Assembly: GCF_003790525.1 (NCBI RefSeq)
Contig: NZ_CP033635.1
Origin: Escherichia coli
GTDB lineage: Bacteria; Pseudomonadota; Gammaproteobacteria; Enterobacterales; Enterobacteriaceae
Length of the DNA stretch: 64,000 bases
Direction: 5' to 3' (one strand)
Shown here: piece by piece, positions 1 to 64,000 of the stretch
Position numbering within the stretch: the first letter of the stretch is position 1
Layout: each line of letters starts with the position of its first letter
The notes under the pieces: generated by a model
What the model was told of the DNA's origin: nothing
Databases searched by the model: none
What the model saw: the letters and a program-made list of their open reading frames with translations, nothing else
Program-made: the position numbers and the translations under genes

Positions 1-809
<809 letters not shown>

Positions 810-826
810 TAGGCCAGCACCATACC

Positions 827-854
827 TGATAAAACGCTCGCTGCGTTTTATCAG
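827..854. terminator. Bidirectional hairpin between convergent dtpD and phr
   Basis: Inverted repeat CTGATAAAACG...CGTTTTATCAG between the two stop codons. Confidence 0.6.
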
Positions 855-2269
855 GCTCCTTTCCTCGCTTCTTCGTACGCTGCCAGCGTTCGCAGCCTTG
901 CCTCTTTGTGATCAACTATCGGTTGCGGATAATCCAGCGTCACACCTGCTTTCTGCGCCCACTTCCACGGCTCATGCACCACTTTCCCTGGCACATCGCG
1001 CAGTTCCGGTAGCCACTGGCGGATAAACTCGCCTTCGCGGTCAAATTTCTCGCCCTGGGTTGTCGGGTTAAAAATACGAAAATACGGCGCTGCATCGGTT
1101 CCGGTTGAAGCGGCCCACTGCCAGCCACCGTTATTGGCTGCCAAATCACCATCAATCAGCTGCGACATGAAATATCGCTCACCTTCGCGCCAGTCGATCA
1201 ATAAATCTTTCACCAAAAAACTGGCTGTAATCATCCGTAGCCGGTTATGCATCCAGCCAGTGCTGTTAAGCTGACGCATGGCAGCATCAACAATCGGGTA
1301 TCCCGTTTTGCCTTCCTGCCAGGCCTTTAAATGCGCGGAATTGCTCTGCCACTGCACGCGGTCGGTCCAGACAATAAACGGACGATGTTTACACAGCGAG
1401 GGGTAATACGTTATCAGATGACGGTAAAACTCGCGCCAGATCAGCTCATTAAGCCAGATACTACCGGCCCCACCGTCCAGCGCCTGCGGCTGTTCCGCCA
1501 ACAGGCGATGCAAACACTGGCGAGGCGATAACCCGCCCGTTGCCAGGCTGGCGGACAAACGGCTGGTGCCTTCTACCGCAGGGAAATCTCGCTGTTGCTC
1601 ATACTCTCCGGCACCGTTCTGGCAAAACTGGCGTAATTGCGCAATCGCCGCTTTCTCTTCCACCGGGAAATGCGCAGTATCGAAAGGCTGACGAGGATAA
1701 TTCAGCGTAATGGATGGCGCGGGATCTATCGATCCGCTACTACGTACTTTTGGCGCAGCGACGCACTCCGGCATCCCTTCTCGCAGCCGTTTAAGCCAGG
1801 CGTTTTTAAATGGCGTAAAGACTTTGTACATCTCATGATTGCCAGTCATCACCGCCCCCGGCGGCAGGATCACGCCGTCGTCAAATCCTTCACACACCAC
1901 GTTACGCAGCGCCCTCTCAGCCTGCACATCCCGCGCCCGCTCATTCACCTCATACTGATAGTTATAAAACAGATGGGTAACACGATTTTCCGCGCACACC
2001 TGTTTAACTATTTCGACGCTGGCGGCAAAGTCATCCACTTCATGAAACAGCAAAGGAATGCCTTTTTCCGCCAGCGCGATTTGTAGCCCGTTCAGTTGTG
2101 CATTGATAAATTCAGCCTGACGCGGCGACATATTATGCGCCGCCCACTGGCGTGGGGTAGCGATATACAACGCCAGCACGCGCACAGACGAATTGCGGCA
2201 GGCGGCAGCCAGCGCGAGATTATCGTGCTGACGTAAATCCTGGCGAAACCAGACCAGATGGGTAGTCAT
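851..2269 (-). CDS. phr: Deoxyribodipyrimidine photolyase
   Basis: 472 aa ORF, N-terminus MTTHLVWFRQDLR, photolyase/FAD-binding C-terminal region; start overlaps ybgA stop (ATGA). Confidence 0.95.
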   Translation of the reverse strand: MTTHLVWFRQDLRQHDNLALAAACRNSSVRVLALYIATPRQWAAHNMSPRQAEFINAQLNGLQIALAEKGIPLLFHEVDDFAASVEIVKQVCAENRVTHLFYNYQYEVNERARDVQAERALRNVVCEGFDDGVILPPGAVMTGNHEMYKVFTPFKNAWLKRLREGMPECVAAPKVRSSGSIDPAPSITLNYPRQPFDTAHFPVEEKAAIAQLRQFCQNGAGEYEQQRDFPAVEGTSRLSASLATGGLSPRQCLHRLLAEQPQALDGGAGSIWLNELIWREFYRHLITYYPSLCKHRPFIVWTDRVQWQSNSAHLKAWQEGKTGYPIVDAAMRQLNSTGWMHNRLRMITASFLVKDLLIDWREGERYFMSQLIDGDLAANNGGWQWAASTGTDAAPYFRIFNPTTQGEKFDREGEFIRQWLPELRDVPGKVVHEPWKWAQKAGVTLDYPQPIVDHKEARLRTLAAYEEARKGA

Positions 2270-2775
2270 AAAACTCCTGAATGGCGCAAGTTAATCACAC
2301 ACGGCCAAAGTTCGAAATAACGCTGCACTGAAAGCCAGGCGTCAGGATAAAGCGCCATATAGTGTTTGATACGCATCAGCGGCGCAAGAAGTGGTTGCTC
2401 GCCACGGCGATAACTGTCGATAAGCGCAGCCAGCTGCTGGCGTTCTGTGGAATCAATATGAGGGCGAAAATAACCCTGAACGTGCATCAAAACGTTAGTA
2501 TGATCACGCCGGTTGGCAGGGTGAGAAAGCAAAACAATTACGCGTTGGCGGTACTGGTTGTAATAGTCATCCAGATTTTGCCACTGGTGAATATCAGCCA
2601 CAAACGGGCCAAGTTTGCGGTACTCGGGCTGGGAATGGGCCAGAAAGACGAGTTTATAGCGGCTGTGATAATCGAGAAGCGCCCCGCGCGTTAGTCCTCG
2701 ATCTTTGAGATTGTGTAACTCATGCAAAGCAAAAATGCGGATAAGGGTGCTGTCATCAAAAAGTTGTTGATTCAT
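2266..2775 (-). CDS. ybgA: DUF1722 protein YbgA, co-transcribed with phr
   Basis: 169 aa ORF matching E. coli YbgA; 4-bp overlap with phr start. Confidence 0.9.
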   Translation of the reverse strand: MNQQLFDDSTLIRIFALHELHNLKDRGLTRGALLDYHSRYKLVFLAHSQPEYRKLGPFVADIHQWQNLDDYYNQYRQRVIVLLSHPANRRDHTNVLMHVQGYFRPHIDSTERQQLAALIDSYRRGEQPLLAPLMRIKHYMALYPDAWLSVQRYFELWPCVINLRHSGVL

Positions 2776-2823
2776 TACTGCTCCTGAACGGTTTACAGGA
2801 GTAAGTGTAGACGCCGAAAAAAG

Positions 2824-2854
2824 AAAACCGCCAGCGTTTCCGCTGGCGGTTTTC
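2824..2854. terminator. Rho-independent terminator downstream of ybfA (hairpin flanked by A-run and T-run)
   Basis: AAAACCGCCAGCGTTTCCGCTGGCGGTTTTC: perfect 9-bp stem CCGCCAGCG/CGCTGGCGG with flanking A/T runs. Confidence 0.7.
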
Positions 2855-2875
2855 TTTGAACGTAATATTTAGCAA

Positions 2876-3082
2876 TCAGTAAAAATCACCCGTTGCCTTT
2901 TCGGCCTGATCCATCCACACCGGTTTCTCGCTGGTTTTCGACCAGACGCGGTGCAGGTAGCTGTAAAAGCGGGCGCGGTCTTTCCAGAAAAGCATGAAAG
3001 GCAGCGCCAGAACGCCCGCTGCAACCGCATAAGTACGGCGTAAAAAGATAAGCCATGCAGGATATTCTCTGTAGAGTTCCAT
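2876..3082 (-). CDS. ybfA: Small DUF2517 protein YbfA
   Basis: 68 aa [19 protein letters not shown]..., divergent from kdp promoter as in E. coli. Confidence 0.85.
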
Positions 3083-3294
3083 ACTTTTCTCCCCCTTTTG
3101 TATCTACCCGGTGAATGGCACCGGAAAAATGAATTTGTTTATCTGATGAAAATAGTACCGCCTTTTGTGTAATTTTACTACTCATCCGACCACTTATTTT
3201 TGTTTATTGATGGTTTATTTACATTCACTGTGTAATTAAGTTACACAAAAGTTAAATTAATACTAACCATTAGTTAAATCATGGCTTTTGCCAT

Positions 3295-3321
3295 TTTTAT
3301 ACTTTTTTTACACCCCGCCCG
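3295..3321 (+). promoter_or_regulatory. KdpE response-regulator binding site upstream of kdpFABC promoter
   Basis: TTTTTATACTTTTTTTACACCCCGCCCG, matches the T-rich/CCCCGCCC KdpE operator known from E. coli. Confidence 0.65.
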
Positions 3322-3328
3322 CAGATTT

Positions 3329-3360
3329 TTGCGAAATCTTTGCAGCCAGAATTCTACCCT
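3329..3360 (+). promoter_or_regulatory. Probable kdpFABC core promoter (TTGCGA ... TACCCT)
   Basis: -35-like TTGCGA and -10-like TACCCT downstream of KdpE site, about 35 bp upstream of kdpF GTG; exact spacing uncertain. Confidence 0.4.
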
Positions 3361-3394
3361 TCCGATATCACTTTTAGGCCACTGGAGGTGCACT

Positions 3395-3484
3395 GTGAGT
3401 GCAGGCGTGATAGCCGGCGTGTTGCTGGTGTTTTTATTACTGGGTTATCTGGTTTATGCCCTGATCAATGCGGAGGCGTTCTGA
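3395..3484 (+). CDS. kdpF: KdpF, 29-aa membrane subunit of Kdp K+-ATPase (GTG start)
   Basis: GTG AGT GCA GGC... encodes [29 protein letters not shown]; stop TGA overlaps kdpA ATG; too short for ORF track. Confidence 0.85.
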
Positions 3485-5157
3485 TGGCTGCGCAAGGGTT
3501 CTTACTGATTGCCACGTTTTTACTGGTGTTAATGGTGCTGGCACGTCCTTTAGGCAGCGGGCTGGCGCGGCTGATTAATGATATTCCTCTTCCTGGCACG
3601 ACGGGCGTTGAACGCGTACTCTTTAGCGCGCTTGGCGTCTCTGACCGCGAGATGAACTGGAAGCAGTATCTCTCTGCCATTCTCGGCCTGAACATGCTGG
3701 GGCTGGCGGTGCTGTTTTTTATGTTGCTCGGTCAGCACTATCTGCCGCTTAATCCACAGCAGTTGCCAGGGCTGTCATGGGATCTGGCGCTGAATACCGC
3801 CGTCAGCTTTGTCACCAATACCAACTGGCAATCTTATAGCGGTGAAACCACGTTGAGCTATTTCAGCCAGATGGCGGGCTTAACGGTGCAAAACTTTCTT
3901 TCTGCCGCCAGCGGGATTGCGGTGATTTTTGCCTTCATCCGTGCATTTACCCGCCAGAGCATGAGCACACTCGGGAATGCCTGGGTCGATCTGCTACGCA
4001 TCACGTTATGGGTGCTAGTCCCTGTGGCGTTGTTGATCGCACTGTTTTTTATTCAACAAGGTGCGCTGCAAAACTTTCTGCCCTATCAGGCGGTGAATAC
4101 CGTTGAAGGAGCGAAACAGCTGTTACCAATGGGTCCGGTGGCTTCTCAGGAAGCGATCAAGATGCTCGGCACTAACGGTGGTGGCTTCTTTAATGCCAAC
4201 TCGTCGCATCCATTTGAAAACCCAACCACACTGACCAACTTCGTGCAGATGCTGGCGATCTTCTTGATCCCAACAGCGCTGTGCTTTGCCTTTGGTGAAG
4301 TGGCGGGCGATCGCCGCCAGGGGCGCATGTTGCTGTGGGCGATGTCAGTGATTTTTGTCATCTGCGTAGGCGTAGTGATGTGGGCAGAAGTTCAGGGTAA
4401 TCCTCATCTGCTGGCGCTCGGCGCGGACAGCAGCATCAATATGGAAGGTAAAGAGAGCCGTTTCGGCGTGCTGGTCAGTAGCCTGTTTGCGGTCGTGACT
4501 ACGGCGGCTTCCTGCGGCGCGGTGATTGCGATGCATGATTCGTTTACCGCTCTTGGTGGCATGGTGCCGATGTGGTTGATGCAAATTGGTGAAGTGGTAT
4601 TCGGCGGCGTCGGTTCCGGCCTTTACGGCATGATGCTGTTTGTCCTGCTGGCGGTGTTTATTGCCGGGCTGATGATTGGTCGTACACCGGAATATCTGGG
4701 TAAAAAAATCGACGTACGCGAGATGAAACTGACTGCACTGGCGATTCTGGTCACCCCGACGCTGGTGCTGATGGGCGCGGCTCTGGCAATGATGACCGAC
4801 GCCGGACGTAGCGCCATGCTCAACCCTGGCCCGCATGGTTTTAGCGAAGTGCTGTACGCCGTGTCGTCCGCCGCTAACAACAACGGCAGCGCCTTTGCCG
4901 GATTAAGCGCCAACTCTCCGTTCTGGAACTGTTTACTGGCGTTCTGCATGTTTGTCGGTCGCTTCGGGGTGATTATCCCGGTGATGGCGATTGCCGGTTC
5001 GCTGGTGAGTAAAAAGAGCCAGCCCGCCAGCTCCGGTACACTGCCTACGCACGGCCCGCTGTTTGTTGGCCTGTTAATCGGCACCGTGTTGCTGGTTGGC
5101 GCACTGACCTTTATCCCTGCCCTGGCGCTTGGTCCGGTGGCGGAATATCTCTCCTGA
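3484..5157 (+). CDS. kdpA: Kdp K+-transporting ATPase subunit A
   Basis: 557 aa starting [14 protein letters not shown]; polytopic; ORF-track start 3340 is an upstream in-frame extension. Confidence 0.95.
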
Positions 5158-5179
5158 TGATATTGAGTGAGCACTGAAT

Positions 5180-7228
5180 ATGAGTCGTAAACAACTGGCG
5201 CTATTCGAACCAACACTTGTCGTTCAGGCGCTGAAAGAAGCGGTGAAAAAATTAAACCCGCAGGCGCAATGGCGCAATCCGGTGATGTTTATCGTCTGGA
5301 TCGGCAGTCTGCTGACCACCTTTATTAGCATCGCAATGGCAAGCGGCGCGATGCCTGGCAATGCGCTGTTTAGCGCGGCAATTAGCGCATGGCTGTGGGT
5401 CACCGTACTGTTCGCTAATTTCGCCGAGGCGCTGGCTGAAGGCCGCAGTAAAGCGCAGGCCAACAGTCTGAAAGGTGTAAAAAAAACCGCCTTTGCCCGC
5501 AAGCTGCGTGAGCCGAAATATGGCGCTGCGGCGGACAAAGTACCTGCCGATCAACTGCGTAAAGGCGATATCGTACTGGTAGAAGCTGGCGATATTATCC
5601 CCTGCGATGGTGAAGTTATTGAAGGGGGGGCATCGGTCGATGAAAGCGCCATCACCGGGGAATCGGCACCGGTGATCCGTGAATCCGGCGGCGATTTTGC
5701 CTCCGTCACTGGCGGTACGCGTATTCTTTCTGACTGGCTGGTGATTGAGTGCAGCGTTAACCCCGGCGAGACATTTCTGGATCGGATGATCGCGATGGTG
5801 GAAGGCGCGCAGCGACGCAAAACGCCAAACGAGATTGCCCTGACCATTCTCCTGATTGCCCTGACTATCGTCTTTTTACTGGCAACCGCCACGCTGTGGC
5901 CGTTTTCCGCGTGGGGCGGTAATGCAGTCAGCGTAACGGTACTGGTGGCGCTGCTGGTCTGTCTGATCCCAACGACCATTGGCGGTCTGTTGTCAGCGAT
6001 CGGCGTCGCCGGGATGAGTCGGATGCTGGGCGCGAATGTGATTGCCACCAGCGGACGTGCAGTTGAAGCGGCAGGTGACGTTGACGTTCTGCTACTGGAT
6101 AAAACCGGCACCATCACACTTGGTAACCGTCAGGCGTCGGAGTTTATCCCTGCGCAGGGCGTGGATGAAAAAACGCTGGCTGACGCCGCACAACTGGCTT
6201 CGCTGGCTGATGAAACGCCGGAAGGCCGCAGTATTGTGATCCTCGCCAAGCAGCGTTTTAACCTGCGTGAGCGCGATGTGCAGTCGCTTCACGCCACCTT
6301 TGTACCGTTTACTGCGCAAAGCCGGATGAGCGGGATCAACATCGACAACCGCATGATCCGTAAAGGTTCTGTCGATGCCATTCGCCGCCATGTTGAGGCT
6401 AACGGCGGTCACTTCCCTGCCGACGTCGATCAAAAAGTCGATCAGGTTGCGCGTCAGGGAGCCACGCCGCTGGTGGTGGTGGAAGGTTCTCGTGTGCTGG
6501 GCGTTATTGCGCTGAAAGATATCGTCAAAGGCGGTATTAAAGAGCGCTTCGCCCAACTGCGCAAAATGGGCATTAAAACGGTGATGATTACCGGTGATAA
6601 CCGTCTGACTGCCGCCGCGATAGCTGCGGAAGCGGGTGTCGATGATTTTCTCGCCGAAGCGACACCGGAGGCCAAGCTGGCATTGATTCGTCAGTATCAG
6701 GCGGAAGGCCGTTTGGTGGCGATGACCGGCGACGGCACCAACGATGCTCCGGCGCTGGCGCAGGCAGATGTCGCGGTGGCGATGAACTCTGGTACTCAGG
6801 CGGCGAAAGAAGCGGGCAATATGGTGGATCTCGACTCCAACCCGACCAAGTTGATCGAGGTGGTACATATTGGCAAACAGATGCTGATGACCCGTGGCTC
6901 GCTGACCACCTTCAGCATTGCCAACGATGTGGCGAAATACTTCGCCATTATTCCGGCGGCGTTCGCGGCAACGTATCCGCAGTTAAATGCGCTGAACATC
7001 ATGCGCCTGCATTCGCCCGACTCCGCCATTCTCAGTGCGGTGATTTTCAACGCCTTGATTATCGTCTTTTTGATTCCCCTGGCGTTAAAAGGCGCGAGTT
7101 ATAAACCGCTTACCGCTTCTGCCATGTTGCGCCGTAACTTATGGATTTACGGTCTGGGTGGGCTGCTGGTGCCGTTTATTGGTATCAAAGTCATTGATTT
7201 ACTGCTAACCGTTTGCGGTCTGGTGTGA
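5180..7228 (+). CDS. kdpB: Kdp K+-transporting P-type ATPase subunit B
   Basis: 682 aa; P-type ATPase motifs [17 protein letters not shown]. Confidence 0.95.
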
Positions 7229-7236
7229 GGTTTACC

Positions 7237-7809
7237 ATGAGTGGATTACGTCCGGCATTATCGACATTTCTCTTTCTGTTATTGATTACTGGCGGCGTTT
7301 ACCCGCTGCTGACCACCGCGCTGGGGCAATGGTGGTTTCCCTGGCAGGCCAACGGTTCGTTGATTCGTGAAGGTGATACGGTGCGCGGTTCGGCATTGAT
7401 CGGGCAGAATTTTACTGGCAACGGCTATTTTCATGGTCGCCCGTCGGCAACGGCAGAAATGCCCTATAATCCACAGGCTTCTGGCGGGAGCAATCTGGCG
7501 GTCAGTAACCCTGAGCTGGATAAACTAATAGCCGCACGCGTTGCTGCATTACGGGCCGCTAACCCGGATGCCAGCGCGAGCGTTCCGGTTGAGCTGGTGA
7601 CGGCATCGGCAAGCGGGCTGGACAATAATATCACCCCGCAAGCGGCGGCATGGCAGATCCCACGCGTGGCGAAAGCGCGTAATCTCAGCGTTGAACAGCT
7701 CACGCAACTGATCGCAAAATACAGCCAACAACCGCTGGTGAACTATATCGGCCAGCCGGTCGTCAACATTGTCGAACTCAATCTGGCGCTGGATAAGCTT
7801 GATGAATAA
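7237..7809 (+). CDS. kdpC: Kdp ATPase subunit C
   Basis: 190 aa from ATG 7237 ([11 protein letters not shown]...); ORF-track start 7213 is an extension; overlaps kdpD start. Confidence 0.9.
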
Positions 7810-10486
7810 CGAACCCTTACGTCCCGACCCCGATCGTCTGCTGGAACAAACTGCCGCGCCGCATCGGGGGAAGCTGAAAGTTTTCTTCGGTGCCTGCGCA
7901 GGCGTCGGGAAGACCTGGGCGATGCTGGCAGAAGCCCAGCGACTGCGGGCGCAAGGGCTGGATATTGTGGTTGGCGTGGTAGAAACCCACGGGCGGAAAG
8001 ATACCGCCGCAATGCTGGAAGGGCTGGCTGTTCTGCCGTTAAAACGCCAGGCGTACCGTGGGCGGCACATCAGCGAGTTTGATCTCGATGCCGCCCTCGC
8101 CCGCCGTCCGGCACTGATCTTAATGGACGAACTGGCGCACAGTAATGCGCCAGGTTCTCGTCATCCCAAACGCTGGCAGGATATTGAAGAACTGCTGGAA
8201 GCTGGCATTGATGTTTTCACTACCGTCAACGTTCAGCATCTGGAAAGTCTGAATGATGTGGTCAGCGGCGTCACCGGAATTCAGGTACGGGAAACCGTGC
8301 CCGATCCTTTTTTTGATGCCGCCGACGACGTAGTACTGGTGGACTTGCCCCCGGACGATCTGCGCCAGCGACTGAAAGAAGGCAAAGTCTATATTGCCGG
8401 GCAGGCGGAGCGCGCCATTGAACATTTTTTTCGTAAAGGTAATCTGATCGCCCTGCGCGAACTGGCACTGCGCCGTACTGCCGATCGCGTTGATGAGCAA
8501 ATGCGCGCCTGGCGGGGGCATCCTGGCGAAGAGAAAGTCTGGCACACGCGCGACGCGATCCTTTTATGCATCGGGCATAACACCGGCAGCGAAAAACTGG
8601 TCCGCGCGGCGGCGCGGCTGGCGTCACGGCTGGGAAGCGTCTGGCACGCGGTGTATGTTGAAACCCCTGCCCTGCACCGCTTACCGGAGAAAAAACGTCG
8701 GGCAATTCTCAGCGCCTTACGTCTGGCGCAGGAGCTGGGCGCAGAGACGGCAACACTTTCTGATCCAGCGGAAGAGAAAGCGGTAGTGCGTTATGCCCGT
8801 GAACATAATCTCGGCAAGATTATTCTCGGTCGCCCAGCCTCGCGCCGCTGGTGGCGTCGGGAAACGTTTGCTGACCGACTGGCGCGAATCGCCCCCGATC
8901 TCGATCAGGTGCTGGTCGCGCTTGATGAACCACCCGCCCGCACGATAAACAACGCGCTGGATAGCCGCTCTTTTAAAGACAAGTGGCGGGTACAGATTCA
9001 GGGATGCGTGGTTGCCGCCGCGTTATGCGCCGTTATCACCTTAATTGCCATGCAGTGGCTGATGGCGTTTGATGCCGCCAACCTGGTGATGCTGTATCTG
9101 CTTGGCGTGGTGATGGTGGCGCTATTTTATGGACGCTGGCCTTCAGTGGTTGCCACCGTCATTAATGTGGTGAGTTTCGATCTCTTTTTTATCGCCCCAC
9201 GCGGCACGCTCGCCGTCTCTGATGTGCAATATCTACTGACCTTCGCGGTGATGTTAACCGTCGGGCTGGTGATCGGGAACCTTACTGCGGGCGTGCGTTA
9301 TCAGGCGCGGGTAGCCCGTTACCGCGAGCAACGCACACGGCACTTATATGAAATGTCGAAAGCTCTGGCTGTGGGCCGCAGTCCGCAGGACATCGCCGCC
9401 ACCAGCGAACAATTTATTGCCTCCACGTTTCATGCCCGCAGTCAGGTGCTGTTACCCGATGACAACGGTAAATTGCAGCCGTTAACACATCCGCAAGGAA
9501 TGACGCCGTGGGACGATGCCATCGCGCAGTGGAGTTTTGATAAAGGCCTGCCTGCGGGCGCGGGCACCGACACGTTACCCGGTGTACCGTACCAGATTTT
9601 GCCGCTAAAAAGCGGCGAGAAAACCTACGGACTGGTGGTGGTGGAACCGGGGAATCTGCGTCAATTGATGATCCCGGAACAGCAGCGCCTGCTGGAGACG
9701 TTTACGCTGTTAGTCGCCAATGCCCTTGAGCGGCTGACGCTGACCGCCAGCGAAGAACAGGCGCGGATGGCAAGCGAACGAGAACAGATCCGCAACGCCC
9801 TGCTGGCGGCACTTTCGCATGATTTACGCACGCCGCTTACGGTGCTGTTCGGTCAGGCAGAAATCTTAACGCTCGATCTGGCAAGCGAAGGATCGCCCCA
9901 CGCCCGCCAGGCCAGCGAGATTCGCCAGCATGTGCTGAACACGACCCGACTGGTGAATAATCTACTGGATATGGCGCGAATTCAGTCCGGCGGCTTTAAT
10001 TTGAAGAAAGAGTGGTTAACGCTGGAAGAAGTGGTCGGCAGCGCGCTGCAAATGCTGGAACCGGGTTTATCGTCGCCCATCAATCTTTCTCTGCCAGAAC
10101 CGCTGACCTTAATCCACGTTGACGGGCCACTGTTTGAACGGGTGCTGATTAATCTGCTGGAGAACGCGGTGAAATACGCGGGTGCGCAGGCCGAAATTGG
10201 TATCGATGCCCACGTTGAGGGCGAAAATCTACAACTGGATGTCTGGGATAATGGCCCCGGTCTTCCACCAGGCCAGGAGCAGACGATTTTCGATAAGTTT
10301 GCTCGTGGAAATAAAGAGTCGGCGGTGCCGGGGGTAGGGCTTGGGCTGGCAATTTGTCGGGCGATTGTGGATGTACACGGCGGCACCATTACCGCGTTCA
10401 ACCGACCGGAAGGTGGTGCCTGTTTTCGTGTTACACTTCCCCAGCAAACTGCCCCTGAACTTGAAGAATTTCATGAGGATATGTGA
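7802..10486 (+). CDS. kdpD: Sensor histidine kinase KdpD
   Basis: 894 aa from [13 protein letters not shown]; Walker-like [10 protein letters not shown]-domain, TM cluster, H-box [12 protein letters not shown]-binding G-boxes. Confidence 0.9.
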
Positions 10487-11160
10487 CAAACGTTCTGATT
10501 GTTGAAGATGAACAGGCTATTCGTCGCTTTCTGCGCACGGCGCTGGAGGGCGACGGGATGCGCGTCTTTGAGGCCGAAACGCTGCAACGCGGCTTGCTGG
10601 AAGCGGCAACCCGTAAGCCAGATTTGATTATTCTCGATCTCGGCCTGCCCGATGGTGATGGGATTGAGTTTATCCGCGACCTGCGCCAGTGGAGCGCGGT
10701 GCCGGTGATTGTGCTTTCCGCACGCAGCGAAGAGAGCGACAAAATCGCCGCACTGGATGCCGGAGCGGATGATTACCTGAGTAAGCCGTTTGGCATTGGC
10801 GAATTGCAGGCCCGTCTGCGCGTCGCTTTACGCCGCCACTCCGCCACCACCGCGCCCGATCCGCTGGTGAAATTTTCCGATGTGACCGTCGATTTAGCCG
10901 CCCGCGTGATTCACCGGGGTGAGGAAGAGGTGCATCTCACGCCGATTGAATTCCGCCTGCTGGCCGTGCTGCTCAACAACGCCGGAAAAGTGCTCACCCA
11001 GCGCCAGTTACTCAATCAGGTGTGGGGACCAAACGCGGTCGAACACAGTCATTATTTGCGTATTTATATGGGGCATCTGCGACAAAAACTGGAGCAAGAT
11101 CCCGCCCGCCCCCGCCATTTCATTACTGAAACCGGTATTGGGTATCGGTTTATGCTTTGA
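10483..11160 (+). CDS. kdpE: Response regulator KdpE (OmpR family)
   Basis: 225 aa; receiver domain DLIILDLGLPDGDG; winged-helix C-terminus; ATGA overlap with kdpD. Confidence 0.95.
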   Translation: MTNVLIVEDEQAIRRFLRTALEGDGMRVFEAETLQRGLLEAATRKPDLIILDLGLPDGDGIEFIRDLRQWSAVPVIVLSARSEESDKIAALDAGADDYLSKPFGIGELQARLRVALRRHSATTAPDPLVKFSDVTVDLAARVIHRGEEEVHLTPIEFRLLAVLLNNAGKVLTQRQLLNQVWGPNAVEHSHYLRIYMGHLRQKLEQDPARPRHFITETGIGYRFML

Positions 11161-11195
11161 ATATTAATTTTAATACATCCTGCCTTTTATTAATT

Positions 11196-11226
11196 AAAGC
11201 CGTAATAATAAATACGGCTTTTTATC
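11196..11226 (+). terminator. kdpE rho-independent terminator
   Basis: AGCCGTA-ataataaa-TACGGCT hairpin followed by TTTTTA. Confidence 0.65.
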
Positions 11227-11393
11227 TTAAACAACACACAAAAATAACAATTCAATATTTTATATTACTGAGTAAAAAGTTCATCATTAAATAAATTAAG
11301 ATTGATCATTTTTTATTGATCACCTTCACAGTTCAACAGTATTTCCTGGATAGAATACCTTCACCTTCATTCACATCAGGAAAGGTAAATTAA

Positions 11394-11498
11394 ATGGAAA
11401 ATAACAGCCGCACTATGCCCCATATAAGGCGGACAACTCATATTATGAAGTTTGCTCATCGCAATAGCTTCGACTTTCACTTCTTCAATGCCCGTTAG
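11394..11498 (+). CDS. speFL: SpeFL ornithine-sensing ribosome-arrest leader peptide (34 aa)
   Basis: ATG GAA AAT AAC AGC CGC... encodes MENNSRTMPHIRRTTHIMKFAHRNSFDFHFFNAR-stop, about 255 nt upstream of speF; below ORF-track size cutoff. Confidence 0.85.
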   Translation: MENNSRTMPHIRRTTHIMKFAHRNSFDFHFFNAR

Positions 11499-11755
11499 TC
11501 TACCGACTAAGGGCACTTCAGCGTACAGGTCTTCCTGACTCTCTGTATTACAGGCATATGCCTGTATTCCGCAGTGCTCATTCTCTGTTAACCCTTGTAT
11601 TATCAGCCACCGGACTGATAAGGGTTTCTGCATTCTGAAAAAAGCAAACTTCTGATTAATTTATCAGCGGGGTAACTTTGCTTTTTTTCCGGCACGATCG
11701 ATTTCTCATTCGAGAAATTGAGGACCTGCTATTACCAAAAATAAAGAGTTGGAAA

Positions 11756-13954
11756 ATGTCAAAATTAAAAATTGCGGTTAGTGATTCTTGCCCGGACTGT
11801 TTTACCACGCAGCGAGAATGTATCTATATTAATGAAAACAGTAATATCGATGTGGCGGCAATAGTTTTATCGCTCAACGATGTTACACGCGGAAAACTCG
11901 ATGAAATCGATGCCACGGGTTATGGCATCCCGGTATTTATTGCTACTGAAAATCAAGAACGTGTACCCGCAGAGTATTTGCCCCGTATTTCGGGTGTCTT
12001 TGAGAATTGCGAATCGCGACGAGAATTTTATGGTCGTCAGTTAGAAACCGCAGCCAGCCATTATGAAACTCAACTGCGCCCGCCCTTCTTCCGCGCACTG
12101 GTCGATTATGTCAATCAGGGTAACAGCGCGTTTAATTGCCCCGGTCATCAGGGCGGCGAATTTTTCCGTCGCCATCCGGCGGGGAATCAGTTTGTGGAAT
12201 ACTTTGGTGAGGCGCTGTTCCGTGCTGACTTGTGCAACGCGGATGTGGCAATGGGCGATCTGCTGATTCACGAAGGCGCGCCATGCATTGCACAGCAACA
12301 TGCGGCAAAAGTGTTTAATGCCGATAAAACATACTTCGTTCTAAATGGCACTTCATCTTCTAACAAAGTGGTTTTAAACGCCCTGTTAACACCGGGGGAT
12401 CTGGTGCTGTTTGACCGTAATAACCATAAATCTAATCACCACGGAGCGTTGCTACAGGCTGGCGCAACACCAGTTTATCTGGAAACCGCACGCAACCCGT
12501 ATGGCTTTATCGGTGGTATTGATGCCCACTGCTTCGAAGAAAATTACCTGCGCGAACTGATTACAGAAGTCGCACCGCAGCGGGCAAAAGAGGCGCGTCC
12601 TTTCCGCCTCGCCGTTATTCAGCTAGGCACTTACGACGGTACGATTTATAACGCCCGTCAGGTGGTGGATAAAATTGGTCATCTGTGTGACTACATCCTC
12701 TTTGACTCCGCATGGGTCGGCTATGAGCAGTTTATCCCGATGATGGCGGACTGTTCACCACTGTTGCTGGATCTTAATGAGAACGATCCGGGTATTCTGG
12801 TTACGCAATCTGTGCATAAACAGCAGGCTGGTTTTTCCCAGACTTCACAAATCCATAAAAAAGACAGCCATATCAAAGGGCAACAGCGTTATGTACCGCA
12901 CAAACGCATGAACAACGCCTTTATGATGCATGCCTCCACCAGCCCGTTCTATCCGCTGTTTGCCGCACTGGATATCAACGCCAAAATGCATGAAGGCGTC
13001 AGCGGTCGTAATATGTGGATGGATTGTGTGGTAAATGGCATTAATGCCCGCAAACTGATCCTCGATAACTGTCAGCATATTCGTCCATTCGTACCTGAAC
13101 TGGTGGATGGTAAACCCTGGCAGTCGTATGAAACAGCGCAAATTGCGGTTGATCTGCGCTTCTTCCAGTTTGTACCAGGTGAGCACTGGCATTCTTTTGA
13201 AGGCTATGCAGAGAATCAATACTTTGTCGATCCGTGCAAACTGTTGCTGACAACCCCAGGTATTGATGCACGTAACGGCGAATATGAAGCGTTCGGTGTA
13301 CCCGCGACGATTCTTGCTAACTTCCTGCGCGAAAATGGCGTAGTGCCGGAAAAATGCGATCTTAACTCCATCCTCTTTCTGCTGACTCCGGCAGAAGATA
13401 TGGCCAAACTTCAGCAACTTGCTGCTCTGCTGGTACGCTTCGAAAAACTGCTTGAGTCCGACGCGCCATTATCAGAAGTACTGCCTTCCATCTACAAACA
13501 GCATGAAGAGCGCTACACCGGTTATACCCTGCGTCAGTTGTGTCAGGAAATGCATGATTTGTATGCCCGTCACAACGTGAAACAACTGCAAAAAGAGATG
13601 TTTCGTAAGGAACACTTCCCACGTGTCAGCATGAATCCACAAGAAGCCAACTACGCCTATTTACGCGGTGAAGTGGAGCTGGTTCGTCTGCCGGATGCAG
13701 AAGGCCGTATCGCTGCAGAAGGTGCGCTTCCTTATCCTCCGGGAGTGCTGTGTGTTGTTCCGGGTGAAATCTGGGGTGGTGCTGTTCTGCGTTACTTCAG
13801 CGCTCTGGAAGAAGGGATCAACCTGCTGCCAGGTTTTGCACCGGAGCTTCAGGGTGTCTATATCGAAGAACATGATGGTCGTAAGCAAGTTTGGTGCTAT
13901 GTCATCAAGCCTCGTGGTGCGCAAAGCACCCTGCTGAAAGGGGAAAAATTATGA
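11756..13954 (+). CDS. speF: Inducible ornithine decarboxylase (PLP-dependent)
   Basis: 732 aa from MSKLKIAVSDS; Orn/Lys/Arg decarboxylase fold; ORF-track start 11678 is an extension; stop overlaps potE start. Confidence 0.95.
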   Translation: MSKLKIAVSDSCPDCFTTQRECIYINENSNIDVAAIVLSLNDVTRGKLDEIDATGYGIPVFIATENQERVPAEYLPRISGVFENCESRREFYGRQLETAASHYETQLRPPFFRALVDYVNQGNSAFNCPGHQGGEFFRRHPAGNQFVEYFGEALFRADLCNADVAMGDLLIHEGAPCIAQQHAAKVFNADKTYFVLNGTSSSNKVVLNALLTPGDLVLFDRNNHKSNHHGALLQAGATPVYLETARNPYGFIGGIDAHCFEENYLRELITEVAPQRAKEARPFRLAVIQLGTYDGTIYNARQVVDKIGHLCDYILFDSAWVGYEQFIPMMADCSPLLLDLNENDPGILVTQSVHKQQAGFSQTSQIHKKDSHIKGQQRYVPHKRMNNAFMMHASTSPFYPLFAALDINAKMHEGVSGRNMWMDCVVNGINARKLILDNCQHIRPFVPELVDGKPWQSYETAQIAVDLRFFQFVPGEHWHSFEGYAENQYFVDPCKLLLTTPGIDARNGEYEAFGVPATILANFLRENGVVPEKCDLNSILFLLTPAEDMAKLQQLAALLVRFEKLLESDAPLSEVLPSIYKQHEERYTGYTLRQLCQEMHDLYARHNVKQLQKEMFRKEHFPRVSMNPQEANYAYLRGEVELVRLPDAEGRIAAEGALPYPPGVLCVVPGEIWGGAVLRYFSALEEGINLLPGFAPELQGVYIEEHDGRKQVWCYVIKPRGAQSTLLKGEKL

Positions 13955-15270
13955 GTCAGGCTAAATCGAACAAGATGGGCGTCGTTCAGTTAACCATACT
14001 GACGATGGTCAACATGATGGGCTCCGGTATCATCATGCTGCCGACAAAGCTTGCCGAAGTTGGGACAATCTCAATTATCTCCTGGCTGGTGACAGCCGTA
14101 GGCTCAATGGCACTGGCGTGGGCATTCGCAAAATGCGGTATGTTCAGCCGTAAGGCAGGTGGTATGGGCGGTTATGCGGAGTATGCTTTCGGTAAATCCG
14201 GTAACTTTATGGCGAACTACACCTACGGTGTCTCGCTGCTGATTGCTAACGTCGCGATTGCTATTTCGGCGGTTGGTTACGGCACCGAACTGCTCGGCGC
14301 GAGTTTGTCGCCAGTGCAGATTGGTCTTGCGACCATCGGGGTGCTGTGGATTTGTACCGTGGCTAACTTCGGTGGTGCGCGCATTACCGGGCAAATCAGT
14401 AGCATTACTGTGTGGGGGGTAATCATTCCGGTCGTCGGTCTGTGCATTATCGGCTGGTTCTGGTTTAGCCCGACGCTGTACGCTAACTCATGGAACCCTC
14501 ATCATGTACCGTTCTTTAGCGCTGTAGGTTCCTCCATCGCCATGACGTTGTGGGCTTTCCTCGGTCTGGAGTCTGCCTGTGCCAACGCCGAAGTAGTGGA
14601 AAACCCGGAACGTAACGTGCCAATAGCAGTCCTTGGCGGTACGTTAGGTGCGGCAGTGATTTATATCGTCTCCACCAACGTGATTGCCGGGATTGTGCCC
14701 AATATGGAGCTGGCAAATTCAACGGCACCATTTGGCCTGGCCTTCGCACAGATGTTCACACCAGAAGTGGGTAAAGTCATTATGGCGCTGATGGTGATGT
14801 CCTGCTGCGGTTCACTGCTTGGCTGGCAGTTCACCATTGCCCAGGTGTTTAAATCTTCATCTGATGAAGGCTACTTCCCTAAAATTTTCTCCCGTGTAAC
14901 CAAAGTGGATGCACCGGTTCAGGGAATGTTGATCATTGTGATTATTCAGAGTGGATTGGCACTGATGACCATTAGCCCGTCACTGAACAGCCAGTTCAAC
15001 GTGCTGGTTAACCTGGCCGTGGTGACCAATATCATCCCGTATATTCTGTCGATGGCAGCATTAGTTATTATTCAGCAGGTCGCCAATGTGCCACCGTCAA
15101 AAGCGAAAGTAGCAAACTTTGTTGCCTTTGTTGGTGCGATGTACAGTTTCTATGCGCTGTACTCATCCGGGGAAGAAGCCATGCTGTACGGTTCCATCGT
15201 GACCTTCCTTGGTTGGACACTGTATGGTCTGGTATCTCCACGCTTTGAACTGAAAAATAAACACGGTTAA
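13951..15270 (+). CDS. potE: Putrescine:ornithine antiporter
   Basis: 439 aa from MSQAKSNKMGVVQLT; APC-family transporter; ATGA overlap with speF. Confidence 0.95.
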   Translation: MSQAKSNKMGVVQLTILTMVNMMGSGIIMLPTKLAEVGTISIISWLVTAVGSMALAWAFAKCGMFSRKAGGMGGYAEYAFGKSGNFMANYTYGVSLLIANVAIAISAVGYGTELLGASLSPVQIGLATIGVLWICTVANFGGARITGQISSITVWGVIIPVVGLCIIGWFWFSPTLYANSWNPHHVPFFSAVGSSIAMTLWAFLGLESACANAEVVENPERNVPIAVLGGTLGAAVIYIVSTNVIAGIVPNMELANSTAPFGLAFAQMFTPEVGKVIMALMVMSCCGSLLGWQFTIAQVFKSSSDEGYFPKIFSRVTKVDAPVQGMLIIVIIQSGLALMTISPSLNSQFNVLVNLAVVTNIIPYILSMAALVIIQQVANVPPSKAKVANFVAFVGAMYSFYALYSSGEEAMLYGSIVTFLGWTLYGLVSPRFELKNKHG

Positions 15271-15284
15271 AAAAAGCGAAATAA

Positions 15285-15318
15285 AAAAGGGCGATTGAAT
15301 GATCGCCCTTTCTGTTTG
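15285..15318 (+). terminator. potE rho-independent terminator
   Basis: GGGCGAT-tgaa-TGATCGCCC hairpin followed by TTTCTGTTTGTT. Confidence 0.65.
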
Positions 15319-15354
15319 TTGACAAAGAGTTCGTTATTTATGCCGCATCCGGCA

Positions 15355-15496
15355 GGTGTAGGGTCCAAACGCGGTCGAACACAGCAACTATTTGCGTAAT
15401 TATATGAGGCATTTGCGACAAAAACTGGAACAGGATCTCGTCCGCCCCGCCATTTCATTACTGAAACCGGTATTGGGTATCGGTTTATGCTTTGAA
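15355..15496 (+). repeat. Decayed duplicate of the 3' end of kdpE (direct repeat of 11019..11161, about 90% identity)
   Basis: Read by eye: ...CCAAACGCGGTCGAACACAG...GCGACAAAAACTGG...CCGCCATTTCATTACTGAAACCGGTATTGGGTATCGGTTTATGCTTTGAA present at both loci; copy B has an early stop in the kdpE frame; preceded by a partial REP (TGCCGCATCCGGCA). Confidence 0.85.
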
Positions 15497-15618
15497 AAAA
15501 GTGGCAATGTATGGATAAAGTCATTTTTTATTCAAATATAAGGAACTTAATATTTAAAAAATGTCCCATACAATGCCTCATCATAAATGACACCGTAGCA
15601 CACAAGGAGCAAGTAGCG

Positions 15619-16269
15619 ATGCGTGAAGTGAGTCAGTTAGTAAATACTGAAGATTCAGCCTGGCCAATAATCCAGAATTGGTTAAAAGAAGCCACAAACC
15701 ATGCCGAACTCTTACCGGTTAATAAAGATTTAGCCGAAACCGCACTTTATCAATTACAGGTTACAACAAAATCACCGATGGGTGCGCTTGTCTATGGCTC
15801 CGGAGGTCTGCTGATTGATAACGGTTGGTTACGCATAGCAGGCTCTGGTCACCCCCGGTTACCACGAGATCCAGCAAGTTGGACACAACGCCCTGAATTC
15901 GCAAGCGTGCGGGCTTTACCCATCGCCGATGATGTCGCAGGGGGAATTTTTGCTCTTAATGGTGGCGATCTTGGGGAAGATACTGGCTGCGTTTATTATT
16001 TTGCGCCAGATACGCTGAATTGGGAAAGTCTGGAGGTTGGATATTCTGAGTTTCTTCAGTGGGCATTATCCGGTGATTTAGATACCTTCTATGAAAATGT
16101 ACGCTGGCCGCAATGGCAAGAAGACGTAATAAAATTATCGGCAACGGAAGCCTTCACTTTCTACCCTTTCTTATGGGTACAATGTGAAGAAGCAAGAACA
16201 AGAAAAGTTATTTCGCTTACTGAACTCTGGGAAATGCAGTATCAAATGAAAGAAACAATCACGCAATAA
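15619..16269 (+). CDS. ybfG: Uncharacterized protein YbfG-like (possibly DUF2625)
   Basis: ORF 15511..16269; start chosen at ATG 15619 preceded by AAGGAG; start uncertain; AT-rich gene. Confidence 0.6.
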   Translation: MREVSQLVNTEDSAWPIIQNWLKEATNHAELLPVNKDLAETALYQLQVTTKSPMGALVYGSGGLLIDNGWLRIAGSGHPRLPRDPASWTQRPEFASVRALPIADDVAGGIFALNGGDLGEDTGCVYYFAPDTLNWESLEVGYSEFLQWALSGDLDTFYENVRWPQWQEDVIKLSATEAFTFYPFLWVQCEEARTRKVISLTELWEMQYQMKETITQ

Positions 16270-16309
16270 GACATGTTCAGGTCCGGGTTTCATTCCCGGA
16301 CTCGCTATT

Positions 16310-16804
16310 TTAATGTGTGTTTATCGCTTTCAATTCTTGCTGGCAATTTTCTGACTGACAGCGTCGCAACTCAATAATCCCTACATGCATCATCGAGCCA
16401 AAAAATCCGCTTTCGCTGACATAATCCTCATTAACTAGCGGTCGAGTGCCGGGCTTACCCTGGCAAATCCCCATAAAAAATGAGGTGTAGCATTGCCATT
16501 CAGGATTTAAACCGGTCTTTTCTTGTGCTGACATATCATGAAGATAAGTAAGTTCTTTTTCGTTCCCGCCTGACAACTGCCAGCGGCGGGTATTATCAGG
16601 TAAGTTATCGCCACGGCAATTTGTCTTACACCGGGAAGGCGCAATATTTACCGTAATGCTCCCCGTTAATCCTCTGGTTTTATCTTTAGGGGTCAGTAAC
16701 CAGTCACCAGCTAATGATGATTGTTCAGGTTGGGCGCATGCTGTCAGCAGTAGTGTGGCGGTAATTAATGCCACTCTGACGACCAGACTCCTTTTGGTCT
16801 TCAT
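16310..16804 (-). CDS. ybfP: Uncharacterized lipoprotein YbfP
   Basis: 164 aa from MKTKRSLVVRVALITATLLLTAC (signal peptide plus lipobox LTAC); ORF-track extension to 16855 is an upstream in-frame start. Confidence 0.8.
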   Translation of the reverse strand: MKTKRSLVVRVALITATLLLTACAQPEQSSLAGDWLLTPKDKTRGLTGSITVNIAPSRCKTNCRGDNLPDNTRRWQLSGGNEKELTYLHDMSAQEKTGLNPEWQCYTSFFMGICQGKPGTRPLVNEDYVSESGFFGSMMHVGIIELRRCQSENCQQELKAINTH

Positions 16805-16854
16805 TTTGAATTCCCTTGAGCTATTCAGTTTGTTGGCAAAGTGCTCGTTGTTCA

Positions 16855-16954
16855 TGCCGGATGCGGCGTGAACGTCTTATCCGGCCTACAAAATCGCGTA
16901 AATTCAATATATTGCACCATCTTCCCAAGCCTGATAAGCGTAGCGCATCAGGCA
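16855..16954. repeat. REP elements (BIME-like pair) between ybfP and pgm
   Basis: GCCGGATGCGGCGTGAACGTCTTATCCGGCCTAC and GCCTGATAAGCGTAGCGCATCAGGC, typical REP palindromes. Confidence 0.7.
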
Positions 16955-16963
16955 GTCATAAGT

Positions 16964-16998
16964 AAAAAAAGGCGATCTTCTGACCGCCCTTTTTCTTA
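16964..16998 (-). terminator. Probable pgm terminator
   Basis: GGCG...CGCC hairpin flanked by A-run/T-run immediately downstream of pgm stop. Confidence 0.45.
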
Positions 16999-17008
16999 TT
17001 AAATGTGT

Positions 17009-18649
17009 TTACGCGTTTTTCAGAACTTCGCTAACAATCTCAACCGCTTCTTTCTCAATCTGCTTGCGATGTTCTTCCCCGAGGAAGCTTTCGCAGTAGA
17101 TTTTGTATGCGTCTTCTGTGCCTGACGGACGCGCGGCGAACCAGCCGTTGTCAGTCATCACTTTCAGACCGCCAATAGAAGCACCATTACCCGGAGCCGC
17201 CGTCAGGCGTGCGGTGATCGGGTCACCTGCCAGGGTGCTGGAGCTCACCATTTCCGGAGACAGCTTAGACAGCGCCGCTTTTTGTGCGGAAGTCGCAGCT
17301 GCCTGCAAACGGTTATAGCTCGGCGCACCAAAGCGTTCTGCCAGTTCGTTGTAGTGTTCCTGCGGGTTCTTACCAGTGACAGCGGTGATTTCCGCCGCCA
17401 GCAGACACATGATGATGCCGTCTTTATCAGTCGACCACGGCGTGCCGTCGAAACGCAGGAAGGAAGCCCCTGCGCTCTCTTCGCCGCCAAAGCCGAAGCT
17501 GCCATCGAACAGACCATCAACAAACCATTTGAAACCTACCGGGACTTCTACCAGCTTACGGCCCAAGTCATTGACCACACGGTCGATCATCGCAGATGAA
17601 ACCAGCGTTTTACCGACAGCAACATCTTTGCCCCACTGCGGACGGTGCTGGAACAGGTAGTTGATCGCCACCGCCAGGTAGTGGTTCGGATTCATCAAAC
17701 CTGCCGGAGTGACGATACCGTGACGGTCATAATCCGGGTCGTTAGCAAACGCCAGATCGAACTTATCACGCAGTGCCAGCAGACCCGCCATCGCACACTC
17801 GGAGGAGCAGTCCATACGGATCGCACCGTCTTTATCGAGGTGCATAAAGCGGAAGGTTTGATCGACCTGATCGTTAACGATGGTCAGGTTGAGGTTGTAA
17901 TACTCGCCAATGCGCTTCCAGTATTCGATACCGGAACCGCCCAACGGATCAACGCCCAGCGTCAGGCCCGCTTTCTGAATCGCCGCCATATCAACGATAT
18001 CGGCCAGACCTTCCACAAACGGCTGCACCAGATCCTGCTCTTTCACATGACCGGATGCCATCGCTTCGTCGAGGGAGATACGCTTCACGCCTTTCAGGCC
18101 ATCGGCCAGCAGTGCGTTGGCCCTGTCTTCCACCACTTTGGTGACGTTGGTATCAGCCGGGCCACCATTTGGCGGGTTGTACTTGATACCACCATCTTCC
18201 GGCGGGTTATGGGACGGTGTAATCACGATACCGTCTGCCAGCGGGCCACCTTTTTTATTGTGAACCAGGATGGCATTGGAAACGGCAGGCGTTGGAGTGA
18301 AGCCATTGTTTTCCTGCACAATAACATCAACGCCGTTCGCTGCCAGCACTTCCAGAACGGAAATAAACGCAGGCTCGGACAGGGCGTGAGTATCTTTACC
18401 CACATAGCAAGGGCCAGTGATGCCGTTTTTCGCACGTTCTTCAGCAATTGCCTGAGCGATCGCCAGAATGTGCGGCTCGTTAAAGCTGTGGCGCGCTGCA
18501 CTGCCACGGTGACCGGAAGTACCGAATTTCACCGCGTGCTCCGCATTCCCTGCTTCTGGTTTCAGTACATAATATTGCGCCGTCAGTTGGGCGACGTTAA
18601 TCAAATCACTCTGTTGTGCAGGTTGGCCTGCACGATTGTGGATTGCCAT
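17009..18649 (-). CDS. pgm: Phosphoglucomutase
   Basis: 546 aa from [12 protein letters not shown]; active-site TPSHNP, GGEESAG; ORF-track start 18700 is an extension. Confidence 0.95.
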
Positions 18650-18674
18650 TGCTTTGTCCTTTGTCTGCAACGTT

Positions 18675-19220
18675 TTAGATAGTTCCGCAAACCTTCTCAA
18701 TCAATTCCGCCGGGAATTGCATCGACTGCATGATGTGTTCGATCATGCTGCATTTACGGCCGGTGTTGGTGTTGGTGATCACCCAATACGGCGTACCAGG
18801 CACATGTTTCGGCTTGGTCTGATTACCATTTTTCAGCAGCGTTTGTTCATCTGCCGCAAAGTAAACGCGTGTACGACCGTGCAACGATTCCGTTGCTTCG
18901 GCAAACGCCTGGGCGTCAAGAGAATATAGTGTAGACAACAGCAGCATAAAGCGATTGACCGCTCGCTTTTGCTCTGCGTATTCATCCGAAAGCAGAAGTT
19001 CACGCATTGCGCGAACCTTGTCTTTAATCGTTTTGACCGGCTTCGCTTCGACGATAGCAGGTGACGCAACGCGAACCTCTTTCGTCACCGGAGCAGCAGG
19101 CTGTGATGCGGCGGAAAATTTCAACATACGCCGTAAAATGTCGGATGCGCTCTCGCCGATATGCTTAGTGTGGCTGGCAATATAGCTGTAGAGTTCATCA
19201 TCAACTTCAATCGTTTTCAT
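18675..19220 (-). CDS. seqA: Replication-initiation negative regulator SeqA
   Basis: 181 aa from [23 protein letters not shown]; directly upstream of pgm (seqA-pgm operon). Confidence 0.95.
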
Positions 19221-19404
19221 CTTAATCCAGTGCAGTGTCTTAGCTGAATACAAGTCGCCAGGAGTATATGAATAAATCCCGGCAGCGGATAGCGTCAAGC
19301 CTGGCTTGCAGAAAAACTCGGAATAAACCTTATTTGTTGCAGCCCTGTGGCACAATGGTCAACATAATACCCTAACCCGACAACGCGAAAAAAAGAACTT
19401 TGCC

Positions 19405-20169
19405 ATGAAATTGAATATCCGCGCGCAAACTGCACAAAACCAGCACAATAATTCTCCCATCGTTCTTGTCCATGGTCTGTTTGGCAGCCTCGACAACCTT
19501 GGCGTACTGGCTCGCGATCTGGTAAACGATCACAATATCATCCAGGTTGATATGCGTAACCACGGTCTTTCACCGAGAGATCCGGTAATGAATTACCCGG
19601 CGATGGCGCAGGATCTTGTTGATACCCTGGATGCACAGCAGATCGACAAAGCAACATTTATCGGTCACTCCATGGGCGGTAAAGCGGTAATGGCTCTTAC
19701 TGCACTAGCCCCCGATCGCATTGACAAGCTGGTGGCGATTGATATTGCGCCGGTCGACTATCACGTACGCCGTCATGATGAGATTTTCGCGGCCATCAAC
19801 GCAGTCAGTGAATCAGACGCACAAACACGCCAGCAAGCAGCGGCAATAATGCGCCAGCATCTTAATGAAGAAGGGGTGATTCAGTTTCTGTTAAAATCTT
19901 TTGTTGACGGGGAGTGGCGCTTTAACGTGCCAGTATTGTGGGATCAGTATCCGCATATTGTGGGTTGGGAGAAAATCCCGGCATGGGATCATCCTACCCT
20001 GTTTATCCCTGGCGGCAATTCTCCGTATGTTAGCGAGCAGTACCGTGATGATTTACTGGCACAATTTCCACAGGCTCGGGCGCATGTGATTGCAGGCGCG
20101 GGTCACTGGGTCCATGCTGAAAAACCGGATGCGGTATTACGCGCTATCCGTCGCTATCTCAATGATTAA
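19405..20169 (+). CDS. ybfF: Alpha/beta-hydrolase esterase YbfF
   Basis: 254 aa; nucleophile elbow GHSMGG. Confidence 0.9.
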   Translation: MKLNIRAQTAQNQHNNSPIVLVHGLFGSLDNLGVLARDLVNDHNIIQVDMRNHGLSPRDPVMNYPAMAQDLVDTLDAQQIDKATFIGHSMGGKAVMALTALAPDRIDKLVAIDIAPVDYHVRRHDEIFAAINAVSESDAQTRQQAAAIMRQHLNEEGVIQFLLKSFVDGEWRFNVPVLWDQYPHIVGWEKIPAWDHPTLFIPGGNSPYVSEQYRDDLLAQFPQARAHVIAGAGHWVHAEKPDAVLRAIRRYLND

Positions 20170-20174
20170 CGCAA

Positions 20175-20190
20175 CTGATTAAAAACCCAG
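20175..20190 (+). promoter_or_regulatory. Candidate LexA box upstream of ybfE
   Basis: CTGATTAAAAACCCAG fits CTG-N10-CAG with AT-rich centre; ybfE is reported as LexA-regulated in E. coli. Confidence 0.4.
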
Positions 20191-20308
20191 CGTCCGCGTC
20201 GCTTTCCGCGCGTGGGCGTTGGCGTGACTCATCGCGCTGATGTATTATGGCGCGCTATCCATCCGGGCAGGCGCCTGGCTGATTGTTTCCCCCGAAGTCA
20301 CCAAGATC

Positions 20309-20602
20309 ATGGCCAAAGAACAAACGGACCGTACGACATTAGATCTGTTCGCGCACGAGCGTCGACCGGGACGACCGAAAACTAATCCGCTTTCGCGCGA
20401 TGAACAGCTGCGTATTAATAAACGCAACCAACTAAAACGCGACAAAGTACGTGGCCTTAAGCGTGTCGAACTGAAGTTGAACGCGGAAGCTGTCGAGGCA
20501 CTGAACGAGCTGGCGGAATCGCGCAATATGAGCCGTAGCGAGCTGATCGAAGAGATGTTAATGCAGCAACTGGCGGCGCTGCGTAGTCAGGGCATCGTTT
20601 AA
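20309..20602 (+). CDS. ybfE: CopG/RHH-family DNA-binding protein YbfE
   Basis: 97 aa from [14 protein letters not shown]; ORF-track start 20240 is an extension. Confidence 0.8.
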
Positions 20603-20741
20603 ATTTCCACTTTCATGTAGCACAGTGTGCAGTCCTGCTCGTTTGCTGATTCCGCAAGACTGCCTGTTCTGCTATGATTGCCTTTATCCGTGGGCAATTT
20701 TCCACCCCCATTTCAATAAGTTTCAAGAGGTTATTTCACTC

Positions 20742-21272
20742 ATGGCTATCACTGGCATCTTTTTCGGCAGCGACACCGGTAATACCGAAAATATCGCAAA
20801 AATGATTCAAAAACAGCTTGGTAAAGACGTTGCCGATGTCCATGACATTGCAAAAAGCAGCAAAGAAGATCTGGAAGCATATGACATTCTGCTGCTGGGC
20901 ATCCCAACCTGGTATTACGGCGAAGCGCAGTGTGACTGGGATGACTTCTTCCCGACTCTCGAAGAGATTGATTTTAATGGTAAACTGGTTGCGCTGTTTG
21001 GTTGTGGCGACCAGGAAGATTACGCAGAATACTTCTGCGATGCATTGGGCACCATCCGCGACATCATTGAACCGCGCGGCGCAACTATCGTTGGTCACTG
21101 GCCAACCGCGGGCTACCACTTCGAAGCGTCAAAAGGTCTGGCTGATGATGACCACTTTGTCGGTCTGGCTATCGACGAAGATCGTCAGCCGGAACTGACC
21201 GCTGAACGTGTAGAAAAATGGGTTAAACAAATTTCTGAAGAGCTGCATCTCGACGAAATTCTCAATGCCTGA
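20742..21272 (+). CDS. fldA: Flavodoxin 1
   Basis: 176 aa from [16 protein letters not shown]; flavodoxin FMN-binding signature. Confidence 0.95.
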
Positions 21273-21278
21273 TGTGAT

Positions 21279-21310
21279 GCGGCGTAGACTCATGTCTACG
21301 CCGTATTAAT
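21279..21310 (+). terminator. fldA terminator hairpin
   Basis: GCGGCGTAGAC-tcat-GTCTACGCCG followed by TATT. Confidence 0.55.
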
Positions 21311-21477
21311 AGATAATGCCAATCAAAATAATTGCTACAAATTTGTAACTTTTGCTGTTGTACCTGTACAATGTCCCGGTGTTCAAGTGGCCTTGCCGTT
21401 GTAAATGTAAGCTGTGCCACGTTTTTATTAACAATATTTGCCAGGGACTTGTGGTTTTCATTTAGGCGTGGCAATTC

Positions 21478-21496
21478 TATAATGATACGCATTATC
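21478..21496 (+). promoter_or_regulatory. Fur-box-like operator at the fur/uof promoter
   Basis: TATAATGATACGCATTATC matches 16/19 of the Fur consensus GATAATGATAATCATTATC; overlaps the uof ATG, so promoter geometry is unresolved. Confidence 0.5.
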
Positions 21497-21568
21497 TCAA
21501 GAGCAAATTCTGTCACTTCTTCTAATGAAGTGAACCGCTTAGTAACAGGACAGATTCCGCATGACTGA
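21482..21568 (+). CDS. uof: Uof, 28-aa upstream ORF translationally coupled to fur
   Basis: ATG ATA CGC... encodes MIRIISRANSVTSSNEVNRLVTGQIPHD; stop overlaps fur start region. Confidence 0.7.
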   Translation: MIRIISRANSVTSSNEVNRLVTGQIPHD

Positions 21569-22007
21569 TAACAATACCGCCCTAAAGAAAGCTGGCCTGA
21601 AAGTAACGCTTCCTCGTTTAAAAATCCTGGAAGTTCTTCAGGAGCCGGACAACCATCACGTCAGTGCGGAAGATTTATACAAACGTCTGATCGATATGGG
21701 TGAAGAAATTGGTCTGGCTACGGTATATCGCGTACTGAACCAGTTTGACGACGCTGGTATCGTCACCCGCCACAATTTTGAAGGCGGTAAATCCGTATTT
21801 GAACTGACACAGCAACATCACCACGATCACCTGATCTGCCTCGACTGCGGCAAGGTAATCGAATTTAGTGATGATTCCATCGAAGCGCGTCAGCGTGAAA
21901 TTGCCGCAAAACATGGCATTCGCCTGACTAACCACAGTCTCTATCTTTACGGTCACTGTGCCGAAGGCGATTGCCGCGAAGATGAGCACGCGCACGAAGG
22001 CAAATAA
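21561..22007 (+). CDS. fur: Ferric uptake regulator Fur
   Basis: 148 aa MTDNNTALKKAGLKVTLPRLKILEVL...; HHHDH and CxxC metal sites. Confidence 0.95.
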   Translation: MTDNNTALKKAGLKVTLPRLKILEVLQEPDNHHVSAEDLYKRLIDMGEEIGLATVYRVLNQFDDAGIVTRHNFEGGKSVFELTQQHHHDHLICLDCGKVIEFSDDSIEARQREIAAKHGIRLTNHSLYLYGHCAEGDCREDEHAHEGK

Positions 22008-22022
22008 GCCAGCCTGAACGAG

Positions 22023-22051
22023 AAAAGCCAACCTGCGGGTTGGCTTTTTTA
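22023..22051. terminator. Bidirectional terminator between fur and chiQ
   Basis: AAAAGCCAACC-tgcg-GGTTGGCTTTTTT, palindrome with A/T runs on both sides. Confidence 0.75.
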
Positions 22052-22090
22052 TGCAAGGGAAATAAGAAAAGCGAGAGTTACAGCTCTCAC

Positions 22091-22417
22091 TTATTTGTTA
22101 TTACTGCGAATTTCCTGCCAGACCTTATCACAATCGGCTTTCACCGCCTGATCATTTCCGGTTTGCGTTGCGCGCAGACACTGCTGATAATCCAGTACGC
22201 GGACACTTTCCTGGTCGGCAAACTGCTGATGTTGTTTCTCTTTCTTCAGCACGTTTAACACGCTCTGGCAGGCTTCAATTTTTTCTGGCGAACCTTGTGC
22301 GGTGTTGATACAGGCGCTGTATGCCTCTTTCAGACGACTGTCTTCCTGTGGCGCGGTTGATTGCACACAAGCTACCAGCCCCGATGCCATTATGGCGATG
22401 AGAATCAGTTTTTTCAT
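22091..22417 (-). CDS. chiQ: Lipoprotein ChiQ (YbfN)
   Basis: 108 aa; signal peptide plus LVAC lipobox; downstream of chiP. Confidence 0.85.
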   Translation of the reverse strand: MKKLILIAIMASGLVACVQSTAPQEDSRLKEAYSACINTAQGSPEKIEACQSVLNVLKKEKQHQQFADQESVRVLDYQQCLRATQTGNDQAVKADCDKVWQEIRSNNK

Positions 22418-22466
22418 AGCAAATTCCTCAAACGTGCGGCAGGCACAAAACCTGCCGCGTCGGGCA

Positions 22467-23873
22467 TCAGAAGATGGTGAATGGTGCGATTACCATAAAT
22501 TTCACGTCACGCTCATCCTGGAAGATGTTGCCGTAACCACCGCCCCAGCTTGGGATGTCGGAGTGGTTGTCGTATTCGGTGAAGTGCAGTTTGAACATCG
22601 TGCCTTTGGCGCGACCGTCCTGAATGGTGTACACCGCATCCAGGCTGTAGGCAGACTCTTCAATAGTCCGGTTTTTATCGTAGTACGCATCCGGATTGCT
22701 CTGCCAGGTCGCAGGTTTAGCATCCCATGCGTAAACGTAGGAAGCGCCGATGGCGAAGCCTGGAAGATTCCAGTTTTTCAGGTCATACATCGCACCGAAG
22801 AAGATCGCTTTTTCGCCGTTGGCGTTGAAGTCGGAACGGTTATCCCACCAGATATCCAGGCGACCGTTCGAGGAAGCGTAGGTTGGAGTCATACGTTGCA
22901 GGAAGTATCCCTGCTGACCGTCAGCCTTAACCCAGGTACCTTCGAGGCGCAAATCCACTACGTCAGCCGCCCGGTAACCAAAGGTCAACGCCTGCAGCCA
23001 GGCGGTGCCGTCATAAAGATCGTTGACGCTGCGATCGTCAACTTTATCGCGCGTACCATAGAACTGGTAGCTGGTGGTTAACGGGCTACCGGCGATATCA
23101 AATTTGTAGCTGGCTTTGGCAAAATATTGATCGATATACCCTTCGGCCTGACCAAACGCCGCTTCCAGTACGAAGTTATTTTTGAAGTCGTACTTCGCCC
23201 CAAGGGAGTGTAGATAATCAACTTTGGTGGTTTTATCGTTCTGATAAAACTCATCCATTTCCAGATGCCACGGTGCTTTGTATTCGTTGGTCCACATGTA
23301 GGAGAAACTCAACGCACCAGCATCGCCATAATCAAAATTCGCCCCGGCTTCCGCCCCCTGATAAGTACCCGGCATAAAGCTCCAGTGCGGCGCTAACAGC
23401 GTTTGACCAGTTGGCTGAATGTAACCTGCCCTCGCCCAAACCGGACCGTATTTAAATTTAGCCGCCGCTTTATACAGACTTATACCGCTTTTATCGCCGG
23501 ACCAGTCTTCGTCATAGGCTTTATTACTTTTTGAAAACGCGATTTCGTTCGGGTGAGAGCTGTCGCCGTTTTCTGCCATTTCAATCGCTGTAAACGCGGC
23601 AATATCCAGACCGAACATATCAGCGGCATAGCCAGACTGAAAATCGAGATTAGCGTTCCAGGTGGAGTGAGAAAGGTTGGTTTTATATTTGTCGCCGTCG
23701 GTAACATCTTTACGGTCGCGTTCACGCTGCCAGTAATAGATACCGCCGGTTAAGGTTGAATCGTCGATGAATCCTTCGGCGCGAGCCTCCGGAATTGCCA
23801 TAAAGCCCGACATAGCTGTAACACCGGCGATAGCCAGCGCCAGCGTACTACGTTTGCCACTAAACGCACGCAT
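22467..23873 (-). CDS. chiP: Chitooligosaccharide porin ChiP (YbfM), OprD-like outer-membrane barrel
   Basis: 468 aa with signal peptide, aromatic-rich beta-barrel sequence, C-terminal F. Confidence 0.9.
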
Positions 23874-24224
23874 GGGTTAATCCTCTTTGACGTATAAATT
23901 GCTGCACCAAAGGTGAACAGCGAAAAAAATAAAAATTAAAAAAGTAGCGTTGAGAAAAGTCTCGCTGACTACAGGAACAGACTATTTTTCGCGACGCGAA
24001 TTATCAATCTCTTTCTGTAACCAGAATGTAATAACATGAGCAACCGCACATATTTTGATGATTTTTGTTACAAGGCTTAAGTTTGCAGTTGAAAGGCTTG
24101 CAGAAGAATAAAAACGTGAAATTCCAGCAAGATGAAAGCGGTTACATTTTATTTAATTATGATTTGTAATTTTAAATTTGCTTTATGAATAAATTACGAA
24201 GCGGAATTAATTCGCGAAGAAAAG

Positions 24225-24256
24225 CAGAAAAAAAACGCCGCGGAGCGCGGCGTTTG
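24225..24256 (-). terminator. glnS rho-independent terminator
   Basis: AACGCCGCG-gag-CGCGGCGTT hairpin with T-run on the minus strand. Confidence 0.65.
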
Positions 24257-24275
24257 GGTTTGTTTGCTATTTTTT

Positions 24276-24309
24276 GCCGGATGCGGCGTGAACGCTCTAT
24301 CCGACAACG
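24276..24309. repeat. REP element just downstream of glnS
   Basis: GCCGGATGCGGCGTGAACGCTCTATCCGACAACG. Confidence 0.65.
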
Positions 24310-24314
24310 TAAAC

Positions 24315-25979
24315 TTACTCGCCTACTTTCGCCCAGGTATCACGCAGCCCAACGGTGCGGTTAAATACCGGTTTTTCCGCCGTAGAATGGCGGCTGTCGA
24401 GGCAGAAGTAACCTTCACGCTCAAACTGGAATGCTTTACCCGCAACCGCATCTTTCAGCGACGGTTCAGCAAAGCCCTGTTTGATCACCAGCGATTCCGG
24501 GTTAATCACCGACAGGAAATCATCCGCAGCACCAGGGTTCGGCACGCTGAACAGACGGTCATACAAACGGATTTCAACCGGCAGCGCATGTGCCGCGCTC
24601 ACCCAGTGAATAACACCTTTGACTTTACGACCATCTGCCGGATCTTTGCTTAAGGTGTCGGCGTCATAAGTACAGAAGATGGTGGTGATATTGCCTTCGG
24701 CATCTTTCTCCACGCGTTCTGCCTTAATGACGTAAGCATTACGCAGACGCACTTCTTTACCCAGCACCAGACGTTTGTACTGCTTGTTAGCTTCTTCGCG
24801 GAAATCGGCGCGATCGATCCAAATCTCACCGCTAAATGGCACCTGGCGGCTGCCCATTTCCGGTTTATTCGGATGGTTCGGCATGGTAACCATTTCGCCT
24901 TCGCCCTGGTAGTTTTCGATAACCAGTTTCACCGGATCGATAACCGCCATTGCGCGCGGCGCATTTTCGTTGAGATCTTCACGGATGCAGGATTCCAGCG
25001 ACGCCATCTCAATGGTGTTGTCCTGCTTGGTCACGCCGATGCGTTTGCAGAACTCACGAATAGAAGCTGCAGTGTAACCACGACGACGCAGACCGGAAAT
25101 GGTCGGCATACGCGGGTCATCCCAGCCTTCAACGTGCTTGTCGGTCACCAGCAGGTTCAGCTTACGCTTGGACATCACAGTGTATTCCAGATTCAGGCGC
25201 GAGAATTCGTACTGGCGCGGGTGAACAGGAATGGTGATGTTGTCCAGCACCCAGTCGTACAGGCGACGGTTGTCCTGGAACTCAAGCGTACACAGAGAGT
25301 GCGTAATACCTTCCAGCGCATCGCTGATGCAGTGGGTAAAGTCGTACATCGGGTAGATGCACCACTTGTTGCCAGTCTGGTGGTGTTCAGCAAACTTAAT
25401 GCGGTACAGCACCGGATCGCGCATCACGATAAACGGCGAAGCCATGTCGATCTTCGCACGCAGGCAGGCTTTACCTTCTTCAAAACCGCCGGTACGCATT
25501 TTCTCGAACAGCGCCAGGTTCTCTTCAACGCTGCGATCGCGGTACGGGCTGTTTTTACCCGGCTGCGTCAGGGTGCCACGGTATTCGCGGATCTGTTCCG
25601 GTGTCAGTTCATCAACGTACGCCAGGCCTTTATTGATCAGTTCGATCGCATAGGCGTGGAGCTGATCAAAATAATCGGAGGAGTAACGGACGTTACCAGA
25701 CCAGTGAAAACCTAACCACTCAACGTCGTTTTTGATCGACTCAACATACTCGATATCTTCTTTTACCGGGTTAGTGTCGTCGAAACGCAGGTTGCACTGG
25801 CCTTTATAGTCCTGGGCGATCCCGAAGTTCAGGCAGATAGATTTCGCATGGCCAATATGCAGATAGCCATTCGGCTCCGGCGGGAAACGGGTGTGTACTG
25901 TGGTGTGCTTACCACTGGCCAGATCTTCATCGATGATCTGACGAATAAAGTTAGTCGGGCGGGCTTCTGCCTCACTCAT
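24315..25979 (-). CDS. glnS: Glutaminyl-tRNA synthetase
   Basis: 554 aa; class I HIGH motif ([12 protein letters not shown]) and KMSKS-like VMSKR. Confidence 0.95.
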
Positions 25980-26096
25980 CGTGGATTCCTCAAAGCGTAA
26001 ACAACGTATAACGGCGTATGATCTTATAAGCGGGACAGGCTGACAACTGTTAGTTAGTGAAAATCGACAATCTCACTGAGATTATGGGGATTATTG

Positions 26097-26132
26097 ATGA
26101 AAAAAAAAGCGGCAGAGAAGATCTCCACCGCT
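26097..26132 (-). terminator. Probable nagE terminator
   Basis: Imperfect hairpin GCGGCAGAGA...TCTCCACCGC with T-run on minus strand. Confidence 0.4.
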
Positions 26133-26138
26133 TGTCAT

Positions 26139-26172
26139 TGTTGGATGCGACGCTCAAGCGTCGCATCAGGCA
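26139..26172. repeat. REP element downstream of nagE
   Basis: TGTTGGATGCGACGCTCAAGCGTCGCATCAGGCA. Confidence 0.6.
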
Positions 26173-26181
26173 TAAAGAAGA

Positions 26182-28128
26182 TTACTTTTTGATTTCATAC
26201 AGCGGCGTTTGACCCGCCACGACATGGCCCTGAGCTTTAATGATCAAGCCGCTGAAATCGTCGATATTGCTGCAAACCACCGGGCTAATCATCGAGCGGG
26301 CGTTTTCGTTCAGATAATCCAGATCCATTTCCAGAATCGGTTGCCCTGCGCTTACTTGCGCGCCCTCTTCCACCAGACGTTTAAAGCCTTTACCTTCCAG
26401 CGCTACGGTGTCGATACCCATATGGACGACAATCTCCGCGCCTTTTTCAGTTTCCAGGCAGAATGCGTGGTTGGTGTTGAAGATTTTCACGATAGTCCCT
26501 GCGGCTGGTGATACGACGATTTTATCTGTCGGTTTCACCGCCACACCGTCACCCACCGCTTTGCTGGCGAATGCTTCGTCAGGAACCTGATCCAGTGCCA
26601 CAACATCACCGGTAATCGGCGATACCAGCTCCGCGATAGATACTGCGTTTGGTACAGCCTGCGGTTTTGCTACAGGCGCGGCAGTTGCCGGAGCAGTTTC
26701 AGCAGAGGCAGCGGCTACCGGACCGCGGGCAACGACTTTCTTCATCGCATCGCCGATGGATTCTGCTTTCGCGCCAACAATCACCTGAATAGTCTGTTTG
26801 TTCAGTTTCACTACCCCAGAAGCACCCAGACGTTTACACATCGTATCGTTAACGCGGGCAGAGTCAGCCACTGTAAGGCGCAGACGGGTGATACAGGCGT
26901 CAATTGCTTTCAGGTTGTCAGTGCCGCCAACCGCAGCAATATAGTTGGTTGCCAGTTGATTGAGACCTTCTTCAGTATTGCTGTTAGCCTCTTCAGTAAC
27001 GATCTCGTCTTCTTTATCTTCACGACCTGGCGTTTTCAGGTTGAACATGCGGATAACCAAACTGAACACCACGAAGTAGATAGCGAAGAAGACAACCCCC
27101 ATCACCAGCAGCATCCAGACGTTCTGGCTGGCGGCCGGCAGGTTATACATCAACGCGTAGTCGATAGCCCCCGCAGAGAAAGAGAAGCCGGCATGGATAC
27201 CCAGCAACGTTGCCACAAACAGGCTGATACCGGTCAGCAGTGCGTGCAGGAGGTACAGCAGCGGTGCAAGGAACATGAACAGGAATTCCAGCGGCTCAGT
27301 CACACCGGTCAGGAACGCAGTAACAGCAACAGAAAGCAGCATCCCGCCAACCATCGGACGGCGCTCTTTCGGTGCTGCAAAGTACATCGCCAGCGCCGCA
27401 CCCGGCAGACCGAACATCATGATCGGGAAGAAGCCGGACATGAACATCCCCGCGGTGCCGTCACCGGCATAGAAGCGGTTGATGTCACCGTGAAAAACCG
27501 TACCCGCCGCGTTGGTGAATTCACCAATCTGGAACCAGGCGATGGTGTTCAGTACCTGATGCAGACCGGTTGGGATCAGCAGACGGTTGATGAAACCAAA
27601 GATACCGGAACCCAGCGCGCCCGCAGAAACGATCCACTCGCCGCCTGCATGGATAGCGTGCTGTACCGGCGGCCAGACGTAACCAAAAATGGCCGCCAGC
27701 ACCAGGCAGAAGAAGCCGGTGGCAATCGGCACAAAGCGTTTGCCGCCGAAGAAACTCAGGAAGTCCGGCAGTTTAATATCGGACCAACGGTTATAAGCTG
27801 CGCCACCAACCAGACCGGTAATGATACCCGCCAGTACACCCATGTTAATTTCTGGGTTGATGGTCACCATCGCTTTGGTTAACACAAAGTAACCTACCGC
27901 ACCCGCCAGTGCCGCCGCACCTGCGCTGTCTTTCGACCAGCTGGATGCCACACCGATGGCGAAGATTAATGCGAGGTTATCAAAAATCGCACCGCCCGCC
28001 TGGGCAATAAACGCAACGTTAAGTAAATCTGGCTGACCGAATCGCAGCAACAGCGCCGCCACCGGCAGCACCGCGATAGGGAGCTGTAACGCCCTACCGA
28101 GTCGCTGGAAAAAACCTAAAATATTCAT
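26182..28128 (-). CDS. nagE: PTS N-acetylglucosamine-specific EIICBA
   Basis: 648 aa; EIIC membrane domain, EIIB Cys region, EIIA C-terminus. Confidence 0.95.
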   Translation of the reverse strand: MNILGFFQRLGRALQLPIAVLPVAALLLRFGQPDLLNVAFIAQAGGAIFDNLALIFAIGVASSWSKDSAGAAALAGAVGYFVLTKAMVTINPEINMGVLAGIITGLVGGAAYNRWSDIKLPDFLSFFGGKRFVPIATGFFCLVLAAIFGYVWPPVQHAIHAGGEWIVSAGALGSGIFGFINRLLIPTGLHQVLNTIAWFQIGEFTNAAGTVFHGDINRFYAGDGTAGMFMSGFFPIMMFGLPGAALAMYFAAPKERRPMVGGMLLSVAVTAFLTGVTEPLEFLFMFLAPLLYLLHALLTGISLFVATLLGIHAGFSFSAGAIDYALMYNLPAASQNVWMLLVMGVVFFAIYFVVFSLVIRMFNLKTPGREDKEDEIVTEEANSNTEEGLNQLATNYIAAVGGTDNLKAIDACITRLRLTVADSARVNDTMCKRLGASGVVKLNKQTIQVIVGAKAESIGDAMKKVVARGPVAAASAETAPATAAPVAKPQAVPNAVSIAELVSPITGDVVALDQVPDEAFASKAVGDGVAVKPTDKIVVSPAAGTIVKIFNTNHAFCLETEKGAEIVVHMGIDTVALEGKGFKRLVEEGAQVSAGQPILEMDLDYLNENARSMISPVVCSNIDDFSGLIIKAQGHVVAGQTPLYEIKK

Positions 28129-28246
28129 CTTATTCCCCCTACGAGAACCCTATTTGGCTCGTTTAAAGCCGTATTTTTATTTTGCTGCAAATTGTACTGC
28201 CGATGTTCTGTAATCAGATTGTTAGATCATCTGCTACAGAGTGTGT

Positions 28247-28370
28247 GAAAATTTAATTCGTATCGCAAATTAAACGCGTGTCTTTTGTGAGTTTTGTCAC
28301 CAAATATCGTTATCATCACTCCCTTTTACTGGCTAAACCAGAAAACTTATTTTATCATTCAAAAAATCAG
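28247..28370. promoter_or_regulatory. nagE/nagB divergent control region: CRP site flanked by two candidate NagC operators
   Basis: CRP-like TGTGAgttttgTCAC at 28286..28300; palindromic TTTAATTCGTATCGCAAATTAAA at 28251..28273; AT-rich TTATTTTATCATTCAAAAAATCA near 28346..28368. Confidence 0.45.
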
Positions 28371-28460
28371 GTCGGATTGACGCCTGTCTGCGCAAATCCA
28401 GGTTACGCTTAAAGATGCCTAATCCGCCAACGGCTTACATTTTACTTATTGAGGTGAATA

Positions 28461-30469
<2,009 letters not shown>

Positions 30470-30477
30470 GAGAAAGT

Positions 30478-31698
30478 ATGACACCAGGCGGACAAGCTCA
30501 GATAGGTAATGTTGATCTCGTAAAACAGCTTAACAGCGCGGCGGTTTATCGCCTGATTGACCAGTACGGGCCAATCTCGCGGATTCAGATTGCCGAGCAA
30601 AGTCAGCTTGCCCCCGCCAGCGTAACCAAAATTACGCGTCAGCTTATCGAACGCGGGCTGATCAAAGAAGTTGATCAGCAGGCCTCCACCGGGGGCCGCC
30701 GCGCTATCTCTATCGTCACCGAAACCCGCAATTTCCACGCAATCGGCGTACGGCTTGGTCGTCACGACGCCACCATCACTCTGTTTGATCTTAGTAGCAA
30801 AGTGCTGGCAGAAGAACATTACCCGCTGCCGGAACGTACCCAGCAGACGCTGGAACATGCCCTGCTGAATGCCATTGCTCAGTTTATTGATAGCTACCAG
30901 CGCAAGCTGCGCGAGCTGATCGCCATTTCCGTGATCCTGCCAGGGCTTGTTGACCCGGACAGCGGTAAAATTCATTACATGCCGCATATTCAGGTGGAAA
31001 ACTGGGGGCTGGTAGAAGCACTGGAAGAGCGTTTTAAAGTGACCTGTTTTGTCGGCCACGATATCCGCAGTCTGGCGCTGGCAGAGCACTACTTCGGTGC
31101 AAGTCAGGATTGCGAAGACTCCATTCTGGTGCGTGTCCATCGCGGAACCGGGGCCGGGATTATCTCTAACGGGCGAATTTTTATCGGGCGCAACGGCAAC
31201 GTCGGTGAAATTGGCCATATTCAGGTCGAACCGCTGGGTGAACGCTGCCACTGTGGCAACTTTGGCTGCCTGGAAACTATCGCCGCCAACGCTGCCATTG
31301 AACAACGGGTGTTGAATCTGTTAAAGCAGGGCTACCAGAGCCGCGTGCCGCTGGACGACTGCACCATCAAAACTATCTGCAAAGCCGCGAACAAAGGCGA
31401 TAGCCTGGCGTCGGAAGTGATTGAGTATGTCGGTCGTCATCTGGGCAAAACCATCGCCATTGCCATCAACCTGTTTAACCCGCAAAAGATTGTTATTGCC
31501 GGAGAAATCACCGAAGCCGATAAAGTGCTGCTCCCTGCTATTGAAAGCTGCATTAATACCCAGGCGCTGAAGGCGTTTCGTACTAATCTGCCGGTGGTAC
31601 GTTCTGAGCTGGATCACCGCTCGGCAATCGGCGCTTTTGCGCTGGTAAAACGCGCCATGCTCAACGGTATTTTGCTCCAGCATTTGCTGGAAAATTAA
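30478..31698 (+). CDS. nagC: ROK-family transcriptional repressor NagC
   Basis: 406 aa; N-terminal HTH, ROK sugar-kinase-like domain with CxCGxxGC. Confidence 0.95.
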   Translation: MTPGGQAQIGNVDLVKQLNSAAVYRLIDQYGPISRIQIAEQSQLAPASVTKITRQLIERGLIKEVDQQASTGGRRAISIVTETRNFHAIGVRLGRHDATITLFDLSSKVLAEEHYPLPERTQQTLEHALLNAIAQFIDSYQRKLRELIAISVILPGLVDPDSGKIHYMPHIQVENWGLVEALEERFKVTCFVGHDIRSLALAEHYFGASQDCEDSILVRVHRGTGAGIISNGRIFIGRNGNVGEIGHIQVEPLGERCHCGNFGCLETIAANAAIEQRVLNLLKQGYQSRVPLDDCTIKTICKAANKGDSLASEVIEYVGRHLGKTIAIAINLFNPQKIVIAGEITEADKVLLPAIESCINTQALKAFRTNLPVVRSELDHRSAIGAFALVKRAMLNGILLQHLLEN

Positions 31699-31745
31699 TG
31701 TGCTTTTATAGTGGCGCTTATTGTTGTCAATATTCTGGGTAGTCC

Positions 31746-32498
31746 ATGACCATTAAAAATGTAATTTGCGATATCGACGGCGTGCTGATGCACGATAACG
31801 TCGCCGTACCGGGTGCAGCGGAATTTTTGCACGGGATTATGGATAAAGGCCTGCCGCTGGTGTTGCTGACCAACTATCCTTCGCAGACCGGGCAAGATCT
31901 GGCGAACCGCTTTGCCACTGCGGGTGTCGATGTGCCGGACAGCGTGTTTTATACCTCCGCGATGGCGACCGCCGATTTCCTGCGTCGCCAGGAAGGCAAG
32001 AAAGCGTATGTGGTGGGCGAAGGCGCACTGATTCATGAACTGTACAAAGCCGGTTTCACTATTACCGATGTGAACCCTGATTTTGTGATTGTTGGCGAAA
32101 CGCGTTCCTACAACTGGGACATGATGCATAAAGCAGCCTATTTCGTCGCTAACGGTGCACGCTTTATCGCCACCAACCCGGACACCCACGGGCGCGGTTT
32201 TTATCCGGCCTGTGGCGCGTTGTGTGCAGGCATCGAAAAAATCTCCGGACGTAAACCGTTCTATGTTGGTAAGCCGAGTCCGTGGATCATCCGCGCAGCA
32301 TTAAACAAAATGCAGGCGCATTCGGAAGAAACGGTGATTGTCGGCGATAACTTGCGCACCGACATTCTGGCGGGCTTCCAGGCGGGTCTGGAGACGATTC
32401 TGGTGCTTTCTGGTGTTTCATCGCTCGACGATATCGACAGTATGCCGTTCCGCCCAAGCTGGATTTACCCGTCGGTCGCTGAAATCGACGTTATCTGA
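31746..32498 (+). CDS. nagD: HAD-family UMP phosphatase NagD/UmpH
   Basis: 250 aa; HAD motif I DIDGVL. Confidence 0.9.
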   Translation: MTIKNVICDIDGVLMHDNVAVPGAAEFLHGIMDKGLPLVLLTNYPSQTGQDLANRFATAGVDVPDSVFYTSAMATADFLRRQEGKKAYVVGEGALIHELYKAGFTITDVNPDFVIVGETRSYNWDMMHKAAYFVANGARFIATNPDTHGRGFYPACGALCAGIEKISGRKPFYVGKPSPWIIRAALNKMQAHSEETVIVGDNLRTDILAGFQAGLETILVLSGVSSLDDIDSMPFRPSWIYPSVAEIDVI

Positions 32499-32502
32499 AT
32501 AG

Positions 32503-32536
32503 CAACCACGCCTCAGGGCGTGGTTTCTTATTTTTA
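32503..32536 (+). terminator. nag operon terminator
   Basis: CCACGCC-tcag-GGCGTGG followed by TTTCTTATTTTT. Confidence 0.65.
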
Positions 32537-32754
32537 GCCATCATTAAAATCATCCTATTCAATAAAACCCGCCCAAAATTATCGATCCATCAATAAATAC
32601 GTCACCACACCCTATCCTTTTTCACAAATCAGCAATCGCCATTACGTTTTTTATTTTTCCACCGCCAAATCGCTTGCGCACAGTGCTGCTTTGCGGCATT
32701 TTTTTAAACAAGCAAACACAACAAGCAACAAATACCAGGTTAACGGAGAAGGTT

Positions 32755-34419
32755 ATGTGTTCAATTTTTGGCGTATTCGATATCAAAACAGACGCAGTTG
32801 AGCTGCGGAAGAAAGCCCTCGAGCTGTCACGCCTGATGCGTCATCGTGGCCCGGACTGGTCCGGTATTTATGCCAGCGATAACGCCATTCTCGCTCACGA
32901 ACGTCTGTCAATTGTTGACGTTAACGCAGGGGCGCAACCTCTCTACAACCAACAAAAAACCCACGTACTGGCGGTAAACGGTGAAATCTACAACCACCAG
33001 GCACTGCGCGCCGAATATGGCGATCGTTATCAGTTCCAGACCGGATCTGACTGCGAAGTGATCCTCGCGCTGTATCAGGAAAAAGGGCCGGAATTTCTTG
33101 ACGACTTGCAGGGCATGTTTGCCTTTGCCCTGTACGACAGCGAAAAAGATGCCTACCTGATTGGTCGCGACCATCTGGGGATCATCCCACTGTATATGGG
33201 CTATGACGAACATGGTCAGCTGTATGTGGCCTCAGAAATGAAAGCCCTGGTGCCGGTATGCCGCACGATTAAAGAGTTCCCGGCGGGGAGCTATTTGTGG
33301 AGTCAGGACGGCGAAATCCGTTCTTATTATCATCGCGACTGGTTCGACTACGATGCGGTGAAAGATAACGTGACCGACAAAAACGAGCTGCGTCAGGCAC
33401 TGGAAGATTCCGTTAAAAGCCATCTGATGTCTGATGTGCCTTACGGTGTGCTGCTATCTGGTGGCCTGGATTCCTCAATCATTTCCGCTATCACCAAGAA
33501 ATACGCCGCCCGTCGCGTGGAAGATCAGGAACGCTCTGAAGCCTGGTGGCCGCAGCTGCACTCCTTTGCTGTAGGTCTGCCGGGTTCACCGGATCTGAAG
33601 GCAGCCCAGGAAGTGGCAAACCATCTGGGCACTGTGCATCATGAAATTCACTTCACTGTACAGGAAGGTCTGGACGCCATCCGCGACGTGATTTACCACA
33701 TCGAAACCTATGACGTGACGACAATCCGCGCTTCAACACCGATGTATTTAATGTCGCGTAAGATCAAGGCGATGGGCATTAAAATGGTGCTGTCCGGTGA
33801 AGGATCTGATGAAGTGTTTGGCGGTTATCTTTACTTCCACAAAGCGCCGAATGCCAAAGAACTGCATGAAGAGACGGTGCGTAAACTGCTGGCCCTGCAT
33901 ATGTATGACTGCGCGCGTGCCAACAAAGCGATGTCAGCCTGGGGCGTGGAAGCACGCGTTCCGTTCCTCGACAAAAAATTCCTCGACGTGGCGATGCGCA
34001 TTAACCCACAGGATAAAATGTGCGGTAACGGCAAAATGGAAAAACACATCCTGCGTGAATGTTTTGAAGCGTATCTGCCCGCAAGCGTGGCCTGGCGGCA
34101 GAAAGAGCAGTTCTCCGATGGCGTCGGTTACAGTTGGATCGACACCCTGAAAGAAGTGGCGGCGCAGCAGGTTTCTGATCAACAGCTGGAAACTGCCCGC
34201 TTCCGCTTCCCGTACAACACACCGACCTCAAAAGAAGCGTATCTGTACCGGGAGATCTTTGAAGAACTGTTCCCGCTTCCGAGCGCCGCTGAGTGCGTGC
34301 CGGGCGGTCCTTCCGTCGCGTGTTCTTCCGCTAAAGCGATTGAGTGGGATGAAGCGTTCAAGAAAATGGACGATCCGTCTGGTCGCGCGGTTGGTGTTCA
34401 CCAGTCGGCATATAAATAA
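32755..34419 (+). CDS. asnB: Asparagine synthetase B (glutamine-hydrolysing)
   Basis: 554 aa from MCSIFGVFD (N-terminal Cys nucleophile); PP-loop SGGLDSS; ORF-track start 32674 is an extension. Confidence 0.95.
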   Translation: MCSIFGVFDIKTDAVELRKKALELSRLMRHRGPDWSGIYASDNAILAHERLSIVDVNAGAQPLYNQQKTHVLAVNGEIYNHQALRAEYGDRYQFQTGSDCEVILALYQEKGPEFLDDLQGMFAFALYDSEKDAYLIGRDHLGIIPLYMGYDEHGQLYVASEMKALVPVCRTIKEFPAGSYLWSQDGEIRSYYHRDWFDYDAVKDNVTDKNELRQALEDSVKSHLMSDVPYGVLLSGGLDSSIISAITKKYAARRVEDQERSEAWWPQLHSFAVGLPGSPDLKAAQEVANHLGTVHHEIHFTVQEGLDAIRDVIYHIETYDVTTIRASTPMYLMSRKIKAMGIKMVLSGEGSDEVFGGYLYFHKAPNAKELHEETVRKLLALHMYDCARANKAMSAWGVEARVPFLDKKFLDVAMRINPQDKMCGNGKMEKHILRECFEAYLPASVAWRQKEQFSDGVGYSWIDTLKEVAAQQVSDQQLETARFRFPYNTPTSKEAYLYREIFEELFPLPSAAECVPGGPSVACSSAKAIEWDEAFKKMDDPSGRAVGVHQSAYK

Positions 34420-34430
34420 GACGTATAATA

Positions 34431-34457
34431 TTGCCCCGGAGAAATCCGGGGCAATTT
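34431..34457 (+). terminator. asnB terminator
   Basis: GCCCCGGA-gaaa-TCCGGGGC followed by AATTT. Confidence 0.6.
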
Positions 34458-34730
34458 CAGTTACTGGGGCGCTTGTTGATTCTGATATGCAGTAAGGAAA
34501 TGTTCCGGGTTTGCCACATCGCTGTTTGACAACTCATTACTGTAGGCCAGTATTTCATAGATTAATTTCCCACCACTATTGTTGAATTCCGAATTTCATC
34601 CTGTATGACAAAAGAATGGCTGTAGGGTGGGGAAAAAACACAAAGTAAACAATAATTGACGAATATAGCGCCACGCTGTTCGCAACCTAACCAAACAGTC
34701 ACTTTCGAGCAATTTTCCTTGAAAAAGAGG

Positions 34731-34760
34731 TTGACGCTGCAAGGCTCTATACGCATAATG
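34731..34760 (+). promoter_or_regulatory. Promoter of the tRNA operon (TTGACG -35, CATAAT -10, GC-rich discriminator)
   Basis: TTGACGctgcaaggctctatacgCATAATgcgcccc about 40 bp upstream of first tRNA; stringent-type discriminator. Confidence 0.6.
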
Positions 34761-34799
34761 CGCCCCGCAACGCCGATAAGGTATCGCGAAAAAAAAGAT

Positions 34800-34876
34800 G
34801 GCTACGTAGCTCAGTTGGTTAGAGCACATCACTCATAATGATGGGGTCACAGGTTCGAATCCCGTCGTAGCCACCA
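34800..34876 (+). tRNA. metT: tRNA-Met (elongator, CAU)
   Basis: GGCTACGTAGCTCAGTTGGTTAGAGC...CTCATAA...GGTTCGAATCC...CCA; cloverleaf readable. Confidence 0.95.
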
Positions 34877-34884
34877 TCTTTTTT

Positions 34885-34969
34885 GCGGGAGTGGCGAAAT
34901 TGGTAGACGCACCAGATTTAGGTTCTGGCGCCGCAAGGTGTGCGAGTTCAAGTCTCGCCTCCCGCACCA
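34885..34969 (+). tRNA. leuW: tRNA-Leu (UAG), long variable arm
   Basis: GCGGGAGTGGCGAAATTGGTAGACGC...GATTTAGGTTC...CCA, 85 nt. Confidence 0.9.
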
Positions 34970-34992
34970 TTCACCAGAAAGCGTTGTACGGA

Positions 34993-35067
34993 TGGGGTAT
35001 CGCCAAGCGGTAAGGCACCGGTTTTTGATACCGGCATTCCCTGGTTCGAATCCAGGTACCCCAGCCA
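34993..35067 (+). tRNA. glnU: tRNA-Gln (UUG)
   Basis: TGGGGTATCGCCAAGCGGTAAGGCACCGGTTTTTGATACCGG...CCA. Confidence 0.9.
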
Positions 35068-35101
35068 TCTTCTTCGAGTAAGCGGTTCACCGCCCGGTTA
35101 T

Positions 35102-35176
35102 TGGGGTATCGCCAAGCGGTAAGGCACCGGTTTTTGATACCGGCATTCCCTGGTTCGAATCCAGGTACCCCAGCCA
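35102..35176 (+). tRNA. glnW: tRNA-Gln (UUG), second copy
   Basis: Identical to the preceding tRNA-Gln(UUG). Confidence 0.9.
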
Positions 35177-35191
35177 TCGAAGAAACAATCT

Positions 35192-35268
35192 GGCTACGTA
35201 GCTCAGTTGGTTAGAGCACATCACTCATAATGATGGGGTCACAGGTTCGAATCCCGTCGTAGCCACCA
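35192..35268 (+). tRNA. metU: tRNA-Met (elongator, CAU), second copy
   Basis: Identical to metT copy. Confidence 0.95.
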
Positions 35269-35316
35269 AATTCTGAATGTGTCGAATATGTTCGGCAAAT
35301 TCAAAAACCAATTTGT

Positions 35317-35391
35317 TGGGGTATCGCCAAGCGGTAAGGCACCGGATTCTGATTCCGGCATTCCGAGGTTCGAATCCTCGTACCCCAGCCA
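35317..35391 (+). tRNA. glnV: tRNA-Gln (CUG)
   Basis: TGGGGTATCGCCAAGCGGTAAGGCACCGGATTCTGATTCCGG...CCA; anticodon CTG. Confidence 0.9.
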
Positions 35392-35428
35392 ATTTATTCA
35401 AGACACTTACCTTGTAAGTGCACCCAGT

Positions 35429-35503
35429 TGGGGTATCGCCAAGCGGTAAGGCACCGGATTCTGATTCCGGCATTCCGAGGTTCGAATCCTCGTACCCCAG
35501 CCA
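35429..35503 (+). tRNA. glnX: tRNA-Gln (CUG), second copy
   Basis: Identical to glnV copy. Confidence 0.9.
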
Positions 35504-35508
35504 CATTA

Positions 35509-35540
35509 AAAAAGCTCGCTTCGGCGAGCTTTTTGCTTTT
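35509..35540 (+). terminator. tRNA operon terminator
   Basis: AAAGCTCGC-ttcg-GCGAGCTTTTTGCTTTT. Confidence 0.8.
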
Positions 35541-35641
35541 CTGCGTATATTCAATGTCGAATGCGATGTTGATACAGCTAATTTGAATTTGGCCCACGGT
35601 TCAGGGCAAACCAGCCTGGAAGCACACTCAGGCGCGGTTTT

Positions 35642-35681
35642 CCCCCTCACCCTAACCCTCACCCGAGGGGCGAGGGGACCG
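35642..35681. repeat. GC-rich imperfect palindrome (CCCTCACCC x2 ... GAGGGGCGAGGGG), likely dispersed-repeat family member at ubiF 3' end
   Basis: CCCCCTCACCCTAACCCTCACCCGAGGGGCGAGGGGACCG read directly; family membership not verified. Confidence 0.4.
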
Positions 35682-35718
35682 TCCGCACGCTTTTGTAGCT
35701 TTGGTATCAACCGTTACG

Positions 35719-36894
35719 CTACAACCCTAACGCATATTTCAGCGCCTGACGTTTCAACACGCCAGCACGCTCCGCCGCCATTAATCCGAGATTACGCATA
35801 AAACGCAGTGGTGGCAGATTATTGCTGAATCCGGCATAAAACAGATCCATACCGCTTTGCATAATGAAGTTATCCGCCATGCGCCGCATCTGGTAACGCT
35901 TGAGCACAGGATAACTGGCCCACGCTTCGCCGTAGCTGCGGGCGTTCACCAGAACGTCAATCAGGGCATCGACATCACGATAACCAAGATTCACCCCCTG
36001 CCCCGCCAGCGGATGGATGGTATGCGCGGCATCTCCCACCAGTGCCAATCCCGGCTGAACATACTGCAACGCATGGCGACGTGTCAGCGGAAACGCCCCC
36101 GCGGCAAGCGGTGTCACGTAACCCAGACGCGACGGGAAATGCTTCGCGATTTCCGCCTGTAGCTGCGCCATATTCATATTCTGCAACTGGCGAATGCGCG
36201 CCGGAGAGTCATACCACACCAGCGATGCCCAGTTATCAAACAACGGCAGAAACGCACGCGGTCCGTCCGGGGTAAATTGCTGCCAGGTGCTATCGCCGGG
36301 ATCGTTCTCGCACTGTACGCTAATCAACATACACGACTGTGCATACTGCCAGGCATGAACGCCAATTCCCGCCATCTGCCGCACCTGCGAATTTGCGCCG
36401 TCGGCACCAATCACCAGCTTCGCGCGGATCGTTTCACCGCCCTTCAGTTCCAGCTCCTGAAGATCATTATGGCGATGCAGCGCAATCAGCGAGCCTGGCA
36501 CACGTAACGTTACTTTCGGATGCGCTTCCAGCGCCTGCCACAGCGCCTGTTGCAGGACAGTGTTTTCCACCATGTAGCCAAGCAACGGTAGCTTAAGTTC
36601 AGCGGCGTCAAACACCACATGCGCCGTTTCCCACTCCCACGTTTCCAGTCTGCGGTAAGGATGGCAACGCATAGCCTGTACTGCATCCCAGACCCCTAAC
36701 CCTTTAAGCAATGATACCGAAGCCGCACTAATCGCCGAGATCCGCACGTCCGGCTGGCTGTCAGCGACAAACGGTGCAGGTTGGGCATGTTCGATAACCA
36801 TTACCGAAAATCCGTGCTGAGCCAGTCCCAGCGCCAGTGCGCCGCCGACCATTCCTCCGCCGACAATGGCAATTTCCGTTGGTTGATTTGTCAT
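35719..36894 (-). CDS. ubiF: 2-octaprenyl-3-methyl-6-methoxy-1,4-benzoquinol hydroxylase (FAD monooxygenase)
   Basis: 391 aa from ATG at 36892..36894 (MTNQPTEIAIVGGGMVGG, FAD GxGxxG); ORF-track start is an upstream alternative start. Confidence 0.9.
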   Translation of the reverse strand: MTNQPTEIAIVGGGMVGGALALGLAQHGFSVMVIEHAQPAPFVADSQPDVRISAISAASVSLLKGLGVWDAVQAMRCHPYRRLETWEWETAHVVFDAAELKLPLLGYMVENTVLQQALWQALEAHPKVTLRVPGSLIALHRHNDLQELELKGGETIRAKLVIGADGANSQVRQMAGIGVHAWQYAQSCMLISVQCENDPGDSTWQQFTPDGPRAFLPLFDNWASLVWYDSPARIRQLQNMNMAQLQAEIAKHFPSRLGYVTPLAAGAFPLTRRHALQYVQPGLALVGDAAHTIHPLAGQGVNLGYRDVDALIDVLVNARSYGEAWASYPVLKRYQMRRMADNFIMQSGMDLFYAGFSNNLPPLRFMRNLGLMAAERAGVLKRQALKYALGL

Positions 36895-37039
36895 GGTCAA
36901 TCATCCTGTTAGCAATATGCTTTAAGTTTACAGGATTTTTACCCCCAAGGGCTGATAACGCTCATACTGGTCACAACGGCAGCAAAGCATTACACTATGC
37001 GCCCTGCATTCCTGGCTACTATTTCGCAAGAGCAAGTCG

Positions 37040-38464
37040 ATGACCAAAAAACTCCATATTAAAACCTGGGGCTGTCAGATGAACGAGTACGATTCATCGA
37101 AGATGGCCGATCTGCTGGATGCCACCCACGGCTATCAACTGACCGATGTGGCGGAAGAAGCGGATGTGCTGCTGCTGAACACCTGCTCAATCCGCGAGAA
37201 GGCTCAGGAAAAAGTCTTCCATCAGTTGGGTCGCTGGAAACTGTTAAAAGAGAAGAATCCAGACCTGATTATCGGCGTCGGCGGCTGCGTGGCATCGCAA
37301 GAAGGCGAGCACATTCGCCAGCGCGCCCACTATGTCGATATTATTTTTGGGCCGCAAACGCTGCACCGTCTGCCGGAGATGATCAACTCCGTGCGCGGCG
37401 ACCGCAGCCCGGTTGTAGATATCAGCTTCCCGGAAATCGAGAAGTTTGACCGTCTGCCGGAACCGCGCGCCGAAGGGCCGACCGCGTTTGTCTCCATCAT
37501 GGAAGGCTGCAATAAATATTGCACCTACTGCGTAGTGCCTTACACCCGTGGTGAAGAGGTAAGCCGTCCGTCCGACGATATTCTGTTTGAAATTGCCCAG
37601 CTTGCGGCTCAGGGCGTGCGTGAAGTCAACCTGCTCGGTCAGAACGTGAACGCCTGGCGTGGTGAGAACTACGACGGCACCACCGGATCGTTTGCCGACC
37701 TGCTGCGTCTGGTTGCGGCGATCGACGGGATCGATCGTATTCGCTTTACCACCAGCCATCCGATCGAATTCACCGACGATATCATCGAAGTGTACCGCGA
37801 CACGCCGGAGCTGGTGAGTTTCCTGCATCTGCCGGTACAGAGCGGTTCCGATCGCATTCTGAACCTGATGGGACGTACCCATACAGCGCTGGAGTACAAA
37901 GCGATCATCCGTAAACTGCGTGCGGCGCGTCCGGATATTCAGATCAGTTCTGACTTCATCGTTGGCTTCCCTGGCGAAACCACCGAAGACTTCGAGAAAA
38001 CGATGAAGCTGATTGCCGACGTCAATTTCGACATGAGCTACAGCTTTATCTTCTCTGCACGTCCGGGTACGCCAGCCGCCGATATGGTTGATGATGTTCC
38101 GGAAGAAGAGAAGAAGCAGCGTCTGTATATTCTGCAAGAACGTATTAATCAGCAAGCGATGGCATGGAGCCGCCGGATGCTCGGCACCACCCAGCGTATT
38201 CTGGTAGAAGGTACATCGCGTAAGAGCATCATGGAGCTTTCCGGTCGCACTGAAAATAACCGCGTGGTCAACTTTGAAGGCACGCCAGATATGATCGGTA
38301 AATTCGTCGATGTAGAAATTACCGACGTCTACCCGAACTCTCTGCGCGGTAAAGTGGTGCGTACTGAAGATGAAATGGGTCTGCGCGTGGCAGAAACGCC
38401 GGAATCGGTGATTGCCCGTACCCGCAAAGAAAACGACCTTGGCGTGGGTTATTATCAGCCGTAA
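37040..38464 (+). CDS. miaB: tRNA-i6A37 methylthiotransferase MiaB (radical SAM)
   Basis: 474 aa; CNKYCTYC radical-SAM cysteine motif; N-terminal MTTase cysteines. Confidence 0.95.
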
Positions 38465-38469
38465 TTCTC

Positions 38470-38500
38470 AGGCCCGCCGTTCCGGTGGGCCTTGTTTTTT
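38470..38500 (+). terminator. Hairpin after miaB (possible attenuating terminator before ybeZ)
   Basis: GGCCCGCCGTTCCGGTGGGCC followed by TTGTTTTTTC. Confidence 0.5.
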
Positions 38501-38616
38501 CTCTCTTTATCCCCATCTTTATCGCAATGCTTGCGCCTTTTTCCTGTGGCGTGAATAATTTCCTTATAGGCCGGTGAATGTTCAGCTTCCGGCGGCATAC
38601 AGATAAGAGGAACGGT

Positions 38617-39657
38617 TTGAACATAGACACTCGCGAAATCACCCTGGAGCCAGCAGACAATGCGCGTCTGTTGAGCCTGTGCGGCCCGTTTGATGACAAC
38701 ATCAAGCAGCTCGAACGCCGTCTCGGCATCGAGATCAATCGCCGCGATAACCACTTTAAACTGACCGGCCGTCCGATTTGCGTCACCGCTGCGGCAGACA
38801 TTCTGCGTAGCCTGTATGTCGATACTGCCCCGATGCGTGGTCAGATTCAGGATATCGAACCGGAACAGATCCACCTTGCGATTAAAGAAGCGCGGGTACT
38901 GGAGCAAAGCGCGGAGAGCGTGCCGGAGTACGGCAAAGCGGTCAATATCAAAACCAAACGCGGCGTAATCAAGCCGCGTACGCCAAACCAGGCGCAGTAC
39001 ATCGCCAATATTCTCGACCATGACATCACCTTCGGCGTTGGCCCGGCGGGTACGGGTAAAACCTACCTGGCAGTGGCTGCGGCAGTTGATGCCCTGGAGC
39101 GTCAGGAAATTCGCCGTATTCTGCTGACTCGTCCGGCGGTAGAAGCCGGTGAGAAACTGGGCTTCCTGCCTGGCGATTTAAGCCAGAAAGTAGACCCGTA
39201 TTTGCGCCCACTGTACGACGCGCTGTTTGAAATGCTGGGCTTTGAGAAAGTCGAGAAACTGATTGAGCGCAACGTTATTGAAGTCGCGCCGCTGGCCTAT
39301 ATGCGTGGTCGTACGCTGAACGACGCGTTTATCATTCTCGATGAGAGCCAGAACACTACCATCGAACAGATGAAGATGTTCCTGACCCGTATCGGTTTTA
39401 ACTCAAAAGCGGTTATCACCGGCGACGTCACGCAGATCGACTTGCCGCGTAATACTAAATCAGGCTTACGTCACGCTATCGAAGTGTTAGCCGATGTCGA
39501 AGAGATCAGCTTTAACTTCTTCCACAGCGAAGACGTGGTTCGTCACCCGGTGGTGGCGCGTATCGTTAACGCTTATGAAGCCTGGGAAGAAGCAGAACAA
39601 AAACGTAAAGCGGCGCTGGCAGCAGAACGCAAGCGCGAAGAACAGGAACAAAAATGA
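38617..39657 (+). CDS. ybeZ: PhoH-like ATPase YbeZ
   Basis: Walker A GPAGTGKT; chosen TTG start 38617 after AGAGGAA gives 346 aa; ORF-track ATG 38578 is an alternative. Confidence 0.85.
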
Positions 39658-40121
39658 GTCAGGTGATCCTCGATTTACAACTGGCATGTGAAGATAATTC
39701 CGGGTTACCGGAAGAGAGCCAGTTTCAGACATGGCTGAATGCGGTGATCCCGCAGTTTCAGGAAGAATCGGAAGTGACTATTCGCGTGGTCGATACCGCC
39801 GAAAGCCACAGTCTGAATCTGACCTATCGCGGTAAGGATAAGCCGACCAACGTGCTCTCCTTCCCGTTTGAAGTGCCGCCTGGCATGGAAATGTCGCTAC
39901 TGGGCGATCTGGTTATCTGCCGTCAGGTGGTTGAGAAGGAAGCTCAGGAGCAAGGCAAACCACTGGAGGCGCACTGGGCGCATATGGTGGTGCACGGCAG
40001 TCTGCATTTGTTAGGTTACGATCACATCGAAGATGACGAAGCAGAAGAAATGGAAGCCATCGAAACAGAGATTATGCTTGCTCTGGGCTATGAGGATCCG
40101 TACATTGCCGAGAAAGAATAA
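39654..40121 (+). CDS. ybeY: rRNA maturation endoribonuclease YbeY
   Basis: 155 aa; metal-binding [11 protein letters not shown] motif; ATGA overlap with ybeZ. Confidence 0.95.
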
Positions 40122-40210
40122 TTTGCCAGGCATTTGACTGGCAGACGTCCCCGCCGTTGGTGATTAACGACGGCGTTTTGATTAACTAACATGAGAACCC
40201 ATACGACGCC

Positions 40211-41089
40211 ATGAGCGACGACAATTCACACAGTAGTGACACGATAAGCAACAAGAAGGGATTTTTCTCCCTGTTACTCAGCCAACTTTTCCACGGTGAA
40301 CCGAAAAACCGTGACGAACTGCTGGCGCTGATCCGTGATTCCGGGCAGAACGACCTTATCGACGAAGATACGCGCGATATGCTCGAAGGGGTGATGGACA
40401 TCGCAGACCAACGCGTCCGCGACATCATGATCCCCCGCTCCCAGATGATTACCCTGAAACGCAACCAGACGCTGGACGAATGCCTTGATGTCATCATTGA
40501 GTCCGCCCACTCACGTTTCCCGGTGATTAGCGAAGACAAAGATCACATTGAAGGGATTCTGATGGCGAAAGACTTGCTGCCGTTTATGCGCAGCGATGCT
40601 GAAGCCTTCAGCATGGACAAAGTGTTACGTCAGGCGGTTGTCGTTCCTGAAAGTAAGCGCGTAGACCGGATGCTGAAAGAGTTTCGCTCTCAGCGTTACC
40701 ACATGGCGATCGTCATTGACGAATTCGGTGGAGTTTCCGGTCTGGTGACCATTGAAGACATCCTGGAACTGATTGTTGGTGAGATTGAAGACGAGTATGA
40801 CGAAGAAGATGATATCGACTTCCGTCAGCTGAGTCGTCATACCTGGACCGTGCGCGCACTGGCTTCTATTGAAGACTTCAACGAAGCGTTCGGCACCCAC
40901 TTTAGCGATGAAGAGGTTGACACTATCGGTGGTCTGGTGATGCAGGCATTTGGGCATCTTCCGGCGCGTGGCGAAACCATCGACATCGACGGTTACCAGT
41001 TCAAAGTGGCGATGGCCGACAGTCGGCGTATTATTCAGGTTCATGTCAAAATCCCGGATGACTCACCCCAGCCGAAGCTGGATGAATAA
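40211..41089 (+). CDS. corC: Mg/Co efflux-associated CBS-domain protein CorC (YbeX)
   Basis: 292 aa; CBS pair plus CorC/HlyC C-terminal domain. Confidence 0.9.
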
Positions 41090-41113
41090 AACCGAAACTG
41101 GATAGATAACTAC

Positions 41114-42652
41114 ATGGCTTTTGCCTCATTAATTGAACGCCAGCGCATTCGCCTGCTGCTGGCGTTATTATTCGGTGCCTGCGGAACGCTGGCCTTCTCT
41201 CCTTACGACGTCTGGCCTGCGGCGATTATTTCGCTGATGGGGCTTCAGGCGTTGACCTTTAACCGCCGTCCACTCCAGTCTGCCGCTATTGGCTTTTGCT
41301 GGGGATTTGGCCTCTTTGGCAGCGGTATTAACTGGGTCTATGTCAGCATCGCGACCTTTGGCGGAATGCCTGGCCCGGTTAACATCTTCCTGGTGGTACT
41401 GCTGGCGGCGTATTTGTCGCTGTATACCGGACTGTTTGCTGGCGTGCTGTCGCGTCTGTGGCCGAAAACCACCTGGCTGCGCGTGGCGATTGCCGCCCCT
41501 GCTCTCTGGCAAGTGACCGAGTTTCTGCGCGGTTGGGTACTAACAGGCTTCCCGTGGTTACAGTTCGGCTATAGCCAGATTGATGGCCCGTTAAAAGGGC
41601 TGGCACCGCTAATGGGCGTGGAAGCCATTAACTTCCTGCTTATGATGGTTAGCGGCCTGCTGGCACTGGCGTTAGTCAAACGCAACTGGCGTCCGCTGGT
41701 GGTGGCCGTCGTGCTGTTTGCCCTACCCTTCCCGCTGCGTTACATCCAGTGGTTTACCCCGCAACCGGAGAAAACCATTCAGGTTTCGATGGTTCAGGGC
41801 GATATTCCGCAATCGCTGAAATGGGACGGAGACCAGCTACTTAATACGCTGAAGATTTACTACAACGCAACGGCACCGCTGATGGGCAAATCATCGTTGA
41901 TTATCTGGCCGGAGTCGGCGATAACCGATCTGGAAATTAATCAGCAACCGTTCCTCAAAGCACTGGACGGTGAGTTGCGCGATAAAGGTAGCTCGCTGGT
42001 AACCGGGATTGTCGACGCGCGTCTCAATAAGCAGAACCGCTACGATACCTACAACACCATCATCACACTGGGTAAAGGTGCACCGTACAGCTACGAATCA
42101 GCCGATCGCTATAACAAAAACCATCTGGTGCCGTTTGGCGAGTTTGTCCCGCTCGAGTCGATTCTGCGTCCGTTAGCACCGTTCTTTGATCTGCCGATGT
42201 CGTCGTTCAGCCGTGGGCCATATATCCAGCCGCCGCTGTCGGTAAATGGTATTGAGCTTACTGCGGCTATTTGCTACGAGATCATTCTCGGCGAGCAAGT
42301 GCGCGATAACTTCCGCCCGGATACCGACTATCTGCTGACTATCTCCAACGATGCGTGGTTTGGTAAGTCTATTGGTCCATGGCAGCACTTCCAGATGGCG
42401 CGAATGCGTGCGTTGGAGCTGGCGCGCCCACTGTTGCGCAGCACCAACAACGGCATTACGGCGGTGATTGGCCCGCAGGGTGAGATTCAGGCGATGATCC
42501 CGCAGTTCACCCGCGAGGTGTTAACCACTAATGTGACGCCGACCACCGGACTCACACCGTATGCACGTACCGGCAACTGGCCGCTGTGGGTACTGACGGC
42601 ATTGTTTGGTTTTGCCGCTGTGTTGATGAGTCTGCGTCAACGACGTAAATAA
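41114..42652 (+). CDS. lnt: Apolipoprotein N-acyltransferase
   Basis: 512 aa; N-terminal multi-TM region, C-terminal nitrilase-like domain. Confidence 0.95.
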
Positions 42653-42663
42653 TCCCTTCTTAT

Positions 42664-42731
42664 CGTGCCGGAATACATCCCGTATTTCGGCACGCTCGCC
42701 GGATGTGGCATCAGTGCGTTATCCGGATGAC
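42664..42731. repeat. Hairpin plus REP element downstream of lnt
   Basis: GTGCCGGAATACATCCCGTATTTCGGCAC hairpin and CGCCGGATGTGGCATCAGTGCGTTATCCGGATGAC. Confidence 0.55.
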
Positions 42732-42948
42732 AAAATTCCCCTATCCAACTTTGGCACATCTATTGCTTTGTTATACAAGGCAAAGCTTGAACCCGCATCA
42801 GTACAACCCGGTTGCACCACAGCAATCCACCGGTAGCACCAAAAGAGTGCATTTTAAGAATTTTGCTTCGGAATGGTGCGGCGCATCTCGCAAAAACAAA
42901 CAATAAAACATCAATATCTTTACATTTAGCCAAACTAAATGTTACCTA

Positions 42949-43004
42949 ACAAACACAACACTGCACAATAAAGTTGCAGATGATAACAACACAAACACTC
43001 ACAA
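42949..43004 (+). promoter_or_regulatory. C/A-rich elements in gltI 5' UTR (candidate GcvB sRNA target / translational enhancer)
   Basis: AACAAACACAACACTGCACAATAAA and ATAACAACACAAACACTCACAAC upstream of gltI RBS; gltI is a known GcvB target in enterobacteria. Confidence 0.5.
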
Positions 43005-43048
43005 CGGGTATCCATGCGTTCTTAACGCAGAAGATAAAGGAGTTGGAT

Positions 43049-43957
43049 ATGCAATTACGTAAACCTGCCACAGCAATCCTGGCCCTGGCGCTTTCCGCAG
43101 GACTGGCACAGGCAGATGACGCCGCCCCGGCAGCAGGCAGTACGCTGGACAAAATCGCCAAAAACGGTGTGATTGTCGTCGGTCACCGTGAATCTTCAGT
43201 ACCTTTCTCTTATTACGACAATCAGCAAAAAGTGGTGGGTTACTCGCAGGATTACTCCAACGCCATTGTTGAAGCAGTGAAAAAGAAACTCAACAAACCG
43301 GACTTGCAGGTGAAATTGATTCCGATCACCTCACAAAACCGTATTCCGCTGCTGCAAAACGGCACTTTCGATTTTGAATGTGGTTCTACCACCAACAACG
43401 TCGAACGCCAAAAACAGGCGGCTTTCTCCGACACTATTTTCGTGGTCGGTACGCGCCTGCTGACAAAAAAAGGCGGCGATATTAAAGATTTTGCCGATCT
43501 GAAAGACAAAGCCGTCGTAGTCACTTCCGGCACCACCTCTGAAGTTTTGCTCAACAAACTGAATGAAGAGCAAAAAATGAACATGCGCATCATCAGCGCC
43601 AAAGATCACGGTGACTCTTTCCGTACCCTGGAAAGCGGTCGTGCCGTTGCCTTTATGATGGATGATGCTCTGCTGGCTGGTGAACGTGCGAAAGCGAAGA
43701 AACCAGACAACTGGGAAATCGTCGGCAAGCCGCAGTCTCAGGAAGCCTACGGTTGCATGTTGCGTAAAGACGATCCGCAGTTCAAAAAGCTGATGGATGA
43801 CACTATCGCTCAGGTGCAGACCTCCGGTGAAGCGGAAAAATGGTTTGATAAATGGTTCAAAAACCCAATTCCGCCGAAAAACCTGAACATGAATTTCGAA
43901 CTGTCGGACGAAATGAAAGCACTGTTCAAAGAACCGAATGACAAGGCACTGAACTAA
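43049..43957 (+). CDS. gltI: Glutamate/aspartate periplasmic binding protein
   Basis: 302 aa from MQLRKPATAILALALSAGLAQA (signal peptide); ORF-track start 42974 is an extension through the 5' UTR. Confidence 0.9.
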   Translation: MQLRKPATAILALALSAGLAQADDAAPAAGSTLDKIAKNGVIVVGHRESSVPFSYYDNQQKVVGYSQDYSNAIVEAVKKKLNKPDLQVKLIPITSQNRIPLLQNGTFDFECGSTTNNVERQKQAAFSDTIFVVGTRLLTKKGGDIKDFADLKDKAVVVTSGTTSEVLLNKLNEEQKMNMRIISAKDHGDSFRTLESGRAVAFMMDDALLAGERAKAKKPDNWEIVGKPQSQEAYGCMLRKDDPQFKKLMDDTIAQVQTSGEAEKWFDKWFKNPIPPKNLNMNFELSDEMKALFKEPNDKALN

Positions 43958-44113
43958 TTACAAGAACCAGGGGCGGAAATTCCAGCCCTCTCGATTGTTA
44001 CGTAGCACGGACAGACTATACGCCTGATGGTCGTTCCCCATCGGGCCTGAAAACCGCAATACGCTGGGTAACAATCTTCGAGGGTAGCAGTTAACGCTGC
44101 TACCCTCTTTTTT
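43958..44113 (+). ncRNA. sroC: SroC sRNA region (gltI-gltJ intergenic, processed from gltIJKL mRNA)
   Basis: 169-bp intergenic region ending in strong hairpin GAGGGTAGCAG-ttaac-GCTGCTACCCTC plus TTTTTT at 44081..44113; 5' boundary not determinable from sequence. Confidence 0.5.
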
Positions 44114-44126
44114 CTGGAGTAGATTT

Positions 44127-44867
44127 ATGTCTATAGACTGGAACTGGGGTATTTTTTTACAACAAGCCCCGTTCGGCAACACCACCTATCTTGGTTGGAT
44201 CTGGAGTGGTTTTCAGGTGACGATCGCTTTGTCGATCTGCGCCTGGATTATCGCTTTCCTCGTCGGTTCATTTTTCGGCATTTTACGTACCGTTCCAAAC
44301 CGTTTTCTCTCCGGTCTGGGTACGTTGTATGTCGAACTGTTCCGCAACGTGCCGTTGATTGTGCAATTCTTTACCTGGTATCTGGTGATCCCGGAGCTGT
44401 TGCCGGAGAAAATCGGCATGTGGTTTAAGGCCGAGCTGGATCCCAATATTCAGTTTTTCCTTTCATCCATGCTCTGCCTGGGGCTGTTTACCGCCGCCCG
44501 TGTTTGCGAACAGGTACGCGCCGCGATTCAGTCGTTGCCGCGTGGGCAAAAGAATGCCGCGCTGGCAATGGGTCTGACGCTACCGCAGGCTTACCGCTAT
44601 GTACTGCTGCCTAATGCTTATCGCGTTATCGTCCCGCCGATGACCTCCGAGATGATGAACCTGGTGAAAAACTCCGCCATCGCCTCGACTATCGGTCTGG
44701 TAGATATGGCGGCGCAGGCGGGTAAATTGCTCGATTACTCAGCTCATGCCTGGGAGTCGTTTACCGCCATTACGCTTGCGTATGTGTTGATTAACGCGGT
44801 TATCATGCTGGTAATGACGCTGGTTGAACGTAAAGTTCGCCTGCCCGGCAACATGGGGGGCAAATAA
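44127..44867 (+). CDS. gltJ: Glutamate/aspartate ABC transporter permease
   Basis: 246 aa polytopic permease. Confidence 0.9.
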
Positions 44868-45541
44868 TGTACGAGTTTGACTGGAGTTCCATAGTTCCTT
44901 CCCTGCCATATCTGCTCGACGGGCTGGTGATCACCCTGAAAATCACCGTCACGGCAGTCGTGATTGGTATTTTGTGGGGCACCATGCTGGCGGTGATGCG
45001 CTTGTCCAGCTTTGCGCCCGTAGCGTGGTTTGCCAAAGCCTACGTTAACGTATTCCGCTCGATTCCTTTAGTTATGGTTTTGCTGTGGTTTTACCTGATT
45101 GTGCCGGGTTTTCTGCAAAACGTGCTGGGATTATCGCCAAAAAATGATATCCGTTTAATCTCGGCGATGGTGGCGTTTTCGATGTTTGAAGCGGCCTACT
45201 ATTCAGAGATTATCCGTGCCGGTATTCAAAGTATTTCCCGTGGTCAGTCGAGCGCCGCGCTGGCGTTGGGGATGAATCACTGGCAGTCGATGAAACTGAT
45301 TATTCTGCCGCAGGCGTTCCGCGCGATGGTGCCGCTGCTGCTCACTCAGGGCATCGTACTGTTCCAGGATACCTCACTGGTGTATGTGTTATCTCTGGCC
45401 GATTTCTTCCGTACCGCCTCAACCATTGGTGAGCGTGATGGTACGCAGGTCGAGATGATCCTGTTTGCCGGGTTTGTTTATTTCGTTATTAGCCTTAGCG
45501 CATCGTTGTTGGTCAGCTACTTGAAAAGAAGGACAGCATAA
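44867..45541 (+). CDS. gltK: Glutamate/aspartate ABC transporter permease
   Basis: 224 aa; start overlaps gltJ stop. Confidence 0.9.
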
Positions 45542-46266
45542 TGATTACCCTGAAAAATGTTTCAAAATGGTATGGTCACTTTCAGGTGCTGACCGACTGC
45601 TCAACCGAAGTGAAAAAAGGCGAAGTGGTGGTGGTTTGCGGCCCGTCTGGTTCCGGCAAATCAACGCTGATTAAAACCGTCAACGGCCTCGAACCGGTGC
45701 AGCAAGGTGAAATCACCGTCGATGGCATCGTGGTTAATGATAAGAAAACCGATCTGGCAAAGCTGCGTTCCCGCGTCGGGATGGTGTTTCAGCATTTCGA
45801 GCTGTTCCCCCATCTGTCGATTATCGAAAACCTGACCCTGGCGCAGGTGAAAGTGCTTAAACGCAATAAAGCGCCGGCTCGTGAAAAAGCATTGAAATTG
45901 CTGGAGCGCGTCGGGCTTTCCGCACATGCCAATAAGTTTCCGGCGCAGCTTTCCGGCGGCCAGCAGCAGCGAGTGGCGATCGCTCGCGCATTGTGCATGG
46001 ATCCTATTGCCATGCTGTTCGACGAACCAACGTCGGCGCTGGATCCGGAGATGATCAACGAAGTGCTGGACGTGATGGTCGAACTGGCGAACGAAGGAAT
46101 GACGATGATGGTGGTGACCCACGAAATGGGCTTTGCCCGTAAAGTGGCGAATCGGGTGATCTTTATGGACGAGGGTAAAATTGTCGAAGACTCGCCGAAA
46201 GACGCTTTCTTCGATGATCCGAAATCGGACCGCGCAAAAGACTTCCTCGCGAAAATCCTGCATTAA
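45541..46266 (+). CDS. gltL: Glutamate/aspartate ABC transporter ATP-binding protein
   Basis: 241 aa; Walker [10 protein letters not shown], signature LSGGQQQR, Walker [12 protein letters not shown]. Confidence 0.95.
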
Positions 46267-46383
46267 TCACTCTGGCGCGCATACCCAAGTGCGCGCCATC
46301 TCACGCTTTATCGTTTCGCTCCTCGTATCTGTTACATCCTGGCGGTACCCTTGTCGCAAAGAAGCACACAACAAGGAGCAACA

Positions 46384-47319
46384 ATGGCACTGCCAATTCT
46401 GTTAGATTGCGACCCAGGTCATGACGACGCTATCGCAATCGTTCTCGCCCTCGCCTCACCAGAGCTTGATGTCAAAGCAATTACGTCTTCCGCCGGAAAC
46501 CAGACACCAGAAAAAACCTTACGCAATGTTCTGTGTATGCTGACCTTGCTTAATCGCACCGATATTCCGGTAGCAAGCGGTGCGGTAAAACCATTAATGC
46601 GTGATTTGATTATCGCGGACAATGTGCACGGCGAAAGCGGTCTCGACGGCCCGGCATTACCGGAACCGACGTTCGCACCGCAAAACTGTACGGCGGTGGA
46701 GCTGATGGCGAAAACGCTGTGTGAAAGTGAGGAACCTGTCACCATTGTTTCTACCGGACCGCAAACTAACGTTGCCTTGCTGCTCAATAGCCACCCGGAA
46801 CTGCATAGCAAAATTGCCCGTATCGTGATTATGGGCGGCGCAATGGGGCTTGGTAACTGGACGCCTGCGGCTGAATTTAATATTTACGTTGACCCGGAAG
46901 CGGCAGAAATTGTCTTCCAGTCAGGGATCCCGGTGGTGATGGCCGGTCTGGATGTTACTCACAAAGCACAAATTCACGTTGAGGACACCGAGCGTTTCCG
47001 CGCCATTGGCAACCCTGTTTCAACCATTGTTGCCGAACTGCTGGATTTCTTCCTCGAATATCATAAAGACGAAAAATGGGGCTTTGTCGGCGCACCGCTG
47101 CATGACCCATGCACCATCGCCTGGCTGTTAAAACCGGAGTTGTTTACCACTGTTGAGCGCTGGGTTGGCGTGGAAACACAAGGGAAATATACCCAAGGTA
47201 TGACGGTTGTTGATTATTATTATCTGACTGGCAATAAACCGAATGCCACTGTAATGGTCGATGTTGATCGTCAGGGCTTTGTTGATTTACTGGCCGATCG
47301 TCTGAAATTTTACGCTTAA
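46384..47319 (+). CDS. rihA: Pyrimidine-specific ribonucleoside hydrolase RihA
   Basis: 311 aa from [16 protein letters not shown] (IU-nucleoside hydrolase DxDxxxDD motif). Confidence 0.9.
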
Positions 47320-47332
47320 CACACGTCATTGA

Positions 47333-47372
47333 TTAAGATCACCACGCGTTACCTGGGTGGTCTTAATCTGTT
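47333..47372 (+). terminator. Hairpin after rihA
   Basis: TAAGATCACC...GGTGGTCTTA inverted repeat then T-rich run. Confidence 0.45.
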
Positions 47373-47402
47373 TATCTCTTTTTCTTTCAAGATATAAATG
47401 CA

Positions 47403-49073
47403 ATGGATAATGCAGAACTCGCCATTGGTATCGATCTCGGTACTACCAATAGTTTAATTGCCGTCTGGAAAGACGGTGCCGCGCAATTAATTCCAAATAA
47501 GTTCGGTGAATATTTAACACCATCCATAATTAGCATGGATGAAAATAATCATATTTTAGTCGGAAAACCGGCTGTATCACGGCGTACTTCGCATCCGGAT
47601 AAAACGGCAGCGTTATTTAAACGTGCAATGGGCAGTAATACCAACTGGCGGTTAGGCAGCGACACATTTAACGCGCCAGAACTGTCCTCTTTGGTATTAC
47701 GCTCATTAAAAGAAGATGCCGAAGAATTTCTGCAACGTCCGATTAAAGATGTGGTGATCTCCGTTCCGGCTTATTTCAGCGATGAACAACGCAAGCATAC
47801 CCGTTTAGCAGCGGAGTTAGCCGGGTTAAATGCGGTACGCTTAATTAATGAACCCACAGCAGCTGCGATGGCATATGGCCTGCATACGCAACAAAATACC
47901 CGCTCGCTGGTTTTTGATCTCGGTGGCGGCACGTTTGACGTCACGGTGCTCGAATACGCCACGCCGGTGATTGAAGTTCACGCCTCCGCTGGCGACAACT
48001 TTCTTGGCGGCGAAGATTTTACTCATATGCTGGTGGATGAAGTTTTAAAACGCGCCGCAGTGGCTAAAAACATGCTCAACGAAAGTGAGCTGGCAGCCCT
48101 GTACACCAGCGTGGAAGCGGCAAAATGTAGCAATCAATTACCGCTGCAAATTAGCTGGCAGTATCAGGAAGAAACGCGTGAGTGCGAATTTTACGAGAAC
48201 GAACTGGAAGATTTGTGGTTGCCGCTGCTCAATCGCTTGCGAGTGCCGATTGAACAGGCGTTGCGCGATGCACGTCTGAAGCCAAGTCAAATCGACAGTC
48301 TGGTGCTGGTTGGCGGCGCATCACAAATGCCGCTGGTGCAGCGAATCGCCGTGCGTCTGTTTGGCAAATTACCGTATCAAAGTTACGATCCGAGCACCAT
48401 TGTCGCGCTGGGCGCAGCAATCCAGGCCGCCTGCCGCTTACGCAGTGAAGATATTGAAGAAGTGATCCTCACTGATATTTGCCCCTACTCCTTAGGTGTT
48501 GAAGTTAACCGCCAGGGCGTTTCCGGCATTTTCTCACCGATTATTGAACGAAATACCACTGTGCCGGTGTCGCGAGTAGAAACTTACTCGACCATGCACC
48601 CGGAGCAGGATTCAATAACGATTAATGTTTATCAGGGAGAAAATCACAAAGTTAAGAATAATATACTGGTTGAATCCTTTGATGTTCCGCTGAAGAAAAC
48701 CGGGGCTTATCAGTCTATTGATATTCGCTTTAGTTATGATATTAACGGATTGCTTGAAGTTGACGTGCTTCTGGAAGACGGCAGCGTTAAGTCCAGAGTC
48801 ATTAACCACAGCCCGGTAACGTTAAGTACCCAGCAAATTGAAGAGAGTCGGGCACGGTTATCCGCATTAAAAATTTATCCGCGCGATATGCTCATCAACC
48901 GTACCTTTAAAGCCAAACTGGAAGAGTTATGGGCGCGGGCGCTGGGTGACGAGCGAGAAGAGATTGGCCGGGTAATCACCGATTTTGATGCGGCGCTGCA
49001 ATCAAACGATATGGCCCGCGTCGATGAAGTTCGTCGACGGGCGAGCGATTATTTGGCCATTGAGATCCCTTAA
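47403..49073 (+). CDS. hscC: Hsp70-family chaperone HscC (Hsc62)
   Basis: 556 aa; actin-like ATPase motifs IDLGTTNS, DLGGGTFD; no C-terminal EEVD-type lid tail. Confidence 0.9.
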   Translation: MDNAELAIGIDLGTTNSLIAVWKDGAAQLIPNKFGEYLTPSIISMDENNHILVGKPAVSRRTSHPDKTAALFKRAMGSNTNWRLGSDTFNAPELSSLVLRSLKEDAEEFLQRPIKDVVISVPAYFSDEQRKHTRLAAELAGLNAVRLINEPTAAAMAYGLHTQQNTRSLVFDLGGGTFDVTVLEYATPVIEVHASAGDNFLGGEDFTHMLVDEVLKRAAVAKNMLNESELAALYTSVEAAKCSNQLPLQISWQYQEETRECEFYENELEDLWLPLLNRLRVPIEQALRDARLKPSQIDSLVLVGGASQMPLVQRIAVRLFGKLPYQSYDPSTIVALGAAIQAACRLRSEDIEEVILTDICPYSLGVEVNRQGVSGIFSPIIERNTTVPVSRVETYSTMHPEQDSITINVYQGENHKVKNNILVESFDVPLKKTGAYQSIDIRFSYDINGLLEVDVLLEDGSVKSRVINHSPVTLSTQQIEESRARLSALKIYPRDMLINRTFKAKLEELWARALGDEREEIGRVITDFDAALQSNDMARVDEVRRRASDYLAIEIP

Positions 49074-49080
49074 ACACGGC

Positions 49081-49180
<100 letters not shown>

Positions 49181-49183
49181 CAT

Positions 49184-50635
49184 CTAACTGAACAACATCG
49201 CGATTTTACCGATCGCGTAACCTATCACCAGCACCGTTAAGCTGATTTTGATAATGCTGGTAATGCTCTGTGGTTTTTCATCCTCATCATTTTTTTCTTC
49301 GTGGTTTTCAGGTGTTGGCTCATCGACATCTTCATCCTCCGGCTCGAGTTTCACTTTCGTCAACAGCATCCGCGTGATAATGGCCTCTAATGGATGAGCA
49401 TCTCCACCTTCCAGCCTTGTATTAAGACGGGCCAGCATCTCTTGTTTCGGGAACGCTTCCAGCACAACCTGTTCCGCTACCCGATACAAATCCAGTAACG
49501 GTGAATCTTGTTCTGTCTCGCTACCGACTCTCGATTTCCACCATGCCCATGCTTTGCGCTTGAAGAATAACGACTCAATAAACGATTGACCTAACGGCGA
49601 TAATTTTCCGCTATGTAAAATTTCCGCCCATAACAGCCGCGTCCGGGCGCTCTCACCAGGAACATATTTCAACGGTTGACCTTGCGCATCTATCATGCTT
49701 CGCGCTTCGATAACCATCACTAATAACGCGAAATAATCCGGGCAATGACGCTTGCTCCACTGCAACAACAAATTATCAGCTTGTGTAGATGGGTAACTCT
49801 CCCGGTATGCGCAGAGATCGGCAAGCAGGCTTTCCCCCTCGCCACAGTACAACCGTTGCGCACACTGGTAATAACGGGCATCTTCGCTTTCTGGATTTTC
49901 TGCTTGCCACTGTTGGGCAACAGGAATAAGTTCCGCCATACCTGTTTTCACCGAGCTGTACCAGCGCAACAGTTTGCGATGTAACTTGACATCATCAGGA
50001 ATGAACCACGGACCTTCCATTGCCATAAACGCAGTGACATAGTCAGGATGGTAACGGCAGCAGCGTTCCAGCGCGAAGTAATACTCAACAGTCTGGTTCT
50101 GCAACGCGACGGGATATTCCAGAAGGCTAAGGAAATCGAAACAATCACCAGCCTGAATGGCCTCAAGAAAAGCCTCCCTTTCTTCCTCATCCATTCCTTC
50201 GCTGTCATTAAACGAATGCCAGTTCAAACGCTCTGCCAGCAAAGAAGCACAATTTAATGAAAGATATCGCGCTTCTATAGCGACTGCACACAGCGGCCAG
50301 CGTAATTGATCGACATCCTCCATGTTCCAGGTATTTAATTGCTGAATAAATTTCTGCCAGGCGGAGGGCTGAAAACGATCACTTTCAGAATCCAGTAATG
50401 CCCTGAATGCACGTAGTATTTCATGTTCAGCGGCGGCATCTTTTTCTTCATCATCTGCTTCCTCGACAGGATTTACCGCCAGTCGCAGCGCCTCTTCATA
50501 GGCCTGGCGTAATGCTTTAAACCCCTGCGGATCGGTTTCGGGATGACACAACGGTAAGCGAGCAAGATAAGCCTGGCGGATAATGTCTATTTGCGTCGTG
50601 CTTTCAATTTCGAGGATTTGCCAACATGTTTTCAT
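49184..50635 (-). CDS. djlC: J-domain-like co-chaperone DjlC (YbeV), C-terminally membrane-anchored
   Basis: 483 aa; N-terminal J-like region with HPE in place of HPD; acidic linker; C-terminal hydrophobic segment [26 protein letters not shown]. Confidence 0.85.
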
Positions 50636-51339
50636 AGGTCGCTCACATCCTTAAGCGTTACCGGGCATTCAGGCTGGACAGTTAATGGCTGCCAGGGAAG
50701 CGTGGCATAGAAACGGTCGCTTCCCGCTGCCAGCTCTTCGAACATCCGACTCCCGGCGCTATCGTATTTGTACAGGGTTAGCGCCTCGCGTAGCGAAGCG
50801 TTGTCTTCGCACTGAGAAGATTGCCAGTAGAGACGCCCTAACGAATAGGCGGAAAAATAGTGCATCCAGCTGTGATAGTAATGGTGTGCTCGTATATAGA
50901 CGCGCGATTGCAGCCATAAACTCTCGTCTTCCGTCAGCCACTTGTTGAGCACACCAACCCGTGATAAAAAACCCATCCGCACATAATCCCAGGCTTTGAT
51001 TCCCCCTTCCCCACAACACATAGCGGTTTGGGCAACGAATTGGGTATAAATCAACCCTCTCTCCGAGCCGCCAGCAATTAATGCTTTCCACTCTTCAGGG
51101 GAAGAGCGATGCCATGTCAGATATAAGCCAGCTAAATCATTGGCATGACCATCATCGGTCATCTGATAAATAGTCTGAATTAAATCATCACGATTATTTA
51201 TTCCCCAGGATGATGAGAGATCGAATTCTTTTATCCCGGTATACATTTTTGGCGAGTCATGCGCGGGCTTGCAACCCTGATTAAGTATTTCCATGGGCGT
51301 AGAAAGCGCAAAAAGAAGATATTGTTCTTCCTTATTCAT
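50632..51339 (-). CDS. ybeU: DUF1266 protein YbeU, translationally coupled to djlC
   Basis: 235 aa; paralog of YbeR (about 60% identity by eye); stop overlaps djlC start (ATGA). Confidence 0.85.
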
Positions 51340-51440
51340 TTGTTAATAATCCCTTATGTGCATTAACTGACTACTTTTTTATTATTGATGAGTATAAACT
51401 TGACGCTTTCAAAATAAAAAGAAAATCGAAGCATTCACTC

Positions 51441-51995
51441 ATGAATAAAAAATTAATGTATATATTCGCAATATTTATAGTTGCAGCAATAACCTGTATT
51501 AGCCAACCCAAGAAAACGACGTTGCGTGATAAAGCCATGGCGAATTATGCCTTTGATTATTTAAGCTCACCGGGCAGTCTTCCATTCACCACGGCAGCCA
51601 CGGAGCTTTCCGCGATTCATGGTCACTCAACGTCGCAATATCGCCTTGGAGAATTTTATCTTCATGGTAGCGACGGTAAACCACTGGATTATACACAGGC
51701 GAGATACTGGTATGAGCAATCAGCGGAACAGGAAAATCCACGCGCGCAAAGTAAACTGGGGTGGATCTACCTCAAAGGTCTGGGGGTCAAACCCGATACC
51801 CGTAAAGCAATTCTCTGGTATAAGGAAGCAGCTGAACAAGGGTATGCTCATGCTCAATATACTTTAGGTTTGATCTACAGAAACGGCTCAGGTATTAATG
51901 TTAACCATTATGAATCTCAAAAATGGTTAAAACTGGCCGCCAAACAACATTACAAAAACGCGGAAAGATTACTTGCCGGGCTTCCCGCACATTAA
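51441..51995 (+). CDS. ybeT: Sel1-repeat protein YbeT with N-terminal signal/anchor
   Basis: 184 aa; hydrophobic N-terminus [19 protein letters not shown]; repeated AxxWY..AAEQG Sel1-like units. Confidence 0.85.
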
Positions 51996-52004
51996 CGTCG
52001 ACTG

Positions 52005-53432
52005 TCACCCGAACAGATGGAGTATTTTCCCTATCAAACCGGCAAAGATAAAAATGTAGAAAATAATTTTGATGACGCCCAGGCAGCCCGGCCCACCATC
52101 GTCAACGGGCATCGACTGCGGTTGCGGCTCCGGTTCGACGGTTTGCTTCTCGGTAAAATTTGCCGCCTGAATTAATAATCGACGAATCATTAATGCTTCC
52201 AGTGGACAACGATCTTCTGCATCAAGGCGGCTGACGATCGGCATTAATGATTCTTCTGTCGGTTGGCTGGCCTGAACTAATTGTTTAGCAACTAAATATA
52301 ATGGCCATAAGGGATGTTCTGTATCACGCGTGAGTGAGATCCGCGGCTTACGTCCTTTGTGCAAAACCATCTCGACCAGAGAACGCCCCAGCGCAGAGAG
52401 TTTTTCATCACTGAGTATTTCGTATAAATGAAAACGCGTACGAGCGCTGTCACCAGGGACATAAAGTAGCGGTTTTCCCTGATCGTTAACCAGATCACGC
52501 GCTTCAATCATCATCACCACTAACGGGTAATAATCGACCCGATGCTGACGGCACCATTGCAACATTAAAGCATCCGCCTGGGTGGAGGGATACTCGCGCC
52601 AGTAGTCACAAAGTTCTGCCAGCAGGCTTTCGCCTTCTCCACAATAGACGCGTTGCGCGTATTCATAATAACGCGCATCTTCATTATCAGGTTCAGCTTC
52701 CCGCCACGACCGGGCGTAATCCAGAAGTTCGGGGATATCCAGACGGCTTGTGCTATACCAGCGGAGTAAATTTCTGTGCAAATTTGCATCATCGGGGATA
52801 ATCACTGCGCGATGTTGCGCTAAATACAATGTCAGCCATTCTGGATGCGATGACCAAATCCGAGCGAACATTTGGTAAAAATCAATGGTGTCATTTTGTA
52901 CGGCAACGGGCAGATGCAGAATGGTCTGGAAGTTAAAAACATTCCCCTTCGCAATGGCATATAAAAAGGATTCCAGTTCTTCTTCGTCTATTTCCCCGAC
53001 GTTTTCCTCCTGCAACCACCGCAATCTTTCTGCTAATAACACCACGCACTCGAAGGATAAATGGGCAGTGTTCATGGCTATTGTGCACAGCGACCAGCGT
53101 AATTCATCAATATCTTCCATCGAGCAATAATTTAATTGCTGAATGAATCGCTGCCAGGCAGAGGGCAGAAAACGTTCGCTATCAGAGGCGAGTAACGCAC
53201 GAAAGGCGAGCAGAATTTCATGTTCTGCAACTTCATGTTCTTCTGGTTGCCAAACAGATTTAGCAGGCGACTGCGCAATCCGTAGCGCGTCCTCATACGC
53301 CTGACGAAGTTGTTTAAAACCCTGCGGATCGGTTTCTGGATGAAAGGACGGTAACAGCGCCAGATAAGCGCGGCGGATAATATCGACGTCAGTCGTTTCC
53401 TCTATTTCGAGAATCTTCCAGCAATTTTTCAT
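52005..53432 (-). CDS. djlB: J-domain-like co-chaperone DjlB (YbeS), C-terminally membrane-anchored
   Basis: 475 aa; full-length paralog of DjlC; HPE motif; C-terminal hydrophobic tail [24 protein letters not shown]. Confidence 0.85.
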
Positions 53433-54136
53433 AGGTCGCTCATATCCTTAAGCGTTTCCGGGCATGTGGGGTAGTCAGCCAGTGGTTGCCAGGGTAAGGT
53501 CGCGTAATATGCATCGTCACTGGCAAATAATTGATAAAACATATCATTGCCGGAATCGTCGTATTCTTTACGCGCTAAGAATTCACGTAATAAAGGCAGA
53601 TCATCATCCTCGGGAGACTGCCAATATTGCCGACCAAAGGTATAACCGGCAAAGTATTGCCGCCAGTGACTATAATAACGTAGAGCCCGTAGATGAATGC
53701 GCGACTGGATCCACAGGCTTTCTTCTTCACTCAACCAGTTATTAAGTACGCCCATTCGGCTTAAAAAACCCATCCGGACATAATCCCAGGCTTTAATTCC
53801 TCCCTCACCACAGCATTCGGCGGTGCTGGCGACAAATTGCGCATAAGCCTGACCTTGCTCATTTAATTCAGCAAGATAGTCACGCCATTCACATGGCGAA
53901 TAACGAAACCAGCAGTGATAAAACCCTGCCAACCGCGCGGCATGACCGTTATCAATCATTCGGTAAATTGTGCGCAGCAGGTCATCACGGTCATCAATTC
54001 TCCAGGAGGAAGAAAGGTCAAAAAAGCGTGTACCTAAATACATTTTGGGGGATGAATGCGAAGGTAAACAGCATTCATTGCGTATTTCCATCGGAGTGGA
54101 AAGTGCAAACAATATTTTTTGCGACTCCATGTCCAT
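53429..54136 (-). CDS. ybeR: DUF1266 protein YbeR, translationally coupled to djlB
   Basis: 235 aa from ATG 54136 (ORF-track start 54163 is an extension); paralog of YbeU; ATGA overlap with djlB. Confidence 0.8.
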
Positions 54137-54299
54137 ATAATTCATCCTTAAATATTCATTCAATGAATATTAACCACGTTGCGAGGCTCATTTATTTATA
54201 CTTTTCTGACGCAACATAATACGCATAAAATAAGGCTTACGCAAAAATGGAACACATAAAAATATAATATGTTTTATATGCAACCATAAGGAAATGATA

Positions 54300-55277
54300 A
54301 TGATTTTTACGTCAAGTTGCTGCGATAATTTATCAATAGAAAAGATTGTTAAACGTGCTGAAAAAGGCGATAGCGAGGCTCAATATATTGTTGGGTTTTA
54401 TTATAATCGCGATAGCGCAATTGACTCTCCGGACGACGAAAAAGCCTTCTACTGGCTGAAGCTTGCCGCTGAACAAGGCCATTGTGAAGCACAATATTCC
54501 TTAGGGCGGAAATACTCCGAGGATAAAAGCCGTCATAAAGATAATGAGCAAGCCATCTTTTGGCTGAAAAAAGCTGCCCTACAAGGCCATACTTTCGCTT
54601 CCAACGCCCTTGGCTGGATACTGGATCGTGGAGAAGACCCCAACTATAAAGAAGCGGTTGCCTGGTATCAGATAGCCGCGGAGAGCGGAATGCCTTATGC
54701 GCAAAATAATCTTGGATGGATGTACAGAAATGGTAACGGAGTCGCACAAGACTATGCGCTGGCATTTTTCTGGTACAAACAAGCTGCATTACAAGGCCAT
54801 AGTTACGCGCAAGACAACCTGGCCGATCTCTATAAAGACGGAGAAGGCGTTGCTCAAAACAAGACACTCGCCGCATTCTGGTATTTGAAAAGCGCACAGC
54901 AGGGTAATCGGCATGCCCAGTTTCAAATTGCATGGGATTATAACGCTGGCGAAGGGGTGGACCAGGACTATAAGCAAGCGATGTACTGGTATCTGAAGGC
55001 TGCCGCTCAGGAAAGCGTCGGCGCTTACGTCAACATCGGTTATATGTATAAACATGGACAAGGCGTTGAGAAAGATTATCAGGCCGCCTTTGAATGGTTT
55101 ATGAAAGCCGCTGAATGCAATGACGCCACTGCCTGGTATAACCTGGCCATTATGTATCACTACGGAGAAGGAAGACCTGTCGATCTCCGACAGGCTCTCG
55201 ACCTGTATCGTAAAGTTCAGGCATCCGGTACCAGGGATGTCAGTCAAGAAATCCGTGAGATTGAAGATTTACTGTAA
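54300..55277 (+). CDS. ybeQ: Sel1-repeat protein YbeQ
   Basis: 325 aa from ATG 54300 (better RBS spacing than 54294); at least 7 Sel1-like repeats. Confidence 0.85.
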   Translation: MIFTSSCCDNLSIEKIVKRAEKGDSEAQYIVGFYYNRDSAIDSPDDEKAFYWLKLAAEQGHCEAQYSLGRKYSEDKSRHKDNEQAIFWLKKAALQGHTFASNALGWILDRGEDPNYKEAVAWYQIAAESGMPYAQNNLGWMYRNGNGVAQDYALAFFWYKQAALQGHSYAQDNLADLYKDGEGVAQNKTLAAFWYLKSAQQGNRHAQFQIAWDYNAGEGVDQDYKQAMYWYLKAAAQESVGAYVNIGYMYKHGQGVEKDYQAAFEWFMKAAECNDATAWYNLAIMYHYGEGRPVDLRQALDLYRKVQASGTRDVSQEIREIEDLL

Positions 55278-55290
55278 GAGATAAAAACAA

Positions 55291-55315
55291 GGGCCGGGGA
55301 ATTTTATTCGGCCCA
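55291..55315. terminator. Hairpin between convergent ybeQ and ybeL
   Basis: GGGCCGGGGAATTTTATTCGGCCC. Confidence 0.45.
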
Positions 55316-55347
55316 TATTCTCTTTATTGCTGTGCGAAATCAGACCA

Positions 55348-55830
55348 TTAAGGCTCGAACGGGCGTCTCTGGAACTGGTCATGACCACATTTCGGGCATA
55401 GCGTCAGCACTTCCGGTGTGTAGATTGGGAGATGGAAATGACATTTCTCGCAGACCAGATTTCCCAGCCCTACCACTTCTCCGCTGTGATAAACCCCATG
55501 ATGATTGAGGTCCTGGAAAACTTCGCGCCATTCAAGCTGCGTTTTATCGGTGATGTCTGCCAGCTCCTGCCATAAGCTTTCTTTAATCACCCGCATAAAG
55601 ACGCTGTCAGATTCTTCTTTCAGGCTCTCTTCATAGCTCATGGCGAACTCTTCCAGGTCACGTCTGACAGCTCGCGTCAGCTCATCGACCTCGGTTCGCG
55701 TTAACTCCCCTGTTTTTATTACGCGCTCGCGCGCCTGCTCCACCAGTGCGTCGATATCACGTTCCCCATTACGCAGGCGTTCGCTCAGTGACGCGACCAG
55801 TTCACGGTAATATTGAGCAACCTTGTTCAT
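55348..55830 (-). CDS. ybeL: Zinc-ribbon protein YbeL (DUF1451)
   Basis: 160 aa; C-terminal CEKCHF...CPKCGH zinc-ribbon. Confidence 0.85.
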   Translation of the reverse strand: MNKVAQYYRELVASLSERLRNGERDIDALVEQARERVIKTGELTRTEVDELTRAVRRDLEEFAMSYEESLKEESDSVFMRVIKESLWQELADITDKTQLEWREVFQDLNHHGVYHSGEVVGLGNLVCEKCHFHLPIYTPEVLTLCPKCGHDQFQRRPFEP

Positions 55831-56064
55831 CGTTTCATCTCCCGGGTCGTTAACTGACTATAATAATAGACGTTCTTTGTTCCTTGCTTTGCTAATACGC
55901 CCACAAACTCTGTAAATTAATGTATGAATAATCCGGGCATCATTTCAACGTCGAGTGCGCGAAAGGCTGTTTTGACGCGGACGTTTGGGCTATGCTATGC
56001 GGATCTGAAAAACCACCTCAACGCTACATTTGTAGCCGTATTGAAAACAGGACCACTGGCTGCC

Positions 56065-58647
56065 ATGCAAGAGCAATACCGCCCGGAAGAGATAGAATCC
56101 AAAGTACAGCTTCATTGGGATGAGAAGCGCACATTTGAAGTAACCGAAGACGAGAGCAAAGAGAAGTATTACTGCCTGTCTATGCTTCCCTATCCTTCTG
56201 GTCGACTACACATGGGCCACGTACGTAACTACACCATCGGTGACGTGATCGCCCGCTACCAGCGTATGCTGGGCAAAAACGTCCTGCAGCCGATCGGCTG
56301 GGACGCGTTTGGTCTGCCTGCGGAAGGCGCGGCGGTGAAAAACAACACCGCTCCGGCACCGTGGACGTACGACAACATCGCATACATGAAAAACCAGCTC
56401 AAAATGCTGGGCTTTGGTTATGACTGGAGCCGCGAGCTGGCAACCTGTACGCCGGAATACTACCGTTGGGAACAGAAATTCTTCACCGAGCTGTATAAAA
56501 AAGGCCTGGTATATAAAAAGACTTCTGCGGTCAACTGGTGCCCGAACGACCAGACCGTACTGGCGAACGAACAAGTTATCGACGGCTGCTGCTGGCGCTG
56601 CGATACCAAAGTTGAACGTAAAGAGATCCCGCAGTGGTTTATCAAAATCACCGCTTACGCTGACGAGCTGCTTAACGATCTGGATAAACTGGATCACTGG
56701 CCAGACACCGTTAAAACCATGCAGCGTAACTGGATCGGTCGTTCCGAAGGCGTGGAAATCACCTTCAACGTTAACGACTATGACAACACGCTGACCGTTT
56801 ACACTACCCGTCCGGACACCTTTATGGGTTGTAGCTACCTGGCGGTAGCGGCGGGTCATCCGCTGGCGCAGAAAGCGGCGGAAAATAATCCTGAACTGGC
56901 GGCCTTTATTGACGAATGCCGTAACACCAAAGTTGCCGAAGCTGAAATGGCAACGATGGAGAAAAAAGGCGTCGATACTGGCTTTAAAGCGGTTCACCCA
57001 TTAACGGGCGAAGAAATTCCCGTTTGGGCAGCAAACTTCGTATTGATGGAGTACGGCACGGGCGCAGTTATGGCGGTTCCGGGTCACGACCAGCGCGACT
57101 ACGAGTTTGCCTCTAAATACGGCCTGAACATCAAACCGGTTATCCTGGCAGCTGACGGCTCTGAGCCAGATCTTTCTCAGCAAGCCCTGACTGAAAAAGG
57201 CGTTCTGTTCAACTCTGGCGAGTTCAACGGTCTTGACCATGAAGCGGCCTTCAACGCCATCGCCGATAAACTGACTGCGATGGGCGTTGGCGAGCGTAAA
57301 GTGAACTACCGCCTGCGCGACTGGGGTGTTTCCCGTCAACGTTACTGGGGCGCGCCAATTCCGATGGTAACGCTGGAAGACGGCACTGTGATGCCGACCC
57401 CGGACGACCAGCTGCCGGTGATCCTGCCGGAAGATGTGGTGATGGACGGTATTACCAGCCCGATTAAAGCAGATCCGGAGTGGGCAAAAACTACCGTTAA
57501 CGGTATGCCAGCGCTGCGTGAAACCGACACTTTCGACACCTTTATGGAGTCCTCCTGGTACTATGCGCGCTACACTTGCCCGGAGTACAAAGAAGGTATG
57601 CTGGATTCCAAAGCGGCTAACTACTGGCTGCCGGTGGATATCTACATTGGTGGTATCGAACACGCCATTATGCACCTGCTCTACTTCCGCTTCTTCCACA
57701 AACTGATGCGTGATGCAGGCATGGTGAACTCTGACGAACCAGCGAAACAGTTGCTGTGTCAGGGTATGGTGCTGGCAGATGCCTTCTACTATGTTGGCGA
57801 AAACGGCGAACGTAACTGGGTTTCCCCGGTTGATGCTATCGTTGAACGTGACGAGAAAGGCCGTATCGTGAAAGCGAAAGACGCGGCAGGTCATGAACTG
57901 GTTTATACCGGCATGAGCAAAATGTCCAAGTCGAAGAACAACGGTATCGACCCGCAGGTGATGGTTGAACGTTACGGCGCGGACACCGTTCGTCTGTTTA
58001 TGATGTTTGCTTCTCCGGCGGATATGACTCTCGAATGGCAGGAATCCGGCGTGGAAGGGGCTAACCGCTTCCTGAAACGTGTCTGGAAACTGGTGTACGA
58101 GCACACAGCAAAAGGTGATGTTGCGGCACTGAACGTTGATGCGCTGACTGAAGATCAGAAAGCGCTGCGTCGCGATGTGCATAAAACTATCGCTAAAGTG
58201 ACCGATGATATCGGCCGTCGTCAGACCTTCAACACCGCTATTGCGGCGATTATGGAGCTGATGAACAAACTGGCGAAAGCACCGACCGATAGCGAGCAGG
58301 ATCGCGCCCTGATGCAGGAAGCGCTGCTGGCGGTAATCCGTATGCTTAACCCGTTCACCCCACACATCTGCTTCACGCTGTGGCAGGAACTGAAAGGCGA
58401 AGGCGATATCGACAACGCGCCGTGGCCGGTTGCTGACGAAAAAGCGATGGTGGAAGACTCCACGCTGGTCGTGGTGCAGGTTAACGGTAAAGTCCGTGCA
58501 AAAATCACCGTTCCGGTGGACGCAACGGAAGAACAGGTTCGCGAACGTGCTGGCCAGGAACATCTGGTAGCAAAATATCTTGATGGCGTTACTGTACGTA
58601 AAGTGATTTACGTACCAGGTAAACTCCTCAATCTGGTCGTTGGCTAA
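56065..58647 (+). CDS. leuS: Leucyl-tRNA synthetase
   Basis: 860 aa from [15 protein letters not shown]; HIGH (HMGH) and KMSKS motifs; ORF-track start 55924 is an extension. Confidence 0.95.
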
Positions 58648-58661
58648 GCGCGGGAGGAAGC

Positions 58662-59243
58662 GTGCGATATCTGGCAACATTGTTGTTATCTCTGGCGGTG
58701 TTAATCACCGCCGGGTGTGGCTGGCATCTGCGTGATACCACGCAGGTTCCTTCCACTATGAAGGTCATGATCCTGGACTCAGGCGATCCGAACGGGCCAT
58801 TAAGCCGTGCGGTGCGTAATCAGTTACGTCTGAATGGTGTCGAGTTGCTTGATAAAGAAACCACGCGTAAGGACGTTCCATCCCTGCGTTTGGGTAAAGT
58901 GAGCATCGCGAAAGATACCGCATCGGTATTCCGTAACGGTCAAACAGCAGAGTATCAGATGATCATGACGGTGAATGCGACCGTGTTGATCCCCGGCCGT
59001 GATATCTACCCGATTAGCGCCAAAGTCTTCCGTTCGTTCTTCGATAACCCGCAAATGGCGTTAGCGAAAGATAACGAACAAGACATGATCGTAAAAGAGA
59101 TGTACGACCGTGCTGCCGAACAGCTGATTCGTAAGCTGCCAAGCATCCGTGCTGCGGATATTCGTTCCGACGAAGAACAGACGTCGACCACAACGGATAC
59201 TCCGGCAACGCCTGCACGCGTCTCCACCACGCTGGGTAACTGA
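58662..59243 (+). CDS. lptE: LPS-assembly lipoprotein LptE (RlpB)
   Basis: 193 aa; signal peptide with lipobox ITAGC. Confidence 0.9.
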
Positions 59244-60274
59244 TGATTCGGTTGTACCCGGAACAACTCCGCGCGCAGCTCAATGAAGGGCTGCGCGCGG
59301 CGTATCTTTTACTTGGTAACGATCCTCTGTTATTGCAGGAAAGCCAGGACGCTGTTCGTCAGGTCGCTGCGGCACAAGGATTCGAAGAACACCACACTTT
59401 TTCCATTGATCCCAACACTGACTGGAATGCGATCTTTTCGTTATGCCAGGCTATGAGTCTGTTTGCCAGTCGACAAACGCTATTGCTGTTGTTACCAGAA
59501 AACGGACCGAATGCGGCGATCAATGAACAACTTCTCACACTCACCGGACTTCTGCATGACGACCTGCTGTTGATCGTCCGCGGTAATAAATTAAGCAAAG
59601 CGCAAGAAAATGCCGCCTGGTTTACTGCTCTTGCGAATCGCAGCGTGCAGGTGACCTGTCAGACACCGGAGCAGGCTCAGCTTCCCCGCTGGGTTGCTGC
59701 GCGTGCAAAACAGCTCAACTTAGAACTGGATGACGCTGCAAATCAGGTGCTCTGCTACTGTTATGAAGGTAACCTGCTGGCGCTGGCCCAGGCACTGGAG
59801 CGTTTATCGCTGCTCTGGCCAGACGGCAAACTGACATTACCGCGCGTTGAACAGGCGGTGAATGATGCCGCGCATTTCACCCCTTTTCATTGGGTTGATG
59901 CTTTGTTGATGGGAAAAAGTAAGCGCGCGTTGCATATTCTTCAGCAACTGCGTCTGGAAGGCAGCGAACCGGTTATTTTGTTGCGCACATTACAACGTGA
60001 ACTGTTGTTACTGGTTAACCTGAAACGCCAGTCTGCCCATATGCCACTGCGTGCATTGTTTGATAAGCATCGGGTATGGCAGAACCGCCGGGGCATGATG
60101 GGCGAGGCGTTAAATCGCTTAAGCCAGCCGCAGTTACGTCAGGCCGTGCAACTCCTGACACGAACGGAACTCACCCTCAAACAAGATTACGGTCAGTCAG
60201 TGTGGGCAGAGCTGGAAGGGTTATCTCTTCTGTTGTGCCATAAACCCCTGGCGGACGTATTTATCGACGGTTGA
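59243..60274 (+). CDS. holA: DNA polymerase III delta subunit
   Basis: 343 aa [30 protein letters not shown]. Confidence 0.9.
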
Positions 60275-60275
60275 T

Positions 60276-60917
60276 ATGAAATCTTTACAGGCTCTGTTTG
60301 GCGGCACCTTTGATCCGGTGCACTATGGTCATCTTAAACCCGTGGAAACGCTGGCGAATTTGATTGGTCTGACGCGGGTCACAATCATCCCTAATAATGT
60401 TCCTCCGCATCGTCCCCAGCCGGAAGCGAACAGCGTGCAGCGTAAACACATGCTTGAACTGGCGATTGCCGACAAGCCATTATTTACTCTTGATGAACGC
60501 GAGCTAAAGCGCAATGCCCCCTCTTACACTGCGCAAACACTGAAAGAGTGGCGGCAGGAACAAGGACCGGACGTGCCGCTGGCGTTTATTATTGGTCAGG
60601 ATTCATTGCTGACCTTTCCGACCTGGTACGAATACGAAACGATACTCGACAATGCACATTTGATCGTCTGTCGGCGTCCAGGTTACCCACTTGAAATGGC
60701 GCAACCGCAATACCAGCAATGGCTGGAAGATCATTTGACACATAACCCGGAAGATCTTCACCTTCAGCCTGCCGGTAAAATTTATCTGGCTGAAACGCCG
60801 TGGTTTAACATCTCGGCGACCATCATCCGCGAACGTTTGCAAAACGGTGAATCGTGTGAGGATTTATTGCCGGAACCGGTACTGACTTACATTAACCAAC
60901 AAGGCTTGTATCGCTGA
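60276..60917 (+). CDS. nadD: Nicotinate-mononucleotide adenylyltransferase
   Basis: 213 aa; [11 protein letters not shown] nucleotidyltransferase motif. Confidence 0.95.
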
Positions 60918-60940
60918 TACCTGTCGTTACGGAGGGCATG

Positions 60941-61552
60941 ATGCGACTGTGGTTAATTCGTCATGGCGAAACGCAAGCGAATGTCGATGGTCTGTACAGC
61001 GGTCATGCGCCCACTCCCCTGACCGCACGCGGTATTGAGCAAGCGCAAAATCTGCATACGCTGCTACATGATGTTTCCTTTGACCTGGTTTTATGCAGTG
61101 AACTGGAACGGGCACAGCATACCGCGCGACGGGTTCTCAGTGATCGCCAGCTCCCCGTGCAAATCATCCCTGAACTCAACGAAATGTTTTTTGGCGACTG
61201 GGAGATGCGACATCATCGCGACCTCATGCAAGAAGATGCCGAAAACTATAGCGCGTGGTGCAATGACTGGCAGCATGCTATCCCCACGAACGGTGAAGGA
61301 TTTCAGGCATTTTCACAACGTGTGGAACGGTTTATCGCAAGGCTTAGTGAATTTCAGCACTATCAGAATATTTTAGTCGTCAGCCATCAGGGTGTACTGA
61401 GTCTGTTAATCGCTCGTTTAATTGGCATGCCTGCCGAGGCTATGTGGCATTTTCGCGTTGATCAAGGGTGTTGGAGCGCCATTGATATCAACCAAAAATT
61501 CGCGACGCTACGCGTCCTCAATAGCCGTGCCATCGGGGTCGAGAATGCATGA
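60941..61552 (+). CDS. cobC: Alpha-ribazole phosphatase / histidine-phosphatase family (CobC/PhpB)
   Basis: 203 aa from MRLWLIRHGETQAN (RHG catalytic motif). Confidence 0.85.
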   Translation: MRLWLIRHGETQANVDGLYSGHAPTPLTARGIEQAQNLHTLLHDVSFDLVLCSELERAQHTARRVLSDRQLPVQIIPELNEMFFGDWEMRHHRDLMQEDAENYSAWCNDWQHAIPTNGEGFQAFSQRVERFIARLSEFQHYQNILVVSHQGVLSLLIARLIGMPAEAMWHFRVDQGCWSAIDINQKFATLRVLNSRAIGVENA

Positions 61553-61793
61553 CTTTTCTGTTTTTTTACGGGTAAGCCGCAACGACCATTGACAGCCCCG
61601 GGCAGGCTGATATTCTCCGCAGCCAGACTTTTTCCGCCAGACACGACTTTGTAGAAATTGTTTTACAAAAATGGCGATGCAATCTGCGGCGCGGGGTGGG
61701 ATGATAGCCCACTTTCGAAAGCCGATTCGGCGACAATTGTCCCGAAATCGCCTCTGGTTCAGGTATACTGACAGACCATTTTTATCTATTTGA

Positions 61794-62129
<336 letters not shown>

Positions 62130-62132
62130 TGC

Positions 62133-62600
62133 GTGAAGCTGCAACTTGTCGCCGTGGGAACGAAAATGCCGGACTGGGTACAAACCGGTTTTACCGAGTA
62201 CCTGCGTCGTTTTCCGAAAGATATGCCCTTCGAGCTGATTGAAATTCCGGCCGGAAAACGCGGCAAGAATGCGGACATCAAGCGCATACTCGACAAAGAG
62301 GGTGAGCAGATGTTGGCGGCCGCAGGCAAAAACCGCATTGTCACCCTCGATATTCCAGGCAAGCCCTGGGATACGCCGCAGTTAGCCGCTGAGCTGGAAC
62401 GCTGGAAGCTGGATGGTCGCGACGTCAGTCTACTGATTGGCGGGCCTGAAGGGTTGTCGCCTGCCTGTAAAGCGGCGGCTGAGCAGAGCTGGTCGCTGTC
62501 GGCGCTTACCCTCCCCCATCCGCTGGTTCGCGTGCTGGTCGCAGAGAGTCTGTACCGGGCGTGGAGCATCACCACCAACCATCCTTATCACCGTGAGTGA
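62133..62600 (+). CDS. rlmH: 23S rRNA m3Psi1915 methyltransferase RlmH (YbeA), GTG start
   Basis: 155 aa SPOUT-family protein. Confidence 0.9.
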
Positions 62601-62630
62601 TAAGGGAGCCTTGAGTAGAAAACGCAGCGG

Positions 62631-64000
62631 ATGAAACTACAGAACTCTTTTCGCGACTATACGGCAGAGTCCGCGCTGTTTGTGCGCCGGGCGCTGGTCG
62701 CCTTTTTGGGGATTTTGCTGCTGACCGGCGTGCTTATCGCCAACCTGTATAATCTGCAAATTGTTCGCTTTACCGACTACCAGACCCGCTCTAATGAAAA
62801 CCGCATTAAGCTGGTGCCTATCGCACCCAGCCGCGGCATTATCTACGACCGTAACGGTATCCCTCTGGCTCTCAACCGCACTATCTACCAGATAGAAATG
62901 ATGCCGGAGAAAGTCGATAACGTGCAGCAAACGCTGGACGCTTTGCGCAGCGTGGTTGATCTGACCGATGATGATATTGCTGCATTCCGAAAAGAGCGCG
63001 CACGTTCACACCGTTTCACCTCCATTCCGGTGAAAACTAACCTGACCGAAGTACAAGTAGCTCGCTTTGCCGTCAACCAGTACCGTTTTCCGGGTGTTGA
63101 AGTTAAAGGCTATAAACGTCGTTACTATCCTTACGGTTCGGCGTTGACCCACGTCATCGGCTATGTGTCGAAAATCAACGATAAAGACGTCGAACGCCTG
63201 AATAATGACGGCAAACTGGCCAACTATGCGGCAACGCATGATATCGGTAAGCTGGGCATTGAGCGTTACTATGAAGACGTGCTGCACGGTCAGACTGGTT
63301 ATGAAGAGGTTGAAGTTAACAACCGTGGGCGTGTTATCCGCCAGTTAAAAGAAGTACCACCGCAAGCCGGACACGATATTTACCTGACGCTGGATCTCAA
63401 ACTCCAGCAATATATTGAAACGCTGCTGGCGGGTAGCCGCGCAGCTGTGGTAGTCACCGATCCGCGTACAGGTGGGGTGCTGGCGCTGGTTTCCACGCCT
63501 AGTTATGACCCAAACCTGTTTGTTGACGGTATCTCCAGCAAAGATTATTCCGCCTTGCTGAACGACCCGAATACACCGCTGGTGAACCGCGCCACACAAG
63601 GGGTTTATCCTCCCGCGTCTACAGTTAAACCCTATGTGGCGGTTTCGGCATTGAGCGCCGGAGTGATCACGCGCAATACGACGCTGTTTGACCCAGGCTG
63701 GTGGCAACTGCCAGGTTCGGAAAAACGTTATCGTGACTGGAAAAAATGGGGCCACGGGCGTCTGAATGTCACAAGATCGCTGGAAGAATCTGCGGATACC
63801 TTCTTCTATCAGGTGGCCTACGATATGGGAATCGATCGCCTCTCCGAATGGATGGGTAAATTCGGTTATGGTCATTACACCGGTATCGACCTGGCGGAAG
63901 AACGTTCCGGCAACATGCCTACCCGCGAATGGAAACAGAAACGCTTTAAAAAACCGTGGTATCAGGGTGACACCATTCCGGTTGGTATCGGTCAGGGTTA
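62631..64000 (+). CDS. mrdA: Penicillin-binding protein 2 (peptidoglycan transpeptidase), N-terminal part; 3' end outside window
   Basis: ATG 62631, MKLQNSFRDYTAESALFVRR; TM anchor; SXXK active-site motif STVKP; frame open to window end. Confidence 0.9.
   Translation, partial: MKLQNSFRDYTAESALFVRRALVAFLGILLLTGVLIANLYNLQIVRFTDYQTRSNENRIKLVPIAPSRGIIYDRNGIPLALNRTIYQIEMMPEKVDNVQQTLDALRSVVDLTDDDIAAFRKERARSHRFTSIPVKTNLTEVQVARFAVNQYRFPGVEVKGYKRRYYPYGSALTHVIGYVSKINDKDVERLNNDGKLANYAATHDIGKLGIERYYEDVLHGQTGYEEVEVNNRGRVIRQLKEVPPQAGHDIYLTLDLKLQQYIETLLAGSRAAVVVTDPRTGGVLALVSTPSYDPNLFVDGISSKDYSALLNDPNTPLVNRATQGVYPPASTVKPYVAVSALSAGVITRNTTLFDPGWWQLPGSEKRYRDWKKWGHGRLNVTRSLEESADTFFYQVAYDMGIDRLSEWMGKFGYGHYTGIDLAEERSGNMPTREWKQKRFKKPWYQGDTIPVGIGQG

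Follow-up and report, generated by a model that had tools for sequence, protein, structure and literature searches.

The closest described counterpart of the chiP regulatory region is the divergent nagE-nagB pair, at which the repressor NagC acts on 23-bp quasi-palindromic operators. In sites for NagC and its paralogue Mlc, only the TT at positions -6,-5 and the AA at +5,+6 are totally conserved, and mutating these bases abolishes repression; positions -11 and +11 need not be palindromic, and a C or G at -11 and/or +11 marks high-affinity NagC sites relative to Mlc sites (PMC4288165). The wild-type nagE operator, which carries A at -11 and T at +11, is not repressed by NagC alone and needs a cooperative loop with the nagB operator (PMC4288165). 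Two further systems share components with chiP. At galP, as at chiP, both NagC control (of a galP fusion) and a GalR operator are documented, GalR sites having been reported at both genes (PMC5110547). The chbB gene belongs to the same chitosugar regulon, is likewise controlled by ChiX (PMC4098024), and has a distal NagC operator, CTTAATTATCTTCGCGAATTATT.

Much of the control of chiP is already known. Its proximal operator has been listed since 2010, under ybfM, the older gene name used in that list (PMC3098098), and control by NagC, GalR and ChiX was published by 2014. The initial annotation of this DNA had noted that chiP is reported to be repressed by NagC, and the literature agrees: transcriptional repression by NagC is stated in PMC4098024, and a 2026 preprint, which also states it, describes a fusion at the chiP locus that is adequately expressed only with nagC inactivated (bioRxiv 10.64898/2026.05.02.722398). 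GalR controls chiPQ according to PMC5110547, whose text leaves NagC unmentioned; the text of PMC12021133 mentions neither NagC nor chiP.

Two motifs containing TTCGCGA had been proposed, with low confidence, as the NagC operators of chiP. We examined them in the window, that is, the whole 64-kb stretch of E. coli DNA presented above, and in orthologous loci. Set beside the described systems, chiP would by analogy belong to the two-operator repression scheme of the NagC regulon, with a putative loop; nagE-nagB is its closest parallel, and galP the parallel for the combination with GalR. We consider it likely that each motif marks a NagC operator of the chiP promoter, the proximal one strong and the distal one weak and brought in by looping. 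With nagE-nagB the region shares the repressor, the 23-bp quasi-palindrome, the TT/AA bases at +/-5,6 and the pairing of a strong operator with a weak one bearing A/T at +/-11, and the loop dependence demonstrated for nagE may by analogy extend to chiP. It differs in that the chiP operators lie 223 bp apart, further than the nag pair in the window, and control a single promoter, and in that the putative chiP loop would enclose CRP-like and GalR sites.

The motifs lie in the 441-bp, 63% A+T intergenic region between glnS and chiP, a position that follows from the arrangement of genes on the minus strand (Table 1). The nagBACD operon lies beyond nagE in divergent orientation, and nagC itself is within the window, some 6.5 kb from the motifs. 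E. coli SMS-3-5 and several further E. coli chromosomes match the 801-bp stretch 23700..24500 with 100% identity and have glnS and chiP annotated there. An Rfam search of the glnS-chiP intergenic region returned no RNA family; elsewhere in the window it placed sroC RNA at 43953..44115 (175 bits) and seven clustered tRNA genes at 34800..35500, both usual for that part of the E. coli chromosome. In the E. coli window the T-run of the glnS terminator abuts the distal operator. Relative to window positions 24262..24314, K-12 (L082) has about 130 bp extra between the glnS stop codon and the glnS terminator, a segment that carries GCCGGATG/CCGGCA-type (REP-like) repeats; the remaining intergenic region of K-12 has few positions that differ from the window.

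Table 1. Positions in the window of the genes, transcripts and control sites discussed (positions relative to the chiP transcription start are signed).
Feature	Coordinates	Strand	Sequence, position or basis
chiP (chitoporin; regulated gene)	22467..23873	-	NCBIfam NF047822 ChiP equivalog, 852 bits; annotation of identical genomes
chiP 5' UTR, equivalent of ChiZ RNA	23874..23972	-	chiZ annotation
ChiX pairing site	23892..23881	-	CGTCAAAGAGGA; over the Shine-Dalgarno sequence; 12-nt perfect complement of ChiX nt 45-56
chiP core promoter	23979..24007	-	-35 TTGATA (24007..24002), 17-bp spacer, -10 TAGTCT (23984..23979); hexamers read from sequence
chiP proximal NagC operator, with motif 1	23983..24005	-	GATAATTCGCGTCGCGAAAAATA; spans -33..-11, centre -22
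CRP-like site	24035..24050	-	TGTGC-GGTTGC-TCATG; centre -70.5
GalR operator	24132..24147	-	ATGTAACCGCTTTCAT; centre -167.5, between the two motifs
Distal NagC operator, probably auxiliary, with motif 2	24206..24228	-	TCTGCTTTTCTTCGCGAATTAAT; centre -245, 223 bp from proximal centre
glnS intrinsic terminator	24225..24255	-	10-bp stem, 7 G-C pairs, T-run; conserved in alignment A1
glnS	24315..25979	-	
nagE	26182..28128	-	
nagE operator (divergent nag operators)	28252..28274		
nagB operator (divergent nag operators)	28346..28368		
nagC (repressor gene)	30478..31698	+	NCBIfam NF047937 TransRegNagC equivalog, 719 bits (cut-off 650)

The strings named in the initial annotation were found where it had put them, motif 1 (TTTTCGCGACGCGAA) at 23986..24000 and motif 2 (TTAATTCGCGAAG) at 24207..24219, and the nagE element with which it had compared them, TTTAATTCGTATCGCAAATTAAA, coincides with the nagE operator. 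The heptamer TTCGCGA itself occurs 13 times on both strands of the 64 kb, where about 8 occurrences are expected from equal base frequencies; because it is common, a test must use the whole 23-bp site. To that end we derived a symmetrised NagC matrix from the known E. coli operators in the FITBAR paper (PMC3098098), using nine of the ten and leaving out the chiP site, and took as chance controls 100 dinucleotide-preserving shuffles of the whole window together with shuffles of the intergenic region. With this leave-one-out matrix, the 23-mer around motif 1 scores 23.0 bits and ranks first in the 64 kb. It exceeds two operators on which the matrix had been trained, that of nagE marginally and that of nagB clearly. 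The best score in the 100 window shuffles was 19.7 bits and the mean best 13.4, and motif 1 is thus far beyond chance. The 23-mer around motif 2 scores 5.2-5.5 bits, ranks 30th in the window and is equalled in 82% of shuffled intergenic regions; in the window sequence alone it is not more than chance. The matrix scan that had been suggested as a check therefore singled out motif 1 but not motif 2, and the support for motif 2, its own score lying within chance, rests on orthologues. Chance alone is expected to give about 0.2 matches of at least 15 bits and 18 matches of at least 5.5 bits per window, so that the moderate matches of 11-12 bits at 59972..59994, 54324..54346 and 28441..28463 are probably noise.

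Motif 1 lies within the proximal NagC operator, which overlaps the chiP promoter and passes every membership feature tested. Among the known NagC operators tabulated in PMC3098098 (Table 1), its 23-mer appears letter for letter as "ybfM proximal", and a full-text literature search for both operator sequences matched the FITBAR paper only, and for motif 1 only; the word "proximal" implies that the curators knew of a second site. Positions 6,7 of the site are T,T and positions 17,18 are A,A, which gives TT/AA at +/-5,6, and with G at -11 and A at +11 it has the C/G character of high-affinity NagC sites. All 79 loci whose upstream sequence was usable have it, nearly always unchanged.

The transcription start, whose mapping had been proposed as a further check, is placed at 23972 by aligning to the window the 5' end of K-12 chiZ (b4808; 708236 in NC_000913.3, RefSeq annotation). 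The promoter hexamers upstream of it agree with the consensus at 8 of 12 positions, and the promoter block is invariant in alignment A1. A consensus promoter scan did not report this promoter, which is too weak for it, and gave as its sole output an AT-rich match at 24175..24146. The proximal operator overlaps the last four bases of the -35 hexamer and the first two of the -10 hexamer, so a NagC dimer bound there would occupy the core promoter and exclude RNA polymerase. An operator placed over the core promoter is the classic geometry of steric repression.

The distal 23-mer in E. coli is of a different quality. Here too positions 6,7 are T,T and 17,18 are A,A, leaving the four obligatory TT/AA positions intact, and its right half scores 10.7 bits, inside the range of known operators (7.4-12.3 bits); its left half scores -6.1 bits. 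T stands at both -11 and +11, where high-affinity NagC sites have C or G, and in this the site resembles the weak wild-type nagE operator that needs a looped partner. Given that the TT/AA bases are kept and that A/T occupies +/-11 as in nagE, we read motif 2 as a weak auxiliary rather than an independent operator, most likely one to which NagC would bind through DNA looping, as judged from its sequence and the nagE precedent. The distal operator of chbB shares with it the 12-mer CTTCGCGAATTA and differs in having two good half-sites (20.3 bits), compared with one in the E. coli chiP site.

To place both motifs in a wider frame, we scanned one genome per species across the Enterobacteriaceae and obtained 80 ChiP-encoding loci (83-99% identity); the 79 loci compared here are the window and the 78 loci with enough upstream sequence. 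Absence of the motifs from orthologous chiP leaders had been named as an observation that would tell against them, and the loci show the opposite, motif 1 being present in all 79 and the right half of motif 2, GCGAATTAAT with at most one mismatch, in 68 of the 79, at 162-245 bp upstream of the proximal operator. This anchor was not found in the other 11, mainly members of the Enterobacter cloacae group; two loci beyond the 68 (L002 and L052) have good matrix matches at the orthologous distal position. In Klebsiella, Raoultella, Kosakonia, Kluyvera and others the distal orthologues are full NagC sites reaching 22.9 bits, as exemplified by TTATTTTCGCGATGCGAATTAAT (18.2 bits) and TTTAATTCGCGACGAGAATTAAT (22.9 bits). 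With the 68 sites aligned on the anchor, information content averages 1.36 bits per column over the 23 positions of the operator, and 0.13 and 0.24 bits over the 25-nt flanks. Positions 6-11 (TTcGCG), which were not used in anchoring, are strongly conserved, with T6 and T7 invariant in the 68 orthologues. As aligned, the distal element is a conserved island amid DNA that otherwise cannot be aligned.

Six Enterobacter/Lelliottia loci lacking GCGAATTAAT (L039, L043, L045, L048, L051 and L079) carry instead an AT-rich NagC-like site, CTTATTTT...AAAGTTT, that scores 10-17 bits. Its distance to the proximal operator, which lies downstream, is 191-195 bp, a spacing roughly in phase with the classes described below, and it may represent operator turnover.

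The distance between the centres of the two operators, 223 bp or about 21 helical turns in the window, varies in steps. Across the loci it falls into classes of 200-203, 210-214, 221-226, 232-238 and 245 bp, with single loci at 162 and 170 bp and empty gaps between. A Rayleigh test on eight class means, which are partly related and not fully independent, gave R = 0.78 at a period of 10.55 bp with p of about 0.017, this value being reached in 1.7% of trials with random draws from 160-250 bp when periods of 10-11.6 bp were scanned; the 20 distinct spacings, which are not independent either, gave p of about 0.002. The distance from the glnS terminator to the distal site ranges from -3 to 79 bp across loci, and such variability indicates that the distal site tracks the promoter and not the terminator. 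Spacing in steps of a helical turn gives moderate and indirect support, short of proof, to a face-of-helix constraint and hence to a predicted repression loop.

The main remaining rival is that only the proximal operator works in E. coli, motif 2 having no role today and being either the decaying remnant of an ancestral distal operator or a half-site that arose by chance; we regard this as unlikely. In its favour are the chance-level score of the E. coli distal site (about 5 bits) and its poor left half, and distal scores of 5-16 bits in Escherichia, Salmonella and Citrobacter fall below the 16-23 bits of Klebsiella, Raoultella and Kosakonia. A strong single NagC operator (nagEso), moreover, can repress without a partner, and E. 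coli may therefore be able to do without the distal site. Against this rival stand the Escherichia loci themselves: the right half and the TT at -6,-5 are kept in the window, in K-12 and in three further loci, two of them from other species, at spacings of 221-224 bp, and a fifth Escherichia locus, L002, which lacks the GCGAATTAAT anchor, still has a site of 18.9 bits at 223 bp. From the spacing classes it follows that helical phase is still under selection, and weak operators with A/T at +/-11 do work when looped, as at nagE (PMC4288165).

On another reading, the working upstream partner in E. coli would be a different sequence of the intergenic region, ATTTATTCATAAAGCAAATTTAA at 24194..24172 (centre -211). 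By score this is the better candidate: at 14.6-15.1 bits it ranks fourth in the window, behind the three known operators, and only 6.6% of shuffled intergenic regions equal it, a figure to be read against the 63% A+T of the region, which inflates matrix matches of this kind. The sequence is, however, confined to some Escherichia and is not conserved elsewhere; in K-12 three differences reduce it to 6.2 bits and remove one obligatory T, and at a spacing of 189 bp it departs by about 0.3 turn from the phase of the conserved sites. Being unconserved, broken in K-12 and out of phase, it was rejected as the true distal operator, a role we hold to be very improbable for it. Least probable of all, to the point of being nearly negligible, is that the sites are bound by Mlc and not by NagC. 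The logos of the two paralogues are essentially indistinguishable and A/T at both +/-11, as in the distal site, is a signature of Mlc (PMC4288165), but position -11 of the proximal site is G and its curated assignment is to NagC (PMC3098098), chiP expression depends on inactivation of nagC (bioRxiv 10.64898/2026.05.02.722398), and no cross-regulation occurs at physiological protein levels (PMC4288165). The interpretation given in the initial annotation, of NagC operators and a ChiX target, is thus supported, with the qualification that it holds for motif 1 as a curated, top-ranking site and for motif 2 by way of orthologues and their likely meaning, the score of the latter in E. coli being within chance.

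What the 79 loci add to the published picture is small: a near-invariant proximal operator and CRP-like site, a distal island, spacing in helical turns, and lineage-specific decay of a distal half-site. In the spacing steps, natural variation lends support to a repression loop. We regard the result as an aid to annotation and a positive control for NagC scans, and not as a discovery.

Two further control sites lie between the NagC operators. The GalR operator contains TGTAACCGCTTTCAT, the reverse complement of ATGAAAGCGGTTACA. The latter was assigned to chiP as a GalR site by ChIP-chip, the peak probe lying 167 bp upstream of the K-12 start (PMC5110547, Table 3). Here the comparison with galP has its limit, as a strict GalR pattern occurs in only 26 of the 79 chiP loci while the proximal NagC site is universal. 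The CRP-like site is more constant, TGTG-N7-TCA being found in every one of the 79 loci at a fixed 48.5 bp from the centre of the proximal operator, with a variable spacer sequence. As ybfM is among the CRP targets found by genomic SELEX (PMC3105977), we infer from position and pattern that the -70.5 element may be a class I CRP site, both the assignment and the class being tentative; such a site would fit the weak promoter hexamers.

Taken together, we propose that chiP is transcribed from a weak sigma-70 promoter that is probably CRP-dependent, and that a NagC dimer on the high-affinity, quasi-palindromic proximal operator would fill the promoter spacer, overlap both hexamers and block RNA polymerase. 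The weak distal site, with one good half-site and A/T at +/-11, would be occupied cooperatively through a loop to the proximal operator, in the manner of nagE and nagB, and this loop would enclose the CRP-like and GalR sites. GlcNAc-6-P arising from the metabolism of chitosugars or GlcNAc would release NagC, and pairing of ChiX at the chiP Shine-Dalgarno sequence would provide a second, post-transcriptional lock. A more elaborate version is conceivable, though we rate it as rather improbable: the outer half of an ancestral distal operator would have decayed in Escherichia, Salmonella and Citrobacter with its phase kept, repression there would run through the NagC half-site and GalR (at -167.5), both bridged to proximal NagC, and a new AT-rich site about 193 bp upstream would have taken the place of the distal operator in the Enterobacter cloacae group. 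If true, this replacement would amount to operator turnover under a constant loop geometry.

The second statement of the initial annotation, that the chiP 5' UTR is a ChiX target, also stands. Pairing of ChiX with chiP is documented (PMC7815308), as is ChiZ, the RNA that corresponds to the 5' UTR (PMC7815308), and the 12-nt perfect complement in Table 1 falls inside the stretch suggested for a pairing check, 23874..23940. The ChiX sequence was confirmed at 84 of 84 positions in the ybaK-ybaP spacer of E. coli genomes. With the entire leader and the entire ChiX as input, RNAduplex returned an extended duplex of no meaning, which was exceeded by shuffled leaders, and the pairing site was taken from a search for the longest exact complementarity.

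At the start of the leader and of ChiZ (23944..23972, minus strand) lies a 5'-terminal hairpin, GTAG...CTAC, followed by a long U-rich tract. Compensatory changes occur in three of its five basal pairs across 16 genera, and the hairpin is probably a stem that protects the 5' end of ChiZ or a module that binds Hfq. Further downstream in the leader, six loci (L011, L017, L019, L020, L022 and L025, from Citrobacter and one MAG labelled Raoultella) carry an insertion of about 110-125 bp in the chiP 5' UTR, directly 5' of the ChiX pairing site and flanked by repeated TATAC, which may be an ERIC/IRU-like element.

What the first reader, a model, noticed from the sequence alone, without database searches (positions are those of the whole stretch)
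28247..28370. Divergent nagE/nagB control region with CRP site between two AT-rich palindromes
Seen in sequence: TGTGA-N6-TCAC at 28286..28300 is flanked by TTTAATTCGTATCGCAAATTAAA (28251..28273) and a second AT-rich element near 28346..28368. Established knowledge: NagC represses nagE and nagBACD by looping between two operators flanking a CRP site. Exact operator boundaries are inferred, not verified.
Basis: partly seen in the sequence, partly recalled or inferred. Interest (0 to 1): 0.2.

Follow-up and report, generated by a model that had tools for sequence, protein, structure and literature searches.

The report
E. coli nagE–nagB control region
This is the well-studied switch between the E. 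coli genes for importing and breaking down the sugar N-acetylglucosamine: two repressor (NagC) sites flank an activator (CRP) site. It is ordinary and already explained.

Summary
The element is textbook.

- **Location.** The window is E. coli chromosome. The 332-bp gap at 28129-28460 separates nagE (-) from nagBACD (+).
- **Operators.** Both 23-mers match the published NagC operators letter for letter. The nagB operator lies at 28346-28368, exactly as reported.
- **CRP site.** The core TGTGAGTTTTGTCAC is at 28286-28300, between the operators.
- **Geometry.** Operator centres are 94 bp apart, about nine helical turns. The CRP centre is 30.5 bp from the nagE operator and 63.5 bp from the nagB operator.
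- **Chance.** A NagC matrix built only from sites outside this window ranks the two operators 2nd and 3rd of 64 kb. No simulated spacer out of 5000 gave such a phased pair.
- **Conservation.** All 103 Enterobacterales species examined keep the two sites 93-95 bp apart. In 92 of them the CRP core sits at the same offset. Flanks, the CRP spacer and the leader length vary freely.
- **Correction.** Only the nagE operator is a good palindrome. The nagB operator is a weak dyad.

Novelty: already known. Interest is low.

The parts
28252..28274 (.). NagC operator of nagE (OE). It is the weak operator, with A/T at positions +/-11. Its centre is 28263, and it overlaps the inferred nagE -35.
   Evidence: The reverse complement is identical to the published 'nagE' NagC site. 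There is one exact match in the window. It has perfect 7-nt inverted arms. It ranks 2nd in the window by an independent matrix. TT/AA at +/-5,6 is kept in 103/103 species, and A/T at +/-11 in 102/103.
28283..28304 (.). cAMP-CRP (CAP) site. The 22-bp footprint-sized site is TTTTGTGAGTTTTGTCACCAAA. The core TGTGA-N6-TCAC is at 28286-28300 and the centre is 28293.5.
   Evidence: Exact core match. TGTGA and TCAC are at least 97% conserved in 90 unique species sequences, while the N6 spacer varies. The core sits at +30.5 from the OE centre with one mismatch to TGTGA-N6-TCACA in 92/103 species. CAP binding at nagE-B is the subject of Plumbridge & Kolb 1991 (cited; not read).
28346..28368 (.). NagC operator of nagB (OB). 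It is the strong operator, with C at -11 and +11. Its centre is 28357, and it covers the inferred nagB -10 and start point.
   Evidence: Identical to the published 'nagB' NagC site. It ranks 3rd in the window by an independent matrix. TT/AA at +/-5,6 is kept in 103/103 species, C at -11 in 102/103, and C/G at +11 in 95/103.
28330..28358 (+). Inferred nagB promoter: -35 TGGCTA at 28330-28335, a 17-bp spacer, -10 TATCAT at 28353-28358, and a start near 28365. That start would put CRP at about -71.5.
   Evidence: This is inferred from the sequence. CTGGCT at 28328-28333 is a conserved block outside the operators. The consensus promoter scan does not report it, as expected for an activator-dependent promoter. 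The start site was not verified here.
28240..28268 (-). Inferred nagE promoter: -35 TTGCGA at 28268-28263 (inside OE), a 17-bp spacer, -10 CACACT at 28245-28240, and a start near 28232. That start would put CRP at about -61.5.
   Evidence: This is inferred from the sequence and from the class I CRP spacing rule. It is a poor match to consensus and was not found by the scan. The start site was not verified here.
26182..28128 (-). nagE, the GlcNAc-specific PTS transporter IIABC. It is a controlled gene.
   Evidence: NF007608 at 1447.8 bits against a cutoff of 1010. RefSeq annotates it as nagE.
28461..32498 (+). The nagBACD operon, which is the controlled unit: nagB 28461-29261, nagA 29321-30469, nagC 30478-31698 (the repressor itself) and nagD 31746-32498.
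   Evidence: NCBIfam equivalogs are above cutoff for all four genes. RefSeq annotation agrees.

Best explanation
This is the divergent nagE / nagBACD control region of E. coli.

**Repression.** When N-acetylglucosamine (GlcNAc) is absent, the ROK-family repressor NagC, encoded by the third gene of the operon it controls, binds two 23-bp operators. The strong operator covers the nagB promoter (28346-28368). The weak one covers the nagE -35 (28252-28274). The operator centres are 94 bp apart, about nine helical turns, so the two bound NagC units can contact each other and loop out the DNA between them. That cooperativity lets the weak nagE operator be occupied, and both promoters are shut together.

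**Activation.** One cAMP-CRP site (core 28286-28300) lies inside the loop. It activates both weak promoters from class I-type positions, inferred as about -61.5 for nagE and -71.5 for nagB.

**Induction.** GlcNAc-6-phosphate, made when GlcNAc enters through NagE, releases NagC from the DNA.

**Shown versus inferred.** Shown here are the sequence identity to the published operators, the geometry, the statistical excess and the deep conservation of sites and spacing. Taken from papers read are looping, the weak/strong operator distinction and the inducer. Inferred or recalled are the transcription start positions, CRP class I activation and CRP's contribution to loop stability.
For: - **Locus identity.** The region is 100% identical in E. 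coli genomes and present in 5424 of 5426. The genes are nagE, nagB, nagA, nagC and nagD.
- **Operators.** They are identical to the published NagC sites.
- **Published mechanism.** The nagE operator is weak, has A/T at +/-11, and is repressed only through a loop to the strong nagB operator. TT/AA at +/-5,6 is invariant and essential (PMC4288165). PMC5401889 says two sites and looping are needed at nagE-B. PMC8964723 and PMC10634360 name GlcNAc-6P as the inducer that removes NagC.
- **Independent matrix.** It ranks the two sites 2nd and 3rd in 64 kb. None of 5000 simulated spacers gave a phased pair.
- **Conservation.** In 103/103 Enterobacterales species the two best NagC hits upstream of nagB are 93-95 bp apart, and 93 of them are exactly 94 bp apart. 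The CRP half-sites are at least 97% conserved, while the N6 spacer, the flanks and the leader length (92-270 bp from the OB centre to the start codon) vary. The strong/weak signature at +/-11 is kept across species.
- **No RNA family** was found in the spacer.
Against: - Nothing found contradicts the model.
- The primary footprinting, looping and bending papers could not be opened. The exact CRP footprint, the start sites and the claim that CRP helps the loop are therefore not verified from text here.
- The promoter scan finds no sigma-70 consensus match for either gene, so the promoter hexamers I give are weak, inferred matches.
- The CRP core pattern alone is not statistically rare (0.5 expected per window). 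Its support comes from position and conservation.
- The nagB operator scores only moderately with the small matrix (14 bits), although it is described as the high-affinity site. The matrix is built from few sites.
Confidence: 0.96

Rival explanations
1. The left-hand element (28252-28274) is physiologically an Mlc operator rather than a NagC operator, so nagE would belong to the glucose (Mlc) regulon.
For: The site has A/T at +/-11, which is the Mlc signature. [quoted passage not shown] This A/T signature is conserved in 102/103 species.
Against: [quoted passage not shown] It also reports that, with the nagB operator present, the site is preferentially regulated by NagC. The fixed 93-95 bp spacing to a C/G-flanked NagC-type operator in every species fits pairing with NagC at the nagB operator.
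Confidence: 0.02
2. The two NagC sites act independently, each blocking its own promoter by simple occlusion. Looping plays no part, and the CRP site between them is a separate feature.
For: Each operator overlaps its own inferred promoter elements, so occlusion alone could in principle work.
Against: The wild-type nagE operator alone is not regulated by NagC without the nagB operator (PMC4288165). Spacing is held to 93-95 bp in 103/103 species, while the neighbouring distance to the nagB start codon ranges from 92 to 270 bp. This argues for a constraint on the inter-operator distance itself.
Confidence: 0.02
3. The AT-rich elements are chance features of an AT-rich promoter region (UP elements or -10-like runs), not protein-binding sites.
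For: The spacer is 38% G+C. A third NagC-like match at 28441-28463 (11.2 bits) shows that such matches can arise by chance here. It is not conserved: only 4 of 119 loci score at least 10 at that place, against a median of 2.4.
Against: The sites are identical to experimentally defined operators. None of 5000 simulations gave a phased pair. Conservation is position-specific, covering dyad positions rather than general AT-richness.
Confidence: 0.005

Closest known systems
The E. coli K-12 nagE-nagBACD regulatory region itself (Plumbridge & Kolb 1991, 1993, 1998; Plumbridge 2001)
   Same: It is the same locus. Both operators are letter-identical to the published sites, the genes are the same, and the single CRP site sits between the operators.
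   Different: Nothing of substance differs. The window is the reverse complement of K-12 orientation and comes from another strain. PMC4288165 writes '-11A,+11T' for the nagE operator, whereas the sequence reads T at -11 and A at +11 on either strand. This is a difference of notation only.
Other two-operator NagC targets (glmUS, chbBCARFG, fimB), and the chiP site at 23983-24005 in this same window
   Same: They share the 23-bp quasi-palindrome with TT/AA at +/-5,6 and mostly C/G at +/-11, and they need two cooperating sites.
   Different: Operator spacing and outcome differ. At glmUS NagC activates. At chb a second regulator, ChbR, is also needed. For chiP only one site appears in the list I used.
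Repression loops with an activator or bending protein inside: gal (GalR with HU), lac (O1-O3 with CRP) and araBAD (AraC with CRP)
   Same: Two operators are bridged by one repressor species, repression depends on helical phase, and a DNA-bending protein binds inside a loop of about 100 bp. This comparison is from general knowledge and was not tested here.
   Different: The repressor is from the ROK family, not LacI/GalR or AraC. A single loop silences two divergent promoters at once, and the CRP site serves both.
Mlc operators (ptsG, manXYZ, ptsHI)
   Same: The sequence logo is nearly indistinguishable from the NagC logo. The nagE operator carries the Mlc-type A/T at +/-11.
   Different: Mlc does not regulate nagE at physiological levels, and discrimination is made by the linker 'wing' of the protein at +/-11.

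Membership tests
NagC operator (E. coli NagC/Mlc-type 23-bp site) | A 23-bp quasi-palindrome with invariant TT at -6,-5 and AA at +5,+6 around the centre of symmetry (PMC4288165) | tested here: met
   OE is TTTAA-TT-CGTATCGC-AA-ATTAAA and OB is CTTAT-TT-TATCATTC-AA-AAAATC. The feature is kept in 103/103 species for both sites.
NagC operator (E. coli NagC/Mlc-type 23-bp site) | High-affinity NagC sites have C or G at +/-11. The nagE operator is the documented exception, with A/T there. | tested here: met
   OB has C at both ends and OE has T and A. Across species, OB has C at -11 in 102/103 and C/G at +11 in 95/103, and OE has A/T at both ends in 102/103.
NagC operator (E. coli NagC/Mlc-type 23-bp site) | Sequence identity to an experimentally defined NagC-binding site | tested here: met
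   Both 23-mers are identical to the entries 'nagE' and 'nagB' in Table 1 of PMC3098098.
NagC operator (E. coli NagC/Mlc-type 23-bp site) | Physical binding of NagC (footprint or gel shift) and release by GlcNAc-6-P | not testable with these tools
   This has been reported in the literature (the Plumbridge & Kolb papers cited, and a control footprint mentioned in PMC5401889). It cannot be repeated here.
NagC repression loop at nagE-B | Two operators on the same face of the helix (an integral number of turns apart), each overlapping one of the divergent promoters | tested here: met
   The centres at 28263 and 28357 are 94 bp apart, or 8.95 turns at 10.5 bp per turn (computed). Spacing is 93-95 bp in 103/103 species. 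The overlap with promoters rests on inferred hexamers.
NagC repression loop at nagE-B | The cognate repressor gene nagC is present in the locus | tested here: met
   The ORF at 30478-31698 matches NF047937 TransRegNagC at 719 bits against a cutoff of 650.
NagC repression loop at nagE-B | Repression lost on half-turn insertions and restored by full-turn insertions | not testable with these tools
   This is the subject of Plumbridge & Kolb 1993 (title cited). The paper is not held.
cAMP-CRP binding site | A match to TGTGA-N6-TCACA within a 22-bp dyad | tested here: met
   TGTGAGTTTTGTCACc matches 9 of 10 core positions. The half-sites are at least 97% conserved across 90 unique species sequences, while N6 varies.
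cAMP-CRP binding site | Class I position (centre near -61.5, -71.5 and so on) relative to a mapped transcription start | tested here: inconclusive
   The centre at 28293.5 gives -61.5 and -71.5 only if the starts are at about 28232 and 28365. I inferred those starts from weak hexamers. No start-site data could be retrieved.
cAMP-CRP binding site | cAMP-dependent binding and activation | not testable with these tools
   Reported in Plumbridge & Kolb 1991 (title cited). The paper was not read.

The most novel reading that the evidence does not exclude
The locus itself is fully known. The most novel reading the data allow concerns how rigidly the module is conserved.

- **Fixed module.** The whole unit of weak operator, 30.5 bp, CRP, 63.5 bp and strong operator is held fixed across at least 103 Enterobacterales species. 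This is so even though the nagE gene behind it belongs to two lineages only 59% identical (32 and 67 loci).
- **Conserved CRP asymmetry.** The CRP site keeps the same asymmetry everywhere: TCAC followed by C or T, never the consensus A.
- **Extra conserved bases.** A/G-rich bases just outside the CRP core (CAAA 28301-28304, G 28277) are also conserved.

Together these could mean that the loop needs a specific CRP orientation or bend geometry, or a further unrecognised contact, beyond what has been described.
Probability: 0.1. Interest if true: 0.3.

Novelty: already known. Interest (0 to 1): 0.06.

Why it matters
It matters only as a positive control. A reader working from raw sequence placed a classic regulatory module correctly to within one base. 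The locus is one of the founding examples of repression by DNA looping with an activator site inside the loop. The comparative result obtained here shows how strongly the loop geometry is constrained: spacing is fixed at 93-95 bp in 103 species, the weak/strong operator asymmetry is conserved, and the module is unchanged in front of two divergent nagE lineages. This does not change the accepted model.

Tried and rejected
1. **Primary papers.** I tried to open the primary papers by DOI or PMC id: NAR 2001 29:506, J Bacteriol 2008, NAR 1998 26:1254, J Bacteriol 1996 and EMBO J 1995. None is held.
2. **CRP-site string search.** A full-text search for the CRP-site string returned only antibody-hinge primer sequences.
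3. **CRP position searches.** Searches for '61.5' together with nagE, and for 'cAMP CAP' together with NagC and nagE, returned nothing useful (one search was a syntax error). Start sites and CRP positions therefore remain inferred.
4. **Promoter scan.** The consensus scan found no nagE or nagB promoter. Its only hit is a match at 28434-28462 that overlaps the nagB ribosome-binding site and start codon, which I regard as chance.
5. **Third NagC-like site.** A match at 28441-28463 over the nagB start codon was considered as a third operator. I rejected it because it is not conserved: only 4 of 119 loci score at least 10 there, against a median of 2.4.
6. **RNA element.** An RNA element in the spacer was considered. 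Rfam gives only a sub-threshold chance hit to a yeast snoRNA model.
7. **Inverted repeat I1.** The repeat at 28263-28290 bridges the nagE operator and the CRP half-site at 76% complementarity. I treat it as a by-product of two adjacent dyads, not a separate element.
8. **Vibrio loci.** The nine Vibrio loci from the same scan do not share the architecture. Their spacings are 114-158 bp and they have no CRP core between the sites. I left them out of the conservation counts.

Full report
**What is in the sequence**

The window is E. coli chromosome. A 381-bp query around the finding is 100% identical in many complete E. coli genomes and is present in 5424 of 5426. The annotated features under it are nagE and nagB.

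The ORFs and NCBIfam equivalog models give the following genes:

| Gene | Coordinates | Strand |
|---|---|---|
| glnS | 24315-25979 | - |
| nagE | 26182-28128 | - |
| nagB | 28461-29261 | + |
| nagA | 29321-30469 | + |
| nagC | 30478-31698 | + |
| nagD | 31746-32498 | + |

The divergent spacer at 28129-28460 is 332 bp and 38% G+C.

**Checking the observation**

The string TTTAATTCGTATCGCAAATTAAA occurs once, at 28252-28274. TGTGA-N6-TCAC is at 28286-28300 and is the only match in the window. That pattern alone is not rare: 0.5 matches are expected per window, and 33 of 100 shuffles have at least one. Positions 28346-28368 read CTTATTTTATCATTCAAAAAATC.

The left element has perfect 7-nt inverted arms at 28252-28258 and 28268-28274, with 8 of 11 dyad pairs. 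The right element has only 5 of 11. The title's 'two AT-rich palindromes' therefore overstates the second one.

**Identity with published operators**

Table 1 of PMC3098098 lists known NagC sites compiled from El Qaidi & Plumbridge 2008 and from J. Plumbridge. It gives CTTATTTTATCATTCAAAAAATC for nagB and TTTAATTTGCGATACGAATTAAA for nagE. The first equals 28346-28368. The second is the reverse complement of 28252-28274.

**Is it more than chance?**

I built a symmetrised weight matrix from the seven published NagC sites that do not lie in this window. With it, 28252-28274 ranks second (17.3 bits) and 28346-28368 ranks third (14.1 bits) among all positions of the 64-kb window. First is the known chiP/ybfM site at 23983-24005 (a similar result).

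I then ran 5000 first-order Markov simulations of the AT-rich spacer. Of these, 93 reached the lower score once and 7 reached the higher score. None produced two sites 8, 9 or 10 turns apart.

**Geometry**

The operator centres are 28263 and 28357, which is 94 bp or 8.95 turns at 10.5 bp per turn. The CRP centre at 28293.5 is 30.5 bp (2.9 turns) from the nagE operator and 63.5 bp (6.0 turns) from the nagB operator. All three sites are therefore roughly on one face of the helix. These figures are arithmetic. The same-face reading is inference.

**Related sequences**

One scan of the species-representative genome collection used a degenerate pattern for nagB codons 13-21, which is independent of the regulatory DNA. 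It returned 120 loci, all with ATG at the predicted nagB start.

Of the 112 loci with at least 420 nt upstream, nine are Vibrio and have a different layout. Their site spacings are 114-158 bp, and no CRP core lies between the sites.

In all 103 Enterobacterales loci, from Escherichia and Salmonella out to Yersinia, Serratia, Pantoea, Erwinia and Pectobacterium:

- The two best NagC-matrix hits upstream of nagB are 93-95 bp apart, and 93 of them are exactly 94 bp apart.
- A CRP core with one mismatch to TGTGA-N6-TCACA sits exactly 30.5 bp from the left operator centre in 92 loci.
- TT/AA at +/-5,6 is present in 103/103 for both operators.
- The right operator has C at -11 in 102/103 and C or G at +11 in 95/103.
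- The left operator has A or T at both ends in 102/103.

An ungapped stack of 90 unique sequences shows which blocks are conserved. They are the left operator, TGTGA, TCAC plus CAAA, CTGGCT (28328-28333, the inferred nagB -35), and AAAAC plus the right operator. The CRP N6 spacer, the outer flanks and the rest of the loop vary. The distance from the right operator to the nagB start codon ranges from 92 to 270 bp. The fixed inter-operator distance is therefore not simply a lack of indels in the region.

**Mechanism**

From the papers I could read:

- NagC and Mlc recognise very similar quasi-palindromes, whose only invariant positions are TT/AA at +/-5,6.
- High-affinity NagC sites have C/G at +/-11.
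- The nagE operator is unusual in having A/T there. It is not repressed on its own and depends on cooperative binding with the strong nagB operator through a DNA loop (PMC4288165).
- Two sites and looping are required at nagE-B (PMC5401889).
- GlcNAc-6-P is the inducer that removes NagC (PMC8964723; PMC10634360).

The conservation data fit each of these points.

From my own recollection of Plumbridge 1990 and Plumbridge & Kolb 1991, 1993 and 1998, which are not held:

- The CAP site is nearly symmetric.
- nagE depends on it more strongly than nagB does.
- Half-turn insertions between the operators derepress.
- CAP bound inside the loop helps repression as well as activating.

I mark these as recalled, not verified.

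**Promoters**

The consensus scan reports no sigma-70 promoter for either gene, as expected for activator-dependent promoters. Reading the sequence gives these weak, inferred matches:

| Gene | -35 | Spacer | -10 | Inferred start | CRP position |
|---|---|---|---|---|---|
| nagB | TGGCTA (28330-28335) | 17 bp | TATCAT (28353-28358) | near 28365 | -71.5 |
| nagE | TTGCGA (28268-28263, inside the operator) | 17 bp | CACACT (28245-28240) | near 28232 | -61.5 |

These positions are inferred. I could not retrieve start-site data.

**Rivals**

- **Mlc at the left site.** The A/T signature at +/-11 suggests it, but the published lack of cross-regulation argues against it.
- **Independent occlusion without looping.** The inability of the nagE operator to work alone and the fixed spacing argue against it.
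- **Chance.** and the identity exclude it.
- **An RNA element.** Nothing supports it.
- **A third operator.** The NagC-like match over the nagB start codon (28441-28463) is not conserved and is taken as chance.

**Verdict**

The element is the already-known nagE-nagBACD operator-CRP-operator module. Interest is low.

Noticed in passing
L001-L120 (for example L029:5000-6358, L040, L120); compare window 26182-28128: The same conserved operator-CRP-operator module sits in front of two different NagE lineages. 32 loci have the E. coli type, with the N-terminal 120 aa at least 87% identical. 67 loci have a second type, 35-41% identical in that stretch and 58.8% over the full length. The second type still scores above cutoff for the GlcNAc-specific PTS IIBC model TIGR01998. 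Both types occur within genera such as Enterobacter and Klebsiella.
   Followed up: partly
L029 (NZ_JAATUR010000059.1, labelled Escherichia coli strain SCPM-O-B-8794): This 16.9-kb contig has an E. coli-like nagB leader, nagB operator and CRP site, but carries the second-lineage nagE. That nagE DNA has no match in 5426 complete E. coli genomes. It is either a rare recombinant with a junction near the nagE operator or a chimeric or mislabelled assembly.
   Followed up: partly
window 23983-24005 and 24172-24194: The best NagC-matrix hit in the whole window is TATTTTTCGCGACGCGAATTATC. It is the reverse complement of the published 'ybfM proximal' NagC site and lies about 110-130 nt upstream of the 468-aa ORF at 22467-23873 (-). 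I take that ORF to be chiP (ybfM), but did not confirm it with a family search. A weaker NagC-like match lies at 24172-24194.
   Followed up: partly
window 28441-28463: A NagC-like 23-mer, TTTACTTATTGAGGTGAATAATG (11-12 bits, with TT/AA at +/-5,6), overlaps the nagB ribosome-binding site and start codon. It is not conserved in other species, so it is probably chance.
   Followed up: yes
window 28155-28171: A small G+C-rich hairpin followed by a T-run on the + strand (terminator-like) lies inside what would be the nagE leader on the opposite strand. Its significance is unknown and I did not examine it further.
   Followed up: no
window 28277 and 28301-28309: Some bases outside the recognised cores are strongly conserved across about 90 species. 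These are G at 28277 and CAAA at 28301-28304, with TATCG at 28305-28309 more weakly conserved. The right CRP half-site is always TCAC followed by C or T, never the consensus A. This may reflect CRP flank or bend preferences.
   Followed up: partly
window 43953-44115 and 34800-35500: The sroC sRNA matches at 174.8 bits, and there is a cluster of seven tRNA genes downstream of asnB. In the annotated strain the equivalent cluster is Met-Leu-Gln-Gln-Met-Gln.
   Followed up: no
L121 (NZ_AP018784.2, strain SK1144) 162-5994, versus window about 24315-26180: In strain SK1144 the genes next to the 3' end of nagE form a sialidase / SLC13 permease / YhcH / DHDPS-family cluster. In this window glnS follows nagE directly. 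This is a strain-variable insertion point.
   Followed up: no
PMC4288165 text versus window 28252 and 28274: The paper describes the wild-type nagE operator as '-11A,+11T'. The sequence, and the site as listed in PMC3098098, reads T at -11 and A at +11 on either strand. The point that both ends are A/T pairs is unaffected.
   Followed up: yes

Follow-up and report, generated by a model that had tools for sequence, protein, structure and literature searches.

A canonical seven-tRNA metT operon between asnB and ubiF in Escherichia coli, with strain-variable spacers and glutamine tRNA copy number

Seven tRNA genes on one strand

The stretch of DNA analysed here (the window) comprises 64,000 nucleotides of an Escherichia coli contig (NZ_CP033635.1), and over its whole length ARAGORN finds exactly seven tRNA genes, all on the plus strand and all within positions 34800-35503. 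ARAGORN and Rfam give the same order on that strand, Met(CAU)-Leu(UAG)-Gln(UUG)-Gln(UUG)-Met(CAU)-Gln(CUG)-Gln(CUG). In Rfam, all seven genes match the tRNA family RF00005 with 57.6-71.1 bits, where the gathering score is 29. The Rfam ends lie 3 nt short of the ARAGORN ends, the encoded CCA being absent from the Rfam model. A seven-tRNA operon with these anticodons had been described in an initial annotation made from the sequence by eye; ARAGORN, which it had named as a suitable check, returns the same seven tRNAs and anticodons, and Rfam agrees on all seven.

The first gene, metT (34800-34876), specifies an elongator tRNA-Met(CAU) of 77 nt with its CCA encoded (Rfam 71.1 bits) and corresponds to MG1655 metT (b0673), and the second, leuW (34885-34969), specifies a tRNA-Leu(UAG) of 85 nt (57.6 bits) and corresponds to MG1655 leuW (b0672). 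They are followed by two tRNA-Gln(UUG) genes of 75 nt each, glnU (34993-35067) and glnW (35102-35176), by a second elongator tRNA-Met(CAU) gene of 77 nt, metU (35192-35268), and by two tRNA-Gln(CUG) genes of 75 nt each, glnV (35317-35391) and glnX (35429-35503), each of the five being found by both programs and corresponding to the MG1655 gene of that name. The intergenic spacers measure, in order, 8, 23, 34, 15, 48 and 37 nt.

Apart from leuW, the genes fall into pairs of identical copies, as had been noticed at the outset: metT and metU agree at 77 of 77 nucleotides, and identity is likewise 100% between glnU and glnW and between glnV and glnX. The two glutamine species differ from each other at seven positions, namely the wobble base and paired changes in the anticodon stem and the T stem, so that six of the seven differences are compensatory stem changes. 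The spacers share no mutual similarity, and the repeated sequence stops at the tRNA borders.

Identity of the locus

The window corresponds to positions 731451-667452, on the reverse strand, of the E. coli SMS-3-5 chromosome (NC_010498.1), from which it differs by two SNPs in 64 kb. One of these, at 13960, has G in the window and A in SMS-3-5 and lies near the start of potE, in the overlap with speF; the other, at 19893, has A in the window and G in SMS-3-5 and lies inside ybfF. The 1.5 kb around the operon are 100% identical to SMS-3-5 and to several further strains. In SMS-3-5, RefSeq annotates seven tRNAs between asnB and ubiF, and when its annotation is mapped to the window, the upstream neighbour, outside the operon, is asnB (asparagine synthase B; 32755-34419, plus strand), and the downstream neighbour is ubiF (35719-36894, minus strand), which is convergent with the operon and stands at the same place in K-12 and O157. 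The neighbourhood nagD-asnB-operon-ubiF-miaB is common to the window, K-12 and O157.

All seven tRNAs are base-for-base identical to their MG1655 counterparts. The tRNA sequences are moreover invariant among the window, K-12, O157:H7 and EC08, every difference between these strains falling in the spacers. With the 1.5-kb sequence as a query, 5424 of 5426 complete E. coli genomes give a match to the locus. Five of the places matched by this query lie on plasmid-typed records, as does one place for each of the two Gln spacer queries described further below. In another strain, IH5, the locus breaks off behind a 74-nt tRNA-Met and is followed by purH-purD, which reflects either an operon-internal rearrangement breakpoint or an assembly error.

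Taken together, the genes, their order and their surroundings identify the locus as the E. coli metT operon in its canonical form, with seven tRNAs, one sigma-70 promoter and one terminator, a reading against which no result speaks and to which we assign a probability of about 98%. The metT operon has long been known, and its transcript, processing and essentiality have been published; the locus is thus an ordinary one, and not a discovery.

Promoter, discriminator and leader

Upstream of metT, a sigma-70 promoter (34731-34759, plus strand) consists of a -35 hexamer TTGACG (34731-34736), a 17-nt spacer and a -10 hexamer CATAAT (34754-34759), with 10 of 12 consensus matches. It is followed by the G+C-rich discriminator GCGCCCCGC (34760-34768), and transcription probably starts at about 34766-34769. 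The leader of about 33 nt (34767-34799) begins with some 16 highly conserved nucleotides (GCAACGCCGATAAGG) and is variable towards its 3' end, where an A run closes it. Upstream of the -35 hexamer, the sequence also contains an A/T-rich tract, GAGCAATTTTCCTTGAAAAAGAGG (34708-34729), which could act in the manner of an UP element. The promoter region as a whole is 100% identical among the window, K-12, O157 and EC08.

Support for this promoter rests on its conservation and on the K-12 literature, because a consensus match alone is not above chance: the promoter scan reports two sites, against 2.0 expected in shuffles. For the conservation, the metT-leuW junction was located in 120 species-level Enterobacterales genomes and the 110 nt upstream were aligned, giving 113 distinct sequences. 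Among these, the -35 hexamer, the -10 hexamer and the discriminator are each at least 90% conserved whereas the 17-nt spacer between the hexamers varies, and the discriminator GCGCCCCGC is invariant. A GAAAAA run at 34721-34726 and the first part of the leader, 34767-34782 (GCAACGCCGATAAGG), are also at least 90% conserved, while the remainder of the leader varies.

The discriminator is the same as that of MG1655 tyrT, and the motif CCGATAAGG stands at the same place in the early leaders of tyrT and of the metT operon. The tyrT promoter is the classic stringently controlled tRNA promoter; since it shares this discriminator, "stringent-type", the term originally applied to the promoter found here, is a fair label at the level of sequence, where the conserved hexamers and the G+C-rich discriminator bear it out. 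Down-regulation of the operon by ppGpp and DksA when amino acids run short would be the expectation from a discriminator of this type.

Does the conserved early leader have a role of its own? Segment 34767-34782 might be a discrete cis-acting element, involved in the regulation of transcription or in the processing of the precursor, beyond its part in the promoter as initially transcribed sequence; we regard this as unlikely, and as of modest interest. A broader proposal is that the operon does more than supply tRNAs, and that a transcribed part outside them, such as the conserved segment of the 5' leader, an internal spacer or the terminator-containing 3' trailer, acts independently, perhaps as a signal in regulation or processing or as a sponge for sRNAs, functions of this kind having been reported for other tRNA precursors. 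The contrast between the conserved segment 34767-34782 and the varying sequence of the remaining leader and of the -35/-10 spacer in the 113 sequences speaks for such a function, as does the occurrence of CCGATAAGG in the tyrT leader. However, conservation just past the start can be explained by promoter function, through the discriminator and the initially transcribed sequence, the internal spacers vary among E. coli strains, and no Rfam family scores above threshold on the spacers or the trailer. We know of no experiment that assigns a regulatory or sponge role to the metT operon, and on balance consider an additional function of this kind improbable.

Terminator and flanking intergenic segments

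Past glnX lies a Rho-independent terminator (35509-35544, plus strand), made of a hairpin at 35509-35534 with an 11-bp stem (AAAAAGCTCGC/GCGAGCTTTTT) and a TTCG loop, and of a T-rich tail. The hairpin folds with -17.9 kcal/mol (z = -3.59), its sequence is identical among the window, K-12, O157 and ETEC4067, and in 88 of 104 related loci the last tRNA is likewise succeeded by a hairpin and a T run. The terminator scan, the folding energy and the related loci thus sustain the original description of a strong terminator, and the interval 34731-35540, within which the operon was first delimited, has the -35 hexamer and the terminator tail as its exact limits. Between the seven genes, the promoter and terminator scan reports no promoter-like or terminator-like site. 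An A run on the 5' side and the T run on the 3' side make the terminator roughly symmetrical, and the hairpin could also stop transcription of the convergent ubiF on the opposite strand.

A permissive Rfam scan of 33000-37500 for other RNA families returned sub-threshold matches only. Among them, Plastid-ycf2 matches on the antisense of the tRNAs, whose 22-32 bits stay below a gathering score of 65.7, were taken as chance, and so were partial matches of rsmX and istR (E = 0.23 and 0.49), which cover the terminator hairpin only.

Between the terminator and the ubiF stop codon, the 145 bp at 35572-35716 represent a rare allele, present at full length in only 37 of 5426 complete E. coli genomes; in K-12, O157 and ETEC4067 its place is taken by a REP-type palindrome that is shorter. 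The G+C-rich core of the 145-bp segment (35631-35682) has a counterpart in the fabI-ycjD spacer of MG1655, to which it is 89% identical over 54 nt, and belongs to a dispersed intergenic repeat family found at a median of 10 places per genome. In view of the match to the fabI-ycjD copy, we take this core to be probably boxC. A BoxC family of about 56 bp, with 22-32 copies, exists in E. coli (PMC2267715).

On the other side of the operon, some strains, such as EC08, have 432 bp inserted downstream of asnB and ahead of the metT promoter, at a point equivalent to 34532/34533 of the window. It contains, on the opposite strand, an ORF for a hypothetical protein of 145 aa (WP_000943484.1) that matches no Pfam family. 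This insertion is absent from the window, K-12 and O157.

Open reading frames across the operon

ORFs of 40-161 aa, with start codons, span the operon on both strands. They include ORFs at 34847-35068 and 34971-35177 on the minus strand, one of 161 aa at 35225-35710 on the minus strand, and one of 127 aa at 35418-35801 on the plus strand. Could one or more of them, for example the last two, encode a real protein that overlaps the tRNAs? Their start codons, and the fair length of the 161-aa ORF, would favour such a protein. However, none of eight ORFs tested matches a Pfam family, the best E-values (0.15-0.23) falling far short of the cut-offs, and their lengths are unremarkable, since shuffles of the window give comparable open stretches (on average 3.8 reach 161 codons, 16.6 reach 127 and 200 reach 73).

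The K-12 counterparts are also shorter, with 111 aa against 161 and 78 or 103 aa against 127, and the long ORFs change length between strains because their reading runs into the strain-variable spacer. PGAP and RefSeq annotate no CDS across the operon in SMS-3-5, K-12, O157 or the other strains examined, and conservation across the region tracks the tRNA boundaries rather than the ORF frames. A genuine tRNA-overlapping protein is therefore extremely improbable, and the ORFs are best regarded as the artefacts that they had been called initially. The check thus confirms the tRNA annotation, and the overlapping ORFs drop out as gene candidates.

The operon as a potential integration site

Integration often takes place at the 3' ends of tRNA genes, and a phage genome can include a tRNA cluster. 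The cluster might accordingly be, or flank, an integrated mobile element, whether a tRNA-targeting island, a prophage or a phage-borne tRNA array, and the strain-variable segment 35572-35716, with its full length in just 37 of the 5426 genomes, lies just downstream of the operon. However, this segment amounts to about 145 bp only, contains no ORF with a family match and has a small dispersed intergenic repeat as its core, and the surroundings of the operon agree with those in K-12 and O157, with asnB upstream and ubiF 215 bp past glnX.

No integrase is annotated by RefSeq anywhere in the 64-kb window, and outside the operon the window contains no further copy of any 12-mer from the seven tRNAs. 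A search with the 25-nt 3' end of glnX, allowing up to three mismatches, gave matches restricted to the four Gln genes and no att-like repeat. With neither an integrase nor a tRNA fragment of at least 12 nt elsewhere in the window, it follows that no island has been inserted. Since 5424 of 5426 E. coli genomes have the operon, and it extends across Enterobacterales, it is part of the core genome. We hence give the mobile element hardly any credence and retain the metT operon as the reading of the locus, which carries no island in this strain. The original statement that the site is unoccupied stands, and the partial tRNA 3' end repeats for which the downstream sequence was to be inspected are absent from the window.

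Transcription, processing and essentiality

In K-12, northern blots detect a full-length transcript that spans all seven tRNAs and ends at the terminator (PMC2241853). RNase E acts first, detaching the terminator and the distal tRNAs from one another; RNase P then cuts at the mature 5' ends, thereby separating the other tRNAs and removing the leader, and exonucleases complete the tRNA 3' ends (PMC2241853). The genes metT and metU are the sole genes for elongator tRNA-Met (PMC6265465), and every gene in the genome with a CAU(Met), UAG, UUG or CUG(Gln) anticodon lies in this unit, for which essentiality is predicted (PMC11480407).

Since the operon is identical to that of K-12 in its tRNAs, promoter and terminator, we infer that co-transcription and processing by RNase E and RNase P hold in the window strain as well. 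The single sigma-70 promoter with its G+C-rich discriminator (34731-34768) would then produce one transcript of about 770 nt containing the seven tRNAs, ending at the hairpin and T run at 35509-35544. RNase E would first cut off the terminator and free the last tRNAs, after which RNase P would act at each mature 5' end and exonucleases would trim the 3' ends to the encoded CCA. The operon would in this way be the cell's source of elongator tRNA-Met, of both tRNA-Gln species and of tRNA-Leu(UAG), and, as the supplier of these species, would be essential.

Duplications and copy-number variation

The paired genes are probably old tandem duplications, in which the spacers would have diverged and the coding parts would have been held identical by selection, gene conversion, or both. 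Recombination between identical copies may occasionally add or remove a unit. In ETEC4067, for example, exactly one 112-bp Gln(CUG) unit is missing.

The two Gln spacers give a measure of this variation among the 5426 complete E. coli genomes. In a sensitive search, the glnV-glnX spacer is found in 5267 of them, at up to four places per genome (one genome having four), and the 159 genomes with no match may include some in which it is diverged rather than deleted. The glnU-glnW spacer, searched with megablast, is found in 5336 genomes at up to three places per genome, and here too some of the 90 genomes with no match may have a diverged spacer rather than a deletion. A megablast search with the glnV-glnX spacer had matched 3617 of the 5426 genomes; the absence from one third of genomes that this would imply was rejected as a word-size artefact. 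The copy number of the Gln pairs thus varies, with about 2-3% of complete E. coli genomes having no match to the spacer of a pair and a few having extra copies, and this variation, together with that across Enterobacterales, bears on the tRNA gene counts used in models of codon usage or growth rate.

Annotation of the last Gln genes also differs in some strains. In the laboratory strain TUM23331, the last Gln gene has CTA in place of CTG at position 35, which is an anticodon of the amber-suppressor type, and for this reason glnX is left unannotated as a tRNA by PGAP. TUM22153 and USML2 have one annotated Gln only across the glnV-glnX spacer.

Beyond E. coli, among 91 complete Enterobacterales clusters, the seven-gene form is found in 37, and a form of six genes with a single Gln(CUG) in 27. 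Eight of the 91 have a single Gln(UUG), and rarer clusters have one Gln species in three to four copies or an additional Leu; these copy numbers are possibly underestimated, as draft assemblies may collapse identical tandem units. The cluster of Budvicia reads Met-Leu-Gln-Gln-Met-Leu-Gln, that of an Arsenophonus endosymbiont Met-Leu-Lys, and that of Serratia silvae has four Gln(UUG).

Comparison with known systems

As at tRNA sites occupied by islands or prophages, the 3' end of the last tRNA gene, glnX, faces a strain-variable intergenic region. In contrast to such sites, glnX is accompanied neither by an integrase nor by a duplicated 3' end, and what separates it from ubiF is a 145-bp repeat-bearing spacer.

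The tyrT (tyrT-tyrV) promoter resembles that of the metT operon in having GCGCCCCGC directly 3' of the -10 hexamer and CCGATAAGG in the early leader, and differs from it in the -35 and -10 hexamers, the upstream sequence, the tRNA cargo and the locus.

The closest counterpart is the metT operon of MG1655 (K-12), which has the same gene order, anticodons, tRNA bases, promoter region, terminator and flanking genes as the window. The metT-leuW spacer is 8 nt long in the window, compared with 9 nt in K-12 and 10 nt in O157, and the remaining operon spacers differ between the window and K-12 by a 1-nt indel and a few SNPs. The interval from terminator to ubiF in the window exceeds its K-12 counterpart by about 62 bp, a different repeat element replacing the K-12 REP-type palindrome.

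In the orthologous clusters of other Enterobacterales (Citrobacter, Enterobacter, Klebsiella, Yersinia, Photorhabdus, Serratia, Pantoea, Edwardsiella and others), the genes likewise start with Met(CAU)-Leu(UAG)-Gln, and the promoter hexamers, the discriminator and the early leader are kept, whereas the copy number of the Gln and Met genes is variable.

Follow-up and report, generated by a model that had tools for sequence, protein, structure and literature searches.

REP sequences are bound by several proteins and are mobilised by a dedicated transposase. Like the REP/BIME elements of enterobacteria, the BoxC repeats of Escherichia coli are imperfect palindromes, short and GC-rich, which occur in multiple intergenic copies and often at the 3' ends of genes. 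On the other hand, the two share no sequence similarity, REP has no counterpart of the third block found in BoxC, and we know of no transposase that mobilises BoxC and no protein that binds it. The names BoxC and PIT reportedly go back to Bergler (1992), to Bachellier (1990s) and to Hoyne and Maher (2000, 2002). BoxC also resembles MITE-type repeats (ERIC/IRU), being dispersed, non-coding, about 100 bp long and polymorphic for presence or absence.

Holder et al. (2015, PMC4666352) described the motif under the name TMECO, and stated that it equals the repeat named BoxC earlier and PIT element later. They gave the consensus as CCCTCNCCC-N3-6-GGGNGAGGG-N3-GGGNGAGGG[G/T/C/-] and reported TMECOs in 262 proteobacterial genomes, 23 copies in E. 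coli K-12, and related G/C-rich motifs in cyanobacteria (PMC4666352). For copies other than the one described here, the isolated strand forms a triplex in vitro, whereas DMS footprinting in vivo gave no triplex signal (PMC4666352). PIT elements block DNA polymerase in vitro, and TMECO loci are associated with variable intergenic regions (PMC4666352). In the account of earlier experiments given by Holder et al., PIT elements had neither promoter nor terminator activity, left RNA polymerase unaffected, and displayed no orientation bias and no correlation with gene function (PMC4666352).

Our results clearly demonstrate that the GC-rich palindrome located just 3' of ubiF is one copy of this dispersed repeat. 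The window, which is the whole 64-kb stretch of E. coli DNA that was analysed, has the following features in this region.

34800 to 35503, plus strand: tRNA operon metT-leuW-glnU-glnW-metU-glnV-glnX (Met, Leu, Gln x2, Met, Gln x2), from ARAGORN and the K-12 annotation, convergent with ubiF
35509 to 35534, both strands: bidirectional intrinsic terminator outside the repeat, a GC hairpin flanked by an A-run on its 5' side and a T-run on its 3' side
35576 to 35717: variable cassette of 142 bp with the BoxC unit, from the alignment with K-12
35619 to 35643, minus strand: type A 3' arm, GGAAAACCGCGCCTGAGTGTGCTTC in core orientation, homologous by BLAST to the O157 flgF-flgG copy
35630 to 35692, both strands: extended imperfect palindrome from minimum-energy folds, whose outer stem (35630-35637 paired with 35683-35692) encloses the core hairpin
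35644 to 35676, minus strand: BoxC/PIT/TMECO core, from the consensus regular expression and an identical string in the published Table S8
35676 to 35668, minus strand: C-block, CCCTCGCCC
35667 to 35665, minus strand: loop 1, CTC
35664 to 35656, minus strand: G-block 1, GGGTGAGGG
35655 to 35653, minus strand: loop 2, TTA
35652 to 35644, minus strand: G-block 2, GGGTGAGGG, with a trailing G at 35643
35677 to 35718, minus strand: type A 5' arm, aacgGTTGATACCAAAGCTACAAAAGCGTGCGGACGGTC in core orientation, starting right after the ubiF stop codon
35719 to 36900, minus strand: ubiF open reading frame, from the list of open reading frames, the K-12 annotation and the annotations at the matches in other genomes, with the stop codon TAG at 35721-35719

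The initial annotation had placed an imperfect palindrome at 35642-35681, at the ubiF 3' end and downstream of the tRNA operon. The sequence there is as it was quoted, CCCCCTCACCCTAACCCTCACCCGAGGGGCGAGGGGACCG, and the element is intergenic, lying between the ubiF stop (35719) and the end of glnX (35503). As the tRNA operon is on the plus strand and ubiF is on the minus strand, the repeat is situated between convergent transcription units. The annotation had also recognized a GC-rich hairpin and a direct repeat, and both were recovered. A repeat finder detected CCCTCACCC twice (35644-35652 and 35656-35664, spacing 12) together with the inverted arms CCCCTCACCC and GGGCGAGGGG (35643-35652 and 35668-35677), which are 90% complementary. 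The 69-nt unit folds with -36.7 kcal/mol on the minus strand, which is the sense strand of ubiF (z -2.85 versus shuffles), and with -28.4 kcal/mol on the plus strand (z -1.94), and is thus more stable than shuffled sequences on both; folding was also carried out on 101-nt stretches of both strands. With up to 3 mismatches, the 34-mer occurs once in the 64 kb, as does a relaxed hairpin pattern, and 0 occurrences are expected for either from 100 dinucleotide-preserving shuffles.

The minus strand from 35676 to 35644 reads CCCTCGCCC-CTC-GGGTGAGGG-TTA-GGGTGAGGG-G. A regular expression of the TMECO consensus matches exactly at 35676-35644, plus the trailing G, and this is the only match in the window. 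Because the second loop is TTA, the copy corresponds to type A in the scheme of Holder et al.; it is a solo copy with one mismatched triplet. Eight of the nine triplets are canonical for a purine-motif triplex (seven G*G-C and one T*A-T), and the remaining one is A*T-G. Judged from the sequence, the three blocks would qualify for a purine-motif intrastrand triplex, for which at most one mismatched position is allowed. The C/G/G three-block architecture, the TTA loop, the single mismatched triplet, the flanking arms, the intergenic position and the membership in a multi-copy family are all traits of BoxC/PIT/TMECO. The copy departs from the usual BoxC in that both of its G-blocks are GGGTGAGGG, whereas the first block is usually GGGAGAGGG, so that the mismatch is G.T instead of G.A. 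Loop 1, with 3 nt, is the shortest that the consensus allows. Among the K-12 copies only no. 14, located between aaeR and tldD, has the same combination of blocks, and it also has the same triplet pattern. Since the two G-blocks are identical, the C-block can pair with either of them. The minus strand further contains a putative G-quadruplex motif, GGGTGAGGGTTAGGGTGAGGGGG, with four G3 runs and 3-nt loops as identified by a regular expression. In contrast to G-quadruplex motifs proper, the adjacent C-block of BoxC would compete through formation of a hairpin or triplex, and NMR on related oligonucleotides indicated that the triplex is favoured over the quadruplex (PMC4666352).

This very copy had already been catalogued. 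The identical string CCCTCGCCCCTCGGGTGAGGGTTAGGGTGAGGGG is found three times in the supplement of Holder et al. (2015), and Supplementary Table S8 lists it for strains SMS-3-5 (695776-695809, entry 156) and IAI39 (665251-665284, entry 259). Our 100%-identical BLAST matches (SMS-3-5, 695756-695824; IAI39, 665231-665299) agree with these coordinates. According to the same table, these two genomes harbor only 6 to 7 intact TMECOs each (PMC4666352). As the element is a member of the family and the copy itself is in the published catalogue, we consider it already known, a real but ordinary copy. An Rfam covariance search of positions 35400-35800 returned only tRNA and sub-threshold noise, and no RNA family covered the element; the only matches overlapping it scored far below the gathering thresholds (Antizyme_FSE, 17.6 bits versus 40; NEAT1_2, 17 bits versus 60).

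The homology extends beyond the core. All 18 K-12 loci, which hold 23 copies, were retrieved by their published coordinates, oriented and aligned. A 5' arm with the consensus cTGATGACAAAGtcTAAAAAgnGCnCGGACGGTC is common to the K-12 copies at yihR-yihS, fimH-gntP, ygfF-gcvP, alx-sstT and fepB-entC and to the O157 flgF-flgG copy. The type A 3' arm has the sequence GAAAACC.. or GAACAGGCCAGCACTGGTGCGAA, and a flank of the form GAAAACC/GAACAGGCC...GCAC is common to K-12 copies. Both type A arms are present in the ubiF copy. Type B copies, which have a CCG-like loop, differ from type A in their arms. A profile built with nhmmer from 16 type A copies, none of them from the ubiF locus, gave a single match in the window, on the minus strand at 35636-35718 (E=1e-18, 62 bits), and BLAST aligned positions 35619-35715 with the homologous O157 flgF-flgG copy. 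These two spans indicate a repeat unit of about 95-100 bp. The 40 bp delimited by the initial annotation therefore cover the core, and the homologous unit is longer, extending over about 35619-35718. The assignment to the family rests on the consensus match and the common flanks, both of which were verified. Five K-12 loci carry inverted composites of a type A and a type B copy. At hrpB-mrcB, fepB-entC, ygfF-gcvP, alx-sstT and lldD-trmL we also observed that the spacer joining the two copies of a composite is conserved and about 28 nt long (GAACAGGCCAGCACTGGTGCGAA.ATT), and solo type A copies resemble half-elements.

A genome-wide search with the 69-nt query, of the kind that the initial annotation had proposed, yielded 87,105 places; 5,425 of the 5,426 complete E. 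coli genomes have such places, with a median of 18 and a maximum of 31 per genome. Its suggestion of a dispersed repeat family thus proved correct, given the exact consensus, the common flanks, the number of places per genome and the catalogue entry. A chance GC-rich palindrome without relatives is ruled out by the shuffles, the genome-wide copies, the consensus, the catalogue entry and the profile match. In some genomes (NZ_AP024687.1, 4184066-4184133; NZ_LR890270.1) the best BoxC-like match overlaps an annotated thiQ coding sequence, in a family that has been described as strictly intergenic.

Does the hairpin terminate ubiF transcription, as the initial annotation had considered? A GC-rich stem-loop 40-90 nt past a stop codon is what one would look for in an intrinsic (Rho-independent) terminator, and BoxC shares this arrangement. 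It differs from intrinsic terminators in that its stem is long and interrupted, and that the ubiF strand lacks a U-tract; after the hairpin the minus strand reads CUGAGUGUGCUUCC / CTGAGTGTGCTTCC. A scan for terminators and promoters called nothing at the element. About 100 nt further on, at 35534-35509 on the ubiF strand, there is a canonical hairpin followed by U6 that is conserved in strains without BoxC, and the experiments on PIT elements reviewed by Holder et al. recorded no terminator activity (PMC4666352). The missing U-tract makes it almost certain that BoxC is not the intrinsic terminator of ubiF. The scan called the hairpin at 35509-35534 on the plus strand only. Since the minus-strand fold gives the same hairpin followed by UUUUUU, we regard it as bidirectional. 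It is conserved in K-12, ends the tRNA operon and is likely to terminate ubiF as well.

A related possibility concerns the opposite strand, where BoxC could act as a back-up terminator for transcripts that read through from the tRNA operon and would otherwise run antisense into ubiF, with the extended hairpin followed by TTTTGTAGCTTT. The outer stem on the plus strand does end at 35692, inside a TTTT run (35691-35694), and an A-run (a T-run on the other strand) occupies the same position in roughly half of the type A copies. Nevertheless, the plus-strand fold is the weaker of the two (z -1.94), is broken by internal loops and was not called by the scan, and a strong terminator is already present upstream at 35509-35534. 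Terminator activity was also absent in the assays reported, in which the orientation and flanks may have differed from those of the present copy. We therefore consider a back-up terminator very unlikely.

Comparison with K-12 revealed that the repeat occupies a slot that can be filled in two ways. The K-12 counterpart of 35576-35717 is an unrelated stretch of 80 bp (NC_000913.3, 696277-696356 region); on either side of it the sequence is conserved, terminator and ubiF stop codon included. The allele with BoxC is present in 37 of the 5,426 complete E. coli genomes (about 0.7%); the K-12 allele is found in 5,372 (about 99%) at a coverage of at least 80%. The K-12 cassette, GTCGGATGCGACGCTGCCGCGTCTTATCCGACCTAC, resembles what we take to be the REP consensus, and its sequence occurs in at least 40 places per genome, as against about 20 for BoxC. 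RefSeq annotates no repeat at this REP-like cassette. When aligned with it, the cassette of the window displayed no similarity to the K-12 sequence. The view that the palindrome is not a standard REP is thus borne out, and a REP-like sequence resides in the alternative allele. The same slot, from the ubiF stop to the terminator of the tRNA operon, thus holds either a REP-like or a BoxC cassette.

The ubiF copy of BoxC is restricted in lineage. Its carriers include SMS-3-5, IAI39 and CE10, all of which we take to belong to phylogroup F. As a possible sign of transposition we considered the perfect 8-nt inverted repeats GTTGATAC (35568-35575) and GTATCAAC (35704-35711), which bracket the cassette. 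We rejected them; we estimate that chance alone would give about 0.2 such pairs in 171 nt, and one arm sits in sequence that is conserved in K-12 with one mismatch. At the ubiF cassette we found no terminal inverted repeats beyond chance and no target-site duplication, in which the element differs from MITE-like repeats. Elsewhere, the copy between aaeR and tldD is nearly fixed, being present in 5,415 of the 5,426 genomes, and therefore some BoxC copies must be long-lived. Many lineages have 6- and 12-bp length variants of this copy (spans of 315 and 309 bp versus 321 bp). A search of the 5,426 genomes for a REP/BoxC swap at aaeR-tldD found none, only small indels.

The alternation of a REP-like sequence and BoxC in one slot, together with an excess of solo type A copies between convergent genes (7 of 11; P about 0.008 on an assumed background of 25%), makes it attractive to suppose that the BoxC hairpin stabilizes the 3' end of the ubiF mRNA as REP does. 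It would block a 3'-5' exonuclease or provide a processed 3' end, and BoxC and REP would be interchangeable. The RNA fold in the ubiF sense is stable (-36.7 kcal/mol, z -2.85), the repeat starts right after the ubiF stop and lies upstream of the terminator, and in about 99% of E. coli the REP-like cassette is at the exact same position. However, the enrichment fades when all loci are counted (8 of 19; P about 0.08 on the same assumed background), and among tandem gene pairs of K-12 no orientation bias is seen, as 2 solo type A copies are sense and 2 antisense. In addition, the literature records no orientation bias and an unaffected RNA polymerase. We judge a stabilizing role of this kind unlikely. 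The excess of solo type A copies between convergent genes could reflect a role at 3' ends or selection against insertion in promoters. We set the enrichment aside as evidence of function, as it is weak over all loci and the background of 25% is assumed.

Among the carriers of the ubiF copy, all sequence differences fall in the 34-nt core. Thirty-two carriers are identical over 201 bp (window positions 35540-35740). Strain Rb-50 has four differences; all lie within the core, the remaining 167 nt being unchanged (P about 8e-4), and they bring this core nearer to canonical type A. In SCU-172 and two other genomes the core is lengthened by a 7-bp tandem expansion, with CGAGGGG in three copies instead of two. 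The clustering is consistent with slippage or conversion in a repeat that is prone to form structures, and the changes fit the published link between TMECOs and variable intergenic regions.

We also searched for the core motif in one genome per species. At least 133 matches were obtained in at least 120 stretches, and the matches listed lie outside the Enterobacteriaceae. Among the matches listed, the core is present in multiple copies in metagenome-assembled genomes (MAGs) labelled Hydrogenophaga, Hyphomicrobiaceae, Anaerolineales, Planctomycetota, Melainabacteria, Ottowia, Competibacteraceae, Moraniibacteriota and Dehalococcoidia. The MAG taxa with the core, again among the matches listed, span Chloroflexota, Planctomycetota, Melainabacteria, Patescibacteria, and Alpha- and Betaproteobacteria; these cross-phylum copies come from MAGs, in which binning errors are possible. 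The flanks of the MAG copies listed are lineage-specific, and loop 2 is mostly TTG, TTA or CTG. In the Anaerolineales MAG JAUXWL01 the core recurs more than 30 times within a repeat unit of about 180 bp; the units are 97-100% identical and often lie at contig ends, which is MITE-like. As Holder et al. had reported proteobacterial TMECOs and related cyanobacterial motifs, the wider spread over phyla extends a known observation.

The recurrence of the core in distant phyla is hard to square with pure neutrality. A cellular factor conserved across many lineages could recognise the C/G/G core, or the core could be generated by a general copying mechanism driven by DNA structure. BoxC at ubiF would in that case stand in functionally for REP in the 3' UTR, for example in RNA decay or as a barrier to replication or transcription. 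We hold this to be quite improbable. A narrower proposal, also among those of the initial annotation, is that BoxC is a specific binding site for a protein, such as a nucleoid protein, a helicase, or a transposase or recombinase that spreads the family. The core is strongly conserved among copies, even across phyla, while the flanks differ, and the closest analogue, REP, is generally known to be protein-bound and transposase-mobilised. Against this, no gene in the window for such a protein is linked to the element, the family is nearly absent from plasmids (58 of 87,105 places, the other 87,047 being chromosomal), and the literature consulted on BoxC/PIT/TMECO reports no binding protein (PMC4666352). 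This option is unsupported, and the probability that BoxC is such a site is, in our view, very slight.

We consider it very probable that the ubiF copy of BoxC is a non-coding, non-autonomous solo type A repeat of about 95 bp with a 34-nt core, which is tolerated at ubiF as a structure-prone sequence. That it serves no dedicated function there is most likely, and is an argument from absence. The repeat occupies part of the 3' UTR of ubiF, after the stop codon and ahead of the shared bidirectional terminator. When single-stranded, either as RNA or as DNA exposed in replication or transcription, the C-block and either G-block would form a stable hairpin. The third block may add a purine-motif triplex, as it does in vitro in other copies when their DNA strands are isolated. 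The expected outcome would be local instability of the core by slippage or conversion and turnover of the entire intergenic cassette, and not regulation of ubiF. The locus lies at about 0.7 Mb, and compared with K-12 and SMS-3-5 the window has the reverse orientation. If the replichores of E. coli are arranged as we assume, the G-rich strand of the repeat would be the lagging-strand template and would therefore become single-stranded once per replication. We infer this with little weight, as the literature reports no strand bias.

For the annotation of this region, an apparent oddity is removed, as the palindrome is a catalogued BoxC/PIT/TMECO repeat and is neither a new regulatory element nor the terminator of ubiF. 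The clustering of changes in the core among carriers agrees with the published tie of BoxC repeats to local instability. The ubiF locus is also an example of a slot that holds either a REP-like cassette, in about 99% of E. coli genomes, or a BoxC cassette, in about 0.7%.

Follow-up and report, generated by a model that had tools for sequence, protein, structure and literature searches.

C/A-rich tracts in the gltI leader of Escherichia coli: a probable GcvB target element and a neighbouring tract overlapping an inferred sigma70 promoter

Upstream of gltI, the window analysed in this work (a stretch of Escherichia coli DNA of 64,000 nt) contains two C/A-rich tracts. The question they raise is which of them, if not both, acts in the mRNA as a translational enhancer and as a pairing site for the sRNA GcvB, which is the role that a preliminary description of this DNA had assigned to the pair. 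Our answer, to which we give a probability of about 0.8, is that the proximal tract and the 10 nt preceding it represent, in E. coli, the C/A-rich element already known from gltI, and that the distal tract is mainly a DNA-level signal.

The gltI locus, its two tracts and its start codon

The genes in this part of the window are arranged in the order lnt, gltI, sroC, gltJKL, with lnt at 41114-42652, gltJ at 44127, gltK at 44867 and gltL at 45541 according to the list of open reading frames. The segment 42653-43120 is 100% identical to the corresponding sequence of E. coli SMS-3-5 and has a match in 5423 of the 5426 complete E. coli genomes; on the identical sequence, the RefSeq annotation gives lnt, then gltI from 43049, then gltJ. 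The gltI CDS (43049-43957, + strand; RefSeq annotation of the SMS-3-5 sequence and the ORF list) codes for a periplasmic glutamate/aspartate binding protein of 302 aa and is preceded at a distance of 6 nt by the Shine-Dalgarno sequence AAGGAG (43037-43042, + strand, read from the sequence), the AGGAG of which is invariant in all the leaders compared. These are 75 non-identical leaders out of 80 loci that were retrieved with GltI from GTDB species representatives. SroC (Rfam RF00369, 43953-44115, 174.8 bits) covers the end of gltI and the gltI-gltJ spacer and has its terminator at 44080-44107. The Rfam search of 40000-47000 at E <= 1 returned no family match in the gltI leader, its only results being sroC and a chance sbrA match at the sroC terminator.

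Tract 1 (distal, AACAAACACAACACTGCACAATAAA) occupies positions 42948-42972 of the + strand, i.e. -101 to -77 with respect to the gltI ATG at 43049, and tract 2 (proximal, ATAACAACACAAACACTCACAAC = AUAACAACACAAACACUCACAAC) occupies positions 42983-43005 of the same strand, i.e. -66 to -44. Both strings named in the preliminary description were found, and the distance it gives, 45 to 100 nt upstream of the gltI start, agrees with these values, while its span of 42949-43004 is one base off at each end (42948-43005), which fits 0-based counting. Of all 58-mers in the window, both strands included, the region 42948-43005 has the highest C+A content (46 residues out of 58), and its 10 ACA triplets, compared to 0.70 expected, are also the window maximum; the tracts are not a chance fluctuation. 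Tract 2 harbors five ACA triplets, which are predicted to be unpaired.

The list of open reading frames runs the frame of gltI mechanically up to a TTG at 42974, and if the gene started there, tract 2 would encode an N-terminal extension of the protein (MQMITTQTLTTGIHAFLTQKIKELD...). The preliminary description held that this was probably not the real start and was right in doing so, as the longer product has next to no chance of being made. An in-frame open frame from 42974 does exist, but RefSeq places the start at 43049, the strong AAGGAG stands 6 nt upstream of that ATG with none before 42974, and the product from 43049 opens with the typical signal-peptide-like MQLRKPATAILALALSAGLAQA. The upstream frame is also variable: it comprises from 1 to 82 open codons among the 80 relatives, several genera have in-frame stops 1-11 codons upstream of the ATG, and the indels in the leader alignment are not multiples of three.

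The proximal tract as a GcvB target

Pairing was computed with the GcvB sequence from K-12, where R1 corresponds to nt 63-93; of the 5425 E. coli records in which gcvB has a match, 5389 carry it at 99% identity or more. RNAduplex, given the whole of GcvB and the 330-nt leader, paired the two molecules from end to end at -95 kcal/mol, which has no meaning, and scans restricted to R1 or R2 were used instead. The region consisting of the 3' arm of hairpin 1 (described below) and tract 2 (42973-43005, + strand) pairs with GcvB nt 64-93 in a predicted near-continuous duplex of 30 bp, including 26 Watson-Crick and 4 G-U pairs, with an energy of -35.4 kcal/mol. This extended duplex ranks first of the 25,588 35-nt segments scanned on both strands of the 64 kb (mean -13.6, sd 4.1), and the tract 2 core taken separately forms 21 bp with R1 at -23.8 kcal/mol. 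Raw duplex energy is poorly discriminating with such a G/U-rich probe, with several unrelated sites reaching -29 to -32 kcal/mol; against composition-matched shuffles, the z value is -5.1 for the extended site and -2.9 for tract 2 alone. When corrected for accessibility, the energy of the extended site amounts to -17.6 to -19.3 kcal/mol. By prediction, unfolding the core of tract 2 within the mRNA would cost only 1.0-1.5 kcal/mol, and the mean unpaired probability of tract 2 in the window sequence is 0.76.

The in silico check with GcvB R1 and R2 that the preliminary description had proposed thus gave a divided result: pairing with R1 is strong for tract 2, which takes part in the best R1 duplex in the 64 kb, and pairing with R2 is weak, the best duplex being located near the Shine-Dalgarno sequence with -10.8 kcal/mol. 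R2 was rejected as the pairing region on account of this energy, and the literature also puts gltI under R1. Elsewhere in the window there is an 11-nt R1 complement at 26599-26609, on the strand antisense to a 648-aa ORF (26182-28128), which is probably due to chance.

The complementarity of tract 2 to R1 is kept across genera. The perfect Watson-Crick match has a median length of 11 nt and comprises at least 9 nt in 67 of the 75 enterobacterial leaders, and among background 35-mers a match of at least 10 nt occurs in 0.06%. In the core, ATAACAAC...TCACAAT, most alignment columns are invariant or at least 90% conserved over the 75 leaders. The tract occurs in two forms, namely a short one (ATAACAACATCACAAT) in Salmonella, Enterobacter and most Citrobacter, and a long one with a ACAAACAC-type insert in Escherichia, C. 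amalonaticus, Atlantibacter and others; in nine other Escherichia sequences it is invariant.

According to the folding predictions, tract 2 is single-stranded between two hairpins. Hairpin 1 (42961-42979, + strand; CUGCA / UGCAG with a 9-nt loop) is located between the tracts, and the bases of its stem reach 95% pairing in the predicted ensemble; hairpin 2 (43015-43029, + strand; UGCGUU-CUU-AACGCA), located between tract 2 and the Shine-Dalgarno sequence, is predicted both here and in other genera. At the position of hairpin 1 other genera possess different hairpins, e.g. CUCGC/GCGAG in Enterobacter, and because these replacements are non-homologous the leaders were folded individually. RNAalifold on the 75 leaders found almost no consensus structure, with three pairs in hairpin 2, each of which shows compensatory changes in some of the sequences. 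In the minimum-energy folds of 43000-43048, the 3' end of tract 2 (UCACAAC) pairs with a GUUGGA that follows the Shine-Dalgarno sequence and precedes the AUG, a helix that would leave the Shine-Dalgarno sequence in an internal loop. This bracketing helix (CACAAC/GUUGGA) was rejected as a candidate, being broken without compensation by variants from Klebsiella and Yokenella.

In Salmonella, the GcvB site of gltI is reportedly given by Sharma et al. in 2007 (Genes Dev) as -57 to -45, which on the Salmonella leader, read by hand, we take to be AACAACAUCACAA. In the published work, the C/A-rich element located 45 nt upstream of the Salmonella gltI AUG is described both as the target of GcvB R1 and as a translational enhancer, and a 27-nt deletion in the leader is described as abolishing the control by GcvB and lowering translation (PMC3879156, PMC4474525, PMC11347164); reviews give the same account. 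It is also stated there that the 27-nt segment, when moved to an unrelated mRNA, confers both GcvB control and the boost in translation (PMC3879156). For E. coli, gltI is counted among the R1 targets, and chimeras of GcvB with gltI have been obtained by RIL-seq, CLASH and MAPS as well as TRIC-seq; the compensatory-mutation tests of the site in the 5' UTR in E. coli K-12 were reported to be inconclusive (PMC11347164).

Taken with the predictions for the window, these data make likely a mechanism in which tract 2, ACA-rich and unstructured, would be kept open between the two short hairpins, some 45 nt ahead of the AUG, when GcvB is absent, and in this open form would boost the initiation of gltI translation. 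When GcvB is abundant, as in rich medium, its G/U-rich R1 would pair with the tract 2 element with the help of Hfq and mask the enhancer, so that less 30S subunit would be bound and the synthesis of GltI would be repressed; RNase E-dependent decay of the gltI mRNA would come after repression as a secondary event. In this scheme GcvB repression and enhancer activity are taken from the literature, and the sequences, their complementarity, predicted accessibility and conservation were computed here.

The distal tract and the gltI promoters

It is quite reasonable to suggest that tract 1 holds the end of a sigma70 -10 element, the discriminator and the +1 position, and that its conserved core, TAACAAAC, is probably promoter DNA, since a primary TSS has been mapped in Salmonella and the promoter geometry is identical. 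In the dRNA-seq data for S. Typhimurium SL1344, the gltI primary TSS is found at 729314, unchanged between early and late stationary phase, and the promoter sequence from -50 to +1 is TCGCAGCAAAATATTTACAACAAGCCACACTAAATGTTAACAAACACACAT (PMC3963941 Table S1). The SL1344 layout consists of TTTACA, 18 nt of spacer with TGT as its last bases, TAACAA, ACACACA as the discriminator and T(+1); the TSS is located 86 nt from the true ATG (the ATGCAATTA start). In the SL1344 annotation, gltI begins 18 nt before this ATG, at another one that is in frame and within the Shine-Dalgarno region. The window has a matching layout on the + strand, comprising an inferred -35 hexamer TTTACA (42919-42924), 18 nt of spacer, TACCTA (42943-42948), ACAAACA (42949-42955) and an inferred +1 at 42956 (plus or minus 2 nt), which is the positional homologue of the SL1344 primary TSS. 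The CTTTACA around the -35 hexamer is invariant in 18 genera. The extended -10 would be TGT-TACCTA (42940-42948), at the same spacing as in Salmonella and within the conserved block AAATGTTAACAAAC; in Salmonella and most genera its counterpart is TGT-TAACAA. The core TAACAAAC itself sits in a block near-invariant across genera, CTTTACATTAAGCCAAACTAAATGTTAACAAAC.

A consensus scan of 42500-44300 found no sigma70 site, and for this reason the promoter was placed by homology to the mapped TSS, the promoter geometry being computed here and the Salmonella TSS taken from the literature. The poor match of TACCTA to the consensus and the result of the scan mean that the E. coli TSS could differ from that of Salmonella. 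The K-12 TSS table (Kim 2012) lists a 5' end at -52, in tract 2, with 2 reads compared to 1475 for thrL; coming from a strain in which the promoter is cut by IS5, it was treated as noise or a processing product. According to the preliminary description, a transcription start downstream of the tracts would have spoken against an RNA role for them. Tract 2 lies downstream of the inferred TSS at about 42956, and tract 1 straddles it, so that on a sigma70 transcript with the Salmonella-homologous TSS only the 3' 17 nt of tract 1 (42956-42972) would be RNA. For this remnant, the duplex with R1 has an energy of -12.8 to -14.3 kcal/mol, no better than the background with its mean of -13.6.

The 5' end of tract 1 overlaps the CTAA (42946-42949, within the inferred -10) that is the target site occupied by IS5D/insH3 in K-12: in MG1655, the end of IS5D is found 104 nt before the ATG of gltI, with the junction ...CCTTCC-CTAA-CAGGCAC. 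Of the 5423 matching E. coli genomes, 5070 have the junction region 42880-43060 as a single uninterrupted match (coverage of 80% or more) and 353 (about 6.5%) do not, one split example ending exactly at 42949. IS5 has been reported to blunt the induction of SroC by nitrogen limitation in K-12, and its position within the inferred -10 fits this report. Since IS5 sits in the inferred sigma70 promoter, K-12 is a poor model for the transcriptional control of gltI and SroC.

At least 80% of 42653-43120 is covered in only 1833 of the 5423 genomes, compared to 5070 for 42880-43060, and it follows that the lnt-gltI spacer has a variable segment (42653-42880). It contains an lnt-proximal inverted repeat, GTGCCGGAATAC...GTATTTCGGCAC, at about 42666-42694, and a REP-like sequence, GCCGGATGTGGCATCAGTGCGTTATCCGGATG, at about 42699-42730.

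There is also a putative sigma54 promoter, TGGCACATCTATTGCTTT (42752-42769, + strand), about 200 nt upstream of tract 1, which would give a leader of about 270 nt including both tracts. Its GGCA and TTGC are invariant and the flanks nearly so in 18 aligned sequences; the orthologous Salmonella site upstream of gltI, TGGCACGTCTATTGCTTT, was bound by sigma54 in ChIP-chip, an NtrC ChIP-seq peak is located at gltIJKL, and a recent paper describes the operon as having both sigma70 and sigma54 promoters. On this arrangement, the complete tract 1 would be transcribed only from the NtrC/sigma54 promoter, under nitrogen limitation. Downstream of the sigma54 promoter, an NtrC-like inverted repeat GCACC-N5-(G/A)GTGC (AGCACCAAAAGAGTGCA) is found at 42835-42851, and further conserved blocks, (T)TGCACCA and TGGTGCGGCGCA, are located between the sigma54 and sigma70 promoters; it would be unusual for enhancer-like sites to follow the sigma54 start.

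Such a transcript would give some ground to the suggestion that both tracts are RNA elements, tract 1 being a second independent R1 site and/or a C/A enhancer, with two GcvB molecules bound or one bound at alternative sites. Tract 1 does contain an 11-nt perfect Watson-Crick complement to GcvB 80-90 (42950-42960), and its duplex with R1 has an energy of -23.4 kcal/mol (z = -2.8 against shuffles), or -15.1 to -16.7 kcal/mol after correction for accessibility, similar to the tract 2 core. The common AA-to-GG polymorphism, i.e. CAGGCAC in place of CAAACAC, present in K-12 and, out of three further E. coli genomes compared, in two, still allows pairing with R1 via G-U wobbles (-23.0 kcal/mol). Nevertheless, we consider a second site unlikely. 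The homologous TSS falls within tract 1 and leaves an RNA remnant pairing at background level, and the long seed of 11-12 nt occurs in only 3 of the 75 leaders (median match 6 nt), meaning that the R1 complementarity is not conserved; within Escherichia, tract 1 varies at 42949, 42952-42953 and 42963, whereas tract 2 is invariant. Moreover, the sigma54 transcript arises under nitrogen limitation, when GcvB is low. The published Salmonella work, as cited in later papers (PMC3879156, PMC4474525, PMC11347164), assigns the control by GcvB to one element only, some 45 nt ahead of the start. The complementarity of tract 1 to GcvB in this strain is therefore probably fortuitous, and the sigma54 isoform is the only one on which it could be of consequence. 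A narrower version of this idea, a little less likely still, is that strains with the CAAACACAACA allele, including this one, produce under nitrogen limitation a sigma54 transcript in which a second high-affinity R1 site precedes the canonical one by some 35 nt. If so, the long isoform would differ from the sigma70 isoform in its sensitivity to GcvB, or would titrate GcvB beside SroC, and sRNA control would depend on promoter choice and vary between strains.

Other roles for the tracts appear less plausible than a second pairing site. Tract 1 is A-rich, purine-poor and close to a site pairing with an Hfq-dependent sRNA, which is a general property of such targets, and could be imagined as a distal-face (ARN)n loading site for Hfq beside the GcvB pairing site. 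We regard this as improbable: 42933-43048 contains no run of three or more ARN triplets, and much of tract 1 is probably absent from the sigma70 transcript. Even less credible is the view that neither tract has a role in RNA and that their C/A richness arises by accident from base composition or comes along with promoter and AT-rich intergenic DNA. Strong duplexes with a G/U-rich 31-mer are indeed common, e.g. -32.1 kcal/mol at 41471 on the minus strand, in lnt, and tract 1 does overlap promoter elements, but the C+A and ACA density of the span are the maxima of the window, the comparison with shuffles shows that sequence order counts beyond composition, and tract 2 and its complementarity to R1 are kept across genera. 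For tract 2, this view is contradicted by published genetics and interactome data supporting a role at the RNA level. The reading of both tracts as GcvB targets and enhancers, as put forward in the preliminary description, consequently holds for tract 2, with its published position, its R1 complementarity and its location downstream of every plausible TSS, and does not hold as stated for tract 1, with the homologous TSS inside it, the seed in 3 of 75 leaders and the polymorphism.

Meaning and comparison with known systems

The gltI C/A element is a classic case of an sRNA masking an enhancer far upstream of the ribosome-binding site to repress translation. What was found here is already known biology and nothing new; it confirms that such elements are recognisable from raw sequence. 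The refinement is that only tract 2 appears to be a conserved RNA element. Since tract 1 probably consists for the most part of the core promoter for sigma70 and the start site, GcvB sites are over-called when C/A richness is the only criterion.

The closest known system is the gltI element of Salmonella Typhimurium. It belongs to the same gene, reaches with its 3' edge to some 45 nt before the AUG, has the same AUAACAACA...UCACAA core as the R1 partner of GcvB, and is found in the same context of two flanking hairpins and the Shine-Dalgarno sequence. The E. coli element is 8 nt longer owing to the ACAAACAC-type insert, and because of this its predicted duplex comprises 21 bp in the core and 30 bp in the extended form with 1-nt bulges, compared to a perfect helix of 12-13 bp in Salmonella.

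The asnB leader, also present in the window (ATG at 32756), contains a C/A-rich stretch, AAACAAGCAAACACAACAAGCAACAAAUA, at 32707-32735 with a 13-nt perfect R1 complement at 32712-32724, the longest in the window. As asnB is a listed verified GcvB target, this stretch is probably its known GcvB site. It resembles tract 2 in being C/A-rich and in lying in the 50 nt or so that precede the start codon but is located closer to the Shine-Dalgarno sequence (-49 to -21), and asnB is a biosynthesis gene, unlike gltI, which belongs to an ABC transporter. Within the asnB CDS there is a run of 20 C or A residues out of 20 at 32945-32964 (CAACCAACAAAAAACCCAC), which is probably due to chance.

The ACA-motif enhancers of yifK and dppA described by Yang et al. 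in 2014 (PMC3879156) share with tract 2 the ACA-rich sequence, the stimulation of translation and the pairing with GcvB R1, and differ from it in that the element abuts the Shine-Dalgarno sequence. SroC, finally, is part of the same gltI mRNA and of the same GcvB circuit, being the published GcvB sponge from the gltI 3' UTR, processed from the very mRNA whose leader is targeted by GcvB (PMC4474525, PMC11347164). It pairs with GcvB outside R1, through SL1/R3, and destroys it, whereas the leader with tract 2 is itself repressed by GcvB.

Follow-up and report, generated by a model that had tools for sequence, protein, structure and literature searches.

The window analysed here is a stretch of 64,000 nucleotides of Escherichia coli DNA (contig NZ_CP033635.1, RefSeq assembly GCF_003790525.1; one strand, 5' to 3'), and all positions are counted from its first letter. 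The genes at the locus were located from their open reading frames and from the RefSeq annotation of identical DNA, as follows:

43049-43957, plus strand: gltI coding sequence, whose transcript is the parent mRNA of SroC
44116-44867, plus strand: gltJ ribosome-binding site (GGAG, 44116-44119) and coding sequence, with the ATG at 44127
44127-44867, 44867-45541 and 45541-46266, plus strand: coding sequences of gltJ, gltK and gltL

The gltI product is a periplasmic glutamate/aspartate binding protein of 302 amino acids: the ATG at 43049 precedes a signal peptide (MQLRKPATAILALALSAGLAQA) and the reading frame closes with a TAA stop codon at 43955-43957. The layout described by the original prediction, a spacer of 169 bp between gltI and gltJ with gltJKL following on the same strand, was recovered exactly: the spacer occupies 43958-44126, between the TAA that ends at 43957 and the ATG at 44127, and all three downstream frames are on the plus strand. 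In published work the operon has one promoter and a leaky terminator, and gltJ is expressed only via terminator read-through (PMC4474525). A consensus promoter scan of 42600-46500 detected no promoter on the plus strand, but as even the gltI promoter was missed, this result carries no information.

The lnt-gltI intergenic region measures 396 bp (42653-43048) in the strain of the window, which is without the IS5 element (IS5D, insH3) that lies upstream of gltI in K-12 MG1655 and in a K-12-like strain. The 281-bp segment of the window strain that was tested matches strain 2016C-3878 at 100%. Elsewhere in the window, seven tRNA genes are carried on the plus strand at 34800-35503 (Met(CAT), Leu(TAG), two Gln(TTG), Met(CAT) and two Gln(CTG)); this cluster is the known E. 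coli metT-leuW-glnUW-metU-glnVX operon.

SroC at the gltI-gltJ junction

When the whole window was scanned with Rfam, the model RF00369 (sroC) matched 43953-44115 on the plus strand with 174.8 bits (gathering score 45, E = 7e-37), over its full length (model positions 1-163 of 163). The copy is identical at 163/163 bases to the curated ncRNA sroC (b4763) of the K-12 MG1655 record, which is placed between gltI and gltJ with a five-base overlap with gltI. The reading of this spacer as the SroC locus is thus borne out by score, identity and position. The limits first proposed for the element, 43958-44113, pointed to the right locus, but the RNA itself runs from 43953, five bases inside gltI, to about 44115: it starts 2 nt ahead of the gltI stop codon and finishes within the terminator U-tail. 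The elements of the RNA are the following:

43953-44115, plus strand: SroC sRNA, 163 nt (Rfam RF00369; identity to b4763; folding z = -6.5)
43970-43989, plus strand: stem-loop 1, sRNA nt 18-37, in both the MFE and the centroid fold
43993-44076, plus strand: stem-loop 2 domain, sRNA nt 41-124, a long irregular helix bearing both GcvB-pairing sites
44009-44016, plus strand: GcvB-pairing site GGACAGAC, sRNA nt 57-64, pairing with GcvB nt 156-163
44031-44037, plus strand: GcvB-pairing site UCGUUCC, sRNA nt 79-85, pairing with GcvB nt 13-19 (stem-loop 1 of GcvB)
44080-44107, plus strand: intrinsic terminator hairpin, sRNA nt 128-155, with a stem of 11-12 bp and a loop of 4-6 nt
44108-44113, plus strand: T6 run forming the terminator U-tail, directly 3' of the stem (T6-T8 across the alignment)

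We put the probability that 43953-44115 (plus strand) is the gene of SroC, a small RNA that depends on Hfq and is nested within the gltIJKL operon, at about 96%, and nothing in the analysis contradicts this reading. The identity, coordinates, fold and covariation of the RNA are established here, as are the presence and conservation of its pairing sites and terminator. SroC is a classic example of regulation by a piece of an mRNA. As a known element, the same as the K-12 reference copy, it is ordinary; its occurrence shows no more than that the window is normal E. coli chromosome and that such a locus is recognisable from raw sequence. The segment 43900-44180 was found in 5421/5426 complete E. 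coli genomes, in 5249 of which the 163-nt SroC is at least 99% identical. Two plasmid copies of the gltI-gltJ segment were seen, a few chromosomes carry it twice and 5/5426 genomes are without it. In the records inspected, sroC is listed only in the curated K-12 record and is missing from the RefSeq automatic annotation of the other E. coli strains; the main text of an E. coli 3'-end mapping paper mentions neither sroC nor gltI.

The 163-nt segment folds with -66.3 kcal/mol, compared with -40.5 +/- 4.0 kcal/mol for shuffled sequences (z = -6.5; 0/200 shuffles as stable), into three elements: stem-loop 1, the long stem-loop 2 domain and the terminator. For comparative analysis, gltI-gltJ loci were fetched from Enterobacterales with a degenerate DNA pattern for the gltJ N-terminal peptide IDWNWGIF, independently of the spacer. 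The 120 loci yielded 108 complete spacers of 85-374 nt from species other than E. coli, and covariation was tested on a spacer alignment of 39 species. When the E. coli fold was mapped onto this alignment, 88% of the cells were paired (40-51% in register-slide controls), and compensatory changes were found in 20/48 pairs (12.9 in column shuffles; 0/500 shuffles reached 20). The helix of stem-loop 1 had 86% of its cells paired and three pairs with compensatory change; in stem-loop 2, such changes affected 5/10 basal, 3/3 middle and 7/9 apical pairs.

The terminator arms, GAGGGTAGCAG (44080-44090) and CTGCTACCCTC (44097-44107), form 11 perfect pairs and are followed by the T6 run, just as the original prediction had it. 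An added T-G pair extends the stem to 12 bp, reduces the loop to 4 nt and gives a helix containing 7 G-C pairs. Folded alone, the hairpin has an energy of -21.3 kcal/mol, and a terminator scan of 42600-46500 ranked 44080-44113 as the strongest terminator-like site by far. The description of the terminator as strong holds for its sequence, but the literature calls the SroC terminator leaky (PMC4474525).

In the alignment, the Escherichia terminator carries an extra AGTTAAC (44089-44095) that lengthens the stem to 11-12 bp, and most other Enterobacteriaceae have a stem of 7-9 bp with a 3-nt loop. The perfect 11-bp stem is thus, to judge from the alignment, a genus-specific elaboration. The U-tail at 44108-44113 is the expected contact of the Hfq proximal face, as in Hfq-dependent sRNAs, and by analogy with the literature the T6 run would have this role in SroC.

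Pairing with GcvB and the proposed circuit

With the GcvB sequence of the K-12 record (confirmed as Rfam GcvB), the interval 43958-44080 was found to hold two complementary segments, 44009-44016 and 44031-44037. The former, GGACAGAC, makes 8 consecutive Watson-Crick pairs with the R3 region of GcvB, in its stem-loop 4; it is partly paired in the SroC ensemble, invariant in 39/39 aligned species and present in 48/48 Enterobacteriaceae, 22/23 Erwiniaceae and 6/8 Pectobacteriaceae spacers. The latter, UCGUUCC, is the open 7-nt loop of an apical hairpin of stem-loop 2 (44022-44046); it makes 7 consecutive pairs with GcvB and is unpaired with a probability of 0.98-1.0 at every position of the ensemble. 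This loop is likewise invariant in the 39-species alignment, and CGTTCC occurs in 103/108 spacers, 10/10 Morganellaceae among them. The two sites are 14 nt apart, which matches the published spacing (PMC4474525), and they persist in genera whose overall similarity escapes nhmmer.

Chance complementarity between the two RNAs is high: after shuffling, 31% of the SroC sequences can still form 8 or more consecutive pairs with GcvB, and two stretches of at least 7 occur in 44%. Because equally long runs are so frequent in shuffled SroC, the complementarity statistics are no evidence by themselves, and the pairing claim rests instead on position, conservation and published mutants. In Salmonella, SroC G61, G65 and G84 and GcvB G14, G18 and G156 were protected from RNase T1 in probing experiments, and compensatory mutation proved the pairs SroC C63 - GcvB G160 and SroC C87 - GcvB G14 (PMC4474525). 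With a constant offset of +3, which we infer for the numbering of Salmonella relative to E. coli (no Salmonella locus was among those fetched), the E. coli sites contain every one of these mapped nucleotides: the C63 - G160 pair corresponds to the GGACAGAC site and the C87 - G14 pair to UCGUUCC. Later work also puts the SroC pairing sites in stem-loop 1 and R3 of GcvB (PMC9299463).

Dependence on RNase E and Hfq, leaky termination, degradation of GcvB and the physiology are taken from published experiments with Salmonella and E. coli K-12, and would apply to the present copy by analogy. In Salmonella, a single gltI promoter gives rise to the full operon mRNA and to a gltI-only mRNA that ends at the leaky Rho-independent terminator; RNase E trims the latter to the stable SroC, in a reaction that depends on a 5' monophosphate and on Hfq (PMC4474525). 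GcvB has a half-life of 1.7 min in the presence of SroC but of more than 15 min in its absence, SroC is not consumed, and GcvB targets such as oppA and dppA are de-repressed through SroC (PMC4474525). The same study states that the E. coli SroC homologues are functional (PMC4474525), and in E. coli RIL-seq data about 70% of the stationary-phase GcvB chimeras were formed with SroC (PMC5145812). MgrR and the fliE and flhBAE mRNAs are other reported SroC partners (reviewed in PMC9438474).

These reports modify the earlier picture of a GcvB sponge made by processing of the gltIJKL transcript. Processing by RNase E does account for the 5' end, but the 3' end is made by the leaky terminator; and pairing with GcvB is upheld by the two published sites, but the outcome is degradation by RNase E and not mere sequestration (PMC4474525).

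GcvB also targets the gltI mRNA, by way of a CA-rich stretch of the 5' UTR (PMC4474525). The corresponding element was located as follows:

42973-43006, plus strand: C/A-rich GcvB R1 target in the gltI 5' UTR, pairing with the GcvB R1 seed

Its duplex with GcvB nt 63-92 has an energy of -33.9 kcal/mol, a value reached by 0/300 shuffles.

On this basis the locus would work as follows. Transcription would begin at the single gltI promoter; part of it would stop at the intrinsic terminator (44080-44113) to give a gltI-only mRNA, and the rest would continue into gltJKL. RNase E would degrade the gltI mRNA from its 5' side and halt, with Hfq, at about 43953, leaving a stable, tightly folded RNA of 163 nt with a 5' monophosphate. 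Two short exposed segments of this RNA would pair with two distant parts of GcvB (GGACAGAC with nt 156-163 and UCGUUCC with nt 13-19), whereupon RNase E would destroy GcvB and SroC would survive. The loss of GcvB would free many amino-acid transport and metabolism mRNAs from repression. Because the gltI 5' UTR (42973-43006) is itself a GcvB target, gltI would be among the freed mRNAs and the circuit would reinforce its own parent message.

Compared with known systems, the closest relative is SroC itself (RF00369; b4763; Salmonella SroC of Miyakoshi, Chao & Vogel 2015): position, three-hairpin fold, terminator and the 14-nt distance between sites are the same, as is the 163-nt sequence in K-12. 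The RNA does not differ from that of K-12, and only the IS5 upstream of gltI is absent from the window strain. The chbBC intergenic spacer, a sponge of ChiX, is similar in being an RNA within a polycistronic operon for sugar or amino-acid uptake that binds an Hfq-dependent sRNA by base pairing and reduces its amount, and both link the expression of one mRNA to that of others. The chbBC spacer works inside the mRNA and destabilises ChiX via its terminator and PNPase, whereas SroC is a separate stable RNA that induces RNase E cleavage of GcvB (PMC4474525).

CpxQ, SdhX, NarS, OppZ and MalH are, like SroC, promoterless and Hfq-bound, cut by RNase E from a parent mRNA whose intrinsic terminator they keep (PMC9438474). 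They lie at the true 3' end of a transcription unit and mostly repress mRNAs; unlike these 3'-UTR sRNAs, SroC is found in mid-operon at a leaky terminator and has another sRNA as its main target. The prophage-encoded AgvB of enterohaemorrhagic E. coli also antagonises GcvB by base pairing on Hfq. AgvB mimics R1-seed mRNA targets and sequesters GcvB without destabilising it, whereas SroC binds stem-loop 1 and R3 and brings about the decay of GcvB.

Invariant blocks and alternative readings

Three basal blocks do not vary among the 39 species: CCCUCUCGAUUG (sRNA nt 34-45), CAAUCUUCGAGGGUAGC (sRNA nt 120-136) and GCUACCC (sRNA nt 147-153). In the window, the invariant stretches are 43986-43997 and 44072-44088, plus the terminator at 44080-44107. 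The terminator core GGGUAGC/GCUACCC and its linker CAAUCUUCGAG are invariant in sequence, unlike the other SroC stems, which covary in the same alignment. Since a terminator hairpin normally needs only pairing, and this one is fixed in sequence while other stems change, the blocks suggest that something besides hairpin formation constrains them. The authors of PMC4474525 likewise noted conserved positions away from the GcvB contacts and suggested a regulator of termination.

A regulated terminator or antiterminator, acting in addition to the SroC function or as the main one, would provide such a constraint. In this reading the base of stem-loop 2 captures the 5' arm of the terminator, and a signal or factor sets the balance between stop, which yields gltI-only mRNA and SroC, and read-through, which yields GltJKL, so that CCCUCUCGAUUG, CAAUCUUCGAGGGUAGC and GCUACCC would form a conditional terminator switch or a platform for factor binding. 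The fixity of core, linker and CCCUCUCGAUUG, set beside the covariation of 7/9 apical pairs in stem-loop 2, speaks for it, as does the retention of core and T-run in 78/79 spacers from three families (Enterobacteriaceae, Erwiniaceae and Pectobacteriaceae). When the nascent RNA (nt 1-143) is folded, the best structure pairs nt 127-131 with nt 37-41, as does the Rfam consensus structure. This pairing would occupy part of the 5' arm of the terminator before the 3' arm is made and, in the folding model, could be the basis of the leakiness. The authors of PMC4474525 themselves raise regulated termination of SroC.

Several points weigh against such a switch. An alternative helix joining the 3' side of stem-loop 1 to the terminator 5' arm was examined in two registers. 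Pairing is possible nearly everywhere in both, but so few changes occur in the columns involved that covariation cannot support the reading. At equilibrium, the fold with the terminator is the more stable one by about 9-10 kcal/mol (-66.3 kcal/mol, as opposed to -56 to -57 kcal/mol). No ligand or factor is known for a switch at the SroC terminator, and the invariance has other possible causes: contacts with Hfq or RNase E, or the gltJ translation start 13 nt downstream. We consider the switch or platform improbable on balance. If it existed, it would tune the release of SroC and the GltI:GltJKL ratio to a signal, and the leakiness would be regulated and not passive; an answer on this leaky, sequence-fixed terminator would reveal how the yield of a sponge RNA is controlled in the cell.

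The hairpin could also be only an operon-internal attenuator or 3' stabiliser, giving an excess of GltI over the membrane components and leaving the RNA as an inert by-product. Substrate-binding proteins are indeed made in excess in ABC-transporter operons, where a terminator after the first gene achieves this excess (PMC4474525), and SroC was originally taken for a breakdown fragment (PMC4474525, PMC9438474). Yet deletion of sroC alone stabilises GcvB (half-life from 1.7 min to more than 15 min; PMC4474525), and point mutants lose the effect on GcvB and compensatory mutants restore it (PMC4474525), which refutes the attenuator as the sole explanation. Furthermore, both pairing sites are invariant and lie in stem-loop 2, well upstream of the terminator hairpin, where a mere attenuator would not need them. 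As a complete account of the locus this reading is very unlikely; the stoichiometry role of the hairpin is real, and is additional to the SroC function, not an alternative to it.

That the conserved spacer encodes a small protein and not an RNA, for example in the 75-codon minus-strand frame 44185-43958 that crosses the spacer in the list of open reading frames, has almost no probability and this candidate was rejected: the list is purely mechanical, the frame is unannotated in every record inspected, and the spacer varies by indels of many lengths (85 to 374 nt) and by paired compensatory changes, a pattern of RNA and not of a reading frame.

Pairing with MgrR was considered as a cause of the invariant terminator but does not explain it: a duplex check was uninformative, as its best run falls on the terminator of MgrR itself and seems to have no significance. 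An internal hairpin of GcvB (nt 114-128, at 410-424 of locus L002; GGUAGC-AAA-GCUACC followed by U6) has a stem whose sequence is also that of the SroC terminator (44083-44104), so that each of its arms is complementary to that terminator; the chance of this coincidence was estimated at several per cent.

Distribution in the Enterobacterales

The two pairing motifs and the terminator core (GGGTAGC...GCTACCC) with its T-run were counted in the spacers of each family:

Enterobacteriaceae, 48 spacers: both pairing motifs in 48; core and T-run in 47
Erwiniaceae, 23 spacers: both pairing motifs in 22; core and T-run in 23
Pectobacteriaceae, 8 spacers: both pairing motifs in 6; core and T-run in 8
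Yersiniaceae, 13 spacers: both pairing motifs in 4 (Serratia only); core and T-run in 0
Morganellaceae, 10 spacers: both pairing motifs in 0 (CGTTCC alone in 10/10); core and T-run in 0
Hafniaceae, 4 spacers: both pairing motifs in 0; core and T-run in 0

A covariance model was built from the 39-species alignment and used on the fetched loci. Strong full-length homologues were obtained in Pantoea, Erwinia, Mixta, Dickeya, Pectobacterium, Brenneria and Yersinia, and weak ones in Serratia and Rahnella; in Providencia, Photorhabdus and Moellerella the matches were weak or partial, in several cases covering just the apical hairpin. Pantoea, most Erwinia, Serratia and Dickeya, all overlooked by nhmmer when the query was the E. 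coli sequence alone, were recovered by the covariance model. A second match of the model in Brenneria (L016:6188-6296, 31 bits) was discarded as spurious: it is a terminator that follows miaB, and the core is deleted.

Yersinia, Rahnella, Serratia, Photorhabdus, Providencia, Moellerella and Hafnia have lost the other parts of SroC but keep the apical hairpin of stem-loop 2, whose loop is (U/C)CGUUCC (spacers L084, L057, L058, L017, L120, L052, L072 and L028). A U-run comes directly after this hairpin in Yersinia, Rahnella, Photorhabdus and Moellerella, and in several of these genera hairpin and U-run probably serve as a terminator. The arrangement in Yersinia agrees with the truncated, inactive SroC homologue described in Y. 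pestis (PMC4474525). The apical hairpin looks like the ancestral core of the SroC element.

Insertions of more than 100 nt, before or inside SroC, were observed in several species with spacers of 280-350 nt (L118, L070, L096, L021, L066, L069, L062, L071, L080, L087 and L016); they may be small mobile or repeat elements. In a Brenneria spacer, 175 nt are inserted beside the loop of stem-loop 2.
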